A stretch of DNA of 61,570 nt from a virus: positions 1 through 61,570 of the IMG/VR virus record IMGVR_UViG_3300023223_000518; one strand, given 5' to 3'. The stretch's first letter is position 1; each line of letters starts with the position of its first letter. Below, one piece after another: positions 1 through 61,570 of the stretch. The position numbers and the translations under genes were made by a program. The notes under the pieces were generated by a model, which had not been told where the DNA came from, did no database searches, and was given only the letters and a program-made list of their open reading frames with translations.

Positions 1-144
1 CGAAACGGTGAAATATGTTTGAACACATGCTCGTTACATTTTGGCACGATGACACTTTCGATTTGGTCGCGTTGTCGCAATCTCGTTTATTGATCGGTGG
101 GAAACGACTGATATTGCTGGGGGCGTTCATCATCGAAATCGAAG
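1..144. repeat. Terminal redundancy, copy 1 (identical to 61427..61570); circular-assembly overlap or direct terminal repeat
   Basis: Bases 1-144 (cgaaacggtgaaatatg...catcgaaatcgaag) recur exactly at 61427-61570. Unique genome length is 61,426 bp. Confidence 0.95.
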
Positions 145-512
145 ACCCGGGTGGTGGACCCGATCCGACTGCGGAACCGAATCTCACTCGATTTTTCGGA
201 CATGAGCGAAACGGCGGTTTGCACGTCATTGAAAATGCCAGTTTGACCGTCGTCAGTATCGACACCGCGAGTCAAGCAAATTCCAACATATTGTTTTTGC
301 GGTTTCGTCAGTGGGATTTGAATGCCGTCGACGATCAGAAGAATGAATTGGTTGATGGTATTCCGGCTGATGTTGTGCTGGCTTCCGTTGATTGGGCGAT
401 GTTCACTGACGACTACAACACGCAAGAGTACACCGATCGTCTGGACCGTGCAAAAGCAAAGTCGCTCACGTTATTTGGAACTACCCCACCTGTCTTGGCA
501 GGTACCTATTAA
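15..512 (+). CDS. hypothetical protein (165 aa), virion-module context
   Basis: Long ORF that starts inside the terminal repeat. A truncated second copy begins at 61441. Follows the MuF-like and virion genes across the circular junction. Confidence 0.6.
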   Translation: MFEHMLVTFWHDDTFDLVALSQSRLLIGGKRLILLGAFIIEIEDPGGGPDPTAEPNLTRFFGHERNGGLHVIENASLTVVSIDTASQANSNILFLRFRQWDLNAVDDQKNELVDGIPADVVLASVDWAMFTDDYNTQEYTDRLDRAKAKSLTLFGTTPPVLAGTY

Positions 513-529
513 CCGTCAGGATAGCCACG

Positions 530-739
530 ATGTTATTTGAAAGACGTGCCGTAAGAGTGGTTCGAGACCTTGCCGGCAAACAAGGTCCGCATGGTGAAGA
601 CTACACAATTCGCATGTCGCATCCAAACGTAACTGATGTCGTTCGCACGGGATCGGTTACGGCAATCGGCGTGTCTCCCGCGATCAGTGCAGAAGATTCG
701 GCCTGGGCTGAAATTCAAGCTGCGGTTGAGAATGTCTAG
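530..739 (+). CDS. hypothetical protein (69 aa)
   Basis: ORF in the same orientation, tightly spaced with its neighbours. Confidence 0.45.
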   Translation: MLFERRAVRVVRDLAGKQGPHGEDYTIRMSHPNVTDVVRTGSVTAIGVSPAISAEDSAWAEIQAAVENV

Positions 740-751
740 TGTCGTGCTTGA

Positions 752-2440
752 ATGACAAAATTCTTTCCCAACAATACGACGAACGAATCATGCGCAGGCG
801 GCGGTGAAGAATTTGACATGGATTCGACGCAGGGAAGCGCCGACACCACGGTCCATGAATCGAACTCGACGATTTTTGAGGAAAGTGGCTTCTACGTTGA
901 GACAGTCGGCGCTGCCGGCGCGAACGGACTCTACAGCCTCTCGTTCGATGTGCAGGCAATCGATGCTGACACGCAATACCTATTTTTCTTTGAGCGGCTG
1001 AATTCAGGTTGCGCGACTCAAGACGTATCGGGGGACTCCGCTACTTTCAATTCAACGGGCATCAAAGCATTCACGCTGTCGTTTTCCACGACGTGGAATA
1101 GCGGAGATGTACTGAAGATCGCCATTGCTACCCGCCGAACGGGAGGCCACGGGAACCACGGAATAACGCTGCGGATCGGTGATGCCGATACCTTCGTTGA
1201 CGAGCCATCTGCTGCCGAAGTGCTTTCCGCCGATACAGGCTCGTACGCGATAACCGGCTCGGTTGCCACGACCAACCGAGCGATCACGCTGGCGGCAGTC
1301 ACCGGCGTCTATCTCGTTTCGGGTTCAGCGACGATCACCAAAGCCGGCCGGGTTCTCGCGGGCGGAGCGGCAACCGGGGTCTATACGATCTCAGGATCAA
1401 CGGTCGTCACGAAAGCCGGTCGCGTGCTGGCCGGTGGAGCCGTGGTCGGGTCGTATTCAATCGTCGGCGCTGTAGCGACGACCAATCGCGCCGTGACGCT
1501 TACTGCAGTAAGCGGCGTGTACATTATGACCGGTTCCGTGGCGATCACCAAAGCGGCTCGACTACTGGCCGGCGGCGCGGCGACTGGATCATACGCAATC
1601 ACCGGAAGCGTGGCCGCGACATCAAAAGGTTTCTTGATCGCGGTCGACACCGGGTCGTATTCGATCACCGGCGCAACGGCCGCGCTGCTCGCGGCATACC
1701 GAGTCGCGGCCGTCACTGGCGTGTACTCGATCTCTGGGGCCGTCGCTGCGACATCCAAGGGGACATTGCTTATAGCTGTCACGGGATCGTATGCCGTCTC
1801 TGGTAGCGTCGCACAGACGCTCAAGGGCCATAATCTCGCCGCAGTGTCCGGCGTCTATTCGATCGCTGGATCGGTCGCTGCGACCACACGCAGCGTCACG
1901 CTTTCGGCGGTGACTGGCGTTTACTCAATCACTGGGTCCGTGGCTTCCACCCTCCACGGGCACTACATCAGCGCTGTCAGCGGAAGCTACGCAATCACCG
2001 GAGCGATCGCCGCAACGCTCCACGGCCGATACATGAGCGCGGTGGATGGGGTCTATGCAGTCACCGGAGCGGCCGCGCAGACGTTGAAAGGGTCTGTCAT
2101 CTCTGCGGTGACTGGCATCTATTCCGTAACCGGAGCGACCGCCGCGACGCTGCAAGGGCATCGTTTGTCCGCTGTCGCCGGCGTCTACGTCGTTACGGGA
2201 TCGATAGCCGCTACGACACGCGGCCGGGTTCTCTCGGCTGAAGCCGGCATCTACGCGATCATCGGAAGCGTGGCGACAACGACCGTCGTGACCGTCATCG
2301 GGACAACTGACGTTGTGCTGATCGGCAACTTCAGTTTGAATCGACCGTTGTTGGAAGATGTCGCGATCGATCGTCCGGCGTTTGAGGACGTTTCAATCAA
2401 GCGGCCTGCGCTTGACAATGTGCAGTGGAAGGAAACTTGA
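752..2440 (+). CDS. fibre/decoration-like protein with ~16 tandem 22-aa repeats
   Basis: 562-aa ORF. The N-terminal ~155 aa are non-repetitive. They are followed by repeats of the type (L/I)SAVTGVYSITGSVAATxxGxx. The C-terminus carries 3 x 10-aa RP(L/A)xEDVxI units. Confidence 0.75.
   Translation: MTKFFPNNTTNESCAGGGEEFDMDSTQGSADTTVHESNSTIFEESGFYVETVGAAGANGLYSLSFDVQAIDADTQYLFFFERLNSGCATQDVSGDSATFNSTGIKAFTLSFSTTWNSGDVLKIAIATRRTGGHGNHGITLRIGDADTFVDEPSAAEVLSADTGSYAITGSVATTNRAITLAAVTGVYLVSGSATITKAGRVLAGGAATGVYTISGSTVVTKAGRVLAGGAVVGSYSIVGAVATTNRAVTLTAVSGVYIMTGSVAITKAARLLAGGAATGSYAITGSVAATSKGFLIAVDTGSYSITGATAALLAAYRVAAVTGVYSISGAVAATSKGTLLIAVTGSYAVSGSVAQTLKGHNLAAVSGVYSIAGSVAATTRSVTLSAVTGVYSITGSVASTLHGHYISAVSGSYAITGAIAATLHGRYMSAVDGVYAVTGAAAQTLKGSVISAVTGIYSVTGATAATLQGHRLSAVAGVYVVTGSIAATTRGRVLSAEAGIYAIIGSVATTTVVTVIGTTDVVLIGNFSLNRPLLEDVAIDRPAFEDVSIKRPALDNVQWKET
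1223..2284 (+). repeat. Coding tandem repeat, ~66-bp (22-aa) period, ~16 units
   Basis: Reading the translation gives LSADTGSYAITGSVATTNRAIT / LAAVTGVYLVSGSATITKAGRV... through LSAEAGIYAIIGSVATTT. Units are degenerate at the DNA level. Confidence 0.85.
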
Positions 2441-2821
2441 ATGCCGTCTCTACACGAGATCGATGAAGGAACCACGCCGATCCTGTCGGCCGTGATCACG
2501 AACGAGACGCGAACGCGGCTTGCGGCAAGCGATCTGACGTCAGTGACGTTGACATATTTCGATGCGCGCTCGAAGGCGATCATCAATTCTCGGAACGCTC
2601 AAAACATCCTCAACGCGAATTCTGTAACCGTCGATTCGAACGGAAATCTGTTGTGGTTCTTGCTCGCCGCTGACACGGCGGCGGTCGATCCTGCCGCGGA
2701 TGAACCTGTCCGTAGGTTGACCGCTCGGTTTATTTGGAAGTGGAACGACACGGGCGGTCGGGCGCGCGTGGGGCAGGATGATATCGCTATCAATCTCAAG
2801 ACGCCGATTGCCGTCACGTGA
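2441..2821 (+). CDS. hypothetical protein (126 aa)
   Basis: The ATG overlaps the upstream stop (TGAATG), consistent with coupling to the repeat protein. Confidence 0.6.
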   Translation: MPSLHEIDEGTTPILSAVITNETRTRLAASDLTSVTLTYFDARSKAIINSRNAQNILNANSVTVDSNGNLLWFLLAADTAAVDPAADEPVRRLTARFIWKWNDTGGRARVGQDDIAINLKTPIAVT

Positions 2822-2901
2822 TCGGGGTTGCGGTGTCGGGCCGGATTGAGTAGCGTTTCACGAAAGCCGATATCACCGTTTCCTCGGAGCAATCGAGAAT
2901 C

Positions 2902-3324
2902 ATGCGACCCATCGATAAGCAGAAAACCTACCGCGTGGCGTTCATGTGCAGGGGGAAGTGGGAGAATAAGAATATCCAGATTCCGGAAGATACACCTGAG
3001 GATGAGGTATTCGGCGAACTCCAGAATGTGATCGCAGACAATCGGTCTGTTGGTATGCACGAGGTCAGCATCGTCGGCACCGATCCAGAATGCAAACGCC
3101 CGACAGCAGACGGCAAGGCTGGGAAGCCGAAGAACCTCACGCCTCAAGAACTCGCGAAGATGACTAAGGGACAGTTGATGCAAGCCGCGGCATCGTTCGG
3201 TTGCGATCTGAATCCTAAAGCGCGGCTCTCGCAAATGGTCACGGCGCTGAGCGAACATCTCGGATTCAGCGATAACGTGCAAGACTCGGAAGTAACGGGC
3301 GAGTTGGCCTCAACGGCGGTCTAA
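2902..3324 (+). CDS. hypothetical protein (140 aa) with SAP/Rho-N-like helix-extended-helix segment
   Basis: Contains LTPQELAKMTKGQLMQAAASFG. An SD-like GGAGCAATCGAG lies upstream of the ATG. Confidence 0.5.
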   Translation: MRPIDKQKTYRVAFMCRGKWENKNIQIPEDTPEDEVFGELQNVIADNRSVGMHEVSIVGTDPECKRPTADGKAGKPKNLTPQELAKMTKGQLMQAAASFGCDLNPKARLSQMVTALSEHLGFSDNVQDSEVTGELASTAV

Positions 3325-3451
3325 GAATACACCCAGCCGCGGGTGGCGGCATCAACGAGCGGGCGTCGGATCGTGACCGGACGAATTCGACAACACAACC
3401 GCGCGGTGAGTCTTGCGGCCGGAATCTTGCAAGGCTCGTCGGGAGATCGAC

Positions 3452-3589
3452 ATGGATAATCTGATGAAGTTCTCAGCGGCGTTGCTCGCCGCGATCTGCG
3501 TCGGATACGCATCCGGCTCGTCCCACTACGGCGTTGCAACGTTCGCGGTGTGTGTGCTGATCGCTGATCCAATCCGAAAGCGAAGTTGA
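3452..3589 (+). CDS. small membrane protein (45 aa), holin-like candidate
   Basis: Below the ORF-track size cutoff. GGGAGATCGAC (3441-3451) abuts the ATG. The product MDNLMKFSAALLAAICVGYASGSSHYGVATFAVCVLIADPIRKRS is hydrophobic. Its stop overlaps the next ATG (TGATG). Confidence 0.5.
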   Translation: MDNLMKFSAALLAAICVGYASGSSHYGVATFAVCVLIADPIRKRS

Positions 3590-3972
3590 TGAGACTAATG
3601 ATCGCAGCACTTGCACTTCTGTTGATGGCGGCGACGGCAGGATGCGATGAGAAGACGACGATAACCGAATGGCCTGGACCGCCAACGCACGACCCGAGTG
3701 AAAGATATCGGCAATGGGAGTTTTTTCCAGACGAAATCGGCCCCGACTACTTTCATATCAAGAACCGCCGAAACGGGTTGGTGAGATCGGTCAACACGCT
3801 CAAGCAGGCAGAGCACGAATATCTGCGGTGGAAGGCGAGGGCGCCGGATGCGGACTTGACCATCCAGCGATGTAGCGACGCACGCGGGGAAGTCGTCGCA
3901 ACGATGAACGTTTCACATTTGGACGAAAAACCATGCGACAGATTATTGCCTTACTCACCGTTCTCTCATTGA
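3589..3972 (+). CDS. putative lipoprotein (spanin-like candidate)
   Basis: N-terminus MRLMIAALALLLMAATAGCDEK reads as a signal peptide followed by a lipobox Cys. Confidence 0.6.
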   Translation: MRLMIAALALLLMAATAGCDEKTTITEWPGPPTHDPSERYRQWEFFPDEIGPDYFHIKNRRNGLVRSVNTLKQAEHEYLRWKARAPDADLTIQRCSDARGEVVATMNVSHLDEKPCDRLLPYSPFSH

Positions 3973-4676
3973 TGGCGGCGACGACGAACGCCGACAGCTT
4001 TCGAGTCGTCACGCAAACTCGGCACGCCAGCCGTTATGACCGCGCCGCAGAGGCCGCGTATGTGAAACAAGCGAAGTTCTGGTTTGGTGAGGACTGGTCG
4101 ACCACGGCCAAAGAACTCTCGGACCGCTGCGAGATCACCGTGCGTGAAGGCCGCATCGGTAACGGGGGCGCAACGACGTTTACTCATCACGAGAACGGGG
4201 CAGTCGATGGTTGGGACATGCGAGTTCAGGGAACGCCGGAACGGCTCGCGGACAGCATCATCCCGCACGAAGTCAATCACGTTGTTTTCCATGCACATTT
4301 CGGAAGACCACTCCCTCGATTTTTCGATGAAGGCGCGGCAGCACTTTGGGAACACCCAGCCGATATCGCAAACTATCAGGCGTTTCTTCGGCAGGCAAAC
4401 GGTAAATTCATCGCGATGCGGGACGTGATCGACGCGAAAGAATATTCCGACAACATGGAGCGTGTCGGGCTGATGTACGGCCAAGGATACTACGTGACTC
4501 GGCATCTTGTCACAAAGCACGGAGCAAAGAAGTTCATCGCGTTCCTGACCGACGACCGCAAGCCGACAGAAAAGCTGAGCGATCACTTCGGCGTCACACC
4601 CGAAGAACTCGATAAGGAATGGCACACCGCCTACTATTCCGAGATGGGCCTCGGTCAACAGTGGTGCAACACTTGA
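3933..4676 (+). CDS. secreted zinc metallopeptidase-like protein (HExxH, MA-clan-like)
   Basis: Signal peptide MRQIIALLTVLSLMAATTNADS. HEVNH motif within SIIPHEVNHVVFHAHF, with a downstream FFDEGAAALWE. Confidence 0.55.
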   Translation: MRQIIALLTVLSLMAATTNADSFRVVTQTRHASRYDRAAEAAYVKQAKFWFGEDWSTTAKELSDRCEITVREGRIGNGGATTFTHHENGAVDGWDMRVQGTPERLADSIIPHEVNHVVFHAHFGRPLPRFFDEGAAALWEHPADIANYQAFLRQANGKFIAMRDVIDAKEYSDNMERVGLMYGQGYYVTRHLVTKHGAKKFIAFLTDDRKPTEKLSDHFGVTPEELDKEWHTAYYSEMGLGQQWCNT

Positions 4677-4700
4677 CGAACCTACCATCCGGCACGGTTC

Positions 4701-5171
4701 GTGCCGGCAAGAATCGGAACAGGCCAGCCGCTGGACGGTCCGCGCATCCCGCGTTCGACACCGTCCATCCCGCGCAACGACCGGCCGAAATATCCGGCTC
4801 CGCCATTCGGAAAGAATCCCGGTGACAAGGCACGAACGGACGCGATCAACAAACTGAATGCGCGACTCAAGGCGCAAGAGAATCGAGTTGACGCAATTGC
4901 ACAAGACATCGTTTCAATCAGGAAAGACTTGGTTGAGATTCACAAAGGGATGAAGCGACTCAGCGATAAGTTCGACACGATTGAAGCCCTGATTAAGAAC
5001 ATTCCGAAAGGCAAGGATGGCCGCGATGGAAAAGACGGGAAAGACGTTCCAACGAAAAGCATCATGCTGATCATCACGCGTGATGGGAAAGAAAAATTCC
5101 GGGTGGATGTTCCACTTAACAAAGCGAAGAAGGTAGTTGAAATCCCGCTGGAGAGTATCCGCGGGAAATGA
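4701..5171 (+). CDS. hypothetical protein with coiled-coil and short GKDGRDGKDGKD collagen-like stretch
   Basis: 156-aa ORF. The GTG start is uncertain. Confidence 0.45.
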   Translation: MPARIGTGQPLDGPRIPRSTPSIPRNDRPKYPAPPFGKNPGDKARTDAINKLNARLKAQENRVDAIAQDIVSIRKDLVEIHKGMKRLSDKFDTIEALIKNIPKGKDGRDGKDGKDVPTKSIMLIITRDGKEKFRVDVPLNKAKKVVEIPLESIRGK

Positions 5172-5201
5172 AGCAATCAGTTTCTTAGGAGAACGACAAA
5201 C

Positions 5202-5483
5202 ATGCCAGCAGACGCAAACGCACAGACAGATGCAGCGACCGCCGGTGCATCAGTAGGGGCTCCGGATTCATCGACGTTCGGGGCGAAAGAAGCCGCGGAC
5301 GCGACTCGGCAGGCCCAGCAGAGTAGAAGCGACGACTCGCCAAGCGACGTCAATTGCAATGCGGCACTCGCGCGTGTTCAAGCGGGAACCTATGCGCTGA
5401 TGGGCGGCAACTTCGAAGCGTCGGCAATGAGATTCAACGGGTTGATGGGCCACGAAGCGGCGGTGTTGGCCAGCAAAACATGA
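5202..5483 (+). CDS. hypothetical protein (93 aa)
   Basis: The ORF's stop overlaps the next ATG (ATGA at 5480-5483). Confidence 0.5.
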   Translation: MPADANAQTDAATAGASVGAPDSSTFGAKEAADATRQAQQSRSDDSPSDVNCNAALARVQAGTYALMGGNFEASAMRFNGLMGHEAAVLASKT

Positions 5484-5686
5484 TCGAGATGCCCAACCGT
5501 TTGGTGGAGATTCGTGAAAAGATTGAGAATGGAGAACCGGTCGACTACTCCAAGTACTGCGACCTCGTCACCCTCGACATCGCGATCGCCGGGCAGGAGT
5601 TTGTCACCGATGCCGGTCGCTTCTGGGAGAAAGAGGATGACCGAATCCGCCGAGAACTCGAAGCGGCCAGAGGAGGAAATGGGTAG
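5480..5686 (+). CDS. hypothetical protein (68 aa)
   Basis: Internal ATG of track ORF 5354..5686, chosen because of the ATGA coupling to the upstream gene. Confidence 0.45.
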   Translation: MIEMPNRLVEIREKIENGEPVDYSKYCDLVTLDIAIAGQEFVTDAGRFWEKEDDRIRRELEAARGGNG

Positions 5687-6035
5687 CGGCCTTGCCCCGA
5701 ACGGTGACATCAAGCCGTGGTGGAAGTCGTGGCAAAAAAAGCGAGAGTTCGACATGGAACTTGAGGAGGATTTGCTTCGCAAGAACTTCGACATGCCGAA
5801 GCCAACTCCAATGCGAGACGTCAATAGCAACAACAACACCGGCATCGGGGCGAGGGGTTTGATTGGCGTCGCTCTTGCCGCAGCGATTCCCGGTCTTGGC
5901 GGTGCATACATGGCGTATCAGGCGATGAACAAGGAGCCGACAGTCATCGAAAAGAGGGTTGCCGGCCCACCGGGCAAGACGGTTCCAGGCACGAACACCG
6001 ACTTAAAACTCAAGACGCCGATAATCCGAGAATGA
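5679..6035 (+). CDS. membrane protein (118 aa)
   Basis: AGGAGGA SD lies 2 nt upstream of the ATG at 5679. Predicted TM helix GLIGVALAAAIPGLGGAYMAY. Confidence 0.5.
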   Translation: MGSGLAPNGDIKPWWKSWQKKREFDMELEEDLLRKNFDMPKPTPMRDVNSNNNTGIGARGLIGVALAAAIPGLGGAYMAYQAMNKEPTVIEKRVAGPPGKTVPGTNTDLKLKTPIIRE

Positions 6036-6061
6036 TCCCGCCTCGTATGGGGCGGATCACC

Positions 6062-6103
6062 GCGATCTCCGATGTACCGCAACCGGCCGGAGATCGCTTT
6101 TTT
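6062..6103 (+). terminator. Rho-independent terminator
   Basis: GCGATCTCC (6062-6070) pairs with GGAGATCGC (6089-6097), giving a 9-bp stem, followed by TTTTTT (6098-6103). Confidence 0.6.
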
Positions 6104-6121
6104 CACGCGCTCTTGAATTGA

Positions 6122-7339
6122 ATGCCTGCGTTCGTCACGCTTTCCGGCGCAACTTCACCGATCCGGAGCGACAGACGAATGCCCTCGACATGCACATTCT
6201 GCGACGCGGAACACGATGCCGACTCGTGCGATAATTGCGAAACGCTCGCCGCGCTGTATGAAGACGATCGGCCGATCGCCGGCGGTGGCGACGTTCAATA
6301 CGGCTCGCGGCTCGCAGTGAAGCAACAGCTTGACGGCTCGGCGATGACAGCCGATTTCATCATCGTCACCCGACAGAACAACGAGCCGAATCTTCACGGC
6401 AACATGGTGCAGATCGGCAAGACGAAATTTGGTACAGGACTCGGTCTTTCCTATCATGAGATCGCGCGGCCCGTCTTATTGGAGCATGGATTCGACTTCC
6501 CGTTTCCAATCGGTGTGAGCGAAGATCAGCGTGGTAACTATTCGGTCAAGCGGCAAGGCTCAAAAACGGCGACGGCGACGGTCCGATTCTCGCAAGCCCT
6601 ACCTGAAGCGGAACTCGTGTTCGCGATGCTGGATGAGGGCACGATCCGGATGGCGTCGATTGGCTTCCGTATCCTGAAAGCAATGCGGCTTAAACAGACG
6701 CCGGCTCCGGCGCTTGAGGCCGGCGTCGAGGATTGGACGTTCGGTCGAGGGCACGATTTCGTTGAGACGCTCTTGCTTGAATGGTCGATCGTACATTCCG
6801 GAGCCGATGCCGGATCGCTGAGACAATGTCTTGATGCTGGCAAGGTGGGCACATGCCGTATTCCGGATACGTTGAAGAGATCATTCGAGCGATACGCAGC
6901 GACGACGCGGCCGCAAGGCATAGGCGTTGAATTCACCGGCAGTACAGACGACGCTCGGCGAACATTGGTCACACCGACAGCGCAGGCAAGGATTGCTCTC
7001 GACGAGATGGGTGTAACAATACCGGAGCCGCTCACACTGCGAACGCGCAGATTGACGCTCCGGATGAATTATCCGGAAGAATTGTGCGATACACCAGCGC
7101 TGACCGCCGCGCTGCAGGCGGAAGCCGATAGATTCGTAGCTGCGGAAGCCGCGAGGCTTGATCGGGAAATTCTCGTAGATTCCCCGAATGCGGTTGACAC
7201 GAATGAACCGAATGACTCAACTCAGCCCGTAGTGGAGATCGACGCCCTTACGATTGGTCAGTGTTTGGCCGCTTCAATCACGCCGGAGACCAAGCCGTCA
7301 TTCGGTTCGATTGGAGAAGAAATCGCATCATCGTTGTAG
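6122..7339 (+). CDS. prohead protease (HK97 family) with C-terminal scaffold-like extension
   Basis: Protease-like core (PVLLEHGFDFPFPIGV, ASIGFRILKA, LLEWSIVHSGADAGS). Sits directly upstream of the capsid gene. The start is uncertain. Confidence 0.7.
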   Translation: MPAFVTLSGATSPIRSDRRMPSTCTFCDAEHDADSCDNCETLAALYEDDRPIAGGGDVQYGSRLAVKQQLDGSAMTADFIIVTRQNNEPNLHGNMVQIGKTKFGTGLGLSYHEIARPVLLEHGFDFPFPIGVSEDQRGNYSVKRQGSKTATATVRFSQALPEAELVFAMLDEGTIRMASIGFRILKAMRLKQTPAPALEAGVEDWTFGRGHDFVETLLLEWSIVHSGADAGSLRQCLDAGKVGTCRIPDTLKRSFERYAATTRPQGIGVEFTGSTDDARRTLVTPTAQARIALDEMGVTIPEPLTLRTRRLTLRMNYPEELCDTPALTAALQAEADRFVAAEAARLDREILVDSPNAVDTNEPNDSTQPVVEIDALTIGQCLAASITPETKPSFGSIGEEIASSL

Positions 7340-7357
7340 AGCCGGAGTCGATCTCAA

Positions 7358-9109
7358 ATGTCGAAATACAAGTCAAACATCGGCGGCGGTTGGGGCATCA
7401 ATCCTTTCGGGCTTGGAACGCTCTGCGATGGAGCAAGTGATGCGGCCGCAAACGGCGGTGCGAGCAACGCGGCCGGCGGCGGGACCGTAACGCCGGCTGC
7501 GGACCCGGCAACTCCACCGGCCAACGCGATCGCAAACACTGCCCTCTCGCCCGATCAATTGCAATCGATCATCGGCCCGGTTCAAACGGCTGTGCGTGAA
7601 ACCGTTACGCAGACAATCGAGCCGCTTCGAACCGATATCGCTGGATTGCGAACGGCCGTTGACGGATTGGAATCATGGCGGGAAGAAGTCACCCAAGCGG
7701 CCGCGGCGAATCGCCCCGCACACAATCAAGCGTCCGCGCTGTTCGGCGGCGGCGGCGAGCAACGGCACGGCGTGCGAACCGGTGAAGACCCGATGACGAG
7801 CCGCGGGTTTTCAATGATTCGTGTGATCGGGTTGCGGCAAGGGCGATTGAGCCCCGACACGTGCAAGCCGGAATTGGAAATGAGTCAGATGTTGCACGAC
7901 GTCTACGCAACGGGCGGCTTCATACCGGAGGGTGGACTCAGTTCGATTCTCGTGCCGCTGGGCGTCGGCATGTTGCCATCAGAAGAATACTCGGAAGGTG
8001 GATTGACTACCCAACAACTCACCGGAATCCGTCAATACATGTCGGCTGGCGTTGCAGGCATTGATCCCGACCGCTGGAAGTGGACCGTTCAACAGCTTGG
8101 CATTGCGGGTGGATTCTTCAGCGGGGCATCAACACCCACGGTCCGGCAAGACTTGTCGCAATTCGACGATACGGGACTCGGTAACTTTCTCGGCGCGACG
8201 ACCAAAGGCGAGTTGATCGAACTCATTCGCGCGATGGAAGTATTCAGCCGCGTCGGCGCAACGAATCTCACGCTGCCCCCGAATGGCCGGCTGATGTTCG
8301 ACAAGCACACGGGAGCCGTTACCGCATTCTGGGTCGGGGAAGTTCCAAGCGACAAGTCGATCCCGACGATCACAGCTTCAGAGCCGACGACTGGCTCACT
8401 GACGTTGCTCGCCAAAAAACTGGCCGTGCTGGTCAAGCTGCCGAACGAGTTGATCCGATTCGCAACGAGCGAACTTGAGGCGTTCATCCGCAACGACATG
8501 GCGAGAACGATGTCACTGGAAGCTGACTTGGCCATGATTGAAGGCGAAGGCGGAACGAGAATCCGAGGGTTGCTTTCGTCGGAAATTCAAGAGCGGCAAC
8601 CCGGGACGGAAGCCGCTAACGGCGATACGTTCGAACCGGAAGACGTCACGCTCGCCAAGTCGGATATCGAGGAAGCGAACCACGACACCGAAGACGGCTC
8701 GTTCTTCTGGACGATGCGACCGAAGATGTGGGCCAACATTCGAAACCGACGCGCTGCCGCTCATACAGCGGCTGTGTTCGATGGTCCGTGGCTGTTCCCA
8801 ATAAATCGCGACGACATTGGAAGCGGGCAAGCGGCGCGATTGGACGGCGATCCTGTTGTGCGATCGACGCAGATTTCCAACACGCGAGCGAAGGGATCGT
8901 CAAGCGATCTCACTTTTATTCTATATGGAGTCGCTCGACACTATCTGATCGCTCGCGCTGGCGTGATTGAATTCGCGACGTCAGTCGAAGGTGACACGCC
9001 GTTCCAAACCGATCAGACTTGGATTCGCGCGATTCAGCACATCGACGCCGGAGCGCGATATGAAAACGCGTTCGGATTTATGGACGACATCGATCAAGAC
9101 TTGCCGTAA
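7358..9109 (+). CDS. major capsid protein, HK97 fold, with long N-terminal delta/scaffold domain
   Basis: 583 aa. Coiled-coil N-terminus, then a capsid-like core (LAKKLAVLVKLPNELIRFA). Sits after the protease and is followed by a strong terminator one gene downstream. Confidence 0.8.
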   Translation: MSKYKSNIGGGWGINPFGLGTLCDGASDAAANGGASNAAGGGTVTPAADPATPPANAIANTALSPDQLQSIIGPVQTAVRETVTQTIEPLRTDIAGLRTAVDGLESWREEVTQAAAANRPAHNQASALFGGGGEQRHGVRTGEDPMTSRGFSMIRVIGLRQGRLSPDTCKPELEMSQMLHDVYATGGFIPEGGLSSILVPLGVGMLPSEEYSEGGLTTQQLTGIRQYMSAGVAGIDPDRWKWTVQQLGIAGGFFSGASTPTVRQDLSQFDDTGLGNFLGATTKGELIELIRAMEVFSRVGATNLTLPPNGRLMFDKHTGAVTAFWVGEVPSDKSIPTITASEPTTGSLTLLAKKLAVLVKLPNELIRFATSELEAFIRNDMARTMSLEADLAMIEGEGGTRIRGLLSSEIQERQPGTEAANGDTFEPEDVTLAKSDIEEANHDTEDGSFFWTMRPKMWANIRNRRAAAHTAAVFDGPWLFPINRDDIGSGQAARLDGDPVVRSTQISNTRAKGSSSDLTFILYGVARHYLIARAGVIEFATSVEGDTPFQTDQTWIRAIQHIDAGARYENAFGFMDDIDQDLP

Positions 9110-9209
9110 TCACACAGCTCCTTCGCCCCACCCTATCGATTAGGTCGATCTCTCGGTGGGGTCGGGGCAAGGTTTTTCAAACCATACTTTCGACAGCCGG
9201 AGCAAAACG

Positions 9210-9620
9210 ATGAGTCAACCAAACTACGATCTGGCCCAATGGTCGGAACGCGGCGTCTCGATCCGACCCGGCACGGTCATTTCAGGCGGCACGGGCGCGG
9301 ACGGAATCGGCGTCGATCTGATCAACACGGTCGGTCCGGTTCAGGGAATCGGCATTCATGGATTGATCACCGGTACGCCAACGTCGTTCACGCACACATT
9401 CGAACTTCAAGAGTCGGCGACGAAGGGCGGAACGTATACGAACATGCAGCCGCGGAAGAATGCGAGCCTCTCCGCGCTCGACGATATCGCGATCTGCAAG
9501 GGTACGCGTACGTTGCGATTTGGTCGGATGTCCGTTACCGATGCATTCACCGGCGGAACAACACCGACTTCGGAAGTCTGCGGAATCATCTTCGCTCAAC
9601 GCGTTCACGCCCCGGCATGA
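9210..9620 (+). CDS. hypothetical virion protein (136 aa), possible decoration protein
   Basis: ATG at 9210 with GGAG 7 nt upstream. Located between the capsid gene and the terminator. Confidence 0.5.
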   Translation: MSQPNYDLAQWSERGVSIRPGTVISGGTGADGIGVDLINTVGPVQGIGIHGLITGTPTSFTHTFELQESATKGGTYTNMQPRKNASLSALDDIAICKGTRTLRFGRMSVTDAFTGGTTPTSEVCGIIFAQRVHAPA

Positions 9621-9648
9621 TTGATACTTTGCGAGGGTGGCAGCCTTG

Positions 9649-9688
9649 CCCCGACTCCGGACTTGAGCCTACGGAGTCGGGGTTTTTT
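9649..9688 (+). terminator. Rho-independent terminator
   Basis: CCCCGACTCCG (9649-9659) pairs with CGGAGTCGGGG (9672-9682), giving an 11-bp stem with a 12-nt loop, followed by TTTTTT (9683-9688). Confidence 0.85.
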
Positions 9689-9702
9689 GTGAGATCGCCC
9701 CT

Positions 9703-10347
9703 ATGTCCGTGATGATCACCGATCTTGACATCCTCAAGAATCACCTGGATATCGGTTCGACTGATTCCGGTGAAGACAACCGCTTGCAACAAATGCTTAA
9801 CGAAGCGGAAGAAGTCATCTTCGGGCAAGTCGGGCGCAACGCGGAATTGTATTCATCGACGTCCATTCAGGAATTCCATTCCGGTGGAGGCCGCGAGAAG
9901 CTGTTCACGCGAGCGCGACCCCTCACGAAGATCACGAGCCTCAACGTCGATCCCACTGGATACTTCGGAAAGGGTACGGACCCTTTCAATTCAACGACTG
10001 ACTGGACTGAGGGCGTGGATTTCGTCGCCAGCCGTGAAGATGAAAACGAAGAGAATCGCGGTCAGATTCTTGCGATTCATCGAGTCTTCCCAGATGACAA
10101 GGGCAACGTGAAACTCGTTTACGAAGCCGGGTACGCTGCGCTTCCCGCTGATCTCGAATTCGCGATCGTGCAACTGGTTTCGCTGTTCAGAAGCGGTGCC
10201 GAGAAAGGCCAGATACTGGGATCGGAGACGTTCGGCAAGTATGCTTATCGGGTCATGACAGGCGGAACGGATGCGACCGGACAGCAGCGCGGAATCATCG
10301 GCACCGTCAATACGACTCTGTCACGGTATCGGAACATCCGGGTATGA
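9703..10347 (+). CDS. head-tail connector (gp6-like adaptor)
   Basis: N-terminus ITDLDILKNHLDIGSTDSGEDNRLQQMLNEAEEVI is typical of the phage gp6-like connector family. Position is right after the capsid genes. Confidence 0.65.
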   Translation: MSVMITDLDILKNHLDIGSTDSGEDNRLQQMLNEAEEVIFGQVGRNAELYSSTSIQEFHSGGGREKLFTRARPLTKITSLNVDPTGYFGKGTDPFNSTTDWTEGVDFVASREDENEENRGQILAIHRVFPDDKGNVKLVYEAGYAALPADLEFAIVQLVSLFRSGAEKGQILGSETFGKYAYRVMTGGTDATGQQRGIIGTVNTTLSRYRNIRV

Positions 10348-10553
10348 GCGACATTAATTTCAACAGCGGGGACGTTGTTCGGCTCAAGAGCGGGGGGCCT
10401 CGAATGACCGTGCACTCGATCACTACAGGCCGTCAGATAATGACCCAATTAGAATGCGACTGGTTTGACGATGCAAAACATTTGCACCGGGAAATATTCA
10501 ATGAGTCGGAACTTGAAAGCGATCATGCCAGGGAGCCGGATGAATCAGGATGA
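10344..10553 (+). CDS. DUF2158/YodC-like small protein
   Basis: Contains GDVVRLKSGGPRMTV...CDWF. ATGA coupling at the start. Confidence 0.55.
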   Translation: MSDINFNSGDVVRLKSGGPRMTVHSITTGRQIMTQLECDWFDDAKHLHREIFNESELESDHAREPDESG

Positions 10554-10975
10554 GCGCGAATTCCCTGATGAAGAATAGATGCACGGTGAACCGCCCAACG
10601 AAGACGTGGGACGGCGGGAAGACCACGTTCTTGCCGGCAGTGCTGGCGACGGACGTCCGATGCCTGATGCAAGAGGGACGCGGTCAAGTCAACTACCTCG
10701 ATCAAGGCGCGTCGCTCGAATTTGATGCGATGTTGTTCGTCAGAAAGACTCAGGACATTCGCGCCGGAAGCGATGACAACGAAGCCGACACGATCACGAT
10801 GACGCGGCCAGCCGGCGGAACGTTTCTCGTTAAAAAGATCGGCGACGAATCCGGCTTTGAGAATCACAGAACGGCGTATCTCCGCCGGGTTCCACCGCGG
10901 ACGAAAGGTGTCGCCGCGGTCGCTTTAACCGAACCCGCTTACGACACCGGTTTCAGCCTTGGATTCGAGTCTTAA
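10550..10975 (+). CDS. head closure / head-tail joining protein
   Basis: 141 aa. N-terminus KNRCTVNRPTKTWDGGK is head-closure-like. Position supports the call. Confidence 0.55.
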   Translation: MSANSLMKNRCTVNRPTKTWDGGKTTFLPAVLATDVRCLMQEGRGQVNYLDQGASLEFDAMLFVRKTQDIRAGSDDNEADTITMTRPAGGTFLVKKIGDESGFENHRTAYLRRVPPRTKGVAAVALTEPAYDTGFSLGFES

Positions 10976-10976
10976 T

Positions 10977-11516
10977 ATGTCGCAAACTCAACGGTCGCTC
11001 ACCGCGATTTTCGCCCTTCTCGCAAACAACATTACACGCGACATCTCGCCGCAGGATCATCGCGACTCCGTGGCAACTCTTCAGATTTCGTATGGCGAAA
11101 TCTTCGTGAGTAGTGCGCTGGCAACGACGATACCTAACACCACTGATTACTTCGACATCGCCGGAACGTATGGTCTCGGTGTGACGGGAAGTCGCTTCGA
11201 TATGAATACGAACGGTCAATTGCGATACATTGGTGCGGCTCCAATCGAAGCGATTGTACTTATCACGTTATCCATCACGATCGCGGGAAACAACGATATC
11301 GTTCACATGAGAGCGGCGAAGAACGGGACGTCCATGCCTGCGACTGAAACTGAGCACAAAGTGGGCACAGGTGCAGACGTCTCTGAGGCGACAATCATTG
11401 GGCTTACCTCACTGAACACGAATGATTTCCTGACCGCTGAGGTCCGCAACGCAGACGCTGCAGACGATGTGACGGCCGAACATGCCAACATCTTGGCGAT
11501 TGGATTTGCCGTCTAA
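10977..11516 (+). CDS. hypothetical virion protein (179 aa)
   Basis: The ATG lies 1 nt after the upstream stop. Beta-rich sequence. Confidence 0.5.
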   Translation: MSQTQRSLTAIFALLANNITRDISPQDHRDSVATLQISYGEIFVSSALATTIPNTTDYFDIAGTYGLGVTGSRFDMNTNGQLRYIGAAPIEAIVLITLSITIAGNNDIVHMRAAKNGTSMPATETEHKVGTGADVSEATIIGLTSLNTNDFLTAEVRNADAADDVTAEHANILAIGFAV

Positions 11517-11538
11517 CCAGTTCTCATAAGGCGACGGG

Positions 11539-11676
11539 ATGAGCGACAACATTATCGAAGTCGATCGCAGCGATATCGAGTGGCTAGAAGACCTACCATT
11601 CGATTGGGGCGAATTGGGACAAGAGTCTTTTGAGTACGATGGATTCAATGAATTCACTTGGTGGCTTGCCGCATGA
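11539..11676 (+). CDS. small acidic hypothetical protein (45 aa)
   Basis: Below the ORF-track cutoff. Fills a gap and is ATGA-coupled to the next small ORF. Confidence 0.3.
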   Translation: MSDNIIEVDRSDIEWLEDLPFDWGELGQESFEYDGFNEFTWWLAA

Positions 11677-11786
11677 TTCAGCGATTGGTTGAATGGCTGC
11701 GGTGCCGACGTGAGTCTCGCGCGAAAGAGAAGCGGCTCCGGCGTGACATCGACCAACTCCGGCGGATGCGAGATCGACGCAAATGA
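11673..11786 (+). CDS. small basic hypothetical protein (37 aa)
   Basis: ATGA-coupled at both ends. Confidence 0.3.
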   Translation: MIQRLVEWLRCRRESRAKEKRLRRDIDQLRRMRDRRK

Positions 11787-12487
11787 CATTCATGAAACCC
11801 GACTCGTTCGTTGTCTGCGCTTACGAGACTGGCGAGCCGTATTCGACGGCCGCTATGATCTTAAAAGAGACGTGCGACATTCTCGGGTTGCGAACATGGA
11901 TCGCGCGCCCGGAGTCAACCGGGGATTGGTCGCTGAATATGTGTATGCGGCCGCAATTCGTGTTGGATGCAATGCACGTGAACCCGGACAATCAATTGAT
12001 CGTCGTCGACGCCGATTGCCTGTTCATGTCGGTACCACAGCTTGACGCTCCAATTGAGTTCGGCATCCGAAAGATCGAGAAGTCGGCCGGGAAGGTCTGG
12101 AGGCCGGGAACTTTCTTGATCCGCAACACGCCGCGCACAATTGACTTATGCATTCGCTGGAGAACCCGACTCGCACAAAAGTTTGACGCCGATCCGGAGC
12201 GATGGAATCGGAAGGGCATCGGCGATTCCGGTCCGCTGGCCCGCGCTTGGCATTCGATGCGACCGGAGCAACGGCCTTTCCGGGTTCAATTGGGGGCGGA
12301 GTGGATTTGCAAGGCTGACCCGCGATTCTCGTTGGTGTATCATTATTGCATCGGAGCGCGGCGAGAAGCGGCGATCGCCCAATTGAAACGCGGCGCGAAG
12401 GAATTCTACCGCAGGAACGGAGCGCATCTCAAATCATGGAAGTCACTCTCGGTCGACAGTTCAGCGCAGACCTTAATCGGCTCGTGA
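11783..12487 (+). CDS. nucleotide-diphospho-sugar transferase-like protein (GT-A, DxD) inserted in the head-tail module
   Basis: LIVVDADCLFMS is a DxD motif. GAGATCGAC (11770-11778) lies 4 nt upstream of the ATG. Confidence 0.5.
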   Translation: MTFMKPDSFVVCAYETGEPYSTAAMILKETCDILGLRTWIARPESTGDWSLNMCMRPQFVLDAMHVNPDNQLIVVDADCLFMSVPQLDAPIEFGIRKIEKSAGKVWRPGTFLIRNTPRTIDLCIRWRTRLAQKFDADPERWNRKGIGDSGPLARAWHSMRPEQRPFRVQLGAEWICKADPRFSLVYHYCIGARREAAIAQLKRGAKEFYRRNGAHLKSWKSLSVDSSAQTLIGS

Positions 12488-12966
12488 CGTCGCTTAAGAA
12501 GTGGAAGACGCAACTTCCGCCCCGTCTGCTACGCGCTCACAAGCGAATCGGCAAGCGCTGGCATGGTGAAGCGAATAAACGCGTACCGGTTGATGAAGGC
12601 ACTCTCTCGCAACGGATAATCGATAACAGTTTTATCGATTTCAGAGGGCATATCACCACTGAAGTCGGCTCGAATGTTCCACACGCGGTATTCGTCGAAT
12701 TCGGGACGGAGCGGATCGCCGGCGGGCAAGTCAAGGCGCTTGGCACCGGCGCTGAAATTACGGATATGGAATCGATCAAAGTGTGGCCGGCAAAGATGGC
12801 AGGACTCGAAGGATTCACGGTTGATGAACAAGGCCGGCTTCGTAATCGCGGCAGATTCGTCAAAGGGGCAACGAAAGAGCAAATGCCATGGCTCCGGCCG
12901 GCGTTCATGGCAATCAAGCCGTGGGCGATTGGCGAGATAACGAAAGCGGTGAGGCCACTGAGATGA
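12436..12966 (+). CDS. HK97 gp10-family tail-completion protein
   Basis: Contains VPVDEGTLSQRI...VGSNVPHAVFVEFGT. Internal ATG of track ORF 12346..12966. Confidence 0.6.
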   Translation: MEVTLGRQFSADLNRLVTSLKKWKTQLPPRLLRAHKRIGKRWHGEANKRVPVDEGTLSQRIIDNSFIDFRGHITTEVGSNVPHAVFVEFGTERIAGGQVKALGTGAEITDMESIKVWPAKMAGLEGFTVDEQGRLRNRGRFVKGATKEQMPWLRPAFMAIKPWAIGEITKAVRPLR

Positions 12967-13115
12967 TGCTATATCCCAGAGGATTATTCGCGGCGATCTG
13001 GTGTCGTCTGTTCCATCGAAGATGGCAGGCTGAATACGAAGGCGATCCGGCAGAACCATATCTGGTGATCTGCCAGTGTTGCGATCATCAATTCAATCGG
13101 AAGCGGCGAGCATGA
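12963..13115 (+). CDS. small Cys-containing protein (50 aa)
   Basis: ATGA-coupled. Contains CQCCDH. Confidence 0.35.
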   Translation: MMLYPRGLFAAIWCRLFHRRWQAEYEGDPAEPYLVICQCCDHQFNRKRRA

Positions 13116-13148
13116 TGCGAGCGATCATCGTTGAAGACATCAAAGCGG

Positions 13149-13388
13149 ATGGCGTCGAGCCCGGGGTCTGTGGAGCCCCGGCACATTGACGGCGTGCTAC
13201 AAGGCTTCGCGATCACTTGCGCCGGATGCGGTCGTGAATCATGGATTCCGGTTCACCGCGGCGGCAAGGGGTGGACTTGCGAGTCAGAAGACCCAGTCAC
13301 GCTGTCACCGTCCCTCTTTCACAAGGCGGAGAATGGCGGCTGTGGCTGGCATGGTCACCTAAAAAAAGGATTCTGGATTCCGTGCTGA
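13149..13388 (+). CDS. zinc-ribbon small protein (79 aa)
   Basis: Contains CAGCGRESW...GGCGWHGHLKKGFW. The start is uncertain (a TTG at 13131 is also possible). Confidence 0.45.
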   Translation: MASSPGSVEPRHIDGVLQGFAITCAGCGRESWIPVHRGGKGWTCESEDPVTLSPSLFHKAENGGCGWHGHLKKGFWIPC

Positions 13389-13600
13389 AGTTGACGCTCG
13401 TAATCCGCAATCAGAGGGCGATCGATGCTCTTGCGGAAGCTGGTGAGATCACGGAGCGGCTCGCGGCCGATTGGCCTTGGAATGATGATCTGCAACGGCT
13501 AAAAGACTTGATCGTTGAAGTCGGATCAGAAATCGAGGTTATCGGCAATGGCGAGTCCGAAGGAAATATGGAAGAAGATGATCAACGAGATGGATGGTGA
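13382..13600 (+). CDS. hypothetical protein (72 aa)
   Basis: GTG start overlapping the upstream stop. Acidic C-terminus. Confidence 0.4.
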   Translation: MLKLTLVIRNQRAIDALAEAGEITERLAADWPWNDDLQRLKDLIVEVGSEIEVIGNGESEGNMEEDDQRDGW

Positions 13601-13985
13601 TTCTGAGATTACCGACGTCATCGGCTCATCGAATATTCATCGATCCAATCCATCCGTTAAGCTGAGTTTCCCGGCGCTGATCATTGACGTCACGCTCGGC
13701 GTAGTTTCCGAACTATCCGGCATCGGGCTGTACCGCCCTCAATTGACGTTCAACGTGTACTCGGCGGATCACGACGACGCTGATGAGATCATGCGAGCGC
13801 TTGAAGTTGGTTGGCAGATTCCACACAATCGGCCTGCCGGAATCGAAACGTCGAATTATAAGATCACTCAGATGCGTTTTGAGAACCTCATCGAAGTCGG
13901 CCGGGCTGAAGTGATCTCGACCGCGCAGGTCGTCATTCATTTCGTAATTCCGGCATCGCTCCGCCTAATATCTTTTCGCGATTGA
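13548..13985 (+). CDS. tail terminator/tail-completion protein (DUF3168-like)
   Basis: 145 aa, directly upstream of the major tail gene. Confidence 0.5.
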   Translation: MASPKEIWKKMINEMDGDSEITDVIGSSNIHRSNPSVKLSFPALIIDVTLGVVSELSGIGLYRPQLTFNVYSADHDDADEIMRALEVGWQIPHNRPAGIETSNYKITQMRFENLIEVGRAEVISTAQVVIHFVIPASLRLISFRD

Positions 13986-14010
13986 CACGAAACCGGCGGA
14001 TGGTTAGCTT
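13982..14010 (+). promoter_or_regulatory. candidate sigma70-like promoter upstream of the major tail gene
   Basis: TTGACA (13982-13987), 17-nt spacer, TAGCTT (14005-14010). Confidence 0.3.
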
Positions 14011-14051
14011 CGCTCACGAGATCGCATAGTCCCTGAGCGGAGATATTCCCG

Positions 14052-14567
14052 ATGGCACGAGACACCGAATTCCTCACCGGCGGGCCGGCTCAATTCCTTC
14101 TCGCCGACGTCAATATTGGGCACACTGAGGGCGGTATCTCGGTCTCTGTCGCCCCGCAGAATCGCGCGCGGATGGTCGATGAGTACGGATCGTCGGCCGT
14201 CGACATGATCCACACGGGCGACGAGGTGGGCGTCACCGCTCCGCTGGCCGAATGGACGCAAGCGACGCTTGAGCAAGTCTACGATCCCGGCCGCGATCAA
14301 TTGACGCTCGGGTCGGGAAACACGCCTTATCTCGGCATCGGACGCACAGGCGGCTATCTCTACACTGCGCAGGATTTGAAAGTCACTCCGCTCCTGGCGG
14401 CCGATGCGAACAAGCGGGTGCAACTGTACCGTGCAACACCCATCGGCGAGATTGCGATCAATCATGACGCCGACGAAGATCGCATCATGTCGGTTCAATT
14501 CCGCGGTCTCGTCGACGACGAGCGGACGGATGGAGAATTGATCGGCAGATTGCAACTGAGCGACTGA
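14052..14567 (+). CDS. major tail (tube) protein
   Basis: 171 aa. Lies between the tail terminator and the chaperone and tape-measure genes. No sheath gene is present, so the morphology is siphovirus-like. Confidence 0.65.
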   Translation: MARDTEFLTGGPAQFLLADVNIGHTEGGISVSVAPQNRARMVDEYGSSAVDMIHTGDEVGVTAPLAEWTQATLEQVYDPGRDQLTLGSGNTPYLGIGRTGGYLYTAQDLKVTPLLAADANKRVQLYRATPIGEIAINHDADEDRIMSVQFRGLVDDERTDGELIGRLQLSD

Positions 14568-14586
14568 GCGCAACGAGATCGACAGG

Positions 14587-15084
14587 ATGGTAATTTGCGA
14601 ACAACATCGAACCGTGTTCGTACGCAATCCGGGGACGGCGAGCACTTCGATCGCGCGATTCCTCAAGGCGCATCATGGCGGTCGACTTCTGGGCGATCCA
14701 TTCTATGGCCCGCATCGGCGCGATGTGCCGGATGAATTCAAGTCGTTCCGGATCGTCTGCATGATCCGAGAGCCTGGCGAGCGGTTCCTATCGTTGTATC
14801 GGCGGAGCATCGTTGAGCGATCGCCATCCGTTCGCGACTTCGCATCCGGCACGGCGGAGGGAACGTGGTCTCTACAATCAACCTACGTCCGCGAATCCGG
14901 AGCGACAACCATACTTCGATTCGAGAAGTTGCCGCGCTGTCTCTTGACGTTGCCATTCATCAAAACGACCAAACGCTTGCGACATGTTCGTGCCAGCGAA
15001 GCGAAGCTAGACTTGAGCGCGAAGGACGTGGCATTTCTAAAGTCTCGATTCGCCGAAGAACGTGAAGCACTGGGGTACACATGA
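14587..15084 (+). CDS. sulfotransferase-like protein inserted between tube and chaperone genes
   Basis: FVRNPGTASTSI resembles a 5'-PSB loop. FRIVCMIREPGERFLSLY resembles the RxPxxRxxS motif. GAGATCGAC (14575-14583) lies 3 nt upstream of the ATG. Confidence 0.5.
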   Translation: MVICEQHRTVFVRNPGTASTSIARFLKAHHGGRLLGDPFYGPHRRDVPDEFKSFRIVCMIREPGERFLSLYRRSIVERSPSVRDFASGTAEGTWSLQSTYVRESGATTILRFEKLPRCLLTLPFIKTTKRLRHVRASEAKLDLSAKDVAFLKSRFAEEREALGYT

Positions 15085-15602
15085 GAAGTCTGCATCCTGA
15101 CGTTATACCCGCATCACGCCAAGCGCATGATGTGATCCTGAATCTACTAGCGACCGATGAAGACAATCGCGAGCCGCGGCGTTTGAATCAAGCGCTGCGA
15201 AAACTTCTCCGCTCTTATTCCGGTCGATGGCCAGACGAGTTCCGTGACGTTGTCCGTCGCTTGCAAGAGCACATCGACTTCTCTGATTTCGCGTCCGAAG
15301 AATTCTTGAGCGTGGCCGATGAATTCGGTTCGCTGTGTCTAGCCCTTAACGACGAGGACATTCCCGACAATGAAAGCAGACGATCCGATCGTTTCGAAAG
15401 CCGTCGATCTCCCAAGCGGAGCGAAGTGTACCGTTCGCCTCATATCGTGGCCGGCGTGGGTGAAAGTATTGGAGACGGCATCAGCGCACATCGGAAAACA
15501 GAGCCTGAAAGTGGCGCTACAGCCGATGCTGAGATTCTGGAATCAGAGAACAGAGGCGGCCTCGGATGGATCCCTGGCAGCCCCGGTGACGATCCCGGAT
15601 GA
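15081..15602 (+). CDS. hypothetical protein; only the first ~97 codons look protein-like
   Basis: ORF overlaps 15370..15945 in another frame. Its overlapping tail is R/S-rich, which looks like off-frame sequence. Confidence 0.35.
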   Translation: MRSLHPDVIPASRQAHDVILNLLATDEDNREPRRLNQALRKLLRSYSGRWPDEFRDVVRRLQEHIDFSDFASEEFLSVADEFGSLCLALNDEDIPDNESRRSDRFESRRSPKRSEVYRSPHIVAGVGESIGDGISAHRKTEPESGATADAEILESENRGGLGWIPGSPGDDPG

Positions 15603-15945
15603 GTTGGGCTCGGCGATCCCGATTCTCGTTGCCGCGATCATCGACGCACTGAATGACGTCTCTGAATTGCTTGTCGTCGACATGCTCGGTACTGAAGACC
15701 CGCCGGAACTCGCGGTCGACTATGTGTTCCTCAAACAACTCGTGATGGAATTCAACGACTTCGATGAAATGATCGCCGCGGAAAAAAACTTCGGCGAGCG
15801 CATCGTCAAGCTGTTCACACAGACGATGCGCTCAGACCCCGACCCGGAAGACTCGCCAGATTCTGGTGGATCGGTTGGGAGTCAAGACTTATCCGCTCAG
15901 GGTGGACCCTCAGAGACATCCGAGGACTCTCCGCCTGCGAAGTAA
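15370..15945 (+). CDS. tail assembly chaperone (gpG-like)
   Basis: Position immediately upstream of the tape measure. Acidic C-terminus. Contains the slippery site at 15783. Confidence 0.6.
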   Translation: MKADDPIVSKAVDLPSGAKCTVRLISWPAWVKVLETASAHIGKQSLKVALQPMLRFWNQRTEAASDGSLAAPVTIPDELGSAIPILVAAIIDALNDVSELLVVDMLGTEDPPELAVDYVFLKQLVMEFNDFDEMIAAEKNFGERIVKLFTQTMRSDPDPEDSPDSGGSVGSQDLSAQGGPSETSEDSPPAK

Positions 15946-16457
15946 TCGCCGCGCTACTCGATCAGCGTGAAGCGGAGATGTCGGATCGGCTGTTCGCTCT
16001 TGAGTTGGCGGATCATCCGCATCACGATTCACCGAAGCCGCGACGGGCATTACACCGCCGAATTCTGCAAGCCGGCGGGTCCGATGCGATGGAGCCGATC
16101 CCGCTTGAACGCTACCCCGATAAAATCCGGGTTGAATTGATCGGGGAAAACTGCCAACTTCACGGGCGCGAGTGGGTCCGAAAGCATCCGGACGACCTCA
16201 ATTGGCTTCGCTCGCAAGGCGTGTCGATCGACGAAGCGATCGCAAAACATCGCGATCACCTGGAGCGGATCGCGGCAATCGACTTCTTCGAACCGGCGGC
16301 GCTGAAATGCCCAAAGTGTCATTACGGCGGGCGGGAGAAAGGCAAGGGAGAAAAGCGCAGATGGGTACCGGCTTTCGACGCAGCGCTTGATCAACCGGTC
16401 TGCCGGAAATGCGGATTCGTTTGGACGCATGAGCGAGTGAAATTCAATGGCGGATAG
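15370..16457 (+). CDS. tail assembly chaperone GT fusion (via -1 frameshift at 15783-15789)
   Basis: Canonical G/GT geometry upstream of the tape measure. The T part includes track ORF 15978..16457 and a CPKC...CRKC zinc ribbon. Confidence 0.5.
15783..15789 (+). promoter_or_regulatory. -1 programmed ribosomal frameshift heptamer A_AAA_AAC
   Basis: In the G frame the sequence reads GA-A AAA AAC. The -1 frame opens at 15768 (after a TGA at 15765-15767) and stays open to 16457. Confidence 0.6.
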
Positions 16458-16827
16458 GGTTCACTTCATTTCGGCCAGCGGGTCGATCGCAATCAACGGT
16501 CCGGTCTCGACAGACTTGATCACCCGACCGCATCATGTGATGGCGGAAACCGCAAACTACACTGTCTTCGCTTACAAAAAGACGTCGACGCTGGCGCAAG
16601 ATTGGACGCTCGTCTTTGATGCACTGAGTGATTCTCAGAAGGCGACGATTCAGGATTTCTTTTTCAACAAAGCCGATGGGCCGTCGCGAACGTTTTCCTA
16701 TGAACACACCGACGGCCAGATATACACGGCGCGTTTTCTCGACACTCAACTGCAGTTTCAACGCCGGCCGAATAATTGGGGATTAACGGTCCGGCTCAGA
16801 ATCGAAGGGGGAGTCGAGGTCACTTAA
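16447..16827 (+). CDS. hypothetical tail-module protein (126 aa)
   Basis: The ORF's stop overlaps the tape-measure ATG (TAATG). Confidence 0.5.
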   Translation: MADRVHFISASGSIAINGPVSTDLITRPHHVMAETANYTVFAYKKTSTLAQDWTLVFDALSDSQKATIQDFFFNKADGPSRTFSYEHTDGQIYTARFLDTQLQFQRRPNNWGLTVRLRIEGGVEVT

Positions 16828-19800
16828 TGGCGCGTGTCATTCACGAACTCGCTGCGCTGATCACGAGCAACCCGGATCGTTTCGTGCGCGGACTCGATCG
16901 CGCGATTCTCAAGACGAAGGAACTTGGTCGGCAATGGGCCACGGTCGCTCGCGGCATCGGCACTGCCGCCACTCGGATCACTGTTGCCGTAACGGCCGTT
17001 TCCGCACTATCGATCAAGCGCTTCGCTGAACTTGAGCGGACGATGACGAAGGTCGGAGCGGTTACGAATACGCTCCGCACAAAGCATTTCGCACAGTTGG
17101 AAACGGCCGCGCTCAAGATGGGAGCGACTACGGAGTTCACCGCGAACCAAGCCGCGCAAGCGATGGAGCAATTGGGGCTCGCCGGATTCAACACGACAGA
17201 GATCATCTCAGCGCTTCCGGGCACTCTGCAATTGGCGACGGCCGCACAGATCGGCATTGCGGATTCGGCGAGCATCGCAGCGAAGACGATGAAAGCGTTT
17301 GGATTCGAGGCAGGCGATCTCGGGCGGATCAACGATACACTCGTCGCCACCTTCACACGATCGAATACCAATATCCTCCAACTGGCGGAGGCATTAAAAC
17401 CAGTCGGACCTGTCGCGCGCGCTGTGGGCGTTTCGCTGGAAGACACATCGGCGATTCTCGCGAAGATGGCCGACGCCGGATTCCAAGGATCTTTGGGCGG
17501 AACCGCGTTGCGAAATGCGTTCATTCGGCTCGCCGCTCCATCGTCGAGAGCAGCGAAGATTCTGCGTGATCTCGGCGTCAAAGCAATCGATCCGTTATTT
17601 ACGAAACTCCGCAAGATCAGTAAAGGAATGGAGAATGCGGCGAACGAGAATGTGAAATTGGCGATAGCCGCAGAGTTGTTCGGCACGCGCGGCGGTCCGG
17701 CGATGCTTGCTGTGCTTGCCGCTAACGTCGATGAGTTGGAAAACTTCTCGCAGGGATTGAAGGATGCCGCCGGTATCGCAGAACGCATTCAGAAGGCGCA
17801 GCTGGAAACCTTGATCGGTCAATTCAATCTGCTCAAGTCGGCAGTCGACGCCGTGGCGATCGAAGTCGGGAAGAAACTCGCGCCGACTTTCCAGCGACTT
17901 CAAAAAGGGATGAAGGAATGGATTGATCTGAACGCGGCCGACATCGCGACGCGTATCGCGGGTGCAATGAAATTACTCGCGGAGTTCGCTGTCACCGCCG
18001 CAAAGGGGCTTTCCGAATTGGCACCGACGTTCCTGGAAGTATTCAGAGCAGCATCGGCATTCATGCGGCCGATCACGGAATTTATGCTCGCGCATCCGCA
18101 ACTGATGGGAATGCTGTTAGCACTCAAGATCACCGGGCTACTCGGTGTGACGAATGCGTTTATAGCATTGACCGCTGCAATTTGGTCGACAGTTGCGGCG
18201 ATTCTTACCGGTCTTATTCCAGCGATCAAGGCCGGAGTGATTGCGTCCTTCATGCGATTGATCACCGTTGTTATTCCTCAGTTGATCGGCGTGTTCCTCG
18301 CACTGATCGGCAAAACGTCGCTGTTGAGCGGCAAGATGGTATTGCTCTCTGTGGCGCTGAAAGCGGTCATCGTAATTGGATTGGTTCCCGCGATGATCGC
18401 TATGACGGAAGTTATGGGACTCTTCGGAAAAGAGGCGTCGTCGGCAAAAGAGCAGCTAGAACAATTCGACAAAGTAGCACGCGGCATCGCAAGAGAAGGG
18501 AAGAAGTTCAGAAACCGGTTATTGGGCGATTTTGAAAAAGAAGAAGCCGCCGAACTTGCGCGTGCGAAAGAAGAAGCTGAAAAGAAAAAAGAAGAAGAAG
18601 ATAAAAAGCTACCGCCAAAAGAAAGGATCGCGAACAGACAGGCCAAAGTCGATGCAACGCTGAAACAAATCGACGCCGATATCAAAGCTCAGGAAACAGC
18701 CGGAAGACTGTTAAAGCCGACATTGGCGGATGCACAAAAGGAATCTGACGAAGCGCAGGCCAAGACTCTCGGCGTCGGCGATCGAGCAGTGGGAGCCGTG
18801 ATCGGGTTGGCCGGGCAAGAAACGAGCGGCAAGGTTGCGTTGGACTTAGCAAAAGCGACCACTGAGAAACGGTTGCAGATTGTTTTGGAGATGCAGAACA
18901 GAATTGAAAACAATCTTAAAGACTTGAGAAGAAAGCGCGAGTTTGAAGAAAAGAAGGGCGCTCAGAACGTCAGCGACTTCAAAATAAAACTGATGGATGA
19001 GGAGCAAGCAAAGCAAGACCTTCTCACTAAGGCCGTGGCCGCTCAGAAAAAAGAAGCGGCCGCTAAACTCGCAAGAGAACAGAAGGGCGTTGAGAGCCTG
19101 GTAAGCGGTGCGGAACTGTCCCGATTGGAAGAACGCTTCCCCGGTCTCGGTACTGCGCGCACGGTCGCTGACAAGGGCAGTCGCGATCAGTTGTTCCGAT
19201 TCTTCCAAACCCGGGGCGGGAAAGCCGGCGACAACTTGGCCGCGGCGACGCAAGCGAAAGCGGCAAAGGGTCAAGATCGTGAGGCGATTCTCCGGCGGGC
19301 TCTCGCTGCGATCAAAGCAATTAACGAAGAGCGCGAGAAAGAAAAACAGAAGATTGAACAGACCAAAGCCGCGATGGAGGCCAATAAGGCAACGCTTGAT
19401 GGATTCGCCGATGCCATCCAACGCCTAAGCGAAGAGGGGCAGATCGGGGATGCCTCCGCTAAACGCTTCGCGAAACGTATCGCCGAGCTACGAAAGCAAT
19501 TGGATGCCGGCAAGCTAAACTCGGATGATTTTAAGAATGCGCTCCGCGACTTAAACAACGAGCAGCAGCGCGCGATACAAATGCAAAAAGAGAAGGAAGC
19601 GCAAGAGCGACGGCAACGTATGCTCCGATTGATCCGCGGCAAGGGTTCGCAAAGCGATCGCGAATTCTTGCGAGAACAGCAGCAAGCCGCGCGACTTGCT
19701 CGCTTCGATGCACGGCTTCAGAGTTTGTTCAATAACACGTTCGGCCTGAATCGCACGGTGCAGACGTTGAATAAATCATTCCGCAACGCCGGCAGGCACG

Positions 19801-20270
19801 TCGAGCGATTCGGCCAGCGGATCAATCAGGCCGCTCCAAGTGGCGGAGGCGGGGGCGGAGGCGGTCAAGCGCCGACGATCGAACAGGCATTCGCGAATCT
19901 GTCCCGGTTTCTCGGATCGCGAACCGGCCAGATGATTCAACTTCAAAATCAGATCGCGCTCTTGCAAAACAGCATGGGGCTCGTCGACACGTTCCGCTCC
20001 CGCCGGCGCATCGCAAGACAGATCGACTTCCTGCAGCAGCAGATCGCCCAACTCCGGCGATTGCCTCCACCTCCGTTCGTCGGGTTGTCGGGAGATGGTC
20101 CGTTCTTTGCCGACCCGGGTCTCGTTGGCGGAGCCGGCCGCGGCTTGTCGGGTGGGGCGGTCAACATCGTCATGAACGTGTCGGAGCGTTTGACGCCGGG
20201 CGATGCGGCGAACTTGCTCAACATGATGAATCTGGAAATCCAGCGAACGGGAACACCGAGGGTATTCTGA
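16827..20270 (+). CDS. tail tape measure protein
   Basis: 1147 aa. TP901-like core (MTKVGAVTN...ATTEFTANQAAQAMEQLGLAGF), TM segments, long coiled coil, and a G-run (GGGGGGG). Confidence 0.85.
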   Translation: MARVIHELAALITSNPDRFVRGLDRAILKTKELGRQWATVARGIGTAATRITVAVTAVSALSIKRFAELERTMTKVGAVTNTLRTKHFAQLETAALKMGATTEFTANQAAQAMEQLGLAGFNTTEIISALPGTLQLATAAQIGIADSASIAAKTMKAFGFEAGDLGRINDTLVATFTRSNTNILQLAEALKPVGPVARAVGVSLEDTSAILAKMADAGFQGSLGGTALRNAFIRLAAPSSRAAKILRDLGVKAIDPLFTKLRKISKGMENAANENVKLAIAAELFGTRGGPAMLAVLAANVDELENFSQGLKDAAGIAERIQKAQLETLIGQFNLLKSAVDAVAIEVGKKLAPTFQRLQKGMKEWIDLNAADIATRIAGAMKLLAEFAVTAAKGLSELAPTFLEVFRAASAFMRPITEFMLAHPQLMGMLLALKITGLLGVTNAFIALTAAIWSTVAAILTGLIPAIKAGVIASFMRLITVVIPQLIGVFLALIGKTSLLSGKMVLLSVALKAVIVIGLVPAMIAMTEVMGLFGKEASSAKEQLEQFDKVARGIAREGKKFRNRLLGDFEKEEAAELARAKEEAEKKKEEEDKKLPPKERIANRQAKVDATLKQIDADIKAQETAGRLLKPTLADAQKESDEAQAKTLGVGDRAVGAVIGLAGQETSGKVALDLAKATTEKRLQIVLEMQNRIENNLKDLRRKREFEEKKGAQNVSDFKIKLMDEEQAKQDLLTKAVAAQKKEAAAKLAREQKGVESLVSGAELSRLEERFPGLGTARTVADKGSRDQLFRFFQTRGGKAGDNLAAATQAKAAKGQDREAILRRALAAIKAINEEREKEKQKIEQTKAAMEANKATLDGFADAIQRLSEEGQIGDASAKRFAKRIAELRKQLDAGKLNSDDFKNALRDLNNEQQRAIQMQKEKEAQERRQRMLRLIRGKGSQSDREFLREQQQAARLARFDARLQSLFNNTFGLNRTVQTLNKSFRNAGRHVERFGQRINQAAPSGGGGGGGGQAPTIEQAFANLSRFLGSRTGQMIQLQNQIALLQNSMGLVDTFRSRRRIARQIDFLQQQIAQLRRLPPPPFVGLSGDGPFFADPGLVGGAGRGLSGGAVNIVMNVSERLTPGDAANLLNMMNLEIQRTGTPRVF

Positions 20271-20632
20271 TGGTTGACGTGACTCCGAAATCGAACACTG
20301 ACTCCGGCATGCTGTTTGTCGACGTTGACGGTACGCTTCTAATGTGGCCGGGAAAGGCTGGCAGAGTTCCACGAAAAGGTGAAGAACACTACGGCGAGGT
20401 ACCAAATATCAATCGCGCGATGCTCGAAACGATTTATGAGGCGATGACTGCTGGCAGACAAGTTGTGATCTGGTCGACCGGCGGAACGGACCATGCGAAG
20501 ATGGCGGCGACTTTATGCGGGTTGGTTATCGGTCCCCTTGATGAAGAGGTAACTTGCATCGGCAAGCCGAATGTGTGTTATGACGACGGCGATCCGTGCA
20601 AGAGGGTTGAAGTGAGGCGACCGCCGAAATGA
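20270..20632 (+). CDS. HAD-superfamily phosphatase-like protein
   Basis: FVDVDGTLL is the DxDGT motif I. VIWSTGG, GKP and YDDGD also match. Sits between the tape-measure and tail-tip genes. Confidence 0.45.
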   Translation: MVDVTPKSNTDSGMLFVDVDGTLLMWPGKAGRVPRKGEEHYGEVPNINRAMLETIYEAMTAGRQVVIWSTGGTDHAKMAATLCGLVIGPLDEEVTCIGKPNVCYDDGDPCKRVEVRRPPK

Positions 20633-23600
20633 CGCGACCAATCACAGCCGCGGCCGCGACGGAAGGCGCGAAAGTCACCGGCGCGTTCCCGCGGCTGATT
20701 CTTCAGGTCAACTGGACCGGCACGACGGGTACGAAGTTCTACGCTGAAGAAGCGCTGACATCGCCAGTGATCGCAGAAGGTCGGATTCTCAAGTTCGGGC
20801 AATCGTCGTTGGAAATGCGCGGCGGGCGGATCGATCAGCAAGCGTCGATGCCGATCAAGATTTCTGACGTCGATGGCGTGATCCGCGGATTGATGAACAC
20901 GTCGCCTGGCGTTCAAAGCAAGAACGCTTTTGTGTATCTCTTCTACGAGGGCACGACGTGGCCCGATGATGCGGTCACGATCTTCGGTGGCGTGCTCACG
21001 ACTCCGATGAGTTGGCGGGAAAATGATCCGGCTTGGGACTTGGTGATCCGCGGATTCGAACAACACTTCAATCGCGATCTCGGATTCGTCATGAACCGGA
21101 TCGACTTCCCCGAAGTGGATTGCTCACAATGCGAAGGCGAGATCATCCCGATCGCTTACGGCCGTCCGGTTCGCCGCGTGCCGGCTTGCGTGATCGATCG
21201 ACCCGGTCAAGGTTATCTCATTCAGACGCTCCCGTTCTGTGGATCGAATCAGGAACTCTGCCTAAACGTCACATGCGCGCAAGGCGGATTCGATTGCGGT
21301 CCGACGATCACCGTCATCGTCGGATGGCCGACGTTCTGGGAAGCGATCACGGGGTTTTTCACCGGACCCGACGATAACTGTCTGACGATCACCGGCCGCG
21401 GTTCCGTTCTCGCTGCCGGAAACATCGTTGGGTTCTTCGGCTCCGGTGGAATCCAATACATCATGATCGAAGGGTCGGACCTGCCCGACTACACCGAACC
21501 GCCTCCGGATGCAGAGAGTCGGGTAGGCCATCCGATCTGCTTTCAGGAGCAAGACGGCAGCTTCAAGATGCTGATGGTATCTATGTGGACGTTCCGCGGA
21601 GACAACATCGTCGTGATCGAGAAGGGCGATCTCGACGTCGTGACCGGCTCCGGGTGGAAGATAGGACGCTGGCCGGGAATCGTTCCGCATTGGCCACCGG
21701 GTACACCAGTCGGCGAGAAAGGCGACTGGACTTATGCCATCAACTTTTACCCGATCGAATCGGTCGAGCGAGTCGAAGCGCGCGCCAGCGTCCAGCAACC
21801 CGGCGGCGGTAGCGGTTACGTTTGGGCGCAATACAATCGGTCGTTTTACAGCGTCAACGTCGACGACAAATCATTCAACGGCGTTCTTGGACGGGGAGCG
21901 CTCGAGCCCGGCATCGCAACGGTCACAACCGCGTTCGCGCCGACGCAAGCGGGATTCGAAGAAGAAAACGTATGGGTCACGATGAACGGCATCAACGAAG
22001 TCGTTGGCGGGCCGGCGATCGAAAACCCGGCGATGGTCATGCTCGACATCATCACGAAGAAATATCTTGGCGGGATTCTTCCGCCGTTCGTTCGCGACTC
22101 ATCGTTCTTGACGGCCGCGCTTGAGATTCCAACCCGCTTCGCGTTCGCCCTATTGGAGCGGACGGAATTACACAACGTCATTTCCGATCTCGCGACGCAA
22201 GCCACGCTGATCTATTTTTGGGATCAGGGCAAAGCGCAGGTCAAGAAACTGGAGATCGTCCTCGAGGTCGCAGACTCCGTCATTACGATCACGGAATCGA
22301 ATCGTGAGATGGGTTCGTTCGTGATGGAAGAAATCGATGTAAAACAATTCACGACGGAGATGGAGGGGCGTTTCAAGCTGGCGATTCCTTCCCCTCAAAT
22401 CAAGCTGGCCCGCAAGTCGTCAGACGCGATCATCGCGTACGGGAATAAGCGCGACGAACTGGATCTTTGGGCGTATCAGGCTGCGTCGTCCGTAGCGTTC
22501 GTTACCGAATTCTATCTCTCATTCCGGCTTCACAATAATCGGACGCTGAAGTGTACGACGTTCCTGAACGGACTCCAGTTGCAGCCGGGCGATACGATCA
22601 CGTGGGATATAAAAGACGGCGAGTCGAATCAGATCATCAATGTACTCGGTCGAGTCCGGAGCGTGAGTCATCACCCGGGCAACCCGGAACGCGGCGAGAT
22701 GGAGCGGATCGATCTCAGTGCGGACGTCCGGCTCTTTTCATTCCAGATTCAAGTCAACGTACCGGCAGACGACACGTGCGATCAAGTCGCCGGCTTGTTC
22801 TTCGGCTCGGCAGGGCCGAACTTTCAGAAGCTGTATGTACGGAGCGACGGCGTCCACACAATGTACGTTCTCGCCCCCGGTTTCGCGGAGATCGCCGGCG
22901 GTGGTTCGAATCTCAATAATCCAGTGGAGACAGAGACGGACGGCAACGCCCCCGGATTCCCACCGGCGTTTCCCGTTGTGCCATTCCCACCGCGGCCGCT
23001 TCCGCCGATCGATCCCGATCCGCCGTTTGATTCCGGATCGTTCTCGGTAGGCTCTGATTTCGAACCGCCGTCGCTTTCAGCGTCGATCTCACCGCCACCG
23101 CCTTTATTCTCAAGCACGTTGACGACGACGCGGAGTCTGACCGATACCGGCACCCCTCCATGCGATTGCGGGCTCGACACATTCACCGATGTTGACGATC
23201 GCAATCTATGCGGGGCCGGCGCTGGATTCGGGAATCCGCATCAACCGGAAGTAGGAACGTGGTGTTGTGAATGCGATTGGGCATCCGGCTCAGCGGGGTG
23301 TGGCACTCCCGGAAAGATCAATAGTCAATTCACGATCTTCCAGAATCGAGCGCGTCTCAATTGCGGCCGCGGAATCGAGTTGATGGGTTGCGGCAGTTCG
23401 GACGTGACTGTCAGCCTCAATGTCTGTATGCCGATCGAGGGTTCCGATCCGTTTGAGGGGACTGCGATCGGCGGCGTCGCGTTCCGGATGTCAGGTTGCG
23501 GTGAGGCATTGACGGGCTGGGGAGCGTTGCTGATCAGCGACGGCCGAAACTCATTTCGGCTGTACCGCTTCAACGCCGATGGTACATGGACTGAGATCGC

Positions 23601-24072
23601 CCGTTGTTCGATGCCGGTTGAGAATGGATCGTGTTATGAGGTAACCGTTGTCGCGTGCGGATCATCGATCTACGCAACGGCGCGCGGCCCATCGGGCGGT
23701 TGTGAATTGATCGTCGACGACGACTTCAACATCAACGCATCCAAGCATGGAATGATGGGCATTCAAGACGGCGATCCGAATACCGACTGGACCCGGATGT
23801 CGTTCGATGATTTCTGCATAACGAAGTCTTGCGAGTCCGGAACAGCCTCGATCTCGCCTTCAGAATTTAGCGCGAATACGCTCACCGATTCGATCAGTTT
23901 CGGTAGCGGATCGGAGGGCGGTTGCGGCACATGTCAATTCACCTGGAACGGCGTGAATTGGATTCCGTCTGCTTTCGCGTGTTGTCCGTTGTGGGATTGC
24001 AGCGAGCCGTTTGGCGATGGGGATTTCATCGGTGAAATTCGGGTCGTGCCATGCACGATCGAACCAATTTGA
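20629..24072 (+). CDS. tail tip / host-specificity protein
   Basis: 1147 aa, directly after the tape measure. Pro-rich linker (PGFPPAFPVVPFPPRPLPPIDPDPP), followed by a Cys-rich, lectin-like C-terminal region. Confidence 0.7.
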   Translation: MTRPITAAAATEGAKVTGAFPRLILQVNWTGTTGTKFYAEEALTSPVIAEGRILKFGQSSLEMRGGRIDQQASMPIKISDVDGVIRGLMNTSPGVQSKNAFVYLFYEGTTWPDDAVTIFGGVLTTPMSWRENDPAWDLVIRGFEQHFNRDLGFVMNRIDFPEVDCSQCEGEIIPIAYGRPVRRVPACVIDRPGQGYLIQTLPFCGSNQELCLNVTCAQGGFDCGPTITVIVGWPTFWEAITGFFTGPDDNCLTITGRGSVLAAGNIVGFFGSGGIQYIMIEGSDLPDYTEPPPDAESRVGHPICFQEQDGSFKMLMVSMWTFRGDNIVVIEKGDLDVVTGSGWKIGRWPGIVPHWPPGTPVGEKGDWTYAINFYPIESVERVEARASVQQPGGGSGYVWAQYNRSFYSVNVDDKSFNGVLGRGALEPGIATVTTAFAPTQAGFEEENVWVTMNGINEVVGGPAIENPAMVMLDIITKKYLGGILPPFVRDSSFLTAALEIPTRFAFALLERTELHNVISDLATQATLIYFWDQGKAQVKKLEIVLEVADSVITITESNREMGSFVMEEIDVKQFTTEMEGRFKLAIPSPQIKLARKSSDAIIAYGNKRDELDLWAYQAASSVAFVTEFYLSFRLHNNRTLKCTTFLNGLQLQPGDTITWDIKDGESNQIINVLGRVRSVSHHPGNPERGEMERIDLSADVRLFSFQIQVNVPADDTCDQVAGLFFGSAGPNFQKLYVRSDGVHTMYVLAPGFAEIAGGGSNLNNPVETETDGNAPGFPPAFPVVPFPPRPLPPIDPDPPFDSGSFSVGSDFEPPSLSASISPPPPLFSSTLTTTRSLTDTGTPPCDCGLDTFTDVDDRNLCGAGAGFGNPHQPEVGTWCCECDWASGSAGCGTPGKINSQFTIFQNRARLNCGRGIELMGCGSSDVTVSLNVCMPIEGSDPFEGTAIGGVAFRMSGCGEALTGWGALLISDGRNSFRLYRFNADGTWTEIARCSMPVENGSCYEVTVVACGSSIYATARGPSGGCELIVDDDFNINASKHGMMGIQDGDPNTDWTRMSFDDFCITKSCESGTASISPSEFSANTLTDSISFGSGSEGGCGTCQFTWNGVNWIPSAFACCPLWDCSEPFGDGDFIGEIRVVPCTIEPI

Positions 24073-24079
24073 GATCGAC

Positions 24080-24517
24080 ATGTTTAATTGCGAATGTGAA
24101 TCGCCCGGCAAGTGCCCGGTGTGGCGAAAAGAAATGGGTCCGGAGTTGCACTCGATTTGCCGCGGCGATCCGGATGCCCCGATTCATGAATCTGTCACTC
24201 GAGAGACATACCTTGATGCATGGATTCGAGAACTCGCGGATCAAGACCCGCCGTCATTGTACGCATCCGCGCGCCCATTCATGATCGCGCACAGAAACCA
24301 CATTGCGGCCGGCTCCCCTGAAGCGCCGGCGGCGATTGCTGCCGAGCGGCTGGCATTGTGCGAAGAATGCGACTTGCTCGATCCGAAGACTCTGCGATGC
24401 CGATCATGCGGCTGTTACGTCGAGAGGAAAACGAAATGGGCCGATGCCGAATGCCCGCTACCGGAGCCGGCGAAACGCTGGCGAGCATTGTCAATTATCC
24501 CGCAAATTATCCCGTAA
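24080..24517 (+). CDS. Cys-rich hypothetical protein (145 aa)
   Basis: GAGATCGAC (24071-24079) abuts the ATG. Contains CECESPGKC and CEEC...CRSCGC...CP. Confidence 0.5.
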   Translation: MFNCECESPGKCPVWRKEMGPELHSICRGDPDAPIHESVTRETYLDAWIRELADQDPPSLYASARPFMIAHRNHIAAGSPEAPAAIAAERLALCEECDLLDPKTLRCRSCGCYVERKTKWADAECPLPEPAKRWRALSIIPQIIP

Positions 24518-24554
24518 ATTATCGGCAAGCATGGCAAGATAGGAAAGCCGACGG

Positions 24555-25616
24555 ATGAACGATCTGGATATACCCGGAATTACAATCCGCCAAGCCCCGA
24601 ATCTGCTGATCGGAAAGCCGCTCTTCGCGGAGGGCCGACAGGAAGGTGTGACCGCGATTGATCCGGCGCATCCGCCGCCGGCGTCTCAGAGCGGCTCTCA
24701 GAGCCGCGAGTGCTGTAACAAATCTGTAACAAACGAGCCGGAAATTCGGTCGGACGGGATCATCCCCGGATTCTGGCACCCATCGCAGCATCGATCGAAG
24801 GGTTGGCTCGCGAATGGACGTGACGAGCCGGCGGATTGCCTGCATGGCACGTTCCGCAATCGTGCGTGTTTCTTGATCGGTGGCGGTCCATCGCTGAAGA
24901 CTCAAGACCTTTCGATCCTCGATCGACGCGGCGTGATGATGGCGGCGATGAACGCGGTTGCAGGCAATCCGGAAATACGCATCCGTCCGCATCTCTGGTT
25001 TAGCGTCGATCAACTGTCGAACTTTCATCCATCAATCTTCAGCGATCCGGCGGTCATGAAGTTCATCCGGCATTCGTGGCGGGTGAAGCCGACGCGACGA
25101 GCGGATCGAGACGATGAACTGAAGCGCGGCGGTCCGCAAGCGCGAAAGCATCCACGCTGTTACTTCTACGATTACAAATTCGATTCGTTCACGGGCTCGA
25201 ATTTCCTCACGCGGCCGAAACCTCCGTGGGGTTATGAATGGAGCCGTGGTCGCGGTGACAGGAACAAGACCCGCTCTGTGATGTTCTCAGCGATCTATAT
25301 TCTCTATTGGCTGGGCTTCCGCACGATCTTTTTGCTCGGCGTCGATCTCAAGATGAAGCCGGGAAAAGAATACGCGTGGAACGCCGGCATCAAAAGCGGG
25401 TCCGGATATTCCGCCGGGAACAATCTCTCGTTCGATGGACTGTTGCGGTTCTTCGCAAAGACGAAATTGCACTTCGAAGATTCCGGATTGCGGATTCACA
25501 ACTGTTCGGCGGCGAGCCGCTTGACGCTCTACCCGCGGATCGCTTTGCGCGATGCTGTCGAGTACATGGCGGAGCGATCACCGGAGCCGACTCGCGTGAA
25601 GGGGCTCTATTCTTAG
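24555..25616 (+). CDS. DUF115 (MptE/Maf-like) putative glycosyltransferase
   Basis: Contains FLIGGGPSLKTQDL and SVMFSAIYILYWLGFRTIFLLGVDL. Confidence 0.55.
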   Translation: MNDLDIPGITIRQAPNLLIGKPLFAEGRQEGVTAIDPAHPPPASQSGSQSRECCNKSVTNEPEIRSDGIIPGFWHPSQHRSKGWLANGRDEPADCLHGTFRNRACFLIGGGPSLKTQDLSILDRRGVMMAAMNAVAGNPEIRIRPHLWFSVDQLSNFHPSIFSDPAVMKFIRHSWRVKPTRRADRDDELKRGGPQARKHPRCYFYDYKFDSFTGSNFLTRPKPPWGYEWSRGRGDRNKTRSVMFSAIYILYWLGFRTIFLLGVDLKMKPGKEYAWNAGIKSGSGYSAGNNLSFDGLLRFFAKTKLHFEDSGLRIHNCSAASRLTLYPRIALRDAVEYMAERSPEPTRVKGLYS

Positions 25617-25755
25617 ATCGCGGTTTACAATCAAGGCGATATCGCATAAAGTGCTTCGCGCCGGATCAGCGGATGGGCCCAGCGTTGCTTGGCGAACCAT
25701 TCATGGATGGTAAGCGGCCTCAGGGTCATCCGTTGACCGGCTTTCGAGATCGACG

Positions 25756-26496
25756 ATGACCGGAATTAGCATCATCACATGCACGAGCGATCGGCCCGAA
25801 GCGTTCGCGCTTTGCGAACGATGGATGTCCCAGCAGACGGAAGTATTGGACGCGGCGCTGTTCCACTGGAGTTCGAAGTTCGGCGTCGAGTGGATCGTCT
25901 CCGATGATGGGCGCGAGCCGGCGAATTGCACGATGGGGCAAATCCATTTGCGCCATCACCCGCAATCGCAGCCGGCGAACTCGTTCAGACGAAATCTGAT
26001 CGCCGGCTTGAATGCCGCGACGATGCCAGTGATCGCCTTTATTGAAGATGACGACTGGTACGCTCCGGATTATCTGTGGGCTGCACACGAGACGATCACC
26101 ACGGGCGATCGGATAATCTGGGGCGAGAACGTCGCGCGCTATTACAACGTTCGCCAACGGATGCACTCGGCATTCCATCAAGAGCATCGCGCCTCGTTGT
26201 GTCAGACGGTCATGCGGAGTGAGCTCCGAAGCGTGATAGTCGATCACTTTAAGAGACATCCTGATTCGTTCCACGTTGACTTTGCGCTGTGGACTCACGT
26301 GCGGCGAAAGTTGCGCGGCAAAGCGTTCCTGACTTCGCAGTGTCGATCGGTCGGAATTAAAGGGATGCCCGGCAAACGGAATCTGGGGGTCGGCCGCGAC
26401 ATGCATCAATGCGGAGGAAAGCCCGATCCGCGGCTGAAGATTCTGGAAACGTGGATCGGGGACGACGTCGAAGCATATGAAGGATTCGGACGATGA
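25756..26496 (+). CDS. glycosyltransferase family 2-like
   Basis: Contains ISIITCTSDRPE and FIEDDDWY (DxD). GAGATCGAC (25746-25754) lies 1 nt upstream of the ATG. Confidence 0.55.
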   Translation: MTGISIITCTSDRPEAFALCERWMSQQTEVLDAALFHWSSKFGVEWIVSDDGREPANCTMGQIHLRHHPQSQPANSFRRNLIAGLNAATMPVIAFIEDDDWYAPDYLWAAHETITTGDRIIWGENVARYYNVRQRMHSAFHQEHRASLCQTVMRSELRSVIVDHFKRHPDSFHVDFALWTHVRRKLRGKAFLTSQCRSVGIKGMPGKRNLGVGRDMHQCGGKPDPRLKILETWIGDDVEAYEGFGR

Positions 26497-26681
26497 AAGA
26501 ATGCGACGATAATCAGACAGCGCGGCATCATGTCAACGCATCGGCTGTCAGATTGCAAGAGGCGATTGAACATCTTGCGCGCATCGTAGTTGATCGATGT
26601 GAAGACAGCGAAGACTACAACGCCGACGCAGCTCGGCAAATTCTCAATCTGATGATCGAAGCAAGGAACATCACATTGTGA
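26493..26681 (+). CDS. hypothetical protein (62 aa)
   Basis: ATGA-coupled. Acidic and helical. Confidence 0.4.
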   Translation: MKECDDNQTARHHVNASAVRLQEAIEHLARIVVDRCEDSEDYNADAARQILNLMIEARNITL

Positions 26682-27667
26682 AGATCGCCCTCTGTGAAAC
26701 GAAGCCGACGCCGCGCGGGGATTACATCCTCGATTGCCTGCGCGCCGGATTCGAGAGGCACGATGAGAACGTCTACAATCTGCGGTTGGCTGATCCAATC
26801 GAAGCGCTCGACCTGATGGACGTCGCCGTGATGATCTGCGCTCCGAACCCCGCAGACAAGACAACAAAACAGATGATCCGCCGACACGAGATATGGGACC
26901 GAAGCCGCATTGTCGGCCGGCCGATACTCGTGATCGATTCCGGGTTCTTCCACACGCAAGCGGATGCGGAGATGCGTGATGGATTCAAAGCCGACCGACA
27001 CGGCGGGTTCACCCGATTCGACAAGAGCGTTTACTATCAACTCGGCTGGAACGGCTTCAAGCGCACCGCATTGCTCCCTACGAACAACCTCAAGAGATTC
27101 CACGGGCTGTCGATTCGAATTCAGAAACCGCAGATCATCGACACCACGCGGCCGATCATCATCATCGGACAGCCGGATCAAGGCGTCTCGTGCTGGGATG
27201 TCAATCTCGTCGGCATGTACCGCGATCTCGTAGAACGGCTCCGCGAAATCTGTAATTGCACGGGCGAGATCAGATTCCGGCAGCATCCTAGAATCTTCAA
27301 AGATGCTCGCCGCTTTCCGATGCAGGCGAAATGGACGCGGCGGTTCTTCGGGCACGATGTCACGTTCTCAACGCACGTTGATATCGCTGAAGACCTGCGG
27401 GACATCGGGACTGCGTTCGTCTATTCATCCAACGCGGCCGTGCAAACCGTCATCCGTGGAATCCCAACGTTCGTTGAATCCGACGATTGCCCGGCGTGGC
27501 CGGTCTCTTGCGGGGAGTGGAAGCTGTTCCCCACCGAACCGACTCCGCCGACGATGACCATGATAGAGTGGGCGCAACAGATCGCGGCGTCACAATGGAA
27601 TTGTTCCGAGATGGCGAACGGCTCCGCGTGGAAAGAACTCAAGGCAAGGATACCGGTGAAACGATGA
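26678..27667 (+). CDS. GT-B-like / capsule-synthesis-like transferase, paralogue of 31243..32130
   Basis: GTG start. The C-terminal VYSSNAAVQTVIRGIPTFVESDD parallels VTFGSNAAVESICHGVPAVVIGDG in the paralogue. Confidence 0.45.
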   Translation: MKIALCETKPTPRGDYILDCLRAGFERHDENVYNLRLADPIEALDLMDVAVMICAPNPADKTTKQMIRRHEIWDRSRIVGRPILVIDSGFFHTQADAEMRDGFKADRHGGFTRFDKSVYYQLGWNGFKRTALLPTNNLKRFHGLSIRIQKPQIIDTTRPIIIIGQPDQGVSCWDVNLVGMYRDLVERLREICNCTGEIRFRQHPRIFKDARRFPMQAKWTRRFFGHDVTFSTHVDIAEDLRDIGTAFVYSSNAAVQTVIRGIPTFVESDDCPAWPVSCGEWKLFPTEPTPPTMTMIEWAQQIAASQWNCSEMANGSAWKELKARIPVKR

Positions 27668-27888
27668 GCGTTAGATACACATTTGAATGTTACTCATGTC
27701 TGCGGACATCATCATCCGCCGTGGGTTCTGACGCATCCGATCGTTACGGGCCGCGCTGCGATCAATGTCGCGCAGCCGATCGCCACGGGCCATCGCTGTC
27801 AGACTTCTCAATCACATGGGGGTTGCGGATCGGTGCCGTACTGTTGGTTGTCGGATTCGTCCAGTTGATGGAGTTTCTTTCGCAATGA
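27664..27888 (+). CDS. zinc-ribbon + TM small protein (74 aa)
   Basis: ATGA-coupled. Contains CYSC...CDQC, then the TM helix LRIGAVLLVVGFVQL. Confidence 0.45.
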   Translation: MSVRYTFECYSCLRTSSSAVGSDASDRYGPRCDQCRAADRHGPSLSDFSITWGLRIGAVLLVVGFVQLMEFLSQ

Positions 27889-28742
27889 TCGAAGACCAGA
27901 TTCTTTTCGCTACGACGGCATCGTTCGATCTGTTCGAAGTGAGCGGCCCGGAGTTCGTTTCTTCGTTCGGCCAACAACACGCGAAATCCGGGCACAAGCT
28001 GTGGATGGGCCTTGAGGGAATCGAGATCGGCGCGACGCAGCATTTCATCATTCATGACCTCGACACCGATGACATGCTCGCCACCTTCTTACGTCAGAAT
28101 GCGGATGTGATTCCCGAATATCTAGGTGGCAATATGAAGCCGTGCGATTGTCCAGATACGAAAGACGCGGACGGGAAAGAGATAAGACACGCGCGACATC
28201 GATCGATCGACAAGCGAGAGTCGCCAGGGCCGAATTACAAGTGGGCCGCGAGCAAGTGCCATTATCAGTGGATGAATCGAAACGCCAGCCGATGGTTCCG
28301 CAAGGTCGTCACTCTCTATCGCGCGGCGAGTGCCGGACAGCACCGATATCTCGTTTGGTGTGACATCGATTGCCGATTCCTTGCACCGATGAGCGTCCGG
28401 AATCTGACGAGTAAATTTCTGCGAGGCAAAGCGATCGCGTATTTCAAGGGTCCGAAACGCGAAGCGCCGGAAGTTGGGGTCGTGTGCTTCGATCTGCAAG
28501 ACGGCGGGCTCGAATTCATCAGTCGGTACATGCATCGATACACGAGCCGTCGATACTTGGCTTGGCATCGCTGGGACGATGGGTTCATCTTCGGAACTCT
28601 GATAGCGGATCACTATCAGGATATTTCTATCGATCTGGTGACTGACGGCCGATCGACGAACGTGATTCCGCTGACTCCGATGCGGGAGTTTGTACACCAC
28701 CGAAAAGGATTTCATGGAAGACAGCTCGGAATTATGAAGTAG
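27885..28742 (+). CDS. putative GT-A glycosyltransferase (DxD)
   Basis: ATGA-coupled. Contains YLVWCDIDCRFL. Confidence 0.4.
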   Translation: MIEDQILFATTASFDLFEVSGPEFVSSFGQQHAKSGHKLWMGLEGIEIGATQHFIIHDLDTDDMLATFLRQNADVIPEYLGGNMKPCDCPDTKDADGKEIRHARHRSIDKRESPGPNYKWAASKCHYQWMNRNASRWFRKVVTLYRAASAGQHRYLVWCDIDCRFLAPMSVRNLTSKFLRGKAIAYFKGPKREAPEVGVVCFDLQDGGLEFISRYMHRYTSRRYLAWHRWDDGFIFGTLIADHYQDISIDLVTDGRSTNVIPLTPMREFVHHRKGFHGRQLGIMK

Positions 28743-29295
28743 CGCGCCTCAGTTTGTTCCGTTTCGATTCGCACGGTTTGCATTGATGACACAGTCCGTG
28801 AACTTGACAACGATTCTTATGAAACTCGCACCGCAATTTATAAGTTTCGCACGTGCCACACCAAGCCATGCCGTCGGGTGCATGTACGTTGTGGTTCCCC
28901 AGTGCGAGCCGCGAATTCTCGGCAAGCGGTATCAGCCGAATGTTACCGAACTCATAATGCCCGCCGTTGATTCGATCGATGCTCGGTTGTCGATCACCGA
29001 AGTCAAACACATAGATCGGCCAAGATGCAACGAACCACGCGATGAAATCGTCGCGGCTGATTCTGATCTCGACATCGGCATACGTTGGATTCTTTCCGTC
29101 GCTGTTCCGCTCGCGTTGCTTCATCGTGGAATAGATGGCCGTTGCTCGTTTGCCCGGCGTTTGGTATTCGCGTCGACTGCGGAGCAGCAAACACGGTTTG
29201 CATTCGTTCAAACGTCCGTCGCGCATTTTGCAGTTGCGGTGGAACTCATCGAGCGGCTTGACCTGCTCGCAGACTTTGCATTGTTTCTCAGACAT
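28732..29295 (-). CDS. HNH homing-type endonuclease
   Basis: Antisense to the surrounding operon. GAGGAG SD upstream of the ATG at 29295. SIDRINGGHYEFGNIRLIPLAEN is the HNH core, flanked by two CxxC...dG...CxxC modules. Confidence 0.65.
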   Translation of the reverse strand: MSEKQCKVCEQVKPLDEFHRNCKMRDGRLNECKPCLLLRSRREYQTPGKRATAIYSTMKQRERNSDGKNPTYADVEIRISRDDFIAWFVASWPIYVFDFGDRQPSIDRINGGHYEFGNIRLIPLAENSRLALGNHNVHAPDGMAWCGTCETYKLRCEFHKNRCQVHGLCHQCKPCESKRNKLRRATS

Positions 29296-29390
29296 GATCG
29301 CTGCTCCTCGAAAGTGGCGATTGTTAGGGCGGGCCGGTACCAACGCCGGCTCGCCCGATCTTATCACACATGCCATTGAGGTGGAATCCA

Positions 29391-29618
29391 ATGTCCGATC
29401 GCATTCGAATCGCGGAGGCACTGCGGGAACTTGCAGGACGGATCGAAGATAGCGAGATGCATTGCGAGGTCTGGATATTTGCTAAAGCCAAACCGGTTCA
29501 CGATGATGATGGAGTTGTCATCGATCATGTTCACCTTGGAGACGCCATCTTGCTTCGATGCGATGACGCGCCCGACGATTTAGGATTCGATAAGGGTGAA
29601 CCATTCTTGAAGTGTTAA
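29391..29618 (+). CDS. hypothetical protein (75 aa)
   Basis: GAGGTGG SD upstream of the ATG at 29391. Confidence 0.45.
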   Translation: MSDRIRIAEALRELAGRIEDSEMHCEVWIFAKAKPVHDDDGVVIDHVHLGDAILLRCDDAPDDLGFDKGEPFLKC

Positions 29619-29631
29619 TAGGATTTATGAA

Positions 29632-29799
29632 ATGAATCGCTTCCCAGTTGACAAGACCGATGAGATCATGATTCCGATCGATAGGGAAAACGGCGAGAAG
29701 CTCGGCGTAGATATGAGATTTCCGAAAGACATTACGCCTGAAGAGTGGAACATCGTTATTGAACGGGCCTCGAAACGCATTGGGAATTTGCAGGAATGA
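29632..29799 (+). CDS. hypothetical protein (55 aa)
   Basis: Below the track cutoff. ATGA-coupled to 29796. Preferred over minus-strand ORF 29625..29978. Confidence 0.4.
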   Translation: MNRFPVDKTDEIMIPIDRENGEKLGVDMRFPKDITPEEWNIVIERASKRIGNLQE

Positions 29800-31019
29800 A
29801 AGAAATCGACGGGCTGTACTTTCCGGATGCCGACACGCACTTTGAGGAATTGTGCCGGCGGAAGGGAATCAAGGTCGCTCAGTATCAGACGGATCGGATT
29901 GCCGCGGCGATCGTCTATTCCCTTGACGTCGCCGGCTCCGATGTCTGCATTGAGGTCGGGGCTCACGTTGGCATCCATACACGATTACTTGCGGCACAAT
30001 TCAAGCAAGTCTACGCGATCGAAGCGCATCCGCTGAATTACGAATGCCTCGTGCGCAACACGCTGGACCTGGACAACGTTACCACGCTTGCGAGTGCGAT
30101 CACAGCCAAAGACGGCGAGACTCGGATTGATAACCCGGTTGATGGAAATACCGGCAACTTGCAGATAGGCGGCAACGGACCGCGAGTGCCGGGCGTGACG
30201 CTGGATTCGCTCGGGTTGCCGATCCCCGATCTATTGAAGATCGACGTGCAGGGTGCCGAACTGCGGGTACTGTCCGGAGCGCGGCGCTTGCTGATCGCTG
30301 GGTCTCCGGCCGTGCTTTTCGAAGAAGAACCGCCCGGCAAGTTGCGGCGAGCGCTTGCCAAGTCGAACGCGGCACAAACTTATCTCTTGAAACTCGGCGG
30401 CAAGATCGTATGGACGGCCGGAGCGGATGCGATCGCGACGTTTCCCGATGGAGCTTGGCCTTACACGAAATATTCGGAGCAAGGCGAGTACCATTGGAAG
30501 CATTACGAGAGCGGGAAATTCCGAGTGATTATCGATTGGGTCGGTTGCTATGTCGGATCGAAGAATCATGATTCCATCGTCGACATCGGATGCGGAGATG
30601 GTGTGTGGTCGGGCGTCATCAACCTGCATGCGTCTAATCTGGACGGCAAGACGCCGGCATTCGGAATCGACCGCGACACGAGAGCGATTCAATGCGCGAA
30701 ACAACGCAGCGTGCCGGTTCATGTCGGCTCAGCGCATCGACTGAGCAAATTCGATTTCGATGCCGCTCTGTTGGTAGATGTTTTGGAGCACATCCCGTGG
30801 CCCGAGCGTGTCATCGGTGATCTACGCCGCCGATCAATCCGCGACGTCTACGTGGTCAATCCGGACCCGAACGGATCACGCTGGCACATCAATGAATTTG
30901 AACAGGATGAAATGTCCGACGCGTTCGAACGGCAGGGATACCGTGTCGAGCGTCGCGAAGACTTCATCATAACGAGCCGAAATCACAAAACGTTTTTCCA
31001 TTTCAGACTGGACGAATAA
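29796..31019 (+). CDS. two-domain methyltransferase (FkbM-like + class I SAM-dependent)
   Basis: N-terminal domain has IEVGAHVGIHT...AIEAHPLNYECLVRN...LLKIDVQGAEL. C-terminal domain has IVDIGCGDGVWSG...LLVDVLEHI. Confidence 0.65.
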   Translation: MKEIDGLYFPDADTHFEELCRRKGIKVAQYQTDRIAAAIVYSLDVAGSDVCIEVGAHVGIHTRLLAAQFKQVYAIEAHPLNYECLVRNTLDLDNVTTLASAITAKDGETRIDNPVDGNTGNLQIGGNGPRVPGVTLDSLGLPIPDLLKIDVQGAELRVLSGARRLLIAGSPAVLFEEEPPGKLRRALAKSNAAQTYLLKLGGKIVWTAGADAIATFPDGAWPYTKYSEQGEYHWKHYESGKFRVIIDWVGCYVGSKNHDSIVDIGCGDGVWSGVINLHASNLDGKTPAFGIDRDTRAIQCAKQRSVPVHVGSAHRLSKFDFDAALLVDVLEHIPWPERVIGDLRRRSIRDVYVVNPDPNGSRWHINEFEQDEMSDAFERQGYRVERREDFIITSRNHKTFFHFRLDE

Positions 31020-31246
31020 TGCCATTGCCAATCGTGGAAATCAAAGTGAATGATTATGGTGGTAGTCCGGCCGCGGATCACAACATGCCTTGCCCGATCT
31101 GTCACGCCGCCTATCAACGCAAGGCGACGTTGTCGCTAAACACGGGCCGCTTTCACCCATGCAGAGAATGCCGGCGCGTCGGGTGGATCACGATTCGTGT
31201 TCCGGGATTCGTGAAGTGGCTTTTGAAAAGGTGGCACGAATTATGA
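31019..31246 (+). CDS. zinc-finger small protein (75 aa)
   Basis: Contains CPIC...CREC. Confidence 0.45.
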   Translation: MPLPIVEIKVNDYGGSPAADHNMPCPICHAAYQRKATLSLNTGRFHPCRECRRVGWITIRVPGFVKWLLKRWHEL

Positions 31247-32130
31247 AAGTCGGTTTCTACGCATCGATCGGCAAGCGCTACGACATGGGGCTATTCGAGC
31301 ATTTCGGACCCGGCGTGACAGCGTGCGGCGACGAGATTCGATTGCTCGACATCCACAAAGATGCGACCGTAATCGATGACCTCGACGTGATCATCGTCGT
31401 CGGCGTCAAAGACAAATCGCTACCGACATGGCAAGCGAACCAAGCGGCCGGCAAGCGATGCGTGATACTCGATAAGGGTTACACGCGGCTCCGCGGCGGA
31501 GTTTTGAATACGCGATTCTGGCGTGTGTCGCTGGATGCGTTCCAACCTACCGAGCGGCTATGCACCGGACCGCAGAGATCGCCTGATCGTTGGCTTAAGA
31601 CTGGCGTTCCGGTCGTTCCGTGGCAGCGCGATGATGGTGATACGGTCGTCTTTTGCGGATCTTCTCAAAAGTACAACAACTGGCACGAACTCGGCGAATC
31701 GACCGCGTACGCAACGAAGATCATGAATAAGCTGAAAGAGATCACGAAAGGGCAATTCACCCTCGTGTACCGTCCAAAGCCGTCATCGAAGGAAGCTAAG
31801 GATTGTATCGACATTCCCGGATTCCGATTCAGTCCCCCGAAAGACAGCCTGCCGAATTACACAGACACGACTGCGCATTGCATCGTGACGTTCGGGAGCA
31901 ACGCGGCCGTGGAATCGATCTGTCATGGCGTGCCGGCGGTCGTCATTGGAGACGGAGTCGCGCGGCCGATCAGCAGTCAACGGTTGCAGGACGTGTTGAA
32001 TCCATTCAAGGCGGATCACGATTCAGTTCTTCAATGGCTGGCGAATCTGGCGTACTGGCAATGGGAGCCGGCTGAGATGCTGGCGGGTAAGTGCTGGCGA
32101 TTCTTGCGCGGGGAGATCGAACGTGAGTGA
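31243..32130 (+). CDS. GT-B-like / capsule-synthesis-like transferase, paralogue of 26678..27667
   Basis: ATGA-coupled ATG at 31243. Shares the C-terminal motif with 26678..27667. Confidence 0.45.
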   Translation: MKVGFYASIGKRYDMGLFEHFGPGVTACGDEIRLLDIHKDATVIDDLDVIIVVGVKDKSLPTWQANQAAGKRCVILDKGYTRLRGGVLNTRFWRVSLDAFQPTERLCTGPQRSPDRWLKTGVPVVPWQRDDGDTVVFCGSSQKYNNWHELGESTAYATKIMNKLKEITKGQFTLVYRPKPSSKEAKDCIDIPGFRFSPPKDSLPNYTDTTAHCIVTFGSNAAVESICHGVPAVVIGDGVARPISSQRLQDVLNPFKADHDSVLQWLANLAYWQWEPAEMLAGKCWRFLRGEIERE

Positions 32131-32218
32131 GCAAACGAAACGACGTCTCGCGCTGATCGGCATGTTCCTTTTGGCCACGGTTGCAATGATGCTAATGCTC
32201 TGGGGACTCTATCGATGA
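32123..32218 (+). CDS. mini membrane peptide (31 aa)
   Basis: GGGAGATCGA (32111-32120) lies 2 nt upstream of the GTG. Product VSEQTKRRLALIGMFLLATVAMMLMLWGLYR. ATGA-coupled to the sulfotransferase gene. Confidence 0.35.
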   Translation: MSEQTKRRLALIGMFLLATVAMMLMLWGLYR

Positions 32219-32802
32219 TCGATCTGAAACCACCATACGGCGGCGACGGAAGACTGTGCCCGCTTGTCGTGACAGGGACACCGCGGAGCGGTACGAAATT
32301 CATCTGTACGGCGCTTCGCAACGCTGGCAAGCACATCAAGCACGAAAGCGCCGGCGGGGAAGATGGGCTCGTCGATTGGATGTGGCTGTTCCGAGAGCGG
32401 AATCCAGACCGGGTCGATCGGTTGATACTGCAAGTTCGGGAACCGGTCGCCTGCATCCGATCGATCGCGATCCATCCGGATAAGATTCACGATTGGCTGT
32501 GTGCCGTCGTGCCGATCAATAAGCATGACTCGCCGATCAAGCGAGCGGCTCAATTCTATCTCTACTGGAATAGCCTGTTGTTGTCGATGTGCGACGATTG
32601 GTATCAGTTGGAAGATCGCATCGAATGTATGCGGTGCCTTTCCCCATTCGGTTTGAAGGAATGGCATCTCGACGGGGCAGATCAGAATCGGAACGAAGGT
32701 CCGGCCCATGCTTTGGGCGGGCTCATTGATCTTGTTGGTGAGATCGACAAATTCACCAGAGCGGGCTTGATGCGGCTCGCCGAAACTCTCGGGTATGAAT
32801 AA
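32215..32802 (+). CDS. sulfotransferase
   Basis: VVTGTPRSGTKF is a PAPS 5'-phosphosulfate loop. LQVREPVACIRSI is 3'-PB-like. Confidence 0.6.
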   Translation: MIDLKPPYGGDGRLCPLVVTGTPRSGTKFICTALRNAGKHIKHESAGGEDGLVDWMWLFRERNPDRVDRLILQVREPVACIRSIAIHPDKIHDWLCAVVPINKHDSPIKRAAQFYLYWNSLLLSMCDDWYQLEDRIECMRCLSPFGLKEWHLDGADQNRNEGPAHALGGLIDLVGEIDKFTRAGLMRLAETLGYE

Positions 32803-33119
32803 TGCTGAACGAGATCGAAGCCCACTTTATGACGGCCGCGGAGATCGCGGAGACCGTCGACATCGTTGATGCGTTACTCGCCGTTCAAGTGAACTCTGTG
32901 GAGCCGGAGAAGTTCTCACGCACGGTCGTTGATGCCGTCGCGGTGAATATCATTGAAGCGTGGAAGAACAGGCACAAGACAGCGATCGACGATGAGGCGT
33001 CGTGCAGATTCACCACGCTACCTGACAAACGGATTCAATGCGTTGTCGCCGCTCAAGGTCGGACGAAACAAATCGCTGGCCGATCGGCGATGGCGCAAAT
33101 CACCAAGGCACTGAGGTGA
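32802..33119 (+). CDS. hypothetical protein (105 aa)
   Basis: The ATG overlaps the upstream TAA. Confidence 0.45.
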   Translation: MLNEIEAHFMTAAEIAETVDIVDALLAVQVNSVEPEKFSRTVVDAVAVNIIEAWKNRHKTAIDDEASCRFTTLPDKRIQCVVAAQGRTKQIAGRSAMAQITKALR

Positions 33120-33121
33120 TC

Positions 33122-33982
33122 ATGCTCAACCCAAGGATATTCATCGGCTGTGATTCGCGCGAGATGATCGCAGCGGAAGTCGCCGCGCATTCATTCCGGC
33201 GATGCATGCCGGGCTATGAGATCGTGTTTCTCACGAAAGAACTCTGTGCGGAGTTCGGATTCACGCCCGATGGGCGGCCAGGTTCAACTGAATTCACATA
33301 CACTCGGTTTCTCGTTCCGTGGCTGTGCGGGTTCAAGGGCTTGGCGCTCTTCGTGGATTGCGATGTGTTGATGTTGAGAGAGCCCTCGCCAGTTGGCGCG
33401 GAAGATCAAAGCGCCGATTACGATCTGCATTCGCTGTCGAATTCTCTGGACATGACGCAGCACGCGCTCGCGGTCGTTCCTCACTTCTACGTTCCGTCAT
33501 CGTCATCGAAGATGGACGGCCAGCGACAACACGCATACTTCCGCAAGCTGTGGTCTGCTGTGATGCTGTTGCATTGCGAGCGACTTGAGCCGTATTGGCC
33601 GAAAGAAGTTGTCGAGAAGGAATCGCCGGCATTGCTCCACGGCTTCACGAATATTCCGACTGACGAGATTGGCGAACTGCCGGCGGCGTGGCATTGCTTG
33701 GAACCGAAGAAAGCGATCGGATTGAGCAAGCCGATCGAAGGTGAAAGCGGACTCAGCATGTGCCATGATGAATACAAGGCAATACTGTTTCACTACACCG
33801 AGGGCGGTCCGTGGTTCGAGAAATACGCTGCCTGCCCATTCTCTGGCCGATGGTACGAAGAATTCGAGTTGATCTATGGGAAAGGTTCTGCGGAAACGTT
33901 CAAGAACTGCGTGCGAGATTCCGGTTGTGGTAATTGGGAAAGGCTCGTCAGTGACCCATATTCCGGCATCATCAGAATTTAA
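33122..33982 (+). CDS. glycosyltransferase family 8-like
   Basis: GAGGTGATC SD. Contains YTRFLVPWLCGFKGLALFVDCDVLML (DxD). Confidence 0.55.
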   Translation: MLNPRIFIGCDSREMIAAEVAAHSFRRCMPGYEIVFLTKELCAEFGFTPDGRPGSTEFTYTRFLVPWLCGFKGLALFVDCDVLMLREPSPVGAEDQSADYDLHSLSNSLDMTQHALAVVPHFYVPSSSSKMDGQRQHAYFRKLWSAVMLLHCERLEPYWPKEVVEKESPALLHGFTNIPTDEIGELPAAWHCLEPKKAIGLSKPIEGESGLSMCHDEYKAILFHYTEGGPWFEKYAACPFSGRWYEEFELIYGKGSAETFKNCVRDSGCGNWERLVSDPYSGIIRI

Positions 33983-34529
33983 GATCGCGGCTTGTTCAGA
34001 AGCGATCAGGATGTGCGATCGTGCCGACTGGCTGGCCGTGAATGATGTGCCGGCTTTCGAATCGCTTGACGCCAGCGATTTACGTCGAGCCGATGCGATC
34101 GTACTGCCGAACTTCCTGCACGTCACGCCCCCGCCGATCAAGCCGGGGCCGAATGATCTGCATTGCTTCCGATCGCATACGACGTTCGCGCCGGCAATCA
34201 GCGCGGCGAAATGTAAGCTGATCACCTATTGCCTACACACCGATCCTTACGTTGCTGAGAATTCGCGCCGACTTCCGTTCTTCGGTCGATGCCGGAGCAT
34301 CTCGGATTCTCTAATCGCTTACTTGCTCTACCTGGGGCATCGGGAGATCGTGACGACCGGGATCGAATGGAATGGAGCCGCGCGCTATCATCCCGATTTC
34401 CGCCGGCAAGTTGCGAAGACGGTACGGCATCGTAAAGCGATCTGGTCAGACACAGTGAAGCGGATCATAACTGCCGGCGGAAGCGTGTTCCGCTGGGAGG
34501 ATTCGAGGATCAATCCGGAGAATCAGTAA
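33876..34529 (+). CDS. second DUF115-like protein (start uncertain)
   Basis: Contains VVVIGKGSSVTHI and SISDSLIAYLLYLGHREIVTTGIEWNG. Overlaps the upstream gene by ~107 nt, so an internal GTG start is possible. Confidence 0.4.
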   Translation: MGKVLRKRSRTACEIPVVVIGKGSSVTHIPASSEFKIAACSEAIRMCDRADWLAVNDVPAFESLDASDLRRADAIVLPNFLHVTPPPIKPGPNDLHCFRSHTTFAPAISAAKCKLITYCLHTDPYVAENSRRLPFFGRCRSISDSLIAYLLYLGHREIVTTGIEWNGAARYHPDFRRQVAKTVRHRKAIWSDTVKRIITAGGSVFRWEDSRINPENQ

Positions 34530-34530
34530 G

Positions 34531-35214
34531 ATGGCGACAACCGACGTATTCACATTCACATGCCCGCATTGCTCGTCAGAAGCGACGTGCAATCGCACGC
34601 GTTGCACCGATGTGATGTGCCCGAATTGCGGCAACGACATGAGCGGTTCGGAAGACGCCGACGTTGAGGACATGTATGAGGCGGCTACATCGATCGGGAC
34701 AGAGGATGGTCCGGGGGCGGCGACTGCCGGCACTAAACTTGAAAAGTTCCTTCACGAAGATATGGCGCGCAACATGTCTCCGGAATGGGCCGATAAGAAC
34801 TGGGGCAAAGTCCGGCACGTCTTCAACGACGACGGCTTCTCATTCTCTGATCTGCGGGTTGTCGCCGGTGAGCGTTGCTCGTTGCACTTTCATGAAGAGC
34901 GCGCCAACACGTTTCAATGCGTCGATGCGCAGTTAATTGTTGAATGGTGGGGGCCGACCAATCAATGCTCGCGGCAAGACCCGCTCGGATGGCAGTATGA
35001 AGAAACGAACCGCTATTTTTTGCATCCGCTTGAGAGTCCGATGCAATCTATTTTGTTGGGAGAAGGGGCTTGTCTTGTCATCGAGCCGATGATCTGGCAC
35101 CGCTTCCGAGTCGTCAAGCCGGGCACTTTGCTTGAATTGTATTTCGCACAACCGGGCAAGACCGTTCGGCTCGACGACATCATCCGCTTCGATAAAGGGG
35201 GGCCGGATCGATGA
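34531..35214 (+). CDS. zinc-ribbon + cupin-domain protein (sugar isomerase/epimerase-like)
   Basis: N-terminal CPHC...CPNC. Cupin motif VVAGERCSLHFHEERANTF. Confidence 0.5.
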   Translation: MATTDVFTFTCPHCSSEATCNRTRCTDVMCPNCGNDMSGSEDADVEDMYEAATSIGTEDGPGAATAGTKLEKFLHEDMARNMSPEWADKNWGKVRHVFNDDGFSFSDLRVVAGERCSLHFHEERANTFQCVDAQLIVEWWGPTNQCSRQDPLGWQYEETNRYFLHPLESPMQSILLGEGACLVIEPMIWHRFRVVKPGTLLELYFAQPGKTVRLDDIIRFDKGGPDR

Positions 35215-35303
35215 TCACGACAACGCTTCACCATTTCCTTCTCGTGCTGTGCTGTCTCGGTTGTCTTCGCATCGGATATGTTTTCGGAGAATTGCGTCGA
35301 TGA
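35211..35303 (+). CDS. mini membrane peptide (30 aa)
   Basis: ATGA-coupled at both ends. Product MITTTLHHFLLVLCCLGCLRIGYVFGELRR. Confidence 0.3.
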   Translation: MITTTLHHFLLVLCCLGCLRIGYVFGELRR

Positions 35304-35941
35304 TCATCATCATTCTCGGAGCCGGCGCTTGCGGCATCGCTTCGTTCGTACATTTCCTGAATCAGCAACAATCAACGCTGATCTCGAAAGAACGCGGCCT
35401 CGAGGGAGCGGCGTGGTCTGGAGGTCTATCGCATGAACTGGATTTGTTCGACCATCTCGTCGCGGACCAAGTCAAGCGGCCGGATGCTGTCCACGGAGAC
35501 GCCGGGTTCTATCATCTGAACTATGTACACGAGTTGCATCAGCGATACGATGGGAAGATTCTTTTCGTTTCCCTTCAACGCGATACCGGCGAGACATTCG
35601 ATGATTGGTCGGGCGATCTCGCGAAATCTTGGAGCAACACGAATCCGCTTTGCGAATCGACGCCGATCTGCGGGCCGAACTTTAAGCCGTCTCCGCTCGC
35701 ACATCTGTACCCATCGATCGGAATCGGCGATCAAGAACTTGCGGCCGCTCACTACATTTCTATGTATGTCAGCGCGACACACTGGCTTGAAGAACAACTC
35801 GGCGGGCGGTTGATCCATCTCCCGACTTCGCTGCTTGATGATGAAGCGGGCCAGACGGATATCCTCGACGTGCTCGGGTATCCGGATGTAGGCCGAACGC
35901 TGATTCCCGGCGGCGTTGACGTTCACAAGGGCAAGGTCTGA
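35300..35941 (+). CDS. possible third sulfotransferase-like protein
   Basis: Weak motifs only: IIILGAGACG, ILFVSLQRDTGETFDDW, and a C-terminal LLDDEAGQTDILDVLGYPD. Confidence 0.3.
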   Translation: MIIIILGAGACGIASFVHFLNQQQSTLISKERGLEGAAWSGGLSHELDLFDHLVADQVKRPDAVHGDAGFYHLNYVHELHQRYDGKILFVSLQRDTGETFDDWSGDLAKSWSNTNPLCESTPICGPNFKPSPLAHLYPSIGIGDQELAAAHYISMYVSATHWLEEQLGGRLIHLPTSLLDDEAGQTDILDVLGYPDVGRTLIPGGVDVHKGKV

Positions 35942-36223
35942 TCAATCGCCTTGCCGCTTCACGCGAGCGGCTGTTGGTCCAGCATCTTCACCCGTAAGAT
36001 GGACCCGATGCTCGCATTGTTGCAAGGCAATTCGATATTGGTTGGCCGTGCATCTTTGCCACAGATACGTTCTGACTGCGTTGCGTGGCAATTCCGGAGC
36101 GTTAGCGAAGATTTCCTTATCAATCCCAACGGCCAGCGGAACATACTTTCCGAACGCGAGTGGGTAATGCGCTTTGAGAAAGGTGCTAATTTGATCGAGC
36201 TTCTTCTGTGGCACTTTTCGCAT
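35942..36223 (-). CDS. ProQ/FinO-domain RNA-binding protein
   Basis: 93 aa. ISTFLKAHYPLAFGKYVPLAVGIDKEIF...NAVRTYLWQRCTANQYRIAL...HRVHLTGEDAG follows the FLxxxFPxxF..PLxIGIxxD(L/I)...LRxxLxxYTxxxxY...RxDLxG pattern of the ProQ N-terminal domain. The ATG lies 1 nt after the upstream stop. Confidence 0.65.
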   Translation of the reverse strand: MRKVPQKKLDQISTFLKAHYPLAFGKYVPLAVGIDKEIFANAPELPRNAVRTYLWQRCTANQYRIALQQCEHRVHLTGEDAGPTAARVKRQGD

Positions 36224-36224
36224 T

Positions 36225-36449
36225 TCATCGACCTGCGATGTCGAACTCAATACCATTGGCATTGACCGGACTGGAAAAAAAACTAATCGCTTCCGCAAGT
36301 TTGTTGAAGTGCTCGACGGCCTGTTGATTCTCCAGACCTACGAATATTGAACCGTGCGCCGGGTCCATCTCAGAAATGGTTCCATCAGAAAGATGCACGC
36401 GAATCTGCTGAAGTTCGCTGATCTTGATTCTAAGAAACGCTTTATTCAT
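36225..36449 (-). CDS. hypothetical protein (74 aa)
   Basis: Middle gene of the minus-strand operon. ATGA-coupled to 36446..36643. Confidence 0.5.
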   Translation of the reverse strand: MNKAFLRIKISELQQIRVHLSDGTISEMDPAHGSIFVGLENQQAVEHFNKLAEAISFFSSPVNANGIEFDIAGR

Positions 36450-36643
36450 TCGATGACCGGTAGAGGAACCAAACGTCTGAGCTTACAAGGAATCGCTTCA
36501 TGCGCCACACGCATTTCGGAAAGCCGCTGTTGCAACAACTTGTTGGCATTCTGGCTTATCATATCGACTTTTTGCTTTTGAATGTGGGCTTCCTTCGCCG
36601 CTTCGACAGTTCCCACAAGCTCGGCTATGAGTTTGATTGTCAT
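36446..36643 (-). CDS. hypothetical helical protein (65 aa)
   Basis: First gene of the minus-strand operon. No SD. A promoter-like element lies immediately upstream, so the mRNA may be leaderless. Confidence 0.45.
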   Translation of the reverse strand: MTIKLIAELVGTVEAAKEAHIQKQKVDMISQNANKLLQQRLSEMRVAHEAIPCKLRRLVPLPVIE

Positions 36644-36649
36644 ACGGAA

Positions 36650-36678
36650 ATGTTACATAACCCGGCGCGTCGCTTCAA
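36650..36678 (-). promoter_or_regulatory. candidate promoter of the minus-strand operon
   Basis: On the minus strand: TTGAAG (36678-36673), 17-nt spacer, TAACAT (36655-36650), ending 6 nt before the ATG. Confidence 0.3.
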
Positions 36679-36826
36679 GATGCGACTTAGCGATTGCCGA
36701 TCTCGGCATCATCTGCACCCCACAACATCTTGCGCTTTTAATCTCATCAGGCACAAGATGCGGCCTTCCTCTCCCCGTCTATTGACATTCCCGCCAGATC
36801 TTGCGATTGATGTCGGCGCATAAAAA

Positions 36827-36864
36827 GAGCGGCCGCAAATGTTTTGGTAGAACTGCGGCCGCTC
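36827..36864 (-). terminator. Rho-independent terminator for minus-strand transcription
   Basis: GAGCGGCCGCA (36827-36837) pairs with TGCGGCCGCTC (36854-36864). On the minus strand the hairpin is followed by TTTTTA (complement of 36821-36826). Confidence 0.65.
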
Positions 36865-37402
36865 GCGTGCAAAGGTGTTTCGAACGATGCCAATGATCCC
36901 AAAAACGGACACGGAACGCAATGCCGATATCGGCTTTCGTTCAGGTTTTCCCGTTTCCCAGCGATCAGCCTCATCGCGAGAGCGGACCGGCGGAGAGTCG
37001 CCGGGAGATCAGAACTGGTATGGTAGCCAAACCATGCACGGGCAAAGGAATCGCGCTTCCCGCAACGCGATGTTCGTAGCGATTGGACCTCAAGACAAAA
37101 CACCGCTCTGTCACCCTGCAACGGTGTCCTGCCCCGAATTACAATCGCGATCTCGCCGTCAATCTTTCGCGCGCATCAAAGCTGACCGAACCGTTTCTTC
37201 CAAAGCGCGACGCCAGATCGCGCGCAAAATTGCCAGTTCTCGATACGCTCTTGCATTCGATTCCGATATGTATCTGTTTTGGTGGATTGGGAATCGGTGA
37301 GAATGCGAGAATCGCCCGGATCGCTTTGAAGGCGACCGGACGACTCGCATCAAGATAATCGAACTGTTGGATGGGGCAGGTAATTGGGGCGGTTGCGCGC
37401 TA

Positions 37403-37431
37403 TTGCATGAAACGCGATTGCTGATTATGAT
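37403..37431 (+). promoter_or_regulatory. candidate sigma70-like rightward (early?) promoter
   Basis: TTGCAT (37403-37408), 17-nt spacer, TATGAT (37426-37431), 64 nt upstream of the ATG at 37495. Confidence 0.4.
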
Positions 37432-37494
37432 TCACCGCGTAAACCCCTCGCCATAACGGCAGGGCATCTCTTTCAAACCGGAGGGTGATCAATC

Positions 37495-37797
37495 ATGGAC
37501 GCTCATTTGATTGGTGCTATCGGTGTTCTCACCGTCGTCGCGATCGAGCAACGCGACCGCTTTCGAAGCACGATGACAGTCGCCATCGTAAAACGTGCAT
37601 CTGACATTACGACGCTCGTCATTGTGTTCGTAGCATACTCTATTTCTATCGGAGCATTTCTGGAGGGACTTAGGTACGGTTTGTCTTTACTCTTCCAGAT
37701 TTCGTATGGCACCCCAGATTTTACGGGCCTCGGACTCGTCGTATTCGTGATATCAACAATCGCGACGTTGCCGCATTGCATGAAACGGGATATCTGA
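37495..37797 (+). CDS. membrane protein (100 aa)
   Basis: Three hydrophobic segments. GGAGGGTGATC SD. Confidence 0.55.
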   Translation: MDAHLIGAIGVLTVVAIEQRDRFRSTMTVAIVKRASDITTLVIVFVAYSISIGAFLEGLRYGLSLLFQISYGTPDFTGLGLVVFVISTIATLPHCMKRDI

Positions 37798-37969
37798 TAT
37801 GATTCGACGCGCCGGCAACAGCGTGTCCGCCGGCCACGTCGCCGGGTTTACAATTCCACTTTCACCTTTAACGAAACTGCTATTGCAAAACGACTGAACC
37901 CAGGGAAGGGGCATTTCAAACCACCCGGCGACGTTTTTAGTTCTTTCAATTTCCGATCGGAGACGATGA

Positions 37970-38179
37970 ATGAATGATGCAACATTACTGGAACTAGCCG
38001 ATCGATGGGACAAAGAGTCAGAGACACCCGAAACTACGGATGGATCGGATGAAGCGAAGGTACCGAATGCCGTTGACCAGGGGCATCGTGAGTGCAAGCG
38101 CGAGTGTGCTGACACGCTGCGAACGCTCATCGAAATTCTTGGAACGCCGGTGGGCATGACTTCACGCTCGCAAGCGTGA
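37970..38179 (+). CDS. hypothetical acidic protein (69 aa)
   Basis: ORF with GGAGACG upstream. Confidence 0.45.
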   Translation: MNDATLLELADRWDKESETPETTDGSDEAKVPNAVDQGHRECKRECADTLRTLIEILGTPVGMTSRSQA

Positions 38180-38317
38180 TCTGAGCCGGATCACTCGAAT
38201 GGCCGGAAGCGATCCGCCGGCGAGAATATCCGGCTCCTTATGATCGGGTTGTCGTGTGACACGAATTGCGATATCTTCTGCGCTCCGGTTGCATTGCATG
38301 AAATGAGAAATCACCCG

Positions 38318-38740
38318 ATGGCAAAAAAGAACTCGAAGAACTCGAAGAAGTCGAAGAAGTCGAAGAAGTCGAAGCCGGCCCTCGCGAAGATGTTCTATCG
38401 CTGGCCTCAAGACTGGAGGGACGCGGCGGATGATCTGAAAGACGACGATGAAACGATGGTTCAATTCCTGTTGTCGATCTTGCGCCCGATACTCGAGGGG
38501 AAAGTCAAACTTGTACGAGACGAGAATCGGCGCGTCATCGAATATAAAACGCGACCCCGAAGAATCGCCAGGCTGTCAGAACCTCAGACAGGCATCGGAC
38601 GCAAGCCCGACAACGCAAGAGCCGCGGAGATGTATGCCCACTTCAAGAGATCGAAAAGCATCGCGGAGACAGCGCAGCACTTCGGATGCGTCCCGTCGAA
38701 TGTACGGCGGATATTCACACGCTGCGAATACGACTTCTAA
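38318..38740 (+). CDS. DNA-binding protein with K/S-rich N-terminus and C-terminal HTH
   Basis: N-terminus MAKKNSKNSKKSKKSKKSK. C-terminal KSIAETAQHFGCVPSNVRRIF resembles a resolvase or sigma region 4 HTH. Confidence 0.55.
   Translation: MAKKNSKNSKKSKKSKKSKPALAKMFYRWPQDWRDAADDLKDDDETMVQFLLSILRPILEGKVKLVRDENRRVIEYKTRPRRIARLSEPQTGIGRKPDNARAAEMYAHFKRSKSIAETAQHFGCVPSNVRRIFTRCEYDF
38327..38374 (+). repeat. 9-bp tandem repeat x5.3 (AAGAA[C/G]TCG)
   Basis: aagaactcg aagaactcg aagaagtcg aagaagtcg aagaagtcg aag, encoding (KNS)2(KKS)3K. Confidence 0.9.
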
Positions 38741-38751
38741 GGAGGGAACCC

Positions 38752-38931
38752 GTGTTAGTCCTGTCGAGAAAACGGAACGAATCGATCATCATCGCCGAGA
38801 ACATCGTCATCACCGTGGTTGAGGTCCGCGGCGATAAGGTCCGGCTCGGCATTGAAGCGCCCCGCGAAATCTCGATCCATCGATCAGAGGTTTTTGACGC
38901 AATCCGAAAAGAACTCGCAGCGAGCGCTTGA
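38752..38931 (+). CDS. csrA: carbon storage regulator CsrA/RsmA homologue
   Basis: GTG start, 5 nt after an AAGGAGGGA SD. (M)LVLSRKRNESIIIAENIVITVVEVRGDKVRLGIEAPREISIHRSEVFDAIRKE aligns along its whole length with E. coli CsrA ([52 protein letters not shown]). Confidence 0.85.
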   Translation: MLVLSRKRNESIIIAENIVITVVEVRGDKVRLGIEAPREISIHRSEVFDAIRKELAASA

Positions 38932-39221
38932 CCGATATCGCATTTCATGCCATGATAGGGCATCGGATCATTATTGATTCGATGCTCTTCTCTTGCGCGG
39001 GTGATAACAGCGATGAAAAAGGCAGCGTTCTTTCAAGCGTGTGGCGGAGCGATCTTCGGCGTTACTGCTCCGCGGATCGAATGGGGCGAACACCCAACTC
39101 TTCACTTTTATCGGGTCACACTTCATGGCAGGCGCAGAAGCGGAATGACCGAACTTCAACTTTACAAACCGAATCAACGCGACATGTTTCTATCAGGCGG
39201 ATCGAGCCGGGTTCAGGAGTT

Positions 39222-39479
39222 ATGCAAAAGAGAGGCGAGCAAATACCGGAGATGGCTGAAAGAATGGCAAAACAAACAATGATGACCACCACCGAGATCG
39301 CAAGAATCATGACAGAGCGCGGCGAGCCGATCACGGCATCCGGCGTGCGGTTCGTTATCGCGAGAGCGCTCGACAAGATGCGAGCGGCGTATGCTCTCGC
39401 CGATGAAGATGGATTCCCCGGCGAGACGCGGCGCATTGTGCCGCATAGAAGGAATCGGAAGCGATACCGATCATGCTAG
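39222..39479 (+). CDS. sigma region 4-like / HTH protein (start uncertain)
   Basis: Contains TTTEIARIMTERGEPITASGVRFVIARALDKMR. The upstream part of track ORF 38928..39479 does not look protein-like. Confidence 0.45.
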   Translation: MQKRGEQIPEMAERMAKQTMMTTTEIARIMTERGEPITASGVRFVIARALDKMRAAYALADEDGFPGETRRIVPHRRNRKRYRSC

Positions 39480-39694
39480 ACGGTCACCATAAATGTCCTG
39501 TTGACGGATGCCAGCGGCTGATTAAGGATCGATTCGCATTCTGTCATACCCACTGGTACAAGCTGACTGACGACGAGCGTGCGGCTGTTTGGAGATCGTA
39601 TCACAAGCACGGAGCCGGCACGGCAGAGCACTTCGCTACGCTTAGCATGATGGCGGAGCGAATCGACCTACGGCAACGGAGATCGATTGGATGA
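39473..39694 (+). CDS. zinc-finger small protein (73 aa)
   Basis: Contains HHKCPVDGC...FCHTH. Confidence 0.5.
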   Translation: MLDGHHKCPVDGCQRLIKDRFAFCHTHWYKLTDDERAAVWRSYHKHGAGTAEHFATLSMMAERIDLRQRRSIG

Positions 39695-40509
39695 ATGATC
39701 AGAAACCCCACTTGAGCGCGACACAATTGAATCTGGCTTCGATGTGCGGAGAGGCATACCGCCGGCGATACATCGAAGGTGATAAGCTTCCGCCGGGCGT
39801 GGCGATGATTCGCGGCAAGAGCGTACATCATGCGGCCGCAGAGAACTTCACGCAAAAGATTGAATCTCACGAAGATTTGCCTCGAGCTGACATCGTCGAT
39901 CAAGCCGTTTCGAAATTCGATCTCGAATGCAAAGGCGGCTATGAACTCACTGGCGACGAGAAGGGCCGCAAGCCGGCGGATGTCCTGGACGATGCGCGCG
40001 ATGACGTTCGCGAGTTCGCCGATCTGCATGCACGGGATCAAGCGCCGGATTATCAACCGGCGTATGTGGAAGAACAGTTCCGGATCGAATTGCCGGGCTC
40101 GCACGACTTCGTCGGCATCATCGATCTGGCGACGGAAGACAAGACCGTTGCCGATCTCAAGACGACGAAGAAATCGCAGAATCAATCGGCCGCTGATCAA
40201 TCGGTTCAATTGACCGGCTATGCTGCCGGATACAAAGCGATCACCGGCGATCCGCCCAACCTTATTCAACTGGACGTTGCCGTCGTTCTGAAGACCAAGA
40301 CGAAGCGTGATGTTTTCAAGACGCATCGCACGCCCGCGGACTTCGCGGAACTCGCGGCGCGCACGAACGCACTGATCGGTGCGATCCAAGCCGGTGTCTT
40401 CATTCCGATCGAACCGAACCATTGGAAGTGTTCGGAGAAGTGGTGCGGATTTCATGCCACTTGTCCATATACGCAAGGCGTGCGGAGCCGTGCAACGCAA
40501 AACGACTGA
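39691..40509 (+). CDS. PD-(D/E)XK nuclease, Cas4/RecB-like exonuclease
   Basis: Contains GIIDLATEDKTVADLKTTKKS, QLTGYA, an N-terminal MCGEAY and a C-terminal CSEKWCGFHATC Cys cluster. GGAGATCGAT (39678-39687) lies 3 nt upstream of the ATG. Confidence 0.7.
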   Translation: MNDQKPHLSATQLNLASMCGEAYRRRYIEGDKLPPGVAMIRGKSVHHAAAENFTQKIESHEDLPRADIVDQAVSKFDLECKGGYELTGDEKGRKPADVLDDARDDVREFADLHARDQAPDYQPAYVEEQFRIELPGSHDFVGIIDLATEDKTVADLKTTKKSQNQSAADQSVQLTGYAAGYKAITGDPPNLIQLDVAVVLKTKTKRDVFKTHRTPADFAELAARTNALIGAIQAGVFIPIEPNHWKCSEKWCGFHATCPYTQGVRSRATQND

Positions 40510-40598
40510 CCTTCCCCCGCGCGGCGACGATGCCGGTTGCTTGCACGTTCCGGCCCAACAGCCGTCGCCGCGCTTCATTCTTTTTGGAGATCGACACG

Positions 40599-41441
40599 AT
40601 GGTGGATGCGACAACTGCTTATCGATACTTGGCATCACTGGCAGAGAAAGTTTCTTTCGATCTTGAGATCGTTTCTCCATCGGCGCATTGCGTGCAGGTT
40701 GTTTGCCCCGAAGCAAAGTTGATCCTGGGTTACTACCCATCGAAAGCCTCGTACAACTTTCAGGGAGCGGCGGTGGCGAAAGATCGGAAGGCGCAAAAAG
40801 CGAAACGCGGCAAGTCGATTGATGACGCGTTCTCAGCATTCATCAACAGATGCGGGAAGATCAGGGAGATCAGCGCGCGTGAGGCGGCGATCGTCCACTG
40901 CCCCGGGTGCCGATGCGTGCTCTACGATCTTGCGGCGCGCGATGGCTGGTGCACGAACTGCAATCCGGCGAACAGGACGCAGAGTCCCGAAGATTACGGC
41001 TCTGGAACGGAAAAACCGGCAGAGCGGAAATGGAACATGTTCGACCCAGAAGCGTCGCGAGCGGAACCGCGCAACCTTCCACTGCAACCGGAGCCGAAGT
41101 CTGAGCATGCATTCGTCATTCGGACAATGCACCGGCCGCATTTGTACTTATCGTGCACCTGTCCGCCACCGGGTAGCGGTTATTGCTGGCGAACGCAATT
41201 GGCGCTAGCGATCCAATTTCTACGAAAGGACGATGCGAAGTCAATCGGTCTAATACAAGGCGATCCGTTTACAATCTGCCCACTGCAACACAAGACAGAA
41301 TATCCTCACAGCCACGCCGATTACCTCGAACTCGCACGCGACGAATTGGTTCAATTACAGAAACTCTACTGCGATGCGATCGGGGTCACACAATCGATAA
41401 ATGGCGTTGCGCAGATCATCGATTTCATATTGCGTGATTGA
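40599..41441 (+). CDS. hypothetical protein with zinc ribbon (280 aa)
   Basis: GGAGATCGAC (40586-40595) lies 3 nt upstream of an internal ATG of track ORF 40422..41441. Contains CPGC...CTNC. Confidence 0.5.
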   Translation: MVDATTAYRYLASLAEKVSFDLEIVSPSAHCVQVVCPEAKLILGYYPSKASYNFQGAAVAKDRKAQKAKRGKSIDDAFSAFINRCGKIREISAREAAIVHCPGCRCVLYDLAARDGWCTNCNPANRTQSPEDYGSGTEKPAERKWNMFDPEASRAEPRNLPLQPEPKSEHAFVIRTMHRPHLYLSCTCPPPGSGYCWRTQLALAIQFLRKDDAKSIGLIQGDPFTICPLQHKTEYPHSHADYLELARDELVQLQKLYCDAIGVTQSINGVAQIIDFILRD

Positions 41442-41521
41442 CGACGAGCATGAAATGAGATATCGTTTCGAGCGGCGAAAGCGCCGCTCATCTCTTACAC
41501 CTGATTCAAGGGAGATCGACC

Positions 41522-43390
41522 ATGAATCAACCCATCGATTCTGAAGTTGTTGAGAAGACAGAGATCATTCCAGATGCGATCTTGCAGGCCAGAGCGCTAG
41601 CGGAACTGCCCCCGAATCTCGCAATGATCCGGATGGAGAATGATCAAATATTCTCGCTTGCCGCGGCGCATCCCCGCAATCACGAAGCGATCAAAGCAGA
41701 TATTGTTGCGCAATTGATGGCGTATCCGTCGTTCGCACAAGCGGCCGTCTATCAGAAGCCGGTGGGAACAAAGCCGGCGACGTGCCGGAAATGCCAAACG
41801 GAGATGTCGGTAAAAAAGGGCGATCCACCTCCGAAGCAATGCGCGAAGCCGGGATGCGAGAGCACGAGCATCGACCCCGGTGGAATGCAGTACGCGAGCG
41901 GTTTATCGATTCGAGCCGCGGAAGCGCTCGCGGCGGCTTATGGATTCAATAGCATCGAAGCCGACGAAGAAATCATCGACGACGATCATGTCAAAGTGAC
42001 CGCGACGTTCATTGACTACCAGCGCGGCCGTCGATGGAAAGACTCCGGAATCGTCTCGAAAGTATTCCGCGGCGCTGGCGGGACGATGCGGCGTCATTCT
42101 GACGATCGCTTCCATTCGATCGTGATCAAAGCGGAGAAATCGAGGCGCATCCGCGAAGTGGTATCGCGGAGCGTTCCGCCGGGGCTGCGTGAAGAACTCC
42201 TGATCTGCGCTCGACGGCAAGCGATGACGCTTCTCACTGATGAAGTCGTTGAACAAATCGTGAATTACTTTGCCGGCAAGGGCGTCACGCTGGAACAGGT
42301 CGAATCGCATCTCGGTAAGTACCGGAAAGACTGGACCAAAGATGATCGAGCGACGCTCGCCGCGATCAAGACCGCCGTGGAAGACGGCGATACCTCTATC
42401 TGGGAAGTTTTCGAGCGAGATGATCAGCCCGGCAACGGAGGATCGAAGCAACCGCCCGGCGACGTCAAGCCGGAATCATTCGAGAATCCGAAGAACGGCG
42501 GAACGACGCCGGGCCGATCGATAATGTGGAAGTGTTTCACTTGCACATTTGAGTTCACATCAGACACACAGCCGAAAGGTTGCCCCGAATGCGGAGAGAT
42601 CGATTGTCGCGTCGCGGCAGCGGACTCCAAGACGCCGGTGGATTCGTCCGATGCATCCGCCCCATCCGGCGGAGATCGCGTCGAGACAGCCGCACAAGAG
42701 CCGGAGCGGGTCGCAATTTCGCTCGGCTCGCAACCTCCGGTATTTCCGACCAAAAAGCAATTCGTCAAGGATGCCGCGCGGCTCGTGCGGCTTGGGTTGC
42801 CTCAATTCGAGATCGACGGGAAGCTGAAAGCCGTCGAGTACATCGCCGAGTATGGCCGTCTGTGGCGTTTGGTCTCAGGAGCGACTGAACCATCGGCTCC
42901 GGAACGGCAAGCCGATCCTGATGCATCCTCGCAAGCCTCAGAGCAAACCGCGGAGACGCCGGACGCAGGGCACACAACTGATGTTGCTCGCGAGCGGGCT
43001 GATGATGCAAAAGCGCAATCTGATAACGATCGATTCTGGGAAGAAATCGGGGAATCGAACACGGGGCATCAACTCGACCATATTGCAGATATGGCGTATG
43101 AATCATTTGGGTCGACTGAGATGCGATCGATCGACGGACCGGAACATACAGCAATCATCACAGCGATCGCCGCGCGACGCGGAGACTTGCTCGCCGCGGA
43201 ATCCCCGAAAGGCACATCCGATCTGGCCGACATCGCCGCGTTCCGCGAAGCAATCAAGACGGCCAGCAAATCACAACTGCAGACGATCCAACAAGAAACG
43301 AATCGGGCATTGCAAGACAATCGGCTCGACATGTTAGGATTCACGGAAGCGATGACTCTGATCGACAAACGAAAGAAAGCGTTGAGGTAG
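41522..43390 (+). CDS. large DNA-metabolism protein, possible single-strand annealing protein with zinc-ribbon insertions and acidic tail
   Basis: 622 aa. GGGAGATCGAC (41510-41520) lies 1 nt upstream of the ATG. RecT-like impression around GLSIRAAEALAAAYGF. Neighbours an exonuclease and RusA. The function call is weak. Confidence 0.35.
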   Translation: MNQPIDSEVVEKTEIIPDAILQARALAELPPNLAMIRMENDQIFSLAAAHPRNHEAIKADIVAQLMAYPSFAQAAVYQKPVGTKPATCRKCQTEMSVKKGDPPPKQCAKPGCESTSIDPGGMQYASGLSIRAAEALAAAYGFNSIEADEEIIDDDHVKVTATFIDYQRGRRWKDSGIVSKVFRGAGGTMRRHSDDRFHSIVIKAEKSRRIREVVSRSVPPGLREELLICARRQAMTLLTDEVVEQIVNYFAGKGVTLEQVESHLGKYRKDWTKDDRATLAAIKTAVEDGDTSIWEVFERDDQPGNGGSKQPPGDVKPESFENPKNGGTTPGRSIMWKCFTCTFEFTSDTQPKGCPECGEIDCRVAAADSKTPVDSSDASAPSGGDRVETAAQEPERVAISLGSQPPVFPTKKQFVKDAARLVRLGLPQFEIDGKLKAVEYIAEYGRLWRLVSGATEPSAPERQADPDASSQASEQTAETPDAGHTTDVARERADDAKAQSDNDRFWEEIGESNTGHQLDHIADMAYESFGSTEMRSIDGPEHTAIITAIAARRGDLLAAESPKGTSDLADIAAFREAIKTASKSQLQTIQQETNRALQDNRLDMLGFTEAMTLIDKRKKALR

Positions 43391-43451
43391 CGATCTCCCT
43401 TGCCCGGCGGGATTGTGCCGGGTAGCGGCGTACCAAGCGCAGTGCATCGGG

Positions 43452-43482
43452 GCGGCCGCGGAGGATCGCGGCCGCTCTTTTT
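43452..43482 (+). terminator. Rho-independent terminator
   Basis: GCGGCCGCG (43452-43460) pairs with CGCGGCCGC (43467-43475), with a 6-nt loop, followed by TCTTTTT. Confidence 0.75.
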
Positions 43483-43511
43483 CAAGTTTTCCTAACGGAG
43501 AAAGCAGATCG

Positions 43512-43877
43512 ATGTCAAAGAAACAGAAGCAAAAAGCGGCGCGCGGCGAGCAGAAAGTATTTGACGGACACGAGCCACCTTCGATCGGGAAGCTCGATCG
43601 CTTGGTTCGCGCTTGTCACAAGCTCGGCACAGCGAGGTCCGCTGCGCAAACCGACGAGAACAAAAAGCGGCAACTTCTCGAAATTGAGATGGAAGCAAAC
43701 GCGAATGCGATCACAAACGGCGACGGCGATCTCGTCTATCGCGTCGGCAATGTCGTCGCGCGAATGAAGGGCAATCGCAAGTTGTCCGTGAAGACTGAAA
43801 AGCCGGTGGAGCAACCCGCATCCGATTTTGAAGATGAGGGTGGACTCGATGTCTTCGAAGCGGAAGAGAACGCCTAG
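43512..43877 (+). CDS. hypothetical protein (121 aa)
   Basis: Internal ATG of track ORF 43413..43877, preceded by GGAGAAAGCAGATCG. Confidence 0.5.
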   Translation: MSKKQKQKAARGEQKVFDGHEPPSIGKLDRLVRACHKLGTARSAAQTDENKKRQLLEIEMEANANAITNGDGDLVYRVGNVVARMKGNRKLSVKTEKPVEQPASDFEDEGGLDVFEAEENA

Positions 43878-44277
43878 ACAGATCACTTTCGATCTACCGT
43901 TTCCGCCGAGTGTGAATCATTATTACAAGATGGTCATACTTGGAGCCCGCGGCCGGAAACACTGAGAACTTGCATTGAGCGACGCCGGTAAGTTGTACCG
44001 GGATCAATGCATTGTCGCGATCTGGGATCAATTCGGACCCATCACAAAACCACTGCGCCAAAAAGTTCGCATCATCGTCGAAGCGATCGCTCCGGATCGG
44101 CGGGAAAGAGACCTCGATAATTGTTGGAAAGCTCTGCTGGATGCTATCACCGCGGCGAATGTGTGGGCCAGCGATTCGCTCATAAGTGACGAGCGGATGT
44201 TTTGGAGCGGAATCGAGAAGCCCGGCAAGATGATCATAACGATCGAGGAAATCATTGAAGCGGATACGCTGTTCTGA
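43849..44277 (+). pseudogene. rusA: RusA-family Holliday-junction resolvase interrupted by an in-frame TGA (43963-43965): pseudogene, assembly error or recoded
   Basis: N-terminal ITFDLPFPPSVNHYY...RGRKH, then TGA, then in the same frame ELALSDAGKLYRD...RERDLDNCWKALLDAI...DSLI. Both halves match E. coli RusA (ITLPWPPSNNRYY..RGRTHVSAEGQAYRD...RRRDLDNLQKAAFDAL..DDAQV). Confidence 0.65.
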
Positions 44278-44397
44278 TTCTTCGATTGACGCGAGCGAGT
44301 CGAGCCGACAAGATTTCTCCGAACGGATGCCCGCTTTCCGGGTCTGATAACGATCAGCAATGCAAGCGGAGGTCGGCGCTTGTTTCGGGGAACTCAC

Positions 44398-44592
44398 ATG
44401 GATGCTGACGTCTGGCGCTGGATTGCTTTAATCGTGACAATAGTGGCCGCAACGTGGCGGTTGTCGTCGATGCTTGCCGGGATCAGAACTGAACTGGAAG
44501 TGCATCGTGCGCAGATCGATGGTAGGCTGAATGCGCACGAGGAGAAACTGACAGATCATAGTTCAAGGCTCGGCAGATTCGAAAGCGGCTGA
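44398..44592 (+). CDS. small membrane/coiled-coil protein (64 aa)
   Basis: TM helix WRWIALIVTIVAATW. TGATG coupling to the methyltransferase gene. Confidence 0.45.
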   Translation: MDADVWRWIALIVTIVAATWRLSSMLAGIRTELEVHRAQIDGRLNAHEEKLTDHSSRLGRFESG

Positions 44593-45974
44593 TGGCAAAA
44601 AAGAAAGCGAAGAAAGCGCCGGCATCCCGCCCGAAGCGAGTGTCGCTGGATTCGCTGAAGCCGACGCCACGGAACGCTCGCATACATCCGGATCGGAACC
44701 GCTCCGATCTTGCCGCGAGCGTGAAGGAATTCGGAGCCGCCCGATCTGTCGTCATGGATGGCGACGGGCACATTCAAGCCGGAGCCGGCGTGTTGGAAGC
44801 GGCCGTGGAAGCCGGCATCACGGAAGCGATCATCGTACCGGCAGATGGCAAGACGCTTGTGGTCGTCGAGCGCTCCGATCTGAAAGGCAAGCGCGCCGAC
44901 GCATACGGCATCGCCGACAACAAAACCGGCGAGTCGAGCGAATGGAATGAGGACCAACTTCGCGAGACGATGACGGCGCTCGCCGATGACGGGATGGCGA
45001 ACGCCACCGGGTTTGATGAAGCGGAACTCGCCGCGCTCTTCGCGCCGACCGACGTAGTGCAGGATCCAGTTCCCGACCCGCCAAAGACGCCGATAACGAA
45101 GCCGGGTGACCTCTGGATTCTCGGCGATCATCGTTTGCTGTGTGGGGATGCTACGCGGGGGGAGGATGTCGAGCGGGTGATGGGTGGGGAGCGGATCAAT
45201 GTAGCGTTCACATCTCCACCGTACGCGAATCAGCGCAAGTACGATGAGACGAGCGGGTTTAAGCCGGTCGCAGCCGAAGATTACGTCGAGTGGTGGGAGC
45301 CGATTCAGGCCAACGTCGCGGCACACATTGCGGATGACGGTTCGTTCTTCGTGAATATCAAGCCGCATTGCGAGGACGGTGGGCGCGTGCTGTATGTGAT
45401 CGACCTCGCGCTCGCTATGTGCCGGGGTTGGGGGTGGACGCTGATTGACGAACTGTGCTGGAAACGCAAGGGTGTTCCTGGCGGGTGGGAGTATCGGTTC
45501 AAAAATGAGTTTGAGCCGGTCTATCACTTCGCAAAGGAAAAGCCGAAGTGCGACAAGTTCGCAGTTGCGACGCGAGGCACAACGTTCACAGTATCGGCTG
45601 ACAATCGGAAGCGACCCAGCGTCGGCGGTAAGTCGGTGTTCGACTGCAACAGCGAGAACCAAAAGGATGAATTTGAAGGGCTCGTCTTGCCGGGGAATGT
45701 CGTTGAGATCAACGGTGAGACGGAGTCGGAACATAACGCCGCATTCCCCGTTGGGCTGCCAGCGTGGTTCATGACAGCGTTCAGCGCATCCGGCGACAAC
45801 GTCTTCGACCCGTTCGTAGGTTCCGGCACAACCCTGATCGCCGCCGAGCAATTGGGCCGGACGTGCTACGCGATGGAAATCAGCCCCGCGTATTGCGACG
45901 TCTCGGTTAAACGCTGGGAAGCCCTCACCGGGAAAAAAGCAAAGAAAGAAAGAAAAACTCGGAAGCGGCGTTGA
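44592..45974 (+). CDS. ParB-like nuclease domain fused to beta-class N6A/N4C DNA methyltransferase
   Basis: ParB/Srx-like N-terminus (LKPTPRNARIHP...IQAGAGVLEAAVEAG). FTSPPY is motif IV, and it precedes VFDPFVGSGTT (motif I). Confidence 0.8.
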   Translation: MAKKKAKKAPASRPKRVSLDSLKPTPRNARIHPDRNRSDLAASVKEFGAARSVVMDGDGHIQAGAGVLEAAVEAGITEAIIVPADGKTLVVVERSDLKGKRADAYGIADNKTGESSEWNEDQLRETMTALADDGMANATGFDEAELAALFAPTDVVQDPVPDPPKTPITKPGDLWILGDHRLLCGDATRGEDVERVMGGERINVAFTSPPYANQRKYDETSGFKPVAAEDYVEWWEPIQANVAAHIADDGSFFVNIKPHCEDGGRVLYVIDLALAMCRGWGWTLIDELCWKRKGVPGGWEYRFKNEFEPVYHFAKEKPKCDKFAVATRGTTFTVSADNRKRPSVGGKSVFDCNSENQKDEFEGLVLPGNVVEINGETESEHNAAFPVGLPAWFMTAFSASGDNVFDPFVGSGTTLIAAEQLGRTCYAMEISPAYCDVSVKRWEALTGKKAKKERKTRKRR

Positions 45975-46047
45975 CGTGCGGCACGAATGCCGATATCTTA
46001 AATCATGTAAGAGTTACTTCCACACCGCTTAAACAGGACTGACGCAA

Positions 46048-46221
46048 ATGAATCTCGAATCGTGTTACCGATTGTTTTTGTGCGGAATCCGCGGCGATCG
46101 TAAAAGCTGGCGAACAATAATCGAAGTGAATGGGCACAATGTACGCCATGCGATGAAACGCGCTGGCGTCCGTCCATCCAATGTTGTTTCATGGTACAGG
46201 CGAGACGTCTGTCTTATCTGA
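46048..46221 (+). CDS. small Cro/XRE-like HTH protein (57 aa)
   Basis: Below the track cutoff. Lies in a visibly AT-richer gap. NVRHAMKRAGVRPSNVVSWYRRD resembles an HTH recognition segment. Confidence 0.4.
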   Translation: MNLESCYRLFLCGIRGDRKSWRTIIEVNGHNVRHAMKRAGVRPSNVVSWYRRDVCLI

Positions 46222-46320
46222 ACGCCGCGGTGTGTGGAAGTGCCGCTCGACCCGTGCCGGCGATCAGTCCCGCCGGCGCGGGGAGGCGTTTTTCAGGACT
46301 CACCCTAAGGGAGATCGACA

Positions 46321-46512
46321 ATGGATGTTCGCGAAGCGATTCGAACCGCGAAGACGCTGGCCAAGACAACCGACAGCCCGCATACAGTTTGGAGATGCGG
46401 CGACGCCTATGCTGTTAGCGCTGGCGACGACAAGCCCGACCTCGACGCCCATGACGGGCCAGTGCGACCGGTTGCCGGTTATGACCCAGATGGAACGGAG
46501 CATCTCGGATGA
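46321..46512 (+). CDS. hypothetical protein (63 aa)
   Basis: GGGAGATCGAC (46309-46319) lies 1 nt upstream of the ATG. Preferred over the overlapping long track ORF 46181..47419. Confidence 0.5.
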   Translation: MDVREAIRTAKTLAKTTDSPHTVWRCGDAYAVSAGDDKPDLDAHDGPVRPVAGYDPDGTEHLG

Positions 46513-46531
46513 ACATCTGGAGAGATCAACG

Positions 46532-47419
46532 ATGAGAATCAAGTATCTGAAGTGGAACGCGAGCGCTAGTTCGCTCACGATTGTGGACAAGGCCAATGAG
46601 ATCATCGAAGAATACGCGGAACAAGGTTACGACCTCACGCTGCGGATGCTCTACTATCAGTTCGTCTCTCGCGACATGATCCCGAACACTCAAGAGAGCT
46701 ACGGACGGCTCGGCTCGATTATCACGAAGGCCCGCGATTCCGGCATGATCGATTGGGATGTGATCAAAGATAGGGGCCGCTCGCTCTACGGTCACACACA
46801 CTATCCGGACGGAAGCACGTTCGTCAGATCGTTTGCAAATCGATTTCATTCCGATTTGTGGCAAGATCAAGACCGGCGCATTCAAGTGTGGGTCGAAAAG
46901 GAAGCGTTAGCCGATGTCGTCGCGCGAGCAGCGAACGCATGGGACGTAGATTATTTTGCGTGCAAGGGCTATATGAGCGCGTCGTCGATCTGGGAAATGG
47001 GCCGCTGGATGGTTCGCATGGGCGGCGATTGGCTTGTGTTGCACCTTGGCGATCACGACCCGAGCGGCATCGACATGTCGCGCGACATCGAAGAACGGCT
47101 CAGGAGATACACGACACCACTGGATGATGAAGAGCGGCCGAATCTGGAAGTTCGCCGAATCGCGCTCAATATGGATCAAGTTGAACAGTACGATCCGCCC
47201 CCGAATCCGGCGAAAGTCACCGATAGCCGAGCGGAAAAGTACATCGACGAATACGGTGATTCATCGTGGGAACTCGACGCGCTGGAACCGTCTGTGATCG
47301 TCGATCTGATCAGTGAGCATATCGAAGCTGAGATCAGCGATCGTGAGGCATTCGAAGCGCAACAGGAATTCCAATCAGCGACGCGTGAGAAGTTGAGTAA
47401 ACTACGAGTGAGAGTTTGA
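46532..47419 (+). CDS. Top6A/Spo11-like (Topo 'Mini-A'-like) winged-helix + Toprim protein
   Basis: 295 aa. TLRMLYYQFVS matches the Spo11 R-D-I-F-Y catalytic-Tyr motif. QVWVEKEALADVV carries the Toprim Glu. LHLGDHDPSGIDM carries the DxD. The variant motif GGAGAGATCAAC lies 1 nt upstream of the ATG. Confidence 0.6.
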   Translation: MRIKYLKWNASASSLTIVDKANEIIEEYAEQGYDLTLRMLYYQFVSRDMIPNTQESYGRLGSIITKARDSGMIDWDVIKDRGRSLYGHTHYPDGSTFVRSFANRFHSDLWQDQDRRIQVWVEKEALADVVARAANAWDVDYFACKGYMSASSIWEMGRWMVRMGGDWLVLHLGDHDPSGIDMSRDIEERLRRYTTPLDDEERPNLEVRRIALNMDQVEQYDPPPNPAKVTDSRAEKYIDEYGDSSWELDALEPSVIVDLISEHIEAEISDREAFEAQQEFQSATREKLSKLRVRV

Positions 47420-47455
47420 CCGCTTTTCTTTTCTCTTGACCTTGGGAGATCGACC

Positions 47456-49063
47456 ATGGACTACGAACAAGAACCCGACGACAATTATTCCCGACACGAT
47501 CCACTCACAGCGAAGTTCGAAGGGCTGGCCGCGGCCGGCTCCGATCTGGAATTTGAATTCCCACCAGGTGGAGGAGTCGTCATCGTTCAGGGGCCGAATG
47601 GATGCGGGAAGTCAGAGATTTTGCATCATGCTCAAGTGGTGTTATCCGGCGACGGCAAATTGAACAAGCGCGACAAAGCGAAGACCGGCTCTGCGGAGAT
47701 CGCCGGCCGCAAGTTAGTCGTGAAGAAACTCACGCGCACGACTGGCGACCTGGAAGTTGAGGGCGTTGGCGATCTGGACATCGGCGTCCTGCATTCCCCG
47801 GGCAAGATCGATCCGGTAGCGAGTGATTCGATCCGCATCAAAGCGCTCGTGCGGCTTTCGAAAGTGGCCGCGGAGATCGATCAGTTCTACCGGCTCGCCG
47901 GCGGAGAAAAGGCGTTCGACGAACTCGTTGACGCATCGGCTCGCGAGAAGACCGATCTTGTTGAGATGGCCGGATTGGTCAAACGCGGATTCGAATCGGA
48001 AGCGCGCAGACATGCGAAGACCGCCAAGACCGAAACGCAATCCGCCGTCGCGCTCCGCAAATCAATCGAGAACATCGATCTGACCGCTCCGCACGGCTAT
48101 CAACTCCGGCTCGATTGGGAAGCCGCGCACGAAGCGAAGACCCGGATCGTGACGCAGAGGGAGCAATCGGACTCCGCTGCTCCGCTGATCGAATCGGCAA
48201 GGCGAAAACTCGCAGAGTTCGCGGTCAAGGTGAACAGCGAAGCGGATGCGAAAGCGGAAGCGGCCGCGCTAAAGCTTGACGAAGCGGATGAGCAAGTCGA
48301 GCGATGCGAAGCGGCATTGACTTCCGCGAAAACGAAGCGCGCACTCGCGGAAGCGGCCGCGGATGACGCCAATCAAGCGATGCGTCAAGCGGCCGATGCT
48401 AAAAAGGGTTGCGAGGATTTAAACGCGGACATCTCCGAACTCGAAAGCCGGCCCCGCCCCACCGATGATCTGATCTCTCAGGTCGAGTCTAACGCCACGG
48501 ATGCACGGGCTGTATACGATGCTGGAATCTTGATCGATGCCGCTATGGTGACTGCTGCGCAAGCCGCGGAGCATGAATCCAAAGCCGCCGCGATGACCCG
48601 GGATGAATTGCAATGGCGACAGGCTGCGCTTGCCTGTTCGGAGATTCTCGCTGATGCTGTGCGTGAGATTCCGAATTGCCTGCTGACTGTCACAACGACC
48701 ATAGACGGGGATGATCGCTTGACGATCGCGACGCCGCGGAGCGATGAGACGATGTTCAATGACCTCTCTGACGGCGAGCGCTGGGGGCCGATCATTCCGC
48801 TTGCGGCCGGAGCCGATCGCGTGATCGTGCTTCCGCAATCCGCCTGGGAGGGGCTCGACCCGGATAACCGGCAAGTCGTTTACGAGTTGTGCCGGGAGAA
48901 TCATTGCTGGATCGTGACGGCGCAAGCCGCGGCCGGCCAGATGCGGGCCGTTTGCTATGATCCGAATGCGGACATGATCGAATGCGGCCCATGCTCGGAA
49001 GCCGGCGGGGCAGATATGCCTGTCTATCATCTTCCGCCGGAATGCAAAACGATTGAGGTGTGA
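47456..49063 (+). CDS. Rad50/SbcC/SMC-like ABC ATPase with central coiled coil
   Basis: GPNGCGKSE is Walker A. About 250 aa of A/E/K-rich coiled coil follow. LSDGERW is the signature motif, then RVIVLPQSAWEGLD is Walker B/D-loop-like. GGGAGATCGAC (47444-47454) lies 1 nt upstream of the ATG. Confidence 0.65.
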   Translation: MDYEQEPDDNYSRHDPLTAKFEGLAAAGSDLEFEFPPGGGVVIVQGPNGCGKSEILHHAQVVLSGDGKLNKRDKAKTGSAEIAGRKLVVKKLTRTTGDLEVEGVGDLDIGVLHSPGKIDPVASDSIRIKALVRLSKVAAEIDQFYRLAGGEKAFDELVDASAREKTDLVEMAGLVKRGFESEARRHAKTAKTETQSAVALRKSIENIDLTAPHGYQLRLDWEAAHEAKTRIVTQREQSDSAAPLIESARRKLAEFAVKVNSEADAKAEAAALKLDEADEQVERCEAALTSAKTKRALAEAAADDANQAMRQAADAKKGCEDLNADISELESRPRPTDDLISQVESNATDARAVYDAGILIDAAMVTAAQAAEHESKAAAMTRDELQWRQAALACSEILADAVREIPNCLLTVTTTIDGDDRLTIATPRSDETMFNDLSDGERWGPIIPLAAGADRVIVLPQSAWEGLDPDNRQVVYELCRENHCWIVTAQAAAGQMRAVCYDPNADMIECGPCSEAGGADMPVYHLPPECKTIEV

Positions 49064-49127
49064 GGTCGACCGTCCGCTTTTTCGACCGACCCTATGATAC
49101 GATCGACAACCCTACGGAGATCGACCG

Positions 49128-49436
49128 ATGAAACCACAGAGAGTTGTGTTGAAGCGGGTAAAGGGATATCGCAAGCCGGCCAGCGCGCGAGCGGTAACGC
49201 GATCAACATTCTTCGGTAATCCGTTCATCGGTGAAGGCGCGCTCTATTGGTTCCGATACTGGATCAAGCGGCCGCGATTGTCGGTTCTCCAAGTTGAAAC
49301 CGTGATGGAGCGAAGCGCCGGCCGCTATGATGTGCCCCCGGGGCTTGTGTCGCTGTCCTACAAGACACCGCGGCTGAAAGCCGGCGAATATATCCGGCGA
49401 GCCCGAGAGGAATTAAGGGGCAGTCCCTTAGCCTGA
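49128..49436 (+). CDS. DUF4326-like protein (GNPF motif)
   Basis: Contains VTRSTFFGNPF. GGAGATCGAC (49116-49125) lies 2 nt upstream of the ATG. Confidence 0.4.
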   Translation: MKPQRVVLKRVKGYRKPASARAVTRSTFFGNPFIGEGALYWFRYWIKRPRLSVLQVETVMERSAGRYDVPPGLVSLSYKTPRLKAGEYIRRAREELRGSPLA

Positions 49437-49510
49437 TGGTGCCATGAATCGCGTGAGTGTCACGCTGATATTCTAATTGAACTCGTGAATCATACCGAGA
49501 TCGACTGACG

Positions 49511-50227
49511 ATGCCGAGTAAGCGACCACGCAAGGGCCGATGCGGAGCGAAACTCCGAAAGAAGCCCGGGCAGTTCTGTTTGGCGTGGCCGATCCGCGGT
49601 ACGAAGCGATGCCGGCTCCACGGCGGATTGACCCCCTCCGGCTTCGCGTCGCCTCACTTCAGACACGGTAAATATTCACGACATCTCAGCGGTGCATTCG
49701 CTGAAGCATTCGCCACCCGGCTTGATGATCCGGAGTTGCTTTCGCTCCGCGATGATATCGCGATCGCTGATACCCGATTGCTGGAACTCGTCGGGCAAGC
49801 CCAAAGCGATTCGAGCGCGGCGAATTGGAAGCGATGCGGCGAATTGGTTCGTGAGTACGATCGGATCAAAGCAGACACGATCGAAGCGACAGAGAAGTAC
49901 AAGTTGCAGGCTCCGATCATGGTAGAGTTGTGGTCGTTGATCTATGCCGGAGAGATCGCCGAACAGAAATGGGAGGAAGCGAGAAAACAGAATCTGTTCA
50001 AAAGCCGGCTGATCGACTCGGAACGTAAGCGGATGGTCGAGGCCGGGTTGATGATCGCAATCGATGATGCCCGCGGATTGGTTGCGAATTTGTGCCATCT
50101 GATAAGAGATCACGTGCATGACCCTGAAATCCTCACGCTACTTAGCGACGGCATCGCTCGAATTACTGGAGAGCGACGCAACGCGATTGTTGAGGCCGAC
50201 CCCGGAAACGGGAAAGAGCGAGATTGA
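49511..50227 (+). CDS. putative terminase small subunit
   Basis: Basic N-terminus with CGAK...CRLHGG. Directly upstream of and overlapping the large terminase. GAGATCGAC (49497-49505) lies 5 nt upstream of the ATG. Confidence 0.4.
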   Translation: MPSKRPRKGRCGAKLRKKPGQFCLAWPIRGTKRCRLHGGLTPSGFASPHFRHGKYSRHLSGAFAEAFATRLDDPELLSLRDDIAIADTRLLELVGQAQSDSSAANWKRCGELVREYDRIKADTIEATEKYKLQAPIMVELWSLIYAGEIAEQKWEEARKQNLFKSRLIDSERKRMVEAGLMIAIDDARGLVANLCHLIRDHVHDPEILTLLSDGIARITGERRNAIVEADPGNGKERD

Positions 50228-51923
50228 AGCGGCTCGCGCCGGTGACCCGTGGCCGCTCGTCAAACTTCAATGGGGCGATGTGCGCTTCGATCTCGGTCAA
50301 CGGCAATTGATCGAAGGCGTTTGCGATCCGGAGATTCGTGAGGTGTTCGTGAAAGGGAATACCGGATGCGGCAAGGGAGCGGCCGCGGCGGTTGCGATTT
50401 GCCTGTACTTTGCGATCTGGCCCGATGCGAAATGCATCATCACCAGAGACACCGCTGAGACAGCGAAGCGGGTCGCGTTTGGCGAGATTAAAAAGTGGTT
50501 CTTGCGGATGGCGGAGCCGCCCCGGGTCGATCTGCTCAATCCGCTCTCGGAATCGATCAACGACGGGACTGAGCATTTCATCAAGACGGCGAACCCCGAC
50601 TCGGATGAAGGCTTTCACGGCGTTCACTCGGAAGGTGGGCATACGCTGTTCTGGTTTGACGAAGCGACGGCCGCGGCGCTAGAGAGTCGATACAAAGCGG
50701 CCGATACCCAAGCGCAGAAATTCGTAGCGACGGCGAATCCGCGGACGACGGCCGGCAAGTTCCGTGATGCATTCCCGGCGAGCGATACGGATTCGACGCA
50801 AAAGGTGTTGACCGAAAAAGGCTGGCGTTACTGCATTACGATCAGCGGTGAAGATTGCACGAACGTCAAAGAGAAATGCCTTCGAAACCCGATCGCCCCA
50901 ATTGGCGGAATCAAGATCGGCCGGCGGACCTACAAGCATGGTGATCGGCTCGCACCGGATGACTTCGTTCGCGTGCGTGCAATCATCCCAGGTCAGACAT
51001 GCTTCGATGAGTGGAAAGCGCTTGAGCAATCGCCAGACCCGTTCGTGCGGAACGTCTTCGCGTTCGCCAAGTTCCCGGATGAAGACCCAGAGACGGCGCT
51101 TGTGAAGCGGTCATGGACTGCGCGAGCCGGCGAGAGGCATACGAAATGGGGTCGACTGTGGCGGATCGCGAACAAGCGAACAAAGATCCTCAGACCGAAC
51201 CCGCTCCGGAATGTTCAGATCGAAAAGAGCAAGCCGCGAAGACCCGGCACATACATGAGCCTTGCTCGCATGATGCCACTGCAGGCCGGTGGGCTGGACG
51301 TGGCGGCATCTAAGCACGGAGATCATTCGATCCTCACGCTTGGCGGAGATGGCGGCATCCTCGTCCAGCTCGGCTGTCAGTTCGCCGATACTCAGCAAAC
51401 GGTTGATTGGGTGATCGAAACGTGCAAGCGGTATGGCATCGACATTCTGAAGCGAGGATTCCCGATCGGCATCGATTGGGGCGGTGGCTACGGTAACGCC
51501 GTCGGCGATCCGCTCCGCAAGCGTGGCGCTTCGATCATCCGCATCAACAGCAATGCAACTCCGGATGACACTAAACGATTCGGCAACAAGCGGGCGGAGA
51601 TGTACGGCATGTTCGCCGATCGGATCGACCCTGATGGACAGTGGGCGGAATCGCCGTTCGCGATCCCCGATGACCTGGAATTGCACGCGGAGTTGAGCGC
51701 GCCGGAAAAGATATTCATCGGTTACGATGGCGGCAAGTTCAACATAACGCCGAAGACCCGCGGGCAGATGAGCGATTCACTCAAGGCGCGATGGAAGGGC
51801 CAGACGATTCAAGAGAAGTTGGGGCGATCACCGGATAAGGGAGATTCGGCCGTCCTGTTTTACGAAGCGCATCGCCATCGTGGCGTTGACCTGGACGAAG
51901 CACTTGAGATGGGGATGTTTTGA
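50118..51923 (+). CDS. terminase large subunit
   Basis: GNTGCGKG is Walker A. LFWFDEA is Walker B. ATANP is the coupling motif. The C-terminal region is RNase H-like (GLDVAASKHGDHS). The start overlaps the upstream gene by 110 nt. Confidence 0.8.
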   Translation: MTLKSSRYLATASLELLESDATRLLRPTPETGKSEIEAARAGDPWPLVKLQWGDVRFDLGQRQLIEGVCDPEIREVFVKGNTGCGKGAAAAVAICLYFAIWPDAKCIITRDTAETAKRVAFGEIKKWFLRMAEPPRVDLLNPLSESINDGTEHFIKTANPDSDEGFHGVHSEGGHTLFWFDEATAAALESRYKAADTQAQKFVATANPRTTAGKFRDAFPASDTDSTQKVLTEKGWRYCITISGEDCTNVKEKCLRNPIAPIGGIKIGRRTYKHGDRLAPDDFVRVRAIIPGQTCFDEWKALEQSPDPFVRNVFAFAKFPDEDPETALVKRSWTARAGERHTKWGRLWRIANKRTKILRPNPLRNVQIEKSKPRRPGTYMSLARMMPLQAGGLDVAASKHGDHSILTLGGDGGILVQLGCQFADTQQTVDWVIETCKRYGIDILKRGFPIGIDWGGGYGNAVGDPLRKRGASIIRINSNATPDDTKRFGNKRAEMYGMFADRIDPDGQWAESPFAIPDDLELHAELSAPEKIFIGYDGGKFNITPKTRGQMSDSLKARWKGQTIQEKLGRSPDKGDSAVLFYEAHRHRGVDLDEALEMGMF

Positions 51924-52102
51924 TGGCGAAACACTTCGGAAAGACTGTGGACGTCCTTCGGTGCTCGGCGTGCAACGGTCAGTTTCCTGCTGTGCAAGTT
52001 GAGGGGAGAATCAAAGAATGCACGTGCGGAGCCGGATACGAATACCGCTCCGGACGGTGGTTGTGGGTCTACAACAAACGACCTGAGAAAGCGAAACCAT
52101 GA
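51920..52102 (+). CDS. zinc-ribbon small protein (60 aa)
   Basis: Contains CSAC...CTC. ATGA-coupled. Confidence 0.45.
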   Translation: MMAKHFGKTVDVLRCSACNGQFPAVQVEGRIKECTCGAGYEYRSGRWLWVYNKRPEKAKP

Positions 52103-52329
52103 ACCCGAAGAAATTGAAGTCGTGCGAAATGCCGGCCGGCGAGTGTATCGAATTCCTGTATGATTGCTGTCTGATCGGTTACGCGATCAAATTCGGAACC
52201 AAAACGCACGCCGGCTGGTCGGCATGGCGAATCGATGATCACAATACATCGGGGATTCGATTACTGAATCACGGAACCAAGTCGGAAGCGCTGGCGGCGA
52301 TCGCCGAATCGCTTAAGGGATGGGCATGA
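52099..52329 (+). CDS. hypothetical protein (76 aa)
   Basis: ATGA-coupled ORF. Confidence 0.45.
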   Translation: MNPKKLKSCEMPAGECIEFLYDCCLIGYAIKFGTKTHAGWSAWRIDDHNTSGIRLLNHGTKSEALAAIAESLKGWA

Positions 52330-52577
52330 AATTCTCAATTGACATGGATGATGACTACTCGCTTCCGGATACGTGGGTGCCTCCGCCGGAATTCGTTGTT
52401 GTCCAGCCGGCGAGCGGCCGCGGATCGCCGCGGGTCTACGATCTGATCGAATGCCATTGGTCGCGCCGAACGCCTCGGCGGCTGATCTGTGAAGTCGAGC
52501 CGCTCGGCGTCGTGCCGATCGATGGGCATCCGGCGATCTATTGCGCCCGAAGACCTCGAAAGCGGAAGCGCCGATGA
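52320..52577 (+). CDS. hypothetical protein (85 aa)
   Basis: ORF overlapping its neighbours by a few nt. Confidence 0.45.
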   Translation: MGMKFSIDMDDDYSLPDTWVPPPEFVVVQPASGRGSPRVYDLIECHWSRRTPRRLICEVEPLGVVPIDGHPAIYCARRPRKRKRR

Positions 52578-52822
52578 GTGCATCACGAACCGACGTCCGC
52601 GAATGGTGGCGAGACGAAGACGGCGATCTCTGGGTTCGTTGCCCGGACTGCCATCATGAAGGGATGATCGAACATGAGATTGACCAGAGCGGCCGCATCG
52701 ACCCGGAGTTGACGTGCCCGGTGAACTGCGGCTTCCACGGCTGGGCTCTACTCGTGAGCTATCGGCCGGACAAACGCGACCCATCCGAAGAAGACATTGC
52801 AAAGGCGAGCGGCCAGCGATAG
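52574..52822 (+). CDS. zinc-ribbon small protein (82 aa)
   Basis: ATGA-coupled. Contains CPDCHH...CPVNC. Confidence 0.45.
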   Translation: MSASRTDVREWWRDEDGDLWVRCPDCHHEGMIEHEIDQSGRIDPELTCPVNCGFHGWALLVSYRPDKRDPSEEDIAKASGQR

Positions 52823-52862
52823 AATGCCGCTATCACATTTCATGCCCTTGGGAGATCGACTC

Positions 52863-53060
52863 ATGTTTATACGAATTGAGAACGCGGGAACGCTGCCTTC
52901 GTTTGAAGCAACGCAAGCGGCTGGCAAAATTGCGACGCAGCTTGGGATTCCTGTGATCGTCAGCATACTTCATCGCGATGTCGCCATCCGTCCCGACGAG
53001 TGCCCGCATGAAGTTTATCGGAAAGCGTTTCCCGATTTGCATTCGGAGATCGAGGAATGA
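52863..53060 (+). CDS. hypothetical protein (65 aa)
   Basis: GGGAGATCGAC (52850-52860) lies 2 nt upstream of an internal ATG of track ORF 52797..53060. Confidence 0.5.
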   Translation: MFIRIENAGTLPSFEATQAAGKIATQLGIPVIVSILHRDVAIRPDECPHEVYRKAFPDLHSEIEE

Positions 53061-53239
53061 AAGCAACCGTCAAATGCCCGCGCTGTCGCCGATACGGAAC
53101 CGTCGCCGGCGATCTGTTCTACTGCCCGCAATGTAAAGCCGGATACGACGACGATCCGGACGAGGGCGGAAATTATCATTCTGTCGATCCCTCGCGCCGA
53201 ATGCACAATGAGGAAACGCATCGGAGGCCGCGGCGATGA
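53057..53239 (+). CDS. zinc-ribbon small protein (60 aa)
   Basis: GGAGATCGAG (53045-53054) lies 2 nt upstream of the ATG. Contains CPRC...CPQC. Confidence 0.5.
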   Translation: MKATVKCPRCRRYGTVAGDLFYCPQCKAGYDDDPDEGGNYHSVDPSRRMHNEETHRRPRR

Positions 53240-53451
53240 GTGAGCCGTTCAAAAAAGAATTCGTGCCGCATCAAGTCATCGAAGACAAGCTTCTGGTCGC
53301 TCTCGGTGACGGAAACCGAGTCGGTGCGTTGTTCGATGCGGATGATCTCGACGTGATGATTGAGGCACTTAGAGACACCCCAGCACATGCCCGCAGCGAA
53401 CGCTGGCAATCGTTGCTGGATGGATTCGAAGAACTCCGGAAGGTCTTGTGA
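53236..53451 (+). CDS. hypothetical protein (71 aa)
   Basis: ATGA-coupled ORF. Confidence 0.45.
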   Translation: MSEPFKKEFVPHQVIEDKLLVALGDGNRVGALFDADDLDVMIEALRDTPAHARSERWQSLLDGFEELRKVL

Positions 53452-53455
53452 AACC

Positions 53456-53767
53456 ATGAACGCGACACATCTTGCAGGAAACGCGATCGTCATCGGTGAT
53501 CGCATCATCCAGAGATGCTTCATCTGTGGATTAAAGCTGGCCGACAATCGAGGCGCAATGGCTCCGGTCGGAGAGGACGGGAAAGCGCCAGTATTTCCGA
53601 CGTGGCCAACCGGTGCCTGGGTTGAAGTTACGGAAGGCAACCCAACGGCTTATATCGTTGTCGGGGAATCGGAATCGCCAACGATGGACACGACCGACGT
53701 TCCGCCGAATTGCTGTCTTGAGAGGATCGACAAAGCCCTAATCAACCCACCAGACGATGACGAATGA
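53456..53767 (+). CDS. hypothetical protein (103 aa)
   Basis: Internal ATG of track ORF 53360..53767. Confidence 0.45.
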   Translation: MNATHLAGNAIVIGDRIIQRCFICGLKLADNRGAMAPVGEDGKAPVFPTWPTGAWVEVTEGNPTAYIVVGESESPTMDTTDVPPNCCLERIDKALINPPDDDE

Positions 53768-54312
53768 GAACACTCCCGACCATCCGCGACATGCTCCGCG
53801 CGAATCGATCGCTACCCGATGACTTGAAGCAATCGTGTGTACTGCTCGCGTTCGTCATACCAATCGAGCATTATCACGCGTCGGAATTCCTCAACATCCG
53901 CTTGACCCGCATGATGCTCGCCGGCGGAGAATGCGATTACTACATGTCGCATCGCGCGCAACCGGATCGTATTGGCGATCAGCAATGCGTATGGTGCTTT
54001 GAAAAGATGGAGCGGACAGGAGCGGAGCGATTCACTTGCCGCACTGCGGGATGCATGATGATCGACAAGACCGGAGCCGCTTTCGCTCCGGCATACGCTG
54101 TCGATCAGTGGCACGGCCCGACCCGCGGCGTCGTGCAAACGTTCGTCGATCCAAGATTCATCACGCACACCGTAATCAGAGACGGCCGGCCGCTCGACTT
54201 CACTGATCGAATACTGTTGATGCTCGATCGGAGATACCGCGAAGAAATCCTGTGTGCGATCTACCGCACGGCCGGTCAAATCTGTGATGAGAAAGGGTGG
54301 ATGATTCGATGA
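53764..54312 (+). CDS. hypothetical Cys-containing protein (182 aa)
   Basis: ATGA-coupled. Contains CVWC...CRTAGC. Confidence 0.5.
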   Translation: MRTLPTIRDMLRANRSLPDDLKQSCVLLAFVIPIEHYHASEFLNIRLTRMMLAGGECDYYMSHRAQPDRIGDQQCVWCFEKMERTGAERFTCRTAGCMMIDKTGAAFAPAYAVDQWHGPTRGVVQTFVDPRFITHTVIRDGRPLDFTDRILLMLDRRYREEILCAIYRTAGQICDEKGWMIR

Positions 54313-54776
54313 ATGAGCGAGACCGAGAGCGAGTCGAGCGAATCGCACGGCAAGAGGCGATGAAGGCTTACGAAGCCGGCAAAAGTGATCGCGAATACAA
54401 TCTCAGCTTGATCCTTGACGCCGTCGACGATCCGCTTATGTGGGTCGTCGTTTGGAGCGGCGAATTTGACGATCACCCATTCATGATCACGTGCTTGATG
54501 GCCCGCGCTCCACATGCGAAATTGGAAGCGCGCGGAGGCCCAACTAACCTCGGTATCCTGTTGGTCCGGAAATCTGATTTCGGGCCGCTCGATATGGCGT
54601 TGCTATTCCGCTCGTTTGACTTCTGGCCCATCCATGATCTGAAGCGGATGGCCGATGTTCTGACTGATCGCGCCTTCATCCCGCTGTGCCGATCCACTTC
54701 CGTTCCACGTTCCCTTGAGGCTGAAACGTCATTCGCCTCGTTTCTCAAATCCATTCGATCGGAGTTAAATGCATGA
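54309..54776 (+). CDS. hypothetical protein (155 aa)
   Basis: ATGA-coupled ATG at 54309. Confidence 0.5.
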   Translation: MNERDRERVERIARQEAMKAYEAGKSDREYNLSLILDAVDDPLMWVVVWSGEFDDHPFMITCLMARAPHAKLEARGGPTNLGILLVRKSDFGPLDMALLFRSFDFWPIHDLKRMADVLTDRAFIPLCRSTSVPRSLEAETSFASFLKSIRSELNA

Positions 54777-55588
54777 CCTACTTCCGCGGCCGCAAGAACG
54801 GCAGGAGTTGGCGAATCGACGTCGCCGACGTATTGACGTGGAAACCCGCGAACTCGAAAACACCGCGGCTGATCTTCGGAGACCCGCCGTTCAACATCGG
54901 CCAGCAATACGACGAGCATGATGACAAGATGTCAGAAGGTGACTATCAGCGCTTCACGAATGGATGGGTCGCTCGGGTGCGATCTCTCGCCGGTGTTGAT
55001 GGATGCATCATCGCGTTGCATGTGCCGTGGCAGTTGACCGGCTTCGTGAAGCGGATCGCCGGGCAAGGGCTGGAACAGATCGCGGAATTGATCATTCATT
55101 ACCGCTTTGGTCAATGCGGCCGCTCGAATTGGATTGGCGGGCATTCGCATTGCCTGATCTTCAAGTCACCCGGCGAGCATAGATGGAACCCCGACGCCGT
55201 GCTTGTGCCCTCTGACCGCGCGACGACGTATGCGGACAAACGCATTGACGATACCGAGCGGGGCGGCGAGCGGCTTCCCTGTGACGTGTGGGGCATTCCC
55301 AGCGACGGGCCGTACTGGGGTCGGGTTCAGGGCAACGATGGCGAGCGATGGTGCATCAAGACGGGCGGTCTCGTCGATCATCCGAATCAGTTACGGGAAT
55401 TGTATCTAGCCCGGTTGATCAGAGCGTACACTGACCCCGGCGATCTCGTACTTGATCCCTTCGTGGGATCGGGAACCACTGGCGTTGTGGCGATCGCTCT
55501 GGGGCGAACCTTCCGCGGCTGTGAGATCGGCGAGCGGACGGCCGCAAGCGCAGCAAAGCGGATTAAGAAAGGAGCGGTGAGATTATGA
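54773..55588 (+). CDS. beta-class N6A/N4C DNA methyltransferase
   Basis: FGDPPFN is motif IV, and it precedes VLDPFVGSGTTG (motif I). Confidence 0.8.
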   Translation: MTYFRGRKNGRSWRIDVADVLTWKPANSKTPRLIFGDPPFNIGQQYDEHDDKMSEGDYQRFTNGWVARVRSLAGVDGCIIALHVPWQLTGFVKRIAGQGLEQIAELIIHYRFGQCGRSNWIGGHSHCLIFKSPGEHRWNPDAVLVPSDRATTYADKRIDDTERGGERLPCDVWGIPSDGPYWGRVQGNDGERWCIKTGGLVDHPNQLRELYLARLIRAYTDPGDLVLDPFVGSGTTGVVAIALGRTFRGCEIGERTAASAAKRIKKGAVRL

Positions 55589-55764
55589 GCAGATCACGGC
55601 AAGCGACTGAGAACGAAATGGCATGGGCGAATGACGATCAAGACGATACCGACTTTGACAACAGAACGGGGATGAGCGTCAAACAAGCGCGGACATTGCA
55701 GGCGCGCTACGACGAACTCAAGAAGCGATACGACGAACTCAAAGCGAACGAAGATCGAATATGA
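55585..55764 (+). CDS. hypothetical acidic/coiled-coil protein (59 aa)
   Basis: Below the track cutoff. ATGA-coupled at both ends. Confidence 0.4.
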   Translation: MSRSRQATENEMAWANDDQDDTDFDNRTGMSVKQARTLQARYDELKKRYDELKANEDRI

Positions 55765-55994
55765 AATCATTCGAACATCCGGGCATCACTGTTTCAACGG
55801 CTTCGATTCGGCGCCTGACGGAAGGCATCACGCGCGCTCAAAAAGCTGTGCAAAGGTTTGCCGATCAATTCAAGCGAGCCACGATCCATGCTGTCGACGT
55901 GGACCGCTTCAGTATGGAGTTGAGATTGTCCTACGAAACCGATCGGCGCATCCGCCGGCGGATCAAACGCAAACTTAAGGAGATCGATCGATGA
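55761..55994 (+). CDS. hypothetical protein (77 aa)
   Basis: ATGA-coupled ORF. Confidence 0.45.
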   Translation: MKSFEHPGITVSTASIRRLTEGITRAQKAVQRFADQFKRATIHAVDVDRFSMELRLSYETDRRIRRRIKRKLKEIDR

Positions 55995-56461
55995 TGCATA
56001 ACAACGAGCTTGTGTGCGGCGTGATCTGGGCCGTGATCTTCGCGGCGCTATCGCTTCCGTGGACTTGCGCGATTATCGGCCGAACTGTCGGCAAGTTCTT
56101 CTCGTCGTCCGCATCTTTCATTCGATCCCTCGAAATCACGGTTGAAGACGTCTACGGGCTGCAAGAGCCGGATCGATTGCAGGAGTCAATCAAGCCGATG
56201 TCCCCACCGCCACCGCCGAGAACATACAATACGGCGGGCGACTTCATCGGGCCGCGAAGCCGCGACGACGGCCGCAAGATGCGTCGGCTGAAGTCCGGAG
56301 CGGTGATTTCAGAACCGATCGAAGAACGCAAATGGGTCGAATCGCGAACCCTTTCGGAAGCGCTCGACGTCGCAAAGTTCTCAGTTGCGGAATTCAAGAA
56401 CGCAATCAGCAAAGCAAATGGAGATCGACAATGTGGAATGTTGACAGAAAAGAATCGATGA
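55991..56461 (+). CDS. membrane protein (156 aa)
   Basis: GGAGATCGAT (55979-55988) lies 2 nt upstream of the ATG. N-terminal TM helix. Confidence 0.5.
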   Translation: MMHNNELVCGVIWAVIFAALSLPWTCAIIGRTVGKFFSSSASFIRSLEITVEDVYGLQEPDRLQESIKPMSPPPPPRTYNTAGDFIGPRSRDDGRKMRRLKSGAVISEPIEERKWVESRTLSEALDVAKFSVAEFKNAISKANGDRQCGMLTEKNR

Positions 56462-56751
56462 GCCCCGATGGTTTTCTCCGCTTGCACATCCAAGAAGATG
56501 GAGACGTTCGCCTAACTGTCGGGCAAGGCGCAGTGAATTCAGGATGTACTCGTCTCGCAAGTGTGGAATTCTGTACGCCGATGACAGGCGAAGGCGGATC
56601 AAGCCGAACATGGGCCGCGTTGCGTTTGCTGGCGATCGCGATGGCGAAAGACAACGCGGACCGCGAGCAAGACGGCCGGCGGCGCGAATTCCCCGGCGCT
56701 GAGATTCTTGATGACTCCCCGGCGTTCTTCCTTGCGGAGATCGGGAGATGA
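56431..56751 (+). CDS. hypothetical protein (106 aa)
   Basis: GGAGATCGAC (56420-56429) lies 1 nt upstream of an internal ATG of track ORF 56332..56751. Confidence 0.5.
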   Translation: MWNVDRKESMSPDGFLRLHIQEDGDVRLTVGQGAVNSGCTRLASVEFCTPMTGEGGSSRTWAALRLLAIAMAKDNADREQDGRRREFPGAEILDDSPAFFLAEIGR

Positions 56752-57056
56752 AAGAACTCGCCTTGTTTCTCGCTTCGGTGTTCTCAGAGATCGGCGGAGA
56801 CATCGGCGAACGATGGCACAAAGAGATCGCCGTTCCGCTCATTCGTGGCGTTCCGCCCGATCTGTCGTCGGCGGAACGGACGATGAAGGTATGGGCCGAC
56901 TGGAATTATCACAGCGAACTCGACCGCGAATACGACTTCGATGATGATGACGACTTGCCGGATGCCGATAACTTCGAAGACATGGAGCCGGAAGAACTCG
57001 ACTCCGGCGAGATTCTCCAATTCACAACGGTAATATCGACGGACGATGCCCCATGA
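56748..57056 (+). CDS. hypothetical acidic protein (102 aa)
   Basis: GGAGATCGGG (56736-56745) lies 2 nt upstream of the ATG. Confidence 0.5.
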   Translation: MKELALFLASVFSEIGGDIGERWHKEIAVPLIRGVPPDLSSAERTMKVWADWNYHSELDREYDFDDDDDLPDADNFEDMEPEELDSGEILQFTTVISTDDAP

Positions 57057-57334
57057 CCATCACGCATATCGAAGCCGGAAACCAGATCATCCGATGCGAT
57101 CAGATCGCGCTTGTTGCTTTCGGATCGGAATCACCGGCCGGCACTCGCGGCGTCGATCCGATCTTCACGGTTCGCGTGTGGATGTTCGGCGATACCGACG
57201 AGTTCTCTTTGACACTCAGCGATGCGGAAGATGGTCAAGCATCAGACTTCTTGGGGCTGTATCGGCGGTTCGCCGGCCTCGATCGCTCATCTGGAACCGA
57301 TCGCAAGGTTCAAATGCCGAATCCCACAGGCTGA
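57053..57334 (+). CDS. hypothetical protein (93 aa)
   Basis: ATGA-coupled ORF. Confidence 0.45.
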   Translation: MTITHIEAGNQIIRCDQIALVAFGSESPAGTRGVDPIFTVRVWMFGDTDEFSLTLSDAEDGQASDFLGLYRRFAGLDRSSGTDRKVQMPNPTG

Positions 57335-57383
57335 TTGGTCTTGAATCCTTCCACTTGGCAAACCAGAATCGGAGTCCGTACCA

Positions 57384-57635
57384 ATGGCGAAAGAGAAGAA
57401 ACTGAAACAGCGACTTGAAGACGCGGAAGCTGATCATGCGGAACAGTGCCTCCAATACGAAACGAAGCTTGAACAACGAGAACGCAGAATCGAACTTCTC
57501 GAATTAGAAATCGTTCATCTTGAGGTGATCACCTCACGCTACAAGAGCGCGGCAGTCGCGGCCGACTATGGATCGCAGGCGGAGGGCGTGGCGTTGCGAC
57601 GGACTTTGGAAGACCATACAGACGGCAAATCATGA
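57384..57635 (+). CDS. coiled-coil protein (83 aa)
   Basis: ATGA-coupled to the portal gene. Confidence 0.45.
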   Translation: MAKEKKLKQRLEDAEADHAEQCLQYETKLEQRERRIELLELEIVHLEVITSRYKSAAVAADYGSQAEGVALRRTLEDHTDGKS

Positions 57636-59089
57636 CGACCGATTATCTATCGCGCCCGCTTCGGACTGGACGGCAATCGGCCAGCCCGCAGAACTTGTTC
57701 AATCCAGCGATCTCATTCGGATCGCTGGCCGGCCGCGGATCGCGGAGGGCGCGCGAGCAAGTCAACCATTACACGTTGTGGAACTTCGTCACGACGAGGA
57801 TTCGGCAAAATAAGTTTGCTTCAATATTCCCATTCTTCGGCCGGACAGCCGCATCGGCAACATCAAAGCGCATCGGCAGACAGCACATCCATCACCTGTT
57901 CGGTCATGGATTGGTGCAAGACCTGCATGAAGAGGTTGAGCCGGTAACCGATCACCCGGCGATCGAATTGTTGAAGCGGGTCAACGACAAAGACTCATTC
58001 TTTTCATTCGCTTCCGAAACGATGCTGTTCTGGCGATTGACAGGCCGCTTTTATTGGTGGCTCATCCCCGGCACGAGCGGATTTCCAGCGGAGATTCATG
58101 TCGTGCCGACGCAATGGGTTGAGCGCGAATGGGAGAAATCCGGCCGGCTCCGGCGGTACAAAGTGACGAGTGAAGATTCCGGGCGGGTCGAGTTCATTCC
58201 GGTCGAAGACATGATCACCCATCACGATCCATCGCCGCTGTCAAAGGTAGGCGAGGCATCCCCGATTCAAGCCGGCTCCCGTTGGATCGATAATGCTGAG
58301 AGTATCGAAGACTCGAGATTTTGGGCTTTTCAGAACGGAGCGAATCCGGACGTGATGTTGACAATGGATTCGGAAATGTTTTCAGCAATGCCGGGCGGTG
58401 ACACGATCGACGAGATTCAAGAACGTTGGATGCGGCGGATGTCCGGCACGCGGAATTCACACAAGCCTGCTGTCGTCCCGCCCGGCATCGGCCTTGAGAA
58501 GATCAGTAATACGCCCAAAGAGATGGACTACCCGGGGTCCGCCGAACAGATCAGGGACAACAATCTCGCGTTACAACAAACACCGCCGGTGATCGCTGGG
58601 ATGTCGGCTGAGTACAATCGAGCAACGGCGGAAGCGGCGAACGTGGTGTATTGTCAATTCACGATGGACCCGGACTTCATGGCGTTCGCATCGTTCTTGA
58701 ATGAATTCTTCATCCCGCGCTTTCCGGATGCGGAGAATTTGTTAGCGTGGTATCTGCCGTGCGCTCCGGTAGATGCCGAATTCAATTTGCGGCGCGATCA
58801 ACAGGACTTTATGACCGGAGCGAAGTCGCCTGATGAAATTGCAACAGAGCAGGGCCGCGAGCCGATGGGCGTTCCTGAATCCGAGAGCCGCTATATTCCG
58901 GGATCGATGATGCCGCTTGATGCCGAACTGATGCCCGAAGAACCGACAGCCGCGGAGATCGCCGCGGAGATGGGAGACGACGATGCGGAAGCCGAAACTG
59001 ACGACGAACTCGATCAGCGCATTGCAAACGAACTCGCTGCGACAATCGCCAGCCGGCGTACCCTCGTCGGCACCAACGGCGATCGTTAA
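57632..59089 (+). CDS. portal protein
   Basis: 485 aa. Portal-like core (FWRLTGRFYWWLIP, AFQNGANPDVML) and an acidic C-terminus. Followed by a MuF-like gene. Confidence 0.75.
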   Translation: MTTDYLSRPLRTGRQSASPQNLFNPAISFGSLAGRGSRRAREQVNHYTLWNFVTTRIRQNKFASIFPFFGRTAASATSKRIGRQHIHHLFGHGLVQDLHEEVEPVTDHPAIELLKRVNDKDSFFSFASETMLFWRLTGRFYWWLIPGTSGFPAEIHVVPTQWVEREWEKSGRLRRYKVTSEDSGRVEFIPVEDMITHHDPSPLSKVGEASPIQAGSRWIDNAESIEDSRFWAFQNGANPDVMLTMDSEMFSAMPGGDTIDEIQERWMRRMSGTRNSHKPAVVPPGIGLEKISNTPKEMDYPGSAEQIRDNNLALQQTPPVIAGMSAEYNRATAEAANVVYCQFTMDPDFMAFASFLNEFFIPRFPDAENLLAWYLPCAPVDAEFNLRRDQQDFMTGAKSPDEIATEQGREPMGVPESESRYIPGSMMPLDAELMPEEPTAAEIAAEMGDDDAEAETDDELDQRIANELAATIASRRTLVGTNGDR

Positions 59090-59181
59090 AGTCTGCGCGT
59101 GTTGCGGCCGTCAAAAGCTGTCCACGTTTTGCATTTATTGCAAGATGGCGACTCAAGACCTCTACGCCTGAAAGGGACGTC

Positions 59182-59502
59182 ATGACCACACAAGCACTCA
59201 TCGCGTTTCTTTCCGAGAAGCCGCATGCGATTCCAGAGAACTCGCAAGCGCGCGCTTTTCAAATGCGGTACGATCCGGTGAAGGGCGGATTCAATATTAT
59301 GGTGTCCGGCGAACACGGCGTGCGCAATCGAACGATGCTGTGTGGGCCATACACCGTGGCCGACGGTCAATCGATGGTGGATCATCTCGACCAACTGATC
59401 AACGAAGCCGTTGAGGACGCGAAAGTCGAAGCGAAGCCGCGGCACATCCGTATGCTCGCGGAGACCGGACGGTTTGGAGTGAGCGGATCAAGGCTCGGCT
59501 GA
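59182..59502 (+). CDS. hypothetical protein (106 aa)
   Basis: ORF between the portal and MuF-like genes. Confidence 0.5.
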   Translation: MTTQALIAFLSEKPHAIPENSQARAFQMRYDPVKGGFNIMVSGEHGVRNRTMLCGPYTVADGQSMVDHLDQLINEAVEDAKVEAKPRHIRMLAETGRFGVSGSRLG

Positions 59503-59666
59503 TGATCCTTTTTCTTACGATTCTGGTCGTGTCTCTTATTGTGGTCATGGCCGGATGGTTCGAACGCAAGTGGAGCGGCGACGGTAGCACCGGAGCTGCA
59601 AGCATTGCGGCAAACATCGTCGCTCTCCTCGCCATCATCGCCAGCGTCGTATGCATCGTATTATGA
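59502..59666 (+). CDS. small two-TM membrane protein (54 aa)
   Basis: Below the track cutoff. TGATG- and ATGA-coupled. Product MILFLTILVVSLIVVMAGW...IVALLAIIASVVCIVL. Confidence 0.4.
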   Translation: MILFLTILVVSLIVVMAGWFERKWSGDGSTGAASIAANIVALLAIIASVVCIVL

Positions 59667-60565
59667 TCATCATTCGGCAAGCCAAGCGTTTTCAGCAAAC
59701 GGCACGACGCCGTAGGTTGAGCATTCAGATCGGCCGCATCCGCGATCGATTGGAAGAAAAGACGCGCCGCGATGTGCTGCGAGTCTTCCGCGCTGAATTC
59801 AACGTCATCATGGCCCGCTGGAACGCCGGCAAGCGTGATCCGAAAGAACTGATTGTCGCTCCGGAGTTCATGCGGCGATTTAATCGGATCATGGTCCCGT
59901 CCACGATATCGACGATCTTCGCTGGCGTGGAATTTGAAGAAACACTCATAGGGATCACGGGTGATTCCGATCAATCCATCATACGGAGCGGCTTGGATGT
60001 CTCAGCGAAAGCGGTCCAAGCTGAAGGGGCGATACCGGACGCGGCAGAGATTGAACCGCCGCCCTCGATCCGAGTCGATCCTTCAGCGGAAATGCAGAGA
60101 TCGATACAGGCGCAACTCCGCGAACGTTCGGTCGGGGTCTGGAATCGCATTCCCGAATCGATGCAAACTCGACTGGGCAATTCAATCAAGCGCGGAATCA
60201 CCGAGGGTGATAGCCTTGATGATTTGGCGGCACGCATTCGTAAGACGCTCAAGGCCGACGCACGCGGTCGCTCTCGGGTTATTGCGAGGACAGAGACGAC
60301 CAACGCAATGAACTTCGGCCAACAGGTCGAGCGCGACGAACTGGAGATCGACGAAAAGGAATGGGTCTCTCGGATCGACAATCGCACTCGCGGCGCAAAG
60401 CGCGGCGCCCGATTCGATCATCTTCGCCCCGATGGGCAAGTGGTCAACAACGATGCTCCATTCATTGTAAGCGGCGAGCGGCTCCGCTGGCCCGGCGATC
60501 AGAGCGGGTCGGCAGGTAACGTCATTCAGTGCCGATGCTCCGGCATCGCTCACTTTGGGGATTGA
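59663..60565 (+). CDS. minor head protein, Mu F / SPP1 gp7-like
   Basis: Contains ARTETTNAMNFGQ...WVSRIDNRTR...LRWPGDQSGSAGNVIQCRCS. An alternative ATG lies at 59651. Confidence 0.75.
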   Translation: MIIIRQAKRFQQTARRRRLSIQIGRIRDRLEEKTRRDVLRVFRAEFNVIMARWNAGKRDPKELIVAPEFMRRFNRIMVPSTISTIFAGVEFEETLIGITGDSDQSIIRSGLDVSAKAVQAEGAIPDAAEIEPPPSIRVDPSAEMQRSIQAQLRERSVGVWNRIPESMQTRLGNSIKRGITEGDSLDDLAARIRKTLKADARGRSRVIARTETTNAMNFGQQVERDELEIDEKEWVSRIDNRTRGAKRGARFDHLRPDGQVVNNDAPFIVSGERLRWPGDQSGSAGNVIQCRCSGIAHFGD

Positions 60566-60628
60566 CACGAGCGGCGGCGAGAAGTAGGTTTTTGCCAACC
60601 CGCTGATCGATTCCGGAGATTCCGCCCG

Positions 60629-61048
60629 ATGGCCGCGTATCAAAAATTCGAGCAATTCGTCTTAGACCTTGCCGAGAAGGTGCACGATACCGGCGTGGAC
60701 CTGATCAAGATCGCTCTGACGAATACGACTCCGCTCGTCACGAACACGGTCTTCGCGAACATCACGGAGATCGGAGCGGGCAACGGGTACACTGCCGGCG
60801 GAGATGATACGACGAACACGCACGCGGAGGTGACGGGTACGCTGACCGTCTCTGTGGTGGACGTGGTGTGGACTGCATCAGGCGGTACGATCGGACCGTT
60901 CCAATACGTTGTGGCGTACAACGACACCCCGGCATCTCCGCTCGATCCGTTGATCGCGTTTTGGGATCATGGCTCCGCTGTCACGCTCGCGGATGCCGAA
61001 ACATTCACCGTTGACTTTGCATCAGATCAACTCTTCACGCTGAGCTAA
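60629..61048 (+). CDS. hypothetical virion protein (139 aa)
   Basis: Beta-rich ORF after the MuF-like gene. Confidence 0.5.
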   Translation: MAAYQKFEQFVLDLAEKVHDTGVDLIKIALTNTTPLVTNTVFANITEIGAGNGYTAGGDDTTNTHAEVTGTLTVSVVDVVWTASGGTIGPFQYVVAYNDTPASPLDPLIAFWDHGSAVTLADAETFTVDFASDQLFTLS

Positions 61049-61051
61049 ACG

Positions 61052-61423
61052 ATGGACTGGGAGATTCACCGGTGGACCGGATCGCTTCCGCTAGAAATTG
61101 TGACGTCCGATCAGATGTCGTGGGCCGCGGCTCCGCGAGATGGCGTCGTTTGGGTTCTTGTCCACTATCCGATCGGCGAGAAGCAATATACGACGCGGCT
61201 CGTTGGGGCCGATAACTACTACATGGATGTAGATTTCGATTTCGGTTGTTGGTCGAACGCCGAATCTGATTATGCCTTCAGTGACGCCGGCCGCTACGGC
61301 ACGGCTTGCATGACGGACGGTCGCAACACCGCATTAACGGAAGTGCCGGAATTGGAAGAAAGCGAAGTCAAGATCGGGGTAATGGTCCCCGACGATGTCG
61401 CGCGTCAACTTGGGTTACTTTGA
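61052..61423 (+). CDS. hypothetical protein (123 aa)
   Basis: ORF ending 3 nt before the terminal repeat. Confidence 0.5.
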   Translation: MDWEIHRWTGSLPLEIVTSDQMSWAAAPRDGVVWVLVHYPIGEKQYTTRLVGADNYYMDVDFDFGCWSNAESDYAFSDAGRYGTACMTDGRNTALTEVPELEESEVKIGVMVPDDVARQLGLL

Positions 61424-61426
61424 ACT

Positions 61427-61570
61427 CGAAACGGTGAAATATGTTTGAACACATGCTCGTTACATTTTGGCACGATGACACTTTCGATTTGGTCGCGTTG
61501 TCGCAATCTCGTTTATTGATCGGTGGGAAACGACTGATATTGCTGGGGGCGTTCATCATCGAAATCGAAG
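61427..61570. repeat. Terminal redundancy, copy 2 (identical to 1..144)
   Basis: Exact 144-bp match to the window start. Contains a truncated second copy of the 15..512 ORF starting at 61441. Confidence 0.95.

Follow-up and report, generated by a model that had tools for sequence, protein, structure and literature searches.

Does an uncultured virus carry a translational regulator of the CsrA family and, if so, on whose messenger RNAs would such a protein act? The question is raised by a short open reading frame in the 61,570-bp IMG/VR record that we analysed over its whole length (henceforth the window), which a preliminary description, made from the DNA letters alone, had read as a phage-encoded CsrA/RsmA-family regulator. 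The record represents a whole virus, with a 144-bp direct terminal repeat and a CheckV completeness of 100%, and it encodes a major capsid protein, a tape measure protein, a large terminase, a portal protein and a Mu-F-like protein. No tRNA genes were found in the window, and Rfam gave no matches at the gathering threshold anywhere in it. No integrase of the tyrosine or serine type was found in the complete 61.6-kb genome, and we therefore consider the phage to be probably virulent, or at least non-integrating. The features of the locus are collected in Table 1.

Table 1. Features of the csrA locus, its surroundings and the start-associated element in the window and in the related contig L002.
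Feature	Position	Strand	Description	Basis
csrA coding sequence	38752..38931	+	59 codons and stop, GTG start; tail-less CsrA-family predicted RNA-binding protein	Pfam, NCBIfam, PHROG 9500
csrA leader	38739..38751	+	Shine-Dalgarno sequence AAGGAGGGA (two overlapping GGA) and 4-nt spacer	sequence; cf. L002
Upstream gene, same operon	38318..38740	+	140 aa from ATG 38318 (alternative ATG 38240 gives 166 aa)	
Downstream gene	39222..39479	+	85 aa, possibly a sigma-70 region 4-like HTH protein	L002 homologue
12-mer ATTGCATGAAAT	38293..38304	.	near-palindromic, operator-like, directly upstream of the unit formed by the 140-aa gene and csrA	
12-mer ATTGCATGAAAT, inverted copy	38942..38953	.	11 nt past the csrA stop codon	
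Element copies (examples), window	41510-41521, 47444-47455, 52850-52862, 55978-55990	+		
Element copies (examples), L002	10312-10324, 12957-12969, 18360-18372			
ProQ/FinO gene	35942-36262	-	minimal ProQ/FinO-domain protein, 106 aa (93 aa from second ATG)	Pfam PF04352 43.2 bits, cut-off 27

The open reading frame is predicted to encode a CsrA-family protein

As first described, the reading frame comprises 59 codons, begins with GTG at position 38752 and has a Shine-Dalgarno (SD) sequence in front of it, and our translation is identical to the earlier one letter for letter. The identification had been staked on a match to the CsrA family, and the Pfam model PF02599 (CsrA) recognises the predicted protein far beyond chance (87.5 bits against a cut-off of 27, E 5.8e-25), aligning over positions 1-52 of its 53. 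Both NCBIfam equivalogs are passed as well (NF002469 with 83.7 bits, cut-off 73; TIGR00202 with 79.3 bits, cut-off 70.1), and the protein matches PHROG 9500, 'CsrA-like regulator', at E 6.6e-20; the genome behind this match to a phage profile has genes for capsid, tape measure, terminase and portal proteins. The protein aligns without gaps to solved CsrA/RsmA/RsmE structures in the PDB (E ~1e-13), and the proposed collinearity with E. coli CsrA holds, the alignment being gapless over residues 1-55 with 41% identity across the first 54. Its 59 aa lie within the size range of the family (~55-80 aa), whose topology is five strands followed by a C-terminal helix. An AlphaFold (AF2) monomer model (pLDDT 73.7) contains strands beta2-beta4 and a C-terminal helix (residues 44-58); no assignment is made for beta1 and beta5, which is to be expected in a monomer because both strands pair across the subunits of the dimer. 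When this model was compared to the PDB with Foldseek, the top 15 matches were all CsrA, RsmA or RsmE (probability 1.00, TM ~0.57).

The residues that contact RNA, singled out in the preliminary description as a point to check, are conserved. The phage protein retains all invariant residues of a 30-sequence alignment of Planctomycetota CsrA (the phage protein and 29 homologues), as well as L2, L4, R6, H43, R44 and E46 of the binding set in strands beta1 and beta5, among which L4 and R44 are critical for RNA binding by CsrA (review PMC7652899). Position 7 is K7 instead of R7, as in all Planctomycetota homologues; a change from P41 to S41 in strand beta5 could alter RNA specificity. Family models, structure matches and conserved residues, together with the purifying selection and conserved position documented below, agree with the reading as a phage-encoded CsrA/RsmA-family regulator, and the assignment of the predicted product of 38752-38931 to CsrA is supported by every sequence test that we applied.

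CsrA homologues on other phages and on a plasmid

The preliminary description implied that a phage CsrA would be a novelty, which it is not: apart from the PHROG family, 82 GenBank phage records contain a match, mostly from Pseudomonas and Vibrio phages and many of them annotated as CsrA-like or global regulator, and at least 128 viral stretches in IMG/VR encode a relative of this CsrA. Two surveys had already covered the ground. Of 2,517 phage genomes, 30 had csrA in the count of Sobrero & Valverde 2020 (PMC7366521). Campa et al. 2021, surveying GenBank and IMG/VR, saw phage and host CsrA occurring together and suggested that phage CsrA manipulates the host, including by repression of CRISPR-Cas (PMC8450108). 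None of the 82 GenBank records comes from a Planctomycetota phage. Since all 82 matches are less than 60% identical to the protein studied here (at most 52% among the 40 listed), the csrA gene of the 61.6-kb phage is apparently a separate capture, in a different phylum from the GenBank phage copies.

The phages represented in PHROG 9500 (Pseudomonas phi297, F116 and relatives, of the 'RsmM' type, and phages of Vibrio crassostreae) likewise encode a small CsrA in a tailed phage, and their hosts have a CsrA of their own, as here. Several of those Pseudomonas phages are temperate, whereas no integrase was found in the 61.6-kb genome. The functions proposed for their CsrA are the same as those considered below (PMC7366521, PMC8450108). 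The best experimental precedent for the mechanism that we propose is RsmQ, a CsrA/Rsm homologue that is also carried by a mobile element, plasmid pQBR103 of Pseudomonas fluorescens, and that, in experiments, takes over host translational control (Thompson et al. 2023, PMC9928087). RsmQ differs in that it acts from a plasmid and in a proteobacterium whose Rsm sRNA antagonists are known, whereas the case for the phage protein is built from sequence.

The csrA gene is the second of a two-gene unit conserved in a related phage

The unit consists of the gene for a 140-aa protein followed by csrA, whose SD sequence AAGGAGGGA (38739-38747) overlaps the TAA stop codon of the upstream gene (38738-38740) and whose own stop codon lies at 38929-38931. 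Because the leader overlaps that upstream stop codon, csrA is probably co-transcribed and translationally coupled with the upstream gene. The leader is also a candidate binding site for CsrA itself.

The one clear relative found for the phage is a 62.9-kb metagenomic contig (L002), which has 13 genes in common with the window, in the same order and with 38-75% amino-acid identity. The best conserved gene between the two is csrA (85%), its L002 copy encoding 63 aa at the same place. A survey of related phages, as had been suggested, thus finds csrA kept in the same operon position, in a lineage represented by this one relative; a search of IMG/VR with the neighbouring nuclease gave no further relatives closer than 27% identity. 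Directly before csrA, L002 encodes a 132-aa protein with 38% identity to the 140-aa protein of the window. The L002 leader has the same arrangement (CAAGGAGGG, 7 nt, GTG), so that both phages share the leader AAGGAGGG, and the two CsrA proteins have A15 and I40-S41 in common. Their genes are 73% identical at the nucleotide level, the highest value found (68% or less for the closest host genes listed). Together, the GTG start, the AAGGAGGG leader, the A15/I40-S41 residues and this nucleotide identity point to a single capture of csrA that predates the split of the two phages and to its retention since then. With synonymous sites saturated, dN/dS between the two phage copies is 0.037, which indicates that csrA is maintained under strong purifying selection.

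The neighbours of csrA were characterised less firmly than the preliminary description had them. The gene upstream, called an HTH protein there, is present, and its product is rich in lysine and serine at the N-terminus and weakly HTH-like at the C-terminus, but the HTH matches (residues 111-135, E ~0.1) are all sub-threshold. Four tandem 9-nt repeats at 38327-38371 (AAGAACTCG or AAGAAGTCG) encode a KNSKNSKKSKKSKKSK stretch in the N-terminus of this protein. Downstream, the open reading frame said to encode a sigma-region-4-like protein also exists, but its 85-aa product has no Pfam match of its own; the L002 homologue, 51% identical, matches Sigma70_r4 with E 0.0099 and 15.8 bits, under the cut-off of 24.1.

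The placement of csrA in an early or regulatory region is a reasonable inference, drawn from the gene content on both sides. Upstream of the unit, at ~36.3-38.2 kb, lies a gene-poor stretch with lower GC, and 3' of csrA small open reading frames are followed by genes for a PD-(D/E)XK nuclease, a ParB-methyltransferase, a topoisomerase-like protein and an AAA/SMC-like protein, which supports a position of csrA between a control region and DNA-metabolism genes. The two copies of the 12-mer at 38293-38304 and 38942-38953 bracket the two-gene unit as 21-nt arms that are 86% complementary and 621 nt apart. The four best copies of ATTGCATGAAAT genome-wide (37402-37413, 37775-37786, 38293-38304 and 38942-38953) all fall within 1.55 kb, have 0-1 mismatch, are embedded in longer 21-22-nt repeats and look like operators; at 2 mismatches the genome holds 10 copies against 7.1 expected, not above chance. 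The motif was not found in L002, and we rejected the palindrome as an element common to both phages.

Another gene for a putative RNA-binding domain lies 2.5 kb upstream of the csrA unit and encodes a minimal ProQ/FinO protein, matched best in the PDB by NMB1681 (3mw6). The protein is divergent: 44 of 1.84 billion representatives match at E<0.001, one relative with 67% identity and all others with 45% or less. No ProQ/FinO homologue was found in five candidate host genomes, in the syntenic region of L002 or in 80 other viral loci with csrA, on which grounds we rejected a conserved two-protein RNA module; the pairing of CsrA with ProQ/FinO looks like co-residence.

The phage CsrA resembles chromosomal CsrA of Planctomycetaceae

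Among 5.8 billion proteins, the nearest to the phage CsrA are chromosomal CsrA proteins of Planctomycetaceae (Gimesia maris, Gimesia algae, Planctomicrobium piriforme and many MAGs), with 75-89% identity over residues 1-54 and no gaps. In a scan of species-representative genomes, the best 80 records are mostly Planctomycetota, with identities up to 87%, besides a few MAGs that carry the label of another phylum. On the strength mainly of this CsrA similarity, the host of the phage is probably a member of the Planctomycetaceae; capsid homologues in 301 Planctomycetota genomes, at 24-35% identity, were uninformative for confirming it. Four contigs binned as Saccharibacteria or Staskawiczbacteria (L094, L102, L145 and L164) carry a Planctomycetota-type CsrA 69-78% identical to the phage protein and are probably mis-binned.

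Phage and host genes differ in several respects. The host proteins have 70-81 aa, with an acidic, variable, low-complexity C-terminal tail of 10-20 residues, whereas the phage protein stops after residue 59; A15 and I40-S41 of the phage correspond to D15 and V40-P41 in most hosts. Host csrA starts with ATG in 80 of 80 cases, with weak SD sequences in the seven leaders displayed, whereas phage csrA starts with GTG behind AAGGAGGG. In Gimesia, csrA is free-standing beside an HU gene; in the phage it is an operon member. At ~68% or less, the nucleotide identity to the closest host genes listed falls well below the protein identity of 87%, and synonymous sites are saturated, which rules against a recent transfer from the host and argues for an old capture. 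A quick CsrA protein tree (56 columns) gave a polytomy inside the Planctomycetota, with neither sisterhood of the phage genes nor a donor lineage resolved.

Two further CsrA variants came to light among the homologues. One MAG, Planctomycetaceae bacterium SJ810, has two CsrA paralogues (loci L086 and L158), and extra CsrA copies thus arise in the host family without phages. A 100-aa CsrA homologue (protein P0001), encoded on a 1.7-kb ENA contig, has residues 1-38 in duplicate, so that strands beta1-beta4 occur two times ahead of beta5 and the helix; this is either a fused variant resembling a pseudo-dimer or a product of faulty assembly.

A proposed role early in lytic infection

The reading that we favour, and consider reasonably probable, is that the phage supplies a host-derived, tail-less CsrA early in lytic infection, which would raise CsrA activity in the cell and change how the host CsrA regulon is translated. 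The gene would have been captured once, from a Planctomycetaceae-like host, by an ancestor of the window phage and L002, and would since have lost the host C-terminal tail and gained a strong SD sequence and a GTG start. It would be expressed as the second gene of a small operon heading the rightward early or DNA-metabolism module. Because its RNA-binding core is nearly identical to that of the host protein, phage CsrA would be expected to form the usual dimer and most likely to bind GGA motifs at or near the SD sequences of the host CsrA regulon. With this additional activity, infected cells would shift to a translational state that is 'CsrA-high' and favourable to phage production. Since the complete genome lacks an integrase, this action would fall in lytic infection rather than lysogeny.

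A start-associated GGA element is specific to the phage lineage

A different target would be the phage itself. The preliminary description had pointed to an invariant GGA-containing element in front of many genes of this virus, and by doing so had implied a link to CsrA. The element is real and start-associated, although it is not invariant and is absent from csrA itself. The commonest 8-mer on the + strand of the window is GAGATCGA, found 27 times there and 10 times on the - strand; in ~16 cases a start codon follows at a distance of 1-6 nt, the usual form being (G)GGAGATCGAC, and the full form GGAGATCGA occurs mainly between 39.6 and 56.5 kb, downstream of csrA. In L002, an ATG follows 7 of the 8 copies on the + strand. 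Across the window and L002, the element occurs 5.5-6 times per 10 kb and is start-associated in 43-73% of cases, compared to ~1 per 10 kb and ~11% in 80 other viral loci with csrA and 80 host loci. Thus, the start element is specific to the lineage of the window phage and L002.

Cluster K mycobacteriophages reportedly have start-associated sequences of a similar kind, said to be conserved motifs of ~11-13 nt that include the SD sequence and stand, like GGGAGATCGAC, directly upstream of a subset of starts. Their sequence and host phylum differ from those of GGGAGATCGAC, and the resemblance is a lead rather than an assignment of the element to that class.

Could phage CsrA mainly time phage translation, through the GGA in GGGAGATCGAC before ~16 genes and perhaps through its own leader AAGGAGGGA? 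The strand specificity and start association of the element, the location of most element-bearing genes in the module just downstream of csrA, and the conservation of the element in L002 despite protein identities of 38-75% are what such a role would lead one to expect, and the csrA leader itself contains two GGA, E. coli csrA being autoregulated by translational inhibition (PMC7652899). The leaders, however, are no more like CsrA sites than others: the GGA of the SD sequence has an unpaired probability of 0.44 in element-bearing and other leaders alike, there are 1.4 GGA per element-bearing leader compared to 1.3 in the others, and no conserved hairpin loop is found. The element is also a poor fit to the ANGGAN / RUACARGGAUGU consensus, and a GGA is present in any GGAG-type SD. 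Nor does the element travel with csrA, being unassociated with it in the 160 other viral and host loci. The implied connection between CsrA and the element, with GGAGATCGAC as a dedicated CsrA site, accordingly finds no support, and we regard timing of phage genes as an unlikely main function. Elsewhere in the genome, the densest AGGA cluster (6 copies in 300 nt, z = 6.4) lies at 5501-5850 on the + strand, at coordinates inside a listed open reading frame (5514-6035) and in a stretch with strong local AT skew.

Turning back to action on the host regulon, which we prefer, one version of it would have the extra CsrA act as a translational repressor of defence genes in the host, CRISPR-Cas or others. 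In Serratia, three CRISPR-Cas systems are under repression by RsmA, and such a role has been proposed for phage homologues (PMC8450108); the place of csrA, early in the rightward module of a phage that is apparently virulent, would suit it. Yet nothing at the csrA locus is specific to anti-defence, which would be a special case of taking over the host regulon rather than a distinct mechanism, and as the main function we think it quite improbable.

Viral copies of Planctomycetota-type CsrA tend to lack the host C-terminal tail

The missing tail is not peculiar to this phage. Among the CsrA copies retrieved with this query, the median length is 64.5 aa in 80 viral copies and 73 aa in 80 genomic ones, and 47.5% of the viral but 3.75% of the genomic copies have 63 aa or fewer (Mann-Whitney p = 1e-8), in a comparison that is uncontrolled for clade and whose viral contigs may include mis-called host DNA. 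The systematic shortness of viral copies of Planctomycetota-type CsrA is new here.

Tail loss might matter if the phage protein interfered with host CsrA, as a tail-less subunit in mixed dimers or by soaking up an antagonist. With a core 75-89% identical to that of host CsrA, mixed dimers are plausible, the loss of the tail is systematic in viral copies, and FliW binds CsrA at its extended C-terminus in other bacteria (PMC7652899). The antagonists that this would involve are, however, scarce. FliW is encoded in 1 of 81 sampled host-family genomes and in none of the 4 nearest; being nearly absent from the family, it cannot explain the tail loss, and we rejected escape from FliW as its cause. 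No decoy RNA is known for the hosts, and a phage-encoded CsrB/RsmZ-like decoy, whether placed in the gene-poor 36.3-38.2 kb or in another part of the genome, was rejected as well: the whole genome contains no GGA-dense segment (the maximum is 12 per 300 nt, with peaks at coordinates within long open reading frames), and a permissive Rfam search (E<=1) over 35.8-39.4 kb gave no match. Within these searches, CsrA does not appear as part of a complete Csr/Rsm system with a decoy sRNA or FliW. [quoted passage not shown] Interference with host CsrA is in our estimation about as improbable as a dedicated anti-defence role.

The recurrence of short viral copies nevertheless allows a suggestion, which we offer as possible but doubtful: tail loss may be a recurrent viral adaptation. 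Provided that the host tail serves an antagonist or a turnover signal as its handle, a phage CsrA lacking the tail would be constitutively active, with no means for the host to switch it off.

That csrA is a functionless passenger, picked up by chance and decaying, would suit a short gene with a GTG start and a single clear relative of its phage lineage, but is highly improbable given a dN/dS of 0.037 with saturated synonymous sites, intact family-invariant residues, and a position and leader conserved in L002, whose other proteins are 38-75% identical.

Implications

That phages carry CsrA to manipulate their hosts is a published idea, and the present gene therefore opens no new category. It provides a clean, complete example of a phage CsrA, of a known class, from a phylum with almost no characterised phages, and it gives an uncultured 61.6-kb virus a probable host assignment, the Planctomycetaceae. 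Within this phage lineage, csrA appears to be kept under strong selection in a conserved operon, and the general point is that viral copies tend to drop the host tail. If the tail is indeed shed to keep the protein active, Planctomycetes, most of which are without FliW and for which no Csr sRNAs are known, would possess an undiscovered mode of CsrA control.

Follow-up and report, generated by a model that had tools for sequence, protein, structure and literature searches.

A Mini-A Top6A/Spo11-like protein and an SMC/Rad50-fold coiled-coil protein encoded side by side in a phage genome

We asked whether a stand-alone Top6A/Spo11-like protein and the coiled-coil P-loop protein encoded directly downstream of it form a DNA-cleavage system, as had been proposed from the sequence of the locus. 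The genes lie in the viral DNA IMGVR_UViG_3300023223_000518:1-61570 (the window, 61,570 nt in full length), and the region studied spans positions 46,321-49,436. Both main ORFs and the two small ORFs flanking them are present as described in the original prediction (Table 1), with the intergenic gap measuring 36 nt rather than the 37 nt given there. Because this gap is short, the genes share a strand and no terminator lies between them, Mini-A and the SMC-like gene are almost certainly co-transcribed in this phage. Terminator-like sites are not more frequent in the region than shuffled expectation, and the hairpin upstream of the 63-aa ORF is weak evidence. The phage encodes three methyltransferases, and its presumed lack of a replicase holds insofar as no polymerase, primase or helicase was recognised among its scanned ORFs.

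Table 1. Positions of genes and motifs in the window, in order along the sequence
Feature	Position	Strand	Size or details
PD-(D/E)XK exonuclease	39691..40509	+	PDDEXK_1 9e-20; phrog_69
phrog_3657-like protein	41522..43390	+	622 aa; phrog_3657 3.5e-20
RusA Holliday-junction resolvase	43975..44277	+	PF05866 3.8e-7
ParB-N-terminal / N6_N4 DNA methyltransferase fusion	44592..45974	+	PF01555 1.9e-33; phrog_498, ParB-like PHROGs
Terminator-like hairpin + T-run	46268..46293	+	within 346-nt gap 5' of 63-aa ORF
63-aa orphan ORF, 5' of Mini-A	46321..46512	+	
Mini-A gene	46532..47419	+	295 aa
Mini-A RxxYY, R38-M-L-Y41-Y42	46643..46657	+	R38, Y41, Y42 invariant in 50 homologues
Mini-A Toprim glutamate, E122	46895..46897	+	invariant in 50 homologues
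Mini-A DxDxxG metal-binding motif, D174-H-D176-P-S-G179	47051..47068	+	all six residues invariant in 50 homologues
Mini-A T2BI box, W246-E-L-D-A-L251	47267..47284	+	invariant in 50 homologues
SMC/Rad50/RecN-fold coiled-coil P-loop protein gene	47456..49063	+	535 aa
Walker A, G46-P-N-G-C-G-K-S53	47591..47614	+	GxNGxGK[ST] kept in 154/155 family representatives
Antiparallel coiled coil, residues 168-403	47957..48664	+	~236 aa; apex near 281-289
ABC signature, L437-S-D-G-E-R442	48764..48781	+	S438, G440 invariant; E441 in 138/155
Degenerate Walker B + D-loop, V456-I-V-L-P-Q461-S462-A-W-E-G-L-D-P469	48821..48862	+	
GNPF (FFGNPF) ORF, weakly DUF4326-like	49128..49436	+	102 aa

The Mini-A protein

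The upstream ORF is a Mini-A, a stand-alone Top6A/Spo11-like protein and an ordinary member of the known family of stand-alone type IIB topoisomerase A subunits (Takahashi et al. 2020, NAR Genom Bioinform, PMC7671362). It combines a partial 5Y-CAP with a Toprim domain and matches phrog_6247 'DNA topoisomerase' over 288/295 residues (E 7e-102). Homologues occur in 78 cultured phages, and more than 8000 metagenomic ones, 294-345 aa long, are among the matches listed; those of cultured Microbacterium, Rhodobacter, Pseudomonas PaMx25-like and Xylella phages are 41-51% identical to the protein. Together with the invariant motifs and the Top6A fold matches described below, this bears out the identity originally predicted.

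All three segments on which that prediction was built (TLR38MLY41Y42Q, VWVE122KEA and GD174HD176PSG179) are present, and an alignment of 50 homologues confirmed that the catalytic tyrosine and the Toprim metal ligands are retained. In the AF2 model (pLDDT 91), the RxxYY motif sits in helix 37-46, E122 directly follows beta-strand 115-121 and DxDxxG comes after beta-strand 166-172; this placement of the acidic residues at strand ends is the one expected for Toprim. Y42 is the predicted catalytic tyrosine, with an R+4 spacing whose counterpart in M. jannaschii Top6A is R99/Y103. The motif has been defined as R-x-x-[Y/F]-Y (PMC7671362). A fourth motif that had previously gone unmentioned, SW246ELDAL251, was also observed. 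This xWELDAL T2BI box sets Mini-A apart from Topo VI and Topo VIII and was suggested to gate the tyrosine (PMC7671362), a role it may also play here.

Foldseek searches with the model returned Top6A structures as all five top PDB matches (probability 0.94-1.0), the best being 1d3y_B (4e-4), 9o8p and 9o0g. A Top6B/GHKL partner had been reported missing. In agreement, Pfam scans detected neither a GHKL/HATPase domain in Mini-A or the flanking ORFs nor a GHKL B subunit among the scanned ORFs of this phage.

By analogy with Top6A/Spo11, a Mini-A homodimer would cut DNA using Y42 and Toprim-bound Mg2+ (E122, D174, D176) through a 5'-phosphotyrosyl intermediate and without an ATPase partner. Judging from homology and context, its substrate is most likely phage replication or recombination DNA, in which it would make or reseal breaks that feed recombination-dependent replication.

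The SMC/Rad50-fold protein

The Rad50/SMC-type fold suggested for the second gene was recovered by structure prediction (pLDDT 79) and Foldseek. Matches in the PDB comprised the Smc head, Rad50, LmuB, JetC, RecN and AriA, with E-values of 1e-7 to 1e-4 for Smc, Rad50, LmuB, JetC and RecN, while the matches in BFVD were small SMC/Rad50-type proteins of phages, the best at 6e-13. In Pfam, AAA_23 matched below threshold (1.4e-5). As modelled, the 535-aa protein is a member of the SMC/Rad50/RecN structural superfamily at the level of fold only.

The head is a split ABC domain, with Walker A in its N-terminal part, signature and D-loop in its C-terminal part and the coiled coil inserted between them. 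Walker A (GPNGCGKS, 46-53) and the LSDGER signature (437-442) are found as predicted, and the latter aligns with LSGGE/Q of OpuCA, FtsE, LolD and Rad50. The coiled coil, initially estimated at ~250 aa, is likewise present and spans ~236 aa in the model; it is built from helices 168-203, 215-281, 289-330 and 337-403, with ~115 residues per arm. A CxxC zinc hook is absent, with one Cys located near the apex (270-300: ...EQVERCEAAL...).

A Walker B-like segment does exist (VIVLPQS), but it lacks the Asp-Glu pair. In alignments with OpuCA, FtsE and LolD, with which that of Rad50 agrees, Q461 falls at the position of the Walker B Asp and residue 462 at that of the catalytic Glu. Position 461 is Gln in 154/155 family members, while position 462 is Glu in 64/155, Asp in 15/155 and Ser in this phage. 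The H-loop His is absent (the region reads T-A-E / T-A-Q), and the N-terminal half of the family holds no conserved Q-loop Gln. Because Gln replaces the Walker B Asp and Ser occupies the position of the catalytic Glu, robust ATP hydrolysis by this copy is doubtful. From its motifs, the protein probably binds nucleotide, engages its heads and hydrolyses poorly; since both canonical acidic residues are missing, 'ATPase' may be a misnomer for it.

Exhaustive HMMER searches revealed a family of at least 1184 clusters (E<1e-30), carried mostly by Planctomycetota and located in early regions of phages and prophages. Recurrent neighbours are YqaJ (23 loci), the phrog_3657 family (16 neighbourhoods including that of this phage), RecT (9 plus 5 loci), PD-(D/E)XK nuclease (6 loci) and RusA (6-7 loci). 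Homologues of the PD-(D/E)XK exonuclease and of RusA of this phage were found in six and seven SMC-like loci, respectively, and in none of the Mini-A loci. An Mre11/SbcD metallophosphoesterase was found neither among the neighbours in this phage nor among the recurrent neighbour families of the SMC-like loci clustered. On the grounds of homology and context, we infer that the protein may serve as an ATP-binding tether of DNA ends or duplexes that aids exonuclease/annealase recombination. This large unnamed family, in which a Gln is conserved where Walker B normally has Asp and which is tied to Planctomycetota-phage recombination modules, may merit separate study.

Linkage of the two genes

A survey of gene neighbourhoods had been put forward as a test of the pairing, and in it the two genes never co-occurred elsewhere. 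Both were present in 0/42 other Mini-A loci and 0/88 loci of the SMC-like family (130 loci), in samples that are biased because Mini-A loci were seeded with peptides of this phage's protein and the IMG/VR and GTDB SMC-like loci with the consensus motif PQ[ED]AWEG. HMM searches of six-frame ORFs contributed 37 Mini-A and 87 SMC-like loci without overlap; five further Mini-A loci and a sister phage, inspected over +-10 kb, gave the same result.

The sister phage is the nearest relative of this one; its contig is 78% identical in TerL, 53-56% in orf238 and 53% in the SMC-like protein. Both phages share the gene order phrog_3657-like, RusA, [variable], SMC-like, [variable], orf238, TerL, and the SMC-like gene occupies the same backbone position in each. 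It belongs to the backbone of the lineage. Upstream of it, after RusA, comes a variable accessory slot that holds Mini-A and the ParB/N6_N4 methyltransferase fusion. The sister phage has no Mini-A within 10 kb and carries an HNH endonuclease and small ORFs in the corresponding slot, while a 262-aa ORF replaces the GNPF ORF. With both genes in none of 130 loci and a sister phage devoid of Mini-A, the proposed cleavage system is not supported. Most likely, these are two independent genes set side by side by mosaic phage evolution and not a two-component system.

Mini-A also lacks other constant companions. Each neighbouring family is limited to at most 3 of 38 loci (about 40 loci surveyed). Pfam scans of 98 and 134 ORFs beside Mini-A yielded mixed helicases, Cas4-like nucleases, PolA and ligase, among which SMC or AAA_23 proteins did not recur. 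The Mini-A genes of cultured phages lie in replication and recombination modules. The closest homologues with context (67-59% identity) do not adjoin such an SMC-like gene; the very closest (65-70% identity) come from 2-3 kb contigs, which offer little context. Drawn from about 40 loci and over 200 ORFs beside Mini-A, these data add evidence that no partner of Mini-A is conserved. An ATPase regularly paired with it would have filled the place of the missing 'Mini-B', and the candidate in this phage is not that. The absence is consistent with Mini-A acting alone, and SPO11 dimers are reported to act in vitro without a partner (PMC11922746).

The small flanking ORFs had been considered possible members of the unit, an idea that found no support. 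The 63-aa ORF has no match in Pfam, PHROG, PADLOC or NCBIfam and no homologue in 95 loci, and the GNPF ORF is absent from all Mini-A and SMC-like loci compared. Its assignment as DUF4326-like is based on a weak match that falls under the threshold (E 0.0036, 18 bits versus a cut-off of 25; phrog_464 4.6e-4). The start element GAGATCGAC noted at both ORFs is real. However, 17 exact copies exist on the plus strand, 13 of them 0-5 nt before an ATG, and this phage-wide occurrence at gene starts means that it does not mark a unit.

We next weigh readings in which the two genes would have a joint or different purpose. It is improbable, in our view, that the locus serves conflict, with Mini-A directed against host or competitor DNA while the methyltransferase protects the phage, and/or the SMC-like protein acting as a decoy or inhibitor of host SMC machines (SbcCD, Wadjet, Lamassu), by analogy with lambda Gam in the Red operon. 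The HNH endonuclease in the sister phage's Mini-A slot would fit, as would the Gln of the SMC-like family and the location of its gene, which in recombination operons takes the place typical of Gam-like functions. Within the clade of at least 59% identity (this phage, L038, L131, L132, L040/41), a methyltransferase lies at most two genes from Mini-A. This link is partly synteny common to related phages, however; it is absent from 33 more distant Mini-A loci, and N6_N4 appears in only 3/134 neighbour ORFs, all from loci of the near clade. Methyltransferases are moreover common here, as the three in this phage illustrate. Mini-A has no PADLOC match and the SMC-like protein only P-loop-level matches, and Mini-A of cultured phages is embedded among ligase, Sak4, polymerase and helicase genes.

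We give slightly less credence to a lineage-specific coupling in which Mini-A would make protein-linked double-strand breaks that the SMC-like protein and the exonuclease/annealase/RusA set tether and process, a Spo11 plus Rad50-like axis starting recombination-dependent replication in a phage without a recognisable replicase. The close spacing on one strand, the shared early region with the PD-(D/E)XK exonuclease and RusA, the lack of a polymerase, primase or helicase among the ORFs scanned and a Mini-A 2-4 kb from YqaJ-RecT-RuvC in another locus (L128) speak for it. Against it stand the lack of co-occurrence in the other 130 loci, the sister phage that carries the whole module without Mini-A, the association of Mini-A with many unrelated replication systems, the loss of catalytic acidic residues from the SMC-like copy and the failure to find an Mre11/SbcD-type nuclease to remove the tyrosyl adduct. 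Less probable again is that Mini-A was recruited beside a Rad50-shaped clamp and exonuclease/annealase/RusA as a minimal 'programmed break plus recombination' set replacing a replicase; the Q-for-D protein would then be a non-hydrolysing end tether. The coupling is not conserved, and any functional interaction may be specific to this lineage. It is very improbable that Mini-A nicks or cuts an origin to prime rolling-circle or break-induced replication. Such a role has been proposed for the skuldviruses, viruses of Asgard archaea without other replication genes, and would be in keeping with a phage in which no replicase was recognised among the scanned ORFs. However, complete replication modules are present in many phages with Mini-A, and the sister phage has the same backbone without Mini-A, which therefore is not an essential initiator of the lineage.

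Comparison with known systems

The likeness of the locus to Wadjet, OLD, Gabija and PARIS is superficial and consists of an SMC/ABC-fold gene adjoining a Toprim gene. As the original prediction had already observed, kleisin and KITE subunits are missing, and Mini-A does not match JetD. Wadjet/MksBEFG was rejected, given 535 aa versus ~1100 aa with a hinge for the JetC/MksB SMC, about half the size. PADLOC gave no match for Mini-A or either small flanking ORF; for the SMC-like protein, JetC matches (E 1e-3 to 0.09) cover P-loop or coiled coil only, and JetC, LmuB, AriA and PtuA models match through the P-loop only (E>=3.7e-4). OLD/Gabija/PARIS modules were rejected on a P-loop-only AriAB match (E 0.0019), no match for Mini-A and the 0/130 linkage; unlike in these modules, Mini-A keeps its CAP tyrosine and the pair is not conserved.

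With Rad50/SbcC, RecN and small phage SMC-like proteins, the second protein shares the split ABC head with an inserted antiparallel coiled coil, and size and fold match BFVD phage proteins of 450-570 aa. It differs from Rad50/SbcC in the Gln that its family carries instead of the Walker B Asp, in Ser462 and the missing H-loop His of this copy, and in lacking a conserved Q-loop Gln, a zinc hook and an adjacent Mre11/SbcD. The usual neighbours of its family are instead exonuclease, RecT and RusA genes. As the catalytic ABC set, zinc hook and Mre11/SbcD are all absent, a canonical Rad50/SbcC-Mre11/SbcD complex was rejected.

Mini-A resembles Top6A/Spo11 in its CAP-like helix with the catalytic Tyr and its Toprim domain, with 1d3y_B and M. 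mazei Topo VI A as best matches, and differs in having no B subunit. A profile search of the PDB detected no sequence similarity to Top6A/Spo11, and TM-scores reach only ~0.3-0.36 because the domain orientation differs. A Topo VI / Topo VIII holoenzyme was rejected, as the neighbouring protein has an ABC/SMC and not a GHKL fold. The closest correspondence is with the Mini-A subfamily itself (PMC7671362), which shares the ~300 aa, RxxYY, Glu, DxDxxG, xWELDAL, the viral origin and the lack of a nearby GHKL 'Mini-B', and from which this copy differs in nothing of substance. It belongs to a widespread phage family that, among stand-alone proteins, is the one most closely related to Spo11/Top6A.

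Test for co-occurrence of the Mini-A and SMC-like genes

The original prediction had joined the Spo11/Top6A-like Mini-A and a Rad50/SMC-like ATPase into a paired DNA-cleavage system; both protein identities held up, but the proposed two-gene system is not supported. All four ORFs in question (orf63, Mini-A, the ATPase and the GNPF ORF) were found as described, and each motif quoted for them is present in the sequence. We collected Mini-A loci from cultured phages, IMG/VR (29 loci) and contigs of the closest metagenomic homologues (67-47% identity), and ATPase-family loci from the closest homologues, IMG/VR (54 loci) and GTDB genomes (31 loci), the latter two sets being gathered with an 18-sequence alignment. 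All six-frame ORFs of these loci, whose flanks had medians of 6-8 kb, were searched with HMMs. Among 42 Mini-A and 88 ATPase loci outside the window none carried both genes, a lack of co-occurrence that the prediction itself had named as refuting it.

The most informative comparison is with a sister phage (62.9-kb contig) whose identity to the window is 78% for TerL, 53-56% for orf238, an ORF between the ATPase region and TerL, and 53% for the ATPase. Its gene order runs from a PD-(D/E)XK exonuclease through a 620-aa phrog_3657-like protein, RusA and an HNH ORF with five small ORFs to the ATPase, which is followed by ORFs of 262 aa and 82 aa, orf238 and TerL. In the window, the ParB-methyltransferase, orf63 and Mini-A lie between RusA and the ATPase, and the GNPF ORF lies between the ATPase and orf238. 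Because the sister phage keeps the gene order and differs in these two slots, the ATPase is a backbone gene with a variable slot on either side, one of which carries Mini-A as cargo. Homologues of orf63 and of the GNPF ORF were found in none of the collected loci.

The ATPase family keeps company with phage recombination and early genes. In about 59 neighbourhoods, the window counted in, we found a YqaJ exonuclease (23 loci), a CsrA-like small protein (20), the phrog_3657 family, to which a window ORF belongs (16), a replisome-organiser-like protein (13), RecT (9 plus 5), a PD-(D/E)XK nuclease (6) and RusA (6-7). For three genes of the window, the exonuclease, the phrog_3657-like protein and RusA, homologues turned up in ATPase loci only and in none of the Mini-A loci. 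No neighbour family of Mini-A occurred in more than 3 of 38 loci, and Pfam scans of 98 large and 134 same-strand ORFs nearby returned a shifting set of helicases, Cas4-like nucleases, PolA and ligase, among which no SMC-like protein recurred. Searching the literature for an SMC-like protein partnered with RecT/YqaJ modules, or for recombination genes of planctomycete phages, turned up nothing of relevance. Most carriers of the ATPase family belong to Planctomycetota, with members in Pirellulaceae (among them the complete genome of strain SH449), Planctomycetaceae and Phycisphaerae, which suggests this phylum as host of the window phage. Early regions of these presumed planctomycete phages and prophages often contain small CsrA-like genes.

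The phrog_3657-like protein measures 622 aa in the window versus the usual ~380 aa, and neither Pfam nor the PDB sequences gave a match to it. It typically occupies the place in which one would look for a RecT or Erf annealase; our guess is that it could be a single-strand annealing protein so far overlooked.

Fold and family of the two proteins

The Mini-A protein has no match in Pfam, NCBIfam or PADLOC and matches phrog_6247 ('DNA topoisomerase') over its full length (E 7e-102). Homologues occur in 78 cultured phages at 41-51% identity, most commonly of Pseudomonas, Xylella, Salmonella, Flavobacterium, Brevundimonas, Roseobacter, Xanthomonas and Microbacterium, and more than 8000 metagenomic homologues, a lower bound, were found at E<1e-10. 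Mini-A proteins were defined as ~300-aa A-subunit homologues of viral origin, lacking the N-terminal CAP part and any Mini-B, with the motifs RxxY/FY, Glu plus DxDxxG and a C-terminal xWELDAL box (Takahashi et al., 2020; PMC7671362). The window protein carries R38-M-L-Y41-Y42, E122, D174-H-D-P-S-G179 and S-W246-E-L-D-A-L251, and all these motif residues are invariant in an alignment of 50 homologues. The AF2 model (pLDDT 91) places Y42 within a helix and E122 and the DxD at beta-strand ends. Its top five PDB fold matches are all Top6A, including 1d3y_B (E 4e-4) and the M. mazei Topo VI A subunit; a Mini-A sequence profile did not reach Top6A among PDB sequences, which was recovered by fold comparison only. 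Motifs, phrog_6247 and fold agree on a Top6A/Spo11-like Mini-A, as had been proposed.

The predicted SMC/Rad50 type of the second protein is likewise borne out by its AF2 model (pLDDT 79), in which N- and C-terminal head halves are linked by four long helices (168-403), and by Foldseek. Matches in PDB were the Smc head, Rad50, LmuB, JetC, RecN and AriA (E 1e-7 to 1e-4), and those in BFVD were small phage proteins (450-570 aa) labelled 'SMC' or 'Rad50/SbcC-type AAA' (to 6e-13). Pfam returned AAA_23 only, below threshold, and no model above threshold for the family as a whole. PADLOC/NCBIfam matches were weak (mad3, LmuB, JetC, AriA, PtuA, ASRP), those to LmuB, AriAB and PtuA being limited to the P-loop. 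Family members weakly reach PHROG 1499, annotated as of unknown function, and the window protein matches no PHROG. A word-indexed search had given 7 relatives, and again the same 8 proteins with an 81-sequence family profile, but this apparent rarity was overturned by an exhaustive HMMER search, which found at least 1184 clusters (50% identity) at E<1e-30; the best 150 of these are mostly full-length, about 480-530 aa. In 50,697 cultured phages, tblastn gave no match to either the window ATPase or a typical member of its family.

Among 155 family representatives, Walker A (GxNGxGK[ST]) and the signature (LSxGERW) are conserved, and the Walker B site reads hhhh-P-Q-x-A-W-E-G-L-D-P. The Gln is present in 154 representatives and is followed by Glu in 64 and Asp in 15; the H-loop region is T-A-[E/Q], without His. 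Ungapped spacing to the D-loop aligns Q461 with the Walker B Asp and residue 462 with the catalytic Glu, and HMMER alignments to OpuCA, FtsE, LolD and T. maritima Rad50 give the same placement. Residue 462 is Ser in the window ATPase and Pro, Ala or Ser in its nearest relatives. From this alignment-based placement of Q461 and Ser462 we infer that the protein would bind nucleotide and engage its heads with weak or no hydrolysis.

Neither the sister-phage homologue nor any other family member has the Cys-containing C-terminal tail of the window ATPase. The tail is modelled at pLDDT <50 and may serve, as a small appendage, in metal binding or interaction.

Genome layout and start element

Nearly all genes of the 61.6-kb tailed-phage genome lie on the + strand. 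Those up to about 29 kb are presumably structural, and early genes span 29.8-49.5 kb. The gap before orf63, one of few sizeable intergenic stretches in the early region, may be a transcription boundary.

Coordinates of features in the window and in collected comparison loci (L-numbers)
Feature	Position	Strand	Length	Remark
orf63	46321-46512	+	63 aa	
Mini-A ORF	46532-47419	+	295 aa	
ATPase ORF	47456-49063	+	535 aa	start 36 nt past Mini-A stop
Gln-bearing Walker B site	48821-48841			ATPase residues 456-462
ATPase C-terminal tail	48986-49063			residues 511-535, ...ECGPCSEAGGADMPVYHLPPECKTIEV, three Cys
GNPF ORF	49128-49436	+	102 aa	FFGNPF within
TerL	at 50118			
Portal	at 57632			
Head morphogenesis gene	at 59651			
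Probable major head protein	6122-7339			weak match
Non-coding gap	45975-46320		346 nt	ParB-methyltransferase to orf63
Hairpin	46268-46293			GC-rich, with T-run; inside gap
phrog_3657-like	41522-43390; L005 598-2460; L093 2534-3700			
Methyltransferases	29796-31019; 44592-45974; 54773-55588			window
Methyltransferases near Mini-A	44592-45974; L038 4238-5266; L131 1820-2827; L132 3184-4185; L040 6583-7131			
CsrA-like genes	L008 5597-5797; L038 10300-10560; L129 1629-1820			examples
GAGATCGAC copies, window	46311-46319; 47446-47454; 49117-49125; 49497-49505; 41512-41520; 25746-25754; 14575-14583; 11770-11778			examples
GAGATCGAC copies, L005	587; 5990; 8485			

The shared start element, earlier read as a hint that orf63 and the GNPF ORF may belong to the unit, is real but occurs genome-wide. 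The 9-mer GAGATCGAC, which contains GATC, is found ahead of the start codons of orf63, Mini-A (with 1 mismatch), the ATPase, the GNPF ORF and orf238, and of about a dozen other genes; this rules it out as a marker of a Mini-A/ATPase unit. Exact + strand copies sit 0-5 nt before an ATG in 13 of 17 cases, and at up to one mismatch there are 93 matches versus 41±6 in shuffles. It recurs in the sister phage, is rare or absent in the other collected loci, and is a property of gene starts throughout this lineage. Its distance from the start codon is too short for a classical Shine-Dalgarno site, so it may have a part in translation start or regulation that is specific to the lineage.

Possible roles and comparison with known proteins

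The analysis establishes family membership, conserved catalytic residues, folds and absence of linkage; beyond that, we would picture Mini-A acting alone, probably as a dimer, in Mg2+- and tyrosine-dependent breakage and rejoining of DNA, with replication or recombination DNA as its probable substrate. The SMC-like protein could be an ATP-binding tether or clamp that aids exonuclease/annealase recombination.

The window phage has three methyltransferases, one of which carries a ParB-like N-terminal domain as a fusion. Matches to DNA-methyltransferase families were obtained for the ORFs at 44592 and 54773, and that at 29796 matches a general methyltransferase PHROG only. In the window's Mini-A clade (≥59% identity) a DNA methyltransferase lies at most 2 genes from Mini-A; these enzymes are N6_N4 or MT-A70, of several unrelated types, and none was seen near Mini-A in 33 more distant loci. 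A methyltransferase-Mini-A cassette was rejected on these grounds and left as a weak lead; the proximity could stem from a hotspot or from a functional link within the clade. Conflict roles are improbable, whether Mini-A is pictured as a nuclease paired with a methyltransferase or the SMC-like protein as a decoy of the Gam type. Slightly less probable still is a functional coupling of Mini-A and the SMC-like protein in this lineage only, where the two genes are adjacent; they share no other collected locus. Mini-A as a replication initiator is very unlikely, as the sister phage lacks it.

The Glu and DxD of the modelled Mini-A are predicted to be placed at strand ends as in Toprim, and the window protein adds one member to an already known family. 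The SMC-like family, in which Gln takes the place of the Asp of Walker B, represents a variant not described before.
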